Assembly (NCBI GenBank): GCA_964014485.1
Contig: CAXHAT010000208.1
Coordinates: forward strand, 1-13,407
From: an uncultured Deferribacteres bacterium
GTDB lineage: Bacteria; Zhuqueibacterota; Zhuqueibacteria; Zhuqueibacterales; Geothermadaptataceae
DNA length: 13,407 nucleotides
Direction: 5' to 3'
The translations under genes and the position numbers were made by a program. Of this stretch, positions 1 to 13,407 are shown piece by piece. The notes below the pieces were generated by a model. That model had not been told where the DNA came from. It made no database searches and worked only from the letters and a program-made list of their open reading frames with translations. Within the stretch, counting starts at the first letter, position 1. The number at the start of each line of letters is the position of its first letter.

Positions 1-100
1 TCGCGCACAGCCCCTGGATTCCCGCCTGCGCGGGAATGACGTAAAAGCAACGTTTTCCTAGTGCTGCTTGAGAAATTTCCAAGAGTGCGTAACATCAGTT
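1..100. mobile_element. Probable right end of a non-autonomous element sharing the terminal repeat of the 9094-9539 element (truncated by window start)
   Basis: GTGCGTAACATCAGTT at 85-100 is identical to 9523-9538. The sequence inside it (1-84) is unrelated to the 9094 element. The other end is not in the window. Confidence 0.55.
14..41. repeat. dRS3-like palindromic repeat (ATTCCC-N8-GGGAAT)
   Basis: CTGG-ATTCCC-GCCTGCGC-GGGAAT-GACG. The core at 18-37 fits the ATTCCC(N8)GGGAAT pattern exactly and folds as ATTCCCGC/GCGGGAAT. Confidence 0.8.
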
Positions 101-115
101 GGCAAAAACCCTCGC

Positions 116-1459
116 CTACTGCATACTCTCGCTTCCTGAACGAATTAGCCACAGCTTTTTCTGCGGCCCGGCAAAATATTGCGCTTTGCCGTTTTCGTCA
201 ATGTAGGCGTCCTCTTCGCGCGACATGCGCACTTTTTGGCCGCCCCACTCCGGCACCGGCGTACGCGAATTAAATTCAATCGACCAGAATTCTGACTTGC
301 GCACCGGCTCGCGCGGGTGCCGACCGTAACGATCCGGCCAGTCCGGATTCGCCCAGGCGCCGATGCAGTGCACCCAATTTCCCTGGACATGTGAATAAAC
401 GCTGTTCTCAATGCCCGCAGCCTTGCCCTTTTCCTGCGCCGCGTCCCGGACTTTGTGGCCAATCGCTCCGGCGTTTAATTCACCGCGCACAATCTCGCAC
501 ATTTGGGCCGACTGTTCGAACGCTTTTTGCAATCCGGCGGGCGGCTCGGTTTCTCCCGGGCGAAGAACGTAGGCCATTTTTTGCTGATCCGTGACCAAGC
601 CCATCATTTTGACGCCAAAGTCAACGTGCAAGACGTCGCCGGGCAGGATGACCGGATTTTCCGCATCATCAACGCCGCCTTCAACGCCTTTTCTTTGAAT
701 ATTGAAACTCGGGGCAAAATTGAAGTCCAAGCCCTGCCTGCGCCATTCGTCAACCAGCCAATGATGCAAATCCATGAGTCGGGTTTTCCCGGGCGTGATC
801 ACTTCATTTGAAAACGCGCGTCGCAGCATGTTCCACGTAATCCAGCTTCCATCGCGCTCAATTTCGTGTTCTTCCGCCGTCCTGTTGCTGACATATTCGA
901 TGAGCATGTCTTCCGCCGGAACCATCTTTTTTTCGTATTCCTTGCCAACCGCTTCGACCAGAAACTTTTTCATTTCTATCGTCAAGCCGTCCGCCATCGG
1001 CAAGGTGCGCGACTGATTGACGGCGATTTTTTTCGGTTTGCGCGCGTCGAAATATTTTTTGATGTGCGGCGACAGGCCTTCCTGACCGTAAGGAATGATC
1101 GTATCGTAGAACAATTTGATGTGTCCGCTCTGGTGCGTGCCGATGATGGTCGTTTCCAGTCCTTTTTCGCCTGCGTCATAAAACAGGTACGCGTTGCGGT
1201 GGCCGTACCACCCCGTCACGCCGTTGGCGCCAAAAAGATCGAGCATAGGGTCAGGATTAAATTCGCGGCTCATAATAATCCACAAGTCAATGTCGAATTT
1301 GCGCATCATTGGCAGCAGATGCGTTCTCATTTTTTCCGCTTTCACCCGCCACTCGCGCTCTGTTCTTTCTTGCGAGTACTGCGCTTGAACAACTGAACCG
1401 AAAAATGTCAAAAGACCGAAAACGATAATTCCAATGAAAAGTGTTCTGCGATTCTGCAC
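116..1459 (-). CDS. Secreted M24-family (Xaa-Pro aminopeptidase-like) metallopeptidase, ~447 aa
   Basis: Pita-bread metal ligands appear in order: HVDFG, TDQQ, YSH..G...H, SIE, REED. Start moved from 1621 to GTG at 1459 because GAGGAGG (1469-1475) lies 9 nt upstream and the protein then begins with a signal peptide (RR + hydrophobic + VQA-Q). Confidence 0.88.
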   Translation of the reverse strand: MQNRRTLFIGIIVFGLLTFFGSVVQAQYSQERTEREWRVKAEKMRTHLLPMMRKFDIDLWIIMSREFNPDPMLDLFGANGVTGWYGHRNAYLFYDAGEKGLETTIIGTHQSGHIKLFYDTIIPYGQEGLSPHIKKYFDARKPKKIAVNQSRTLPMADGLTIEMKKFLVEAVGKEYEKKMVPAEDMLIEYVSNRTAEEHEIERDGSWITWNMLRRAFSNEVITPGKTRLMDLHHWLVDEWRRQGLDFNFAPSFNIQRKGVEGGVDDAENPVILPGDVLHVDFGVKMMGLVTDQQKMAYVLRPGETEPPAGLQKAFEQSAQMCEIVRGELNAGAIGHKVRDAAQEKGKAAGIENSVYSHVQGNWVHCIGAWANPDWPDRYGRHPREPVRKSEFWSIEFNSRTPVPEWGGQKVRMSREEDAYIDENGKAQYFAGPQKKLWLIRSGSESMQ

Positions 1460-1520
1460 GATGGATATCCTCCTCAATTTTCGAAAATTTTTTCGGCTAT
1501 ATGCTGCTTGGAACGAGAAA

Positions 1521-1624
1521 TTTTTGATAGGATTAACGCGATTAACCGGATTACCTTTTCTTAGCCCGATCTTTAGAATCGCTTCGATATTCGATCCCGT
1601 TAATCCAGTTGATCCCGCCAAAAA
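1521..1624. repeat. Degenerate inverted repeat built from 9-nt GGATTAACN units
   Basis: Left arm 1521-1552 (TTTTTGATAGGATTAACGCGATTAACCGGATT) vs reverse complement of right arm 1593-1624: 24/32 identical. Each arm has about three 9-nt units. Confidence 0.7.
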
Positions 1625-1668
1625 AAAGCGGCAGCCCGCTGAGTTCGATATAAGATGAGTTTCTTCGT

Positions 1669-3243
1669 TTACAAGGTCAATTTCATTTTTGCTGGTTTAA
1701 ATATACGCTCGTCCGTGGTTCTTAATTCAGGACTCACGTGTAACGGAATCGCCGCCTGATTTAAAACGTCGCGTTCCAGATCAACGCCGGGCGCGATTTC
1801 AACGACGGTCAACCCTTGCGGCAGAAGCTCAATCACGCAGCGTTCGGTCACGTACGTTACTTTTTGTTTCGTCGCAACAGCGCGCTTGCCGCTGAAAGTC
1901 ACGTGTTCCACTTCGGGTACAAATTTCTTAACTTTGCCTTCCTCCAGAATATTCAAACGCCCATCCGAAAGATCGAGCTTCAATCCGCCCGCTGTAAAAT
2001 ATCCGCTGAACACGATGCGCTTCGCGTTGGCCGTGATATCAATAAATCCGCCGACGCCCGCAGTGACATGCGGCTTGGCGGCCAACTGCGAAACGTTCAC
2101 GTTGCCGTGCTGATCCACTTGCAAAAATGACAACATGCTGCAATCAAAGCCACCGCCTTGAAAATAAGTAAATTGATCCGGCGACGGCACAATAGCCTGT
2201 GCATTTGCTGCACAGCCGAACTGAAAATCCAGCAACGGCATGCCCCCAACCGCGCCTTGCTCGATCACCCACGTCACGGCGTCGTCCATGCCTTCTTCCA
2301 GCAAAATGCGCGGTACGAGCGCCGAAATGCCAAAACCGAGATTGACGGCCTGTCCTTTGCGCAATTCCATCGCCGCTCGGCGCGCCATCACTTTTTGCGG
2401 TCCCCATTCGATGGTGGAAAAGTCAGACTCACGAGTACGAATCTCGCCGCTGATCGCCGGATTGTATTGCGTCTGCGTCGTCTGCATTTGTTCGGGATCA
2501 GCAACAATGTGATCGACCAAAATGCCGGTAACGCGCACTTTTTGCGGCGGAATTGAGCCCGCAGCAACAACGCGCTTCACTTGAGCAATCACAAGTCCGC
2601 CGTTGTTGCGCGCCGCCAAAGCTTGATCGTAAGCGCCGAGATAAGCGCCCTCGTGCTCCATCGAAATATTGCCGTTTTCGTCCGCCGTCGTGCCGCGAAT
2701 AATCGCAACGTCGATTGGAATTGACCGAAAATAGAGCCATTCGTCGCCGTCAAATTCGACGCGTGTGACAAGATATTCTTCTGTAGCGGCGTTCATTTTT
2801 CCGCCGTGTTGACGCGGGTCGAGATATGTGTCCATCCCCACTTTCGTAAGTACGCCGGGGCGATTTGCCGCAGCTTCGCGATGCATGTGAAACAAAATAC
2901 CGCTTGGAATGTTGTACGCTTCGATTTGATTTTCCCCAATCATGCGCCAAATCTTCGGCGACGGCATGGAAGACGGCCCGCTGGGGAAAGAACCGGCGAT
3001 GACGCGCTTGAGCAAACCCGATTTGGCCAAATGATCGACGCCGTCAATGCCGTACATATCCCCGGCGGCAATCGGATGAATCGTGGTCAAATTTCTTGGC
3101 GCGCCTTCTTCATCAAATCTGGCGCCGATGGCCGCCAACATCGCGTCCGGGCAGCCGAGGCCGCTGGAAGAACTGATCGAAACCGTCGCTGCGTTCGGGA
3201 TTAATTCAGCCGCAGCTTTTAGAGATAAGATTTTGTTACGCAT
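1669..3243 (-). CDS. Family I acyl-CoA:acetate/3-ketoacid (propionate-type, YdiF-like) CoA transferase, fused alpha/beta subunits
   Basis: 524 aa. Motifs RGTTADENGNIS, VIAQV, VNLGFGI, catalytic Glu in IEQG, VDQHGNVNVS, GGFIDI, YVTERCV and EIAPGVD. Confidence 0.92.
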   Translation of the reverse strand: MRNKILSLKAAAELIPNAATVSISSSSGLGCPDAMLAAIGARFDEEGAPRNLTTIHPIAAGDMYGIDGVDHLAKSGLLKRVIAGSFPSGPSSMPSPKIWRMIGENQIEAYNIPSGILFHMHREAAANRPGVLTKVGMDTYLDPRQHGGKMNAATEEYLVTRVEFDGDEWLYFRSIPIDVAIIRGTTADENGNISMEHEGAYLGAYDQALAARNNGGLVIAQVKRVVAAGSIPPQKVRVTGILVDHIVADPEQMQTTQTQYNPAISGEIRTRESDFSTIEWGPQKVMARRAAMELRKGQAVNLGFGISALVPRILLEEGMDDAVTWVIEQGAVGGMPLLDFQFGCAANAQAIVPSPDQFTYFQGGGFDCSMLSFLQVDQHGNVNVSQLAAKPHVTAGVGGFIDITANAKRIVFSGYFTAGGLKLDLSDGRLNILEEGKVKKFVPEVEHVTFSGKRAVATKQKVTYVTERCVIELLPQGLTVVEIAPGVDLERDVLNQAAIPLHVSPELRTTDERIFKPAKMKLTL

Positions 3244-4252
3244 AGCGCACCTTCACCGCACGCCCCGTTTTTGTCGATTCCAAAACGGCCAAGGCAATCG
3301 CCAGTGACTTGACGCCGTCCAGGCCAGTCGCCCACGGTTCCCCTTCGCCGCGAACGGCGCGGTTGAAAATGCGAATCGCGTACGTGTACAGATCTTCCGG
3401 CTCTCCGAGATCAACTTCTTTCGTTTCGCCGCCTTTGCGCAAATAAACGCGCCCAATCGGTTTCTGCGTCATAACATTTTCCGCGAAAAGCGACCCTTCC
3501 GTGCCATGAATTTCCAGCCCGGTCGGGGCGTTGCCGATCGTGAAAGCGTCGTGAAATTGCGCCAACACGCCGCCACGAAAACGCATCACGCCCATCACGG
3601 CGTCTTCAATTTCACCCTCGCCCATGCCTTGACGCGCCGAAAAAGCCGTCACTTCCTCGACTTCATCCTCAAGCACAAAACGCAGCGTGTCCGAATCGTG
3701 GACGGTGATGTCTAAAATGACCCCGGCGCCGGTCTCGGGATTATTGATGCGCCAGGTTTGCAAAAACTCCGGCAAAAAAACGGCGTGAAAAACCCGCGCC
3801 GCCAAGGGCTTTCCAATCGCGCCTTCTTTGACCAAGCGCCGCAACGCGCGATGCGTAACGGCGTTGCGTAAATGATGATTCGTCGCCATGACCACGCCCG
3901 CTTTTTCGCACACGGACAGCATTTCTCGCGCATCCTGAAGCGTAAGCGCGAGGGGTTTTTCGCACATCACGTGCTTCCCGGCGGCGGCGGCGGCTAAAGT
4001 TTCCGCCTTGTGCTTCTCGTTCGTCGTGCTGATGTAAACAACGTCCGTGCCCGGATCATTAACCGCTTCATCGAGCGAATTGTAGGATTTGGCCAAGCCA
4101 TTGTCTTGCGCGTATTGCTTGCCGCGCTCAGGCGACGTGCTGTAAACGCCGACAACTTCGCTGTCGCCCTGCGCTTTGATCGCCGGAATCATGTACTCCC
4201 GCGCAATATTGCTTGCCCCGATCAGTCCCCATTTGAGGATTCCGTTTTTCAT
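3236..4252 (-). CDS. afr: Gfo/Idh/MocA oxidoreductase, 1,5-anhydro-D-fructose reductase-like
   Basis: WGLIGAS.IARE Rossmann start, STTNE.H, CEKP, TNHHLRN, ARVFHAV.LP, GVILDITVHD.D, AQFHDAFT and NVMTQKP match my recollection of rhizobial Afr along the full length. The stop overlaps the CoA-transferase start by 8 nt. Confidence 0.82.
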   Translation of the reverse strand: MKNGILKWGLIGASNIAREYMIPAIKAQGDSEVVGVYSTSPERGKQYAQDNGLAKSYNSLDEAVNDPGTDVVYISTTNEKHKAETLAAAAAGKHVMCEKPLALTLQDAREMLSVCEKAGVVMATNHHLRNAVTHRALRRLVKEGAIGKPLAARVFHAVFLPEFLQTWRINNPETGAGVILDITVHDSDTLRFVLEDEVEEVTAFSARQGMGEGEIEDAVMGVMRFRGGVLAQFHDAFTIGNAPTGLEIHGTEGSLFAENVMTQKPIGRVYLRKGGETKEVDLGEPEDLYTYAIRIFNRAVRGEGEPWATGLDGVKSLAIALAVLESTKTGRAVKVRYA

Positions 4253-4458
4253 TTCCCGTCACTGAAATTTATAAACTCGCGTTTTTGGATTTATCGAGGC
4301 GGAAAATGTAAAGAGAAATTAGTGCGGAGCAACCGGGATTGTACGGAAATTTATAAGAAGAGATGGAACTGTGGATTCGAGAAATTGTTGATTTGAAGAA
4401 TGACGCGTTGTTGCGGCCGGGGGTAACTTGCAAGTTTGGGCCAAATTGCCTGCTGAAC

Positions 4459-4497
4459 AAAAAAAGCCGAGAAACCAGCGCGTGGTTTCTCGGCTTT
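4459..4497 (-). terminator. Intrinsic terminator after the CoA-binding protein gene (possibly bidirectional)
   Basis: Perfect stem GCCGAGAAACCA (4466-4477) / TGGTTTCTCGGC (4483-4494) with a 5-nt loop. A7 at 4459-4465 gives a U7 tail on the minus strand. Confidence 0.88.
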
Positions 4498-4587
4498 ATG
4501 CTTTTAATTATCCCTTAAAACCGTTGATTCACCTCATCATCATTGATGAACCAATGATTTTCCTCCATGCTTTGCAATGCTTGCGCG

Positions 4588-5046
4588 CTACGCCGCAGCC
4601 AAAGCCCTCGAGCCGACAAGGCGCAGATGATCGCGATAAATGCAGTGATCTTGCACGACCTTAACGCCTGCTGCCGCGAGTTGCTTGGCGGAGCTCATGC
4701 TCGTAATGCCGCTCTGCATCCAGACAACGCTCGGCTTCTCGTTCATTTCCAAAATCTCTTTCGCATGATCCGGTACGTTTCCCGGGGCACGGAAAATCAA
4801 AACCACGTCAACCGGCTCATAAAGATCGAGTACGGAATCGATGGTCTTGGTCCCAAACACCTGATCGAACTCAGGGTTGATCGGAAAGACTTCGAACCCG
4901 TTTTCTTTGAGATAAGCAGGTACGCTGTGTGCCGCTTCGTGTAATCGCGTTTCGTCCTTAATGCCAATGACGGCAATCTTCTTAGCAGAAAGCAGAATCT
5001 CCCGAATACTGTGATCGTCCTCAACCAGATTGTCATGCCAGGTCAT
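4588..5046 (-). CDS. CoA-binding protein (YccU / CoA_binding_2 family)
   Basis: 152 aa. Motifs KIAVIG, V..YL...GFEVFPINP, VDVVLIFR, VWMQSG and GVKVVQDHCI. Strong RBS AAGGAGG just upstream. Confidence 0.9.
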   Translation of the reverse strand: MTWHDNLVEDDHSIREILLSAKKIAVIGIKDETRLHEAAHSVPAYLKENGFEVFPINPEFDQVFGTKTIDSVLDLYEPVDVVLIFRAPGNVPDHAKEILEMNEKPSVVWMQSGITSMSSAKQLAAAGVKVVQDHCIYRDHLRLVGSRALAAA

Positions 5047-5083
5047 CGTTCCTCCTTTTGACTTAACATAGGGTGATTAAACG

Positions 5084-5124
5084 AAAAAAGCCTGGAAGCG
5101 TATTTCTACAATGCTTCACAGGCT
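5084..5124 (-). terminator. Terminator-like hairpin between the DUF488 and CoA-binding genes
   Basis: Minus strand reads AGCCTG-T-GAAGC...GCTTC-CAGGCT followed by a U run (A6 at 5084-5089 on the plus strand). Confidence 0.6.
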
Positions 5125-5223
5125 ATGATTTACTTTGTCAGCGAAAATTGTTTTTAACACCATGTCGCCAAAGACCTTGGGTTAATAAGTTCTCATTTCA
5201 CAATTCCCCCAGCGAATTTTATA

Positions 5224-5598
5224 TCAGGCCGCTTTTTTTGCCGTCGTTGTCCGTTTTTCGATATATGTCTTCAAAAAATTTGCGCTGTTGTGCAACTCAC
5301 TGCCATTGCCGTAGAGTAAGGTTACCGGCCCGTCATTTGCCATCGCACTGATCGCATCTACAGCTTCCGCCTTGTCAGGACGGTTGAGTTCCTGGTCATA
5401 AAGTTCTTCGAATTGGGCCCATTTTTCAGGCGAGCCGTAAAAGCGCCAAAGGTCGTAGGAAGGCGCAACTTCTTTGTTCCATTCGGTAATATTGACAAAT
5501 CTGGTAAAAGCGCCGTCCGTCCAGATTGGATCAATATAAATGCGTGCGCCGTCTGCGCTTGAGTGCTTTTGATTTATATGTTTAACTTTAATATTCAT
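5224..5598 (-). CDS. DUF488 / YeaO-like protein, divergent
   Basis: 124 aa. Pattern I.VK.I......DG.RI.ID..W..G ... EW.KEVAPS..L ... W..F...Y..EL ... VTLLYG .... HN.A..LK..IE follows the YeaO layout. Confidence 0.78.
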   Translation of the reverse strand: MNIKVKHINQKHSSADGARIYIDPIWTDGAFTRFVNITEWNKEVAPSYDLWRFYGSPEKWAQFEELYDQELNRPDKAEAVDAISAMANDGPVTLLYGNGSELHNSANFLKTYIEKRTTTAKKAA

Positions 5599-5759
5599 AT
5601 TAATTTGAATGCAAGAGACCAGCGTCTGAGATAAAAAAGGAGTGTTGATTTTGGAAGAGATGAATTGGGAGAAAATCGGAATTTTCGAGAAGGAAAAACC
5701 GTCTTGTCATTGCAATCAAAAGATTAGAATGCTCGTCGCTCACAACCGTTGACAGGGCC

Positions 5760-5788
5760 AATATAGCAAAAGACGCCCCGTTTGGCAA
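5760..5788 (-). promoter_or_regulatory. Candidate sigma70 promoter for the DUF488 gene
   Basis: Minus strand TTGCCA (5788-5783), 17-nt spacer, TATATT (5765-5760), with an extended -10 TG. Implies a ~155-nt leader. Confidence 0.45.
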
Positions 5789-5855
5789 CAGGATTTTCAA
5801 CTAAAATTAACCTGTTTTTCACACGAGATTGAAAATACAGAAATTACGGCGGATT

Positions 5856-7712
5856 TCAAGTTCTCCCAAAGCGCTTGTCCATTTCTTCAATCGAAATCTT
5901 GCTCATGACCGGACGACCGTGAGGGCAAAAGTAGGGCGTTTCCGCGGCAAAAAGCTGATCCATCAAAGCTTGAATCTCCGTGTCATTTAATCCGTCCCCG
6001 GCGCGCACCGAAGTGTGGCACGCAAACGTTTTCGCAATATTGTCGCGAATCTCGAGCTTGTTGCGTTTGCCGCGCTTAAAATCATCGATCATGTTCTGCA
6101 TCAGGCGATCATAATTTTTGATCTTGATGTTCGCCGGAACGCCCTCGATAGCAACGGTTTGTTTGCCAAACTCTTTGACCATAAATCCGATTTTCTCCAG
6201 GAACGTTTTCATCTCTGAAAAAACATGAAAATCATCGATGCTTAACTCAACCATAATCGGAAACAAAAGTTTTTGCGAAACGGGTTTGGCGTTCTTGAAT
6301 GCAGTAAGCGCGCGCTCGTACATTATGCGTTCGTGCGCTGCGTGCTGATCAACGATGAGCAGCCCGGCGCTAATCGGCGAGACGATATATTTTTTGTGTA
6401 ACTGCCAAACGCTTTGCTTGGTAAAAACGGCGGACACTTCTGAGCTGGGCGACGATTCGCCGGGCGGCGAAGGTTTCTCAGACATCCAGCCGTCGTCGTT
6501 TTTGGGCTCAGCCGGAAGTTGGAAATTCATCTGATTTTCGCGCCCCGGAAAGCGCGGCGATTGATAAAAATCTTTTTGTGTGATCTCCGTTGACGAGAAA
6601 GGGTTCAATCCAGCAACGGGCTGACCTGCGGGTTTCTCCAGGTTTCCGTGCTGCGACCATTGCTCCAGCGGATGCGCCGGAACGTTTCCAGACGACTTGT
6701 CAAATTCGGGAATCACATCGGCCGACCGCAGGCCGTTTTTTACCGCGCCGCGAATGAGCGAATACATCAAGCGGTCGTCCGCAAACTTGACCTGCATCTT
6801 CGTCGGGTGAACATTCACATCCACACGCGTCGGATCAACATCGAGGTTCAAAACGTAAAGCGGATAGCCGCCGTGGGCGAGGATTTCTCCATAGCCGGAA
6901 ATAACCGCGTGATTGAGCGATCTGTCGGTGATAAAACGTCCGTTTAAAAAAAGAAACTGCTCGCCCGAATTGCGCCGAATCGTATCGTGCGTGCCGACAA
7001 AACCGTTGATTTTGATCGCACCTGCGTCGTCGTTCACTTCAATGAGCAAATCCTTGACGCGTTTGCCCAAAACGCTCACAATGCGCTCACGCGGCGGCTC
7101 TTTGCGCGCTTCCAGAATCAACTGCCCGTTGTGAACAAAAGTGAATTGGATCTCGGGATAACAAAGCGCAAATCGATTCACGGCAAGCAGACAATGGCGA
7201 TACTCCGTGGAGTCGGCTTTCAGAAATTTCCGACGCGCCGGGGTATTATAAAAGAGGGACTTGATCGAAATACTTGTCCCCATTCCGCCCCCCGCCGGAC
7301 GCTCTTCAACGATACGCCCGCCTTCAAGTCGCATCTCCGTTCCCGCAACTTCACCGTTTTGAACGGACTTGATTTCGACGCGAGAAACCGAAGCGATGCT
7401 CGCCAACGCTTCTCCGCGAAACCCCAGACTTGCAATGGTCTCCAGGTCTGCGACGGATGAGATTTTGCTGGTCGCATGTCGTTCAAAAGCCAGCTTCATG
7501 TCTTCTTGAGAAATCCCAAAGCCGTTATCGACAATCCGAATTAAATCCGATCCGCCTTTTTCCAGCACAACGGTTATCTCGGTCGCTCCGGCGTCGATTG
7601 AATTTTCGACCAGTTCCTTCACCACCGAAGCCGGACGTTCCACAACCTCGCCCGCGGCTATTTTGTTCGAAAGATCAGGCGGCAGGAGCTTTATTTTTGC
7701 AGGGTGTTTCAT
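5856..7712 (-). CDS. mutL: DNA mismatch repair protein MutL (endonuclease-containing type), ~618 aa
   Basis: IAAGEVVERPASVVKELVENSIDAGA, HATSKI, GFRGEALASI and VDVNVHPTK. C-terminal DQHAAHERIMYE, QKLLFP clamp motif, ACH and CPHGRP. ATG 7712 is preferred because homology begins at KIKLL; ATG 7763 is an alternative. Confidence 0.97.
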   Translation of the reverse strand: MKHPAKIKLLPPDLSNKIAAGEVVERPASVVKELVENSIDAGATEITVVLEKGGSDLIRIVDNGFGISQEDMKLAFERHATSKISSVADLETIASLGFRGEALASIASVSRVEIKSVQNGEVAGTEMRLEGGRIVEERPAGGGMGTSISIKSLFYNTPARRKFLKADSTEYRHCLLAVNRFALCYPEIQFTFVHNGQLILEARKEPPRERIVSVLGKRVKDLLIEVNDDAGAIKINGFVGTHDTIRRNSGEQFLFLNGRFITDRSLNHAVISGYGEILAHGGYPLYVLNLDVDPTRVDVNVHPTKMQVKFADDRLMYSLIRGAVKNGLRSADVIPEFDKSSGNVPAHPLEQWSQHGNLEKPAGQPVAGLNPFSSTEITQKDFYQSPRFPGRENQMNFQLPAEPKNDDGWMSEKPSPPGESSPSSEVSAVFTKQSVWQLHKKYIVSPISAGLLIVDQHAAHERIMYERALTAFKNAKPVSQKLLFPIMVELSIDDFHVFSEMKTFLEKIGFMVKEFGKQTVAIEGVPANIKIKNYDRLMQNMIDDFKRGKRNKLEIRDNIAKTFACHTSVRAGDGLNDTEIQALMDQLFAAETPYFCPHGRPVMSKISIEEMDKRFGRT

Positions 7713-7809
7713 CAAAACATTTTTTTCTTGCGAGGGGTGATTCTTTCCGGGGAAAATAGCCATTGAAGTTGATGAATACAAGTCTTGAAGGGCGGGCCGC
7801 TGAAAAGCG

Positions 7810-7848
7810 AAAAACCGACGACGCTGCTTTAGGCAACGCCGCCGGTTT
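7810..7848 (-). terminator. Intrinsic terminator downstream of the LysM gene
   Basis: Minus strand AAACCGGCGGCGTTGC-CTAAA-GCAGCGTCGTCGGTTT then TTCGCTTTT. The 16-bp stem has three non-Watson-Crick positions, all G-U only on the minus strand. Confidence 0.85.
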
Positions 7849-7977
7849 GGTTGAGGGGCGTGGTTTTAAAGACCGTCATCTCGCGGAAGATGAAATCGAG
7901 GACGGTTCGGAATATAACCACGATGAGGGAGCCTGGAGTTTAGAGAAGAACGTTTGTCGTAACTCGGCTTAGCCCGG

Positions 7978-8823
7978 TCAAAGATACGCTCCCTTTAGCG
8001 CCCGATTGTTTCCGCTCACGGGTCTGAATATTTCGTCGTCCGAGACGGGCTCGGGATCTTCATTCCACGTATTGTCGATTGGCTTCAAAGCAACGCTGCG
8101 CGGCTTTTCAAATTCGGCGTCGTCTATCGGCGAAGCTTCTAATTCAGAATCGTCTTCGGCGTTCTTTTGCCGACGATACAGCACGAAAACCGCGCCAAAC
8201 AACACCGTGCTAATTCCCAGAACCAGCGGCCAAAACAGCCCTGAAGAGGTTGCGCCGCTTTCAACAACGCTCTCATTCAAGCCTTCGTCGGGAACCGCGC
8301 CCGGGGTCACAATTGATTCCGCAGGCAAGCCGGTTTCACCGGATTGCGGCGTAAAGGGTTCGCTTTCTTCTAACATCGTTTCAGTTTCGGCGACCGCTGG
8401 AATCTCAGTTTCCGCGCCGCTTGCAGATTGCGCTGGAATTTCGTTGGCGGTTCGCCCGGCAAATGCGGCGGCTTCTTGCTCTGTTTCAAGCGAGGCCATC
8501 GTCAATTGCTCGCTCATAATTTCGTTGACGATAGAAAAACGATTCGTCGCGGAAATCTCCTGAATAGCGGCAAGGCTAGGCAAAACAATGTGCTCGCCGG
8601 GATAAATTCGATTGGCGTCCGGCACACGATTGACAAGCGCCAGAGCGCGCCAATAATCCGCATCGCCGTAGTAAGTTTTAGCCAAATCGCTCAAGTACTC
8701 GCCGTTCTGAATAACGTGAACGCGAGGTTGATCCAAAAACAGGCGGTTGCCTAAAATCGCCCCGGCGCCGCCGATGGTAACGATTGCGAGGGCGGCAAGA
8801 ACGCCGCGATAAAAAGTTCGCAT
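7978..8823 (-). CDS. LysM peptidoglycan-binding membrane protein
   Basis: N-terminal hydrophobic segment, LysM (HVIQNGEYLSDLAKTYYGD...W..LA..N......IYPGEHIVLP), acidic linker, TM helix (FWPLVLGISTVLFGAVFVLY-RRQK) and acidic tail. RBS AAGGAGG upstream of ATG 8823. Confidence 0.88.
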   Translation of the reverse strand: MRTFYRGVLAALAIVTIGGAGAILGNRLFLDQPRVHVIQNGEYLSDLAKTYYGDADYWRALALVNRVPDANRIYPGEHIVLPSLAAIQEISATNRFSIVNEIMSEQLTMASLETEQEAAAFAGRTANEIPAQSASGAETEIPAVAETETMLEESEPFTPQSGETGLPAESIVTPGAVPDEGLNESVVESGATSSGLFWPLVLGISTVLFGAVFVLYRRQKNAEDDSELEASPIDDAEFEKPRSVALKPIDNTWNEDPEPVSDDEIFRPVSGNNRALKGAYL

Positions 8824-9155
8824 TTGACCCTCCTTATGGAAAAATACGTTTCACCGACAGGGTAAATTTACTTGCCCCTGTTCGGCTTTAGTCAAGTTGC
8901 AGCCTGAAAATACAAATGCGGCGCCACAATGAAATCGAGTTCAAAACAGGCGTTTCTTGGCGAAAAAATGCAAAGCGGCGCGTAATATTTACTCGTTTTT
9001 CTCACGGCTGGATACTTTTTACATAGTCGAAATGAACCTCCCGCCAAGTCGAAGTTACGGCTACATGATCATCGAACGGCCCATCTTGTTATGTAACTGA
9101 TGTTGCGCACGCCAATGCATCGCTTATTGCTCAGACTTGAACATGGTTTCATTAG

Positions 9156-9372
9156 CACCGGGCTCAAGCCCAATGTCACTAACTTTTCGTGTTTTTGAAC
9201 TCAAAAATTCTGGGCGACGACTACAGCAAAGACAAGCTAAAGCTTGAACTACAAACGACAGTGCTTTTCTTACGCTCAGAACAGGAGAACGCACGGTGGT
9301 TTGTAGTTCAAACTTCAGTTTGTTTGAGCGTGATCAAAGCAAAAGTTAGTGACATTGGGCTTGAGCCCGGTG
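9156..9372. repeat. Perfect 32-bp inverted repeat bounding an internal insert
   Basis: CACCGGGCTCAAGCCCAATGTCACTAACTTTT (9156-9187) is the exact reverse complement of 9341-9372. Confidence 0.95.
9232..9323. repeat. Inverted pair of GTAG-type REP-like sequences
   Basis: 9232-9256 and 9299-9323 are 22/25 inverted repeats. Both read GTAGTT followed by a 5-bp hairpin (CAAGC-TTTA-GCTTG and CAAAC-TTCA-GTTTG). Confidence 0.8.
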
Positions 9373-9377
9373 ACGTG

Positions 9378-9442
9378 GAAGGCGCTCATTTTCATCCCTT
9401 CCGCCGCACTGGCGCGGCGGAAGGGATGGGACGGGCGTCTTC
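9378..9442 (+). repeat. Long GC-rich stem-loop inside the element
   Basis: Perfect 15-bp stem CATCCCTTCCGCCGC (9393-9407) / GCGGCGGAAGGGATG (9414-9428), extended by GAAGGCGCTC / GGGCGTCTTC with G-U pairs on the plus strand. Confidence 0.85.
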
Positions 9443-9655
9443 AAAAATCTCCGCTCTGAAGAATGGAGCTAATGAGAATCAAAAAGTTGCCTGCGGGCTT
9501 TAATCGCGCGCGCCAAACGGCGGTGCGTAACATCAGTTATGCGATCAAACGCGTTTTTGTAATCGGCGTTTTGAGGCGAAAGCGCTTGATCGTGAACACA
9601 TACATGTAAATCTTTTGCAAAACAGAGCAGCTTTCAAAAAAGAACGATTCTAAAA

Positions 9656-10156
9656 ATGTCCATCCGAATTTATGTAACCGGCGGAACCTTCGACAAAGAG
9701 TACGATGAAATTAACGGGCAACTCTATTTTAAGGATACCCACATCCGTGAAATGCTCGATCTCGGGCGCTGCCGTCTCGACGTCCAGATTCGCACCATTA
9801 TGATGGTCGATAGTCTTGAGATGAGCGACGCAGATCGATCATTGATTATCGAGAATTGCCGTAAATCAAGCGAAAACAAGATAATCATTACTCACGGAAC
9901 GGACACGATGGTCGACACCGCTTGTTTGCTGGCCGAGCATGTCAAAGACAAGACCATCGTGCTGACCGGCGCGATGATTCCCTACGCTTTCGGCAGCTCA
10001 GACGGCTTGTTTAATCTCGGCAGCGCCTTGTCCTTCGTGCAGGTTCTGCCGCCGGGCGTTTATATCGCCATGAACGGCCGCTGTTTCGAGTGGGATAACG
10101 TCAAGAAAAACCGTGACCTCGGAAGATTTGAACAACTAAAAAGGGACGCTCAGTGA
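9656..10156 (+). CDS. Short, single-domain L-asparaginase-family protein
   Basis: 166 aa. Motifs TGGTFDK, DSLEM, ITHGTDTM and VLTGAM.P. The usual C-terminal domain is absent. Confidence 0.9.
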   Translation: MSIRIYVTGGTFDKEYDEINGQLYFKDTHIREMLDLGRCRLDVQIRTIMMVDSLEMSDADRSLIIENCRKSSENKIIITHGTDTMVDTACLLAEHVKDKTIVLTGAMIPYAFGSSDGLFNLGSALSFVQVLPPGVYIAMNGRCFEWDNVKKNRDLGRFEQLKRDAQ

Positions 10157-11100
10157 AACAATCGATTACATTTTTTCTCCGTTCTCAAAGACCCTTTCTG
10201 CTCGGAGCTATCGTTTGCATTCTTGCTTTTGGCACGGCTCGCGCCGAAACGTGGAAGCTGTACTATCTCGGCGGACAATCGAACATGGACGGCTACGGCT
10301 ACATCAAGGATTTACCCGCTGATTTGAACACGCCGATGAAAGGTGTGATGATTTTTCACGGCAACACCGCCAAAGACGGCGATCCGATTGACGGCAAGGG
10401 CGTGTGGTCGGTTTTGAAACCGGGGCACGGCGTAGGGTTCGCCTCGGACGGCGTGATAAACGCTTACTCGAACCGATTCGGCCTTGAGCTGACTTTTGCC
10501 AAAAGGTTGCGGGCGTTAGACCAGGAGTCGAACATCGCCATCATCAAGTATTCTCGCGGCGGCACTTCAATTGACAAAGAAGCGGCGGGCAATTTTGGCT
10601 GTTGGGAGCCCGATTTTTCCCAGAACAACGGCGTCAACCAGTACGATCATTTTCTCGCCACGGTGCGAAATGCGATGGCCGTGCGGGATATTGACGGCGA
10701 CGGCCAGGAAGACACGCTCATTCCTTCGGGGATTTTGTGGATGCAGGGAGAAAGCGACACCGCCTACACGCAGGCAATTGCGGAACGCTACGAGGCCAAT
10801 CTTAGGCGACTCATGAACTTAATCCGCGCCGCTTTTCGCATGGATGACATTCCCGCAGTGATTGGAAGAATTTCAGATTCGGGACGAAACGAGAGCGGGA
10901 AGGTGTGGAAATTCGGTGAAATCGTGCGGCAAGCGCAGGCTGATTTTGTGAAAGAGGACGGCTTCGCGGCGCTGGTTACCGAGACGGACAATTATCAATA
11001 TTCTGATCCATGGCATTATGACAGCGCCGGATACATCGATCTCGGTAAACGCTTCGCCGAGACGCTGCACAGTTTGCTTTTAAAAAGGCGTGGAAATTAG
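10153..11100 (+). CDS. Secreted SGNH acetylesterase (sialate O-acetylesterase / CE6-like)
   Basis: GGQSNM (catalytic Ser), RGGT, WMQGESD and DPWH (DxxH). Signal peptide ending ARA-E. The GTG start overlaps the asparaginase TGA (GTGA). Confidence 0.88.
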   Translation: MKQSITFFLRSQRPFLLGAIVCILAFGTARAETWKLYYLGGQSNMDGYGYIKDLPADLNTPMKGVMIFHGNTAKDGDPIDGKGVWSVLKPGHGVGFASDGVINAYSNRFGLELTFAKRLRALDQESNIAIIKYSRGGTSIDKEAAGNFGCWEPDFSQNNGVNQYDHFLATVRNAMAVRDIDGDGQEDTLIPSGILWMQGESDTAYTQAIAERYEANLRRLMNLIRAAFRMDDIPAVIGRISDSGRNESGKVWKFGEIVRQAQADFVKEDGFAALVTETDNYQYSDPWHYDSAGYIDLGKRFAETLHSLLLKRRGN

Positions 11101-11111
11101 TTTGGGGAAAT

Positions 11112-11137
11112 GGGAGCGCGAGGCTTCGCGCCCCTAC
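11112..11137 (-). repeat. GTAG-type REP-like palindrome between convergent genes
   Basis: Minus strand GTAG-GGGCGCGA-AGCC-TCGCGCTC-CC fills most of the 46-nt gap between two stop codons. It may serve as a 3-prime stem. Confidence 0.7.
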
Positions 11138-11146
11138 ATTTGGAGA

Positions 11147-11929
11147 TTACTGGCCTACAATGTCTTCGAGAATTTCGCGGGCGCGCTTGCTTCCGTCTTT
11201 CCCGAGGAGGCGCACGGCTAATTTGCGAACTTCGATGTTAGCATCGTTTTTTGCGGCGTAACCAAGCAGTTCCACCGCTTCATCGCTGCGACGAAATTTG
11301 CGCAATTGCCGCACGGCCTCGTAACGTACAGGCGCACTGTCGTCATTTCGGAGCAGCTTGCGGATCGTTCCCAACGCTTCGTCATCGTTTTCACGCACGG
11401 CTGCGCGCAATGCGGAAACGCGCAATTCTTCTTCGTCGGTCAAGTCGCGAAACGCCCGCGATCCGCCTGAACGTCCCGACCATCTGCTATAGCCGCGCCA
11501 CTCGCCCAAATGCGCAATTTCCGGAACTTCGACATGTATTTCGGGGATTTCAGGGAGCTCTATTTCCAAAGAAGGCATTGGAGGAATGTGCGGTATTTCA
11601 ACATGAATCTCCGGGATTTCGATATGTTCGAGGTGGCGCAGAGAAACTTCCAGCGCTTCCATTGACTCCTCGAAGCCGCTGAACTCGAAGTTAAATTCAG
11701 GGATTTCGATCTCCGGGATCTCTATTTCCGGAATTTCGATGTGGGGAATTTCAATATGCGGGATTTCGATTCTTGGAATCTCAATTGGCGGGATGTGAAC
11801 AAAATGCTCGCCGTTGGAATATACATGTATTTTACGTTTTTTCTTCTTCTCTCTTTTTTCCTGCGCAACGGCAAGAATCGCGACGCCAACCAGAATCGCG
11901 GAAATTCCGATGATTAATCTTCTGTTCAT
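11147..11929 (-). CDS. Exported or membrane-anchored protein with IEIPx pentapeptide repeats and C-terminal HEAT-like repeats, ~260 aa
   Basis: ATG 11929 with GGAGGA at 11936-11941. Signal-like N-terminus (MNRR + hydrophobic + AVA-Q). HEAT-like motifs D....LRVSAL.A, DDSAPVRYEAV..L and DANIEVRKLAV..LG. Confidence 0.82.
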   Translation of the reverse strand: MNRRLIIGISAILVGVAILAVAQEKREKKKKRKIHVYSNGEHFVHIPPIEIPRIEIPHIEIPHIEIPEIEIPEIEIPEFNFEFSGFEESMEALEVSLRHLEHIEIPEIHVEIPHIPPMPSLEIELPEIPEIHVEVPEIAHLGEWRGYSRWSGRSGGSRAFRDLTDEEELRVSALRAAVRENDDEALGTIRKLLRNDDSAPVRYEAVRQLRKFRRSDEAVELLGYAAKNDANIEVRKLAVRLLGKDGSKRAREILEDIVGQ

Positions 11930-12003
11930 GTCCAATCCTCCAGGCAAGCAGTGTTTGGTTTATCTGGTGATATTCTCTTCGACAGCGCCATTTCCCAAAA
12001 GGT

Positions 12004-13197
12004 TTACTCGTAAATGTTATGAATCTTCATTTTGATCATTTTGTTGATCGTCAGATTTTCGAGGCCTTTGTTTTTAAGGTCTTTCGCAAACGAAGGGGTG
12101 ACGCCGTGAATTCTCATCGAAACGAGATCACTCGGCGAAATGTTGCGATAACCTAGATCGGCGAAATCTTCTACAAAACCCGGGGAAACGCCGTGGATTT
12201 TGAACTGGACGAGTTTGTTAGAAGCCAGATCATCGTATCCCGCCTTTTTCATGCCTGCCACAAAATCAGGAGTGACGCCGTGAATTCGGAATTGGACAAG
12301 TTTGCTCGATGATAAATCTTTGAACCCAAGATCGTGCATATCTTTGACGAACTCCGGTGAAACGCCGTGAATTTTGAATTGTACAAGCTTACTCTCGGAA
12401 AGATCATCAAAACCAGCCGTCTTCATTTCCCGCACAAAGTCAGGGGAAACGCCATGAATTCTGAATTGCACAAGCTTGCTCGCGTCCAGACTTGCATACC
12501 CCAATTCTTTCATTTCTCTGGCGAATTCCGTCGAGACGCCGTGTATTTTAAACTGCACGACTTTGCTCAGGGCCAAATCATCAAAACCCATGTCGCTGAG
12601 TTCACGCACGTATTCCGGCGAAACCCCGTGGATGCGCAATTGCACCAGCTTGTTTGAAGGAATGTCTTTGTAACCGGCGGCGTTCATGTCGCGCACAAAA
12701 TCTGCGTCAACGCCGTGGATGCGCATGGCGATCAGTCGGTTCAACGCAAGATCGGAATAGCCGACTTCCGCCATTTCTTTGATGAACGCCCTGCTGACGT
12801 CGTGCATCGTTAGGGTAAATAATTTTTTTGTATCGACGTCTTCATAACCGCTGCGTTGCAATTCTTGTTTAAACGTCTGATTTGGCGTAAAAACGAAATC
12901 GCCGATTCCGCGCCCGTTTTTGAACAAGCCCGTGAATTCGATAACGCCGGCGTCGCGTCTCAGATAAAAAGTTCTTTCCTCCGAAGCTTCCGCAGCTATG
13001 GAGTGATCAATACCCTCGAATTCACGAAATCGTATCGTTTGTCCCCACCTGCCGTCGTTGTTTCGCCAGTCAAGTTCAATACTCATCCATAAGCGGGTGC
13101 GCTTGACTTTCGCAGTCCATTCCCCTTCAAGTGTTTCCTGGGCGACAAGCGGAAGCGCCATCATTAGGACAAACACAGAAACTAATACGCGTTTCAT
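12004..13197 (-). CDS. Secreted hypothetical protein with nine 29-aa tandem repeats
   Basis: 397 aa. Signal peptide MKRVLVSVFVLMMALPLVA-Q, GGAG RBS, a beta-rich N-domain, then repeats with consensus SKLVQF(R/K)IHGVSP.FV..M...G(Y/F).DL.. Confidence 0.9.
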   Translation of the reverse strand: MKRVLVSVFVLMMALPLVAQETLEGEWTAKVKRTRLWMSIELDWRNNDGRWGQTIRFREFEGIDHSIAAEASEERTFYLRRDAGVIEFTGLFKNGRGIGDFVFTPNQTFKQELQRSGYEDVDTKKLFTLTMHDVSRAFIKEMAEVGYSDLALNRLIAMRIHGVDADFVRDMNAAGYKDIPSNKLVQLRIHGVSPEYVRELSDMGFDDLALSKVVQFKIHGVSTEFAREMKELGYASLDASKLVQFRIHGVSPDFVREMKTAGFDDLSESKLVQFKIHGVSPEFVKDMHDLGFKDLSSSKLVQFRIHGVTPDFVAGMKKAGYDDLASNKLVQFKIHGVSPGFVEDFADLGYRNISPSDLVSMRIHGVTPSFAKDLKNKGLENLTINKMIKMKIHNIYE

Positions 13198-13231
13198 CTC
13201 TACTCTCCATTTTTAAAAGAAACTTTCCTTG

Positions 13232-13307
13232 GGAGTGTGAAAGCAAGGCAAGCCTTGCACTCCTTCTTTTTAGCTCGTTGCCGTTCCGAAACGGTCGGGA
13301 CGGCAAC
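13232..13307. repeat. Two stem-loops upstream of the 397-aa gene
   Basis: GGAGTG (13232-13237) pairs with CACTCC (13258-13263) around GCAAGGC-AA-GCCTTGC. A second 13-bp stem is GTTGCCGTTCCGA (13277-13289) / TCGGGACGGCAAC (13295-13307). Confidence 0.6.
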
Positions 13308-13321
13308 ATAATTTGTTCTCG

Positions 13322-13407
13322 TAACTGATGTTACGCGCGCCAATGCATCGCTTGTTGCTCAGACTTGAACATGGTTTCATTAGCACCGGGCTTGAGCCCG
13401 GTGACAT
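13322..13407. mobile_element. Second copy (left part) of the 9094-9539 element, truncated by window end
   Basis: 13321-13392 matches 9093-9164 at 69/72 nt. It then continues directly with TGAGCCCGGTGAC, which matches 9362-9374. Confidence 0.85.

Follow-up and report, generated by a model that had tools for sequence, protein, structure and literature searches.

A probable insertion of an IS4-type MITE into a hairpin of another MITE in the genome of an uncultured Deferribacteres bacterium

A gene-less stack of inverted repeats lies between two divergent genes

The window, by which we mean the entire 13,407-nucleotide stretch of DNA analyzed here, lies on contig C208 of the genome designated G000 (other contigs of this genome are likewise given as C numbers). 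At positions 9094 to 9539 it carries a 446-base element that consists of stacked repeats and holds no gene. On one side of the element, read divergently on the minus strand, is a gene without a Pfam match (7978-8823), whose 281-aa product has matches in 25 of 30 relatives and is presumably LysM/BON-like near its N terminus. On the other side is an asparaginase-like ORF (9656-10156), with the element located about 120 bases upstream of it. The sole ORF inside the element (9189-9503, 104 aa) has no Pfam match, in agreement with an earlier, sequence-only reading of this DNA, according to which no transposase is encoded there.

The same reading described four nested layers of inverted repeats, and inspection of the window sequence shows that they are real. 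Counted from the outside in, the layers are a pair at 9094-9110 and 9523-9539 (matching at 16 of 17 positions), 10-base repeats at 9147-9156 and 9468-9477, a perfect 32-bp inverted repeat at 9156-9187 and 9341-9372, and a REP pair at 9232-9256 and 9299-9323 whose GTAG tags point inward; a separate long stem at 9378-9442 is also present. Folded as DNA, the 446 bases reach −120.2 kcal/mol (z = −11.8), a value that none of 100 shuffled sequences equaled. The features delimited in our analysis are listed in Table 1.

A BLAST search of the element against the genome returned 302 matches, in which the modules differ in copy number. The layers also occur independently of one another. There was no match to the element in the plasmid collection. 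Among the 30 relatives that were searched, 2 genomes gave one match each to the outer ends, whose occurrence is scattered or nil. The empty orthologous sites that the sequence-only reading had hoped for did not turn up: at none of 14 loci in relatives was the asparaginase or mutL neighbor present within 1.5 kb, and gene order is not conserved.

Elsewhere in the window there is a short hairpin (13-40), which we take to resemble the dRS3/NTS-type repeats of Neisseria. The minus strand also encodes a 397-aa protein (12004-13197) that contains an 87-nt (29-aa) tandem repeat and for which Pfam gave no convincing match, adjoined by a HEAT-repeat protein (11147-11947) with 15-nt (5-aa) repeats.

Table 1. 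Positions of the parts of the nested element in the window, and of copies of two further shells elsewhere in G000
Feature	Position	Strand	Remarks
Left target flank of outer MITE	9089..9096		TTATGTAA; 6 of 8 positions agree with the right flank; duplication in the family usually 7 bp, sometimes 8; imperfect here
Outer MITE, shell of about 243 bp with IS701_2-clade (NF049921) ends	9097..9536		Interrupted by the inner element; 14 empty versions
Left TIR of outer MITE	9097..9110	+	Family consensus CTGATGTTACGCRC; 351 exact 12-mers in the genome, about 1 expected
Core of outer MITE, orphan hairpin doublet tagged TCTCATTAG	9147..9477		94 doublets by pattern
Left hairpin of layer-2 core	9156-9170 + 9358-9372		Split by the probable insertion
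Central stem of layer-2 core	9378-9442		
Right hairpin of layer-2 core	9449-9468		
Left 10-bp target duplication of inner element	9161..9170		Central bases 9165-9166 are CA
Inner MITE, 187 bp, IS4-subgroup ends CAATGTCACTAACTTTT	9171..9357		Identical copy on C148; ends shared with the parent on C25
GTAG REP doublet, REPIN-like, tags inside; core of inner MITE	9232..9323		63 doublets in the genome
Right 10-bp target duplication of inner element	9358..9367		GGCTTGAGCC, the same as in empty shells
Right TIR of outer MITE	9523..9536	-	Match to the end motif
Right target flank of outer MITE	9537..9544		TTATGCGA; an X2 contig spans 9447-9693 across the junction
Third shell, copies	G000:C4:88553-88836, C39:41684-41844, C79:20076-20345, C110:3315-3581, C193:1054-1337		
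Fourth shell, ends around TACAACGTTAAGT	G000:C7:54280-54453, C49:17976-18150, C86:25556-25729, C93:624-798		Encloses GTAG doublets

The outer shell belongs to a family that duplicates 7 bp of its target

The 351 exact occurrences of the terminal 12-mer CTGATGTTACGC rise to 620 when one mismatch is allowed (about 37 expected). Among 163 pairs of inward-facing ends, 67 are flanked by a perfect 7-bp duplication, compared to 1.4 in shuffled pairs. Perfect duplications of 8 bp, 2 bp and 4 bp occur in 19, 10 (4.5 shuffled) and 3 (6.5 in shuffles) of these pairs, respectively. TAA is frequent directly beside the ends (T 0.76, A 0.78, A 0.81), but the letters vary and TA is not invariant. Given that the family duplicates 7 bp, the element starts at 9097 and the "TA" is part of an AT-rich target. 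The supposed 17-bp terminal repeats with TA flanks thus resolve into a 14-bp TIR and 3 bases of target DNA. The window's own outer flanks do not match at 7 bp and agree at 6 of 8 positions at 8 bp. Removal of the inner unit in silico leaves a 243-bp shell, which the genome matches contiguously and over its full length at 14 places, at 9 of these with 91.8-94.7% identity.

Two further ends of the outer family are found near the contig ends (85-98 and 13324-13407). The stretch 13321-13406 shares 91% identity with the element's left end, and its empty hairpin reads TG.

A scan of genome contigs for the end motif yielded at least 118 stretches. Among the matches listed and further loci, the outer ends enclose transposase frames in at least four pairs from other genomes, which form elements of 1,070-1,155 bp. 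On the model NF049921 (cut-off 250 bits), the proteins at loci L022, L047 and L120 score 280, 339 and 343 bits, and a 280-aa frame at L065 scores 217.5 bits, below the cut-off. Perfect 7-bp duplications flank the elements at L022 and L065, not the one at L047; L120 stops at a contig edge. The apparent long end pair at L020, in another genome, was dropped because it encloses a citrate synthase. Also dropped was an integron attC-like reading of the TAAC...GTTA ends, in view of the 7-bp duplications and the flanked transposases.

In G000, which is assembled to 97% completeness with breaks at repeats, we found no NF049921 transposase (the best match, at 15.1 bits, is an IS4 protein). None of the other 9 PF01609 ORFs examined in this genome has outer-shell ends, and long-range pairing of its unpaired outer ends revealed no transposase. 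The search for genes flanked by the motifs of the element, proposed by the sequence-only reading, succeeded in this genome for the inner ends, which flank an IS4 transposase gene, and for the GTAG doublets, which flank RAYT genes (both described below), and failed for the cognate transposase of the outer shell. The shell shares its ends and duplication length with the NF049921-encoding elements, and its mover is probably an NF049921 enzyme, as judged from those other genomes.

Hairpin doublets form the cores of both elements

The 10-base repeats of layer 2 are the tags of a doublet of about 135 bp, in which two short hairpins surround the long stem. A pattern search of G000 detected 94 such doublets. 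Both outer-MITE ends are close by in 51 of them and one end in 12; no end was detected beside the other 31, although some of these 31 sit in shells with decayed ends. The arm tag is TTAG, not GTAG, in 69 of 69 arms. No candidate gene was found between or beside the layer-2 hairpins in G000, no layer-2 arms were found beside the five Y1 genes checked, and the RAYTs on C64 and C76 carry layer-4 rather than layer-2 doublets. Among 166 other genomes of the phylum, the pattern appears in one, as a single palindrome whose adjoining ORFs, read by eye, do not look mobile. Since GTAG REPs and REPINs have a GTAG tag and a RAYT, and neither was found for layer 2, we do not file it as a REP, though it resembles a REP doublet in shape. 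At three places in G000 (C156:8660-8830, C296:420-590 and C351:1170-1330), layer-2 doublets lie within another repeat whose ends contain TTATCCACA, which we take to be a DnaA-box sequence.

For layer 4, the sequence-only reading had linked the GTAG pair to RAYT enzymes. Other members of its family do flank RAYT genes, one on each side of the gene on C64 and of that on C76, and these four doublets are 79-86% identical to that of the window. On NF047646, the C64 protein scores 86.1 bits (cut-off 80) and the C76 protein 79.4 bits, just under it. The layer is thus composed of inverted GTAG palindromes that are repeated in the genome and flank a RAYT gene, as in REPINs. The 63 GTAG doublets of G000 include 6 between two IS4 ends, 8 beside one IS4 end and 49 beside none; 11 of the 63 adjoin the ends of another (fourth) shell. 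Entry driven by a RAYT is the likely route by which the GTAG doublet came into its shell. Given the doublets beside IS4 ends and the ends of the other shell, DDE-type enzymes can likely copy them too.

The inner unit has IS4-subgroup ends, and its relatives favor hairpins

The inner unit is identical at 187 of 187 positions to G000:C148:2155-2341, a copy that lies in another setting and has its own perfect, different 10-bp duplication. We conclude that the inner unit moved recently as a whole. Seven paired elements of the inner type were found in G000. Six measure 187-197 bp, and the seventh is a 1,528-bp parent with the same ends (C25:31405-32932), which occupies the corresponding hairpin in a sister shell. 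Its transposase scores 145.5 bits on NF033592 (cut-off 115) and has a YREK motif (Y-2-R-3-E-6-K), with an ORF that is split over two frames. The likeness between this parent and the short inner unit stops after about 20 bases. Since it is confined to these terminal bases, the interior of the inner unit is not a deletion product of the parent, an origin that the sequence-only reading had itself raised as counting against its claim.

The 10-bp duplication is perfect at C7, C148 and C127, matches at 9 of 10 positions at C25 and at 8 of 10 at C32, C98 and in the window; at C140 the duplication is perfect at 11 bp. Of 8 reconstructed targets, six are hairpins in which at least 7 of 10 positions pair, a level reached by 0.4% of random sites, and the other two pair poorly (4/10 and 6/10).

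Ends of the inner unit are present in 17 of 19 sister-family genomes, in several of them with only one or two matches. In 32 loci that were selected, not exhaustively, from these genomes, we distinguished 21 paired elements. Fifteen of the 21 have a GTAG-REP tag at most 24 bases away (6 sites are without a tag), and 15 of the 21 have a 10-12-bp duplication with at most 2 mismatches. In related genomes, therefore, the IS4 clade sits mostly in GTAG REP hairpins. Two loci, L227 (1,547 bp, 55% identical to C25) and L228 (1,528 bp), are full length, with 470-aa frames that have the YREK motif. The short IS4-ended forms of the relatives have different, AT-rich hairpin cores. A metagenome search with the C25 protein returned 2 distant loci at 25-27% identity.

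At G000:C98:6240-6520, one IS4-type MITE is inserted in the REP hairpin of a second, which is partly deleted, and at L226 (G014:C22:31-446) a REP-like stretch contains two IS4-type MITEs separated by about 30 bases. C50, C190 and C458 of G000 carry transposase frames of 468 aa with GTGTCCATCCG ends, which are related to one another but not to the element.

The nesting is best explained by insertion into a hairpin

The 32-bp inverted repeat is perfect, as the sequence-only reading had it, yet it is not a layer with boundaries of its own: it consists of a 17-bp TIR of the inner unit (9171-9187), the 10-bp target duplication and 5 bp of the interrupted hairpin. Of the 14 empty shells, 12 have TG at the hairpin center, 2 have TC and none has CA. 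In the nested element, the right duplicate has TG and the left one its reverse complement, CA, which leaves the two duplicates matching at 8 of 10 positions. The 32-bp repeat is thus perfect because two bases of the left duplication are flipped, and the flip was likely made by a later template switch or gene conversion between the arms. The duplications at C7, C127 and C148 are simple direct repeats. The shells of C7 and C333 are nearly identical, as are their inner units, but the inner units face opposite ways, and part of one end is missing from C333. This arrangement fits a rearrangement between such arms and also fits two separate insertions.

We propose that the 187-bp MITE with IS4-subgroup ends, which lies at the hairpin center of the 243-bp MITE with IS701_2-clade ends, was inserted there by an IS4 transposase that acted in trans and aims at REP hairpins, an explanation that we hold with high confidence. 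Shells with IS701_2-clade ends and a doublet core, whose family and 7-bp duplications are observed directly, would have been spread at AT-rich sites by their enzyme, and one copy would have settled in the intergenic gap that it now occupies, with an imperfect duplication. A short IS4-ended unit with a GTAG REP core, of which the identical copy attests movement as a whole, would then have arrived. The duplication and the choice of site are seen in the sequence, and an IS4 transposase would have cut and duplicated the 10-bp palindrome at the center of the shell's first hairpin. Lastly, two bases of the left duplicate would have been rewritten from the right arm, by template switching or gene conversion, to give the perfect 32-bp repeat. 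Because G000 yielded no NF049921 transposase and the only IS4 parent found there is split over two frames, neither mover is demonstrably active.

The layers also occur apart: there are 14 empty shells, 31 of 94 layer-2 doublets were detected without outer ends, and 49 of 63 GTAG doublets lie beside no IS4 end. The idea of one composite structured DNA or RNA system is consequently unsupported, and every layer is also found without the others. The other possibility that the sequence-only reading had offered, serial targeted insertion of parts with different mobilization chemistries, gains support.

The whole nested unit might, in addition, transpose as one piece on its outer ends, which would add to the proposed insertion and not replace it. 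In favor of such movement, C7 and C333 share both a shell subtype (69/73 and 169/177 aligned bases) and an inner unit (179/180), part of the same inner subtype is held by C44, and paired outer ends span up to about 530 bp in the set of 163 pairs. However, the opposite inner orientations at C7 and C333 require an extra inversion or two insertions, BLAST against the genome found no second copy of the window's own composite, and the identical inner unit on C148 lies in a different setting. We regard transposition of the whole unit as possible but doubtful.

Nesting, flipped bases or flank pairing could also be produced by errors of assembly among near-identical repeats. The perfect 32-bp repeat has roughly the length of one k-mer, the outer duplication has mismatches, and among the unpaired outer ends 135 of 294 point toward the edge of a contig. 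No piece bridges either left junction among the 21 matches listed (there are 70 further pieces). Contigs of the runs X1, X2 and X3, which belong to one study, speak for the arrangement on the right side: an X2 contig bridges the right outer junction, and X1 and X3 contigs run from the inner element into the right part of the shell. Two pieces among the matches listed extend over the right inner junction, but they reach just 17 and 25 bases into the inner element, fewer than the 31 that the search tool requires. Moreover, nesting is also seen at C7, C25 and C333, where it involves the same hairpin, and at C127, where it involves the other one, and the sequence differs from locus to locus. We therefore consider an assembly error improbable.

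Even less probable is that the layers evolved together as one functional structured RNA or DNA. Its fold is very stable and it lies between divergent genes, close upstream of the asparaginase-like ORF, but the layers occur separately and in other combinations, and the outer ends are scattered or missing in the relatives. Nothing in Rfam reached the gathering score, the sub-threshold matches being mostly to miRNA hairpin models, and no sigma-70-like promoter was found between 8800 and 9700. Finally, the earlier assignment of the outer ends to an IS630/Tc1-type MITE with TA duplications can be set aside, since IS630/Tc1-mariner elements have an invariant TA duplication and the outer shell, despite its frequent adjoining TAA, has no invariant TA, a duplication length that peaks at 7 bp, and ends that flank NF049921 proteins.

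Other shells in the genome also enclose hairpin doublets

Four different shells in G000 carry hairpin-doublet cores, and two of them also insert into such hairpins. A third shell, with ends GATACTGTTGGCGAA, has a perfect 6-bp duplication in 10 of 13 pairs. Its insertions are mainly at the axis of layer-2 hairpins, and its own cargo includes hairpins, among them layer-2-type doublets. We found no parent for it; there is a loose likeness between its ends and those of presumably IS1182-like elements on C343 and C447. One end of the fourth shell is located just upstream of the RAYT locus on C64. In other genomes, the cores of short outer-ended elements fold with z < −3 in 20 of 35 cases, compared to 2 of 15 parent windows, with the caveat that some of the 35 are related and that extended terminal repeats can inflate the fold score.

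From these findings and the paired IS4-type MITEs at C98, we tentatively suggest that bacterial MITEs arise, in unrelated DDE families, when transposon ends come to enclose REP-type doublets, which would give rise to a self-feeding loop, systematic nesting and RAYT-free spread of REPs. Given that two families also insert into hairpins, each new copy would lay landing sites for the next. As a putative function, the hairpin core may bring the ends of very short elements together. In the full-text literature we found no description of REP-doublet cores in IS-derived MITEs, a weak indication, given that the search met many unrelated "MITE" papers and that most subscription journals lie outside it.

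The stack itself is explained by known processes in a somewhat unusual combination, and REP targeting by IS4 elements is already published. What had been put forward as a candidate for an undescribed system is mostly ordinary stacked mobile DNA, and, as selfish DNA with parts of known kinds, the single locus matters little. It does provide a testable case, in that this REP-targeting IS4 clade has transposases that are intact in relatives, a defined hairpin target of 10-12 bp and a mobile substrate of 187 bp. The case bears on the origin of the interiors of type II MITEs and on the spread of REP doublets. If doublet cores are the rule, DDE transposases would be a second route of REP spread besides RAYTs, and the targeting and carrying of REP hairpins, if true, would explain genomes full of nested repeats.

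Comparison with known systems

The outer clade departs from classical IS701 elements as given in Table 1 of PMC2266710. Those have 4-bp duplications, lengths of 1,400-1,550 bp and ends ---YACT-Y--YR, whereas the outer clade duplicates 7 bp and its parents measure 1,070-1,155 bp with CTGATGTTACGC ends. For this reason we file the shell under the NCBIfam NF049921 "IS701_2" clade only.

For the inner element and its parent, the IS4 subgroup is a close fit. The account of the subgroup in PMC2266710 gives lengths of 1,400-1,650 bp, ends -AATR--------WTW (Table 1 therein), a YREK motif and duplications of 10-13 bp. The inner ends CAATGTCACTAACTTTT conform to this pattern, the duplications fall in that range, and C25 and its relatives supply autonomous-length elements with YREK. 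The window, in contrast, holds a 187-bp non-autonomous unit only, with an unrelated REP core. The passages of PMC2266710 considered here make no mention of MITEs or of REP targeting.

REP targeting has been published for ISRm22, an IS4-family element of Sinorhizobium meliloti (PMC1525189). As described there, ISRm22 resembles the inner unit in that it inserts, with a duplication, at the symmetry axis of a REP palindrome, and imperfect duplications at some copies of REP-targeting ISs are ascribed to recombination. ISRm22 is autonomous and duplicates 6 bp, whereas the mover in the window is a MITE and the duplications are 10-12 bp. Also unlike the described ISRm22 insertions, the target hairpin here is the cargo of another MITE, and the inner MITE carries REP hairpins of its own.

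Layer 4 is similar to the REPINs and GTAG REP dimers described in PMC3116915 and PMC3733652 in its inverted GTAG palindromes, structured spacer and RAYT-flanking members. These descriptions include REPINs inserted into other REPINs and GTAG dimers within longer palindromes. The GTAG doublets of G000 differ from the REPINs described there in that 14 of 63 lie beside IS4 ends and 11 beside the ends of another shell.

Both elements of the window have the TIRs, target duplication and absence of a transposase that characterize type II MITEs. High copy number is a further feature shared with the type II MITEs described in PMC10969869, as is, for the inner IS4 unit compared with C25, a likeness to the parent that is confined to the TIRs; the outer shell was compared with a parent at its ends. 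What sets the elements of the window apart from the type II MITEs described there is that their cores are recognizable hairpin doublets.
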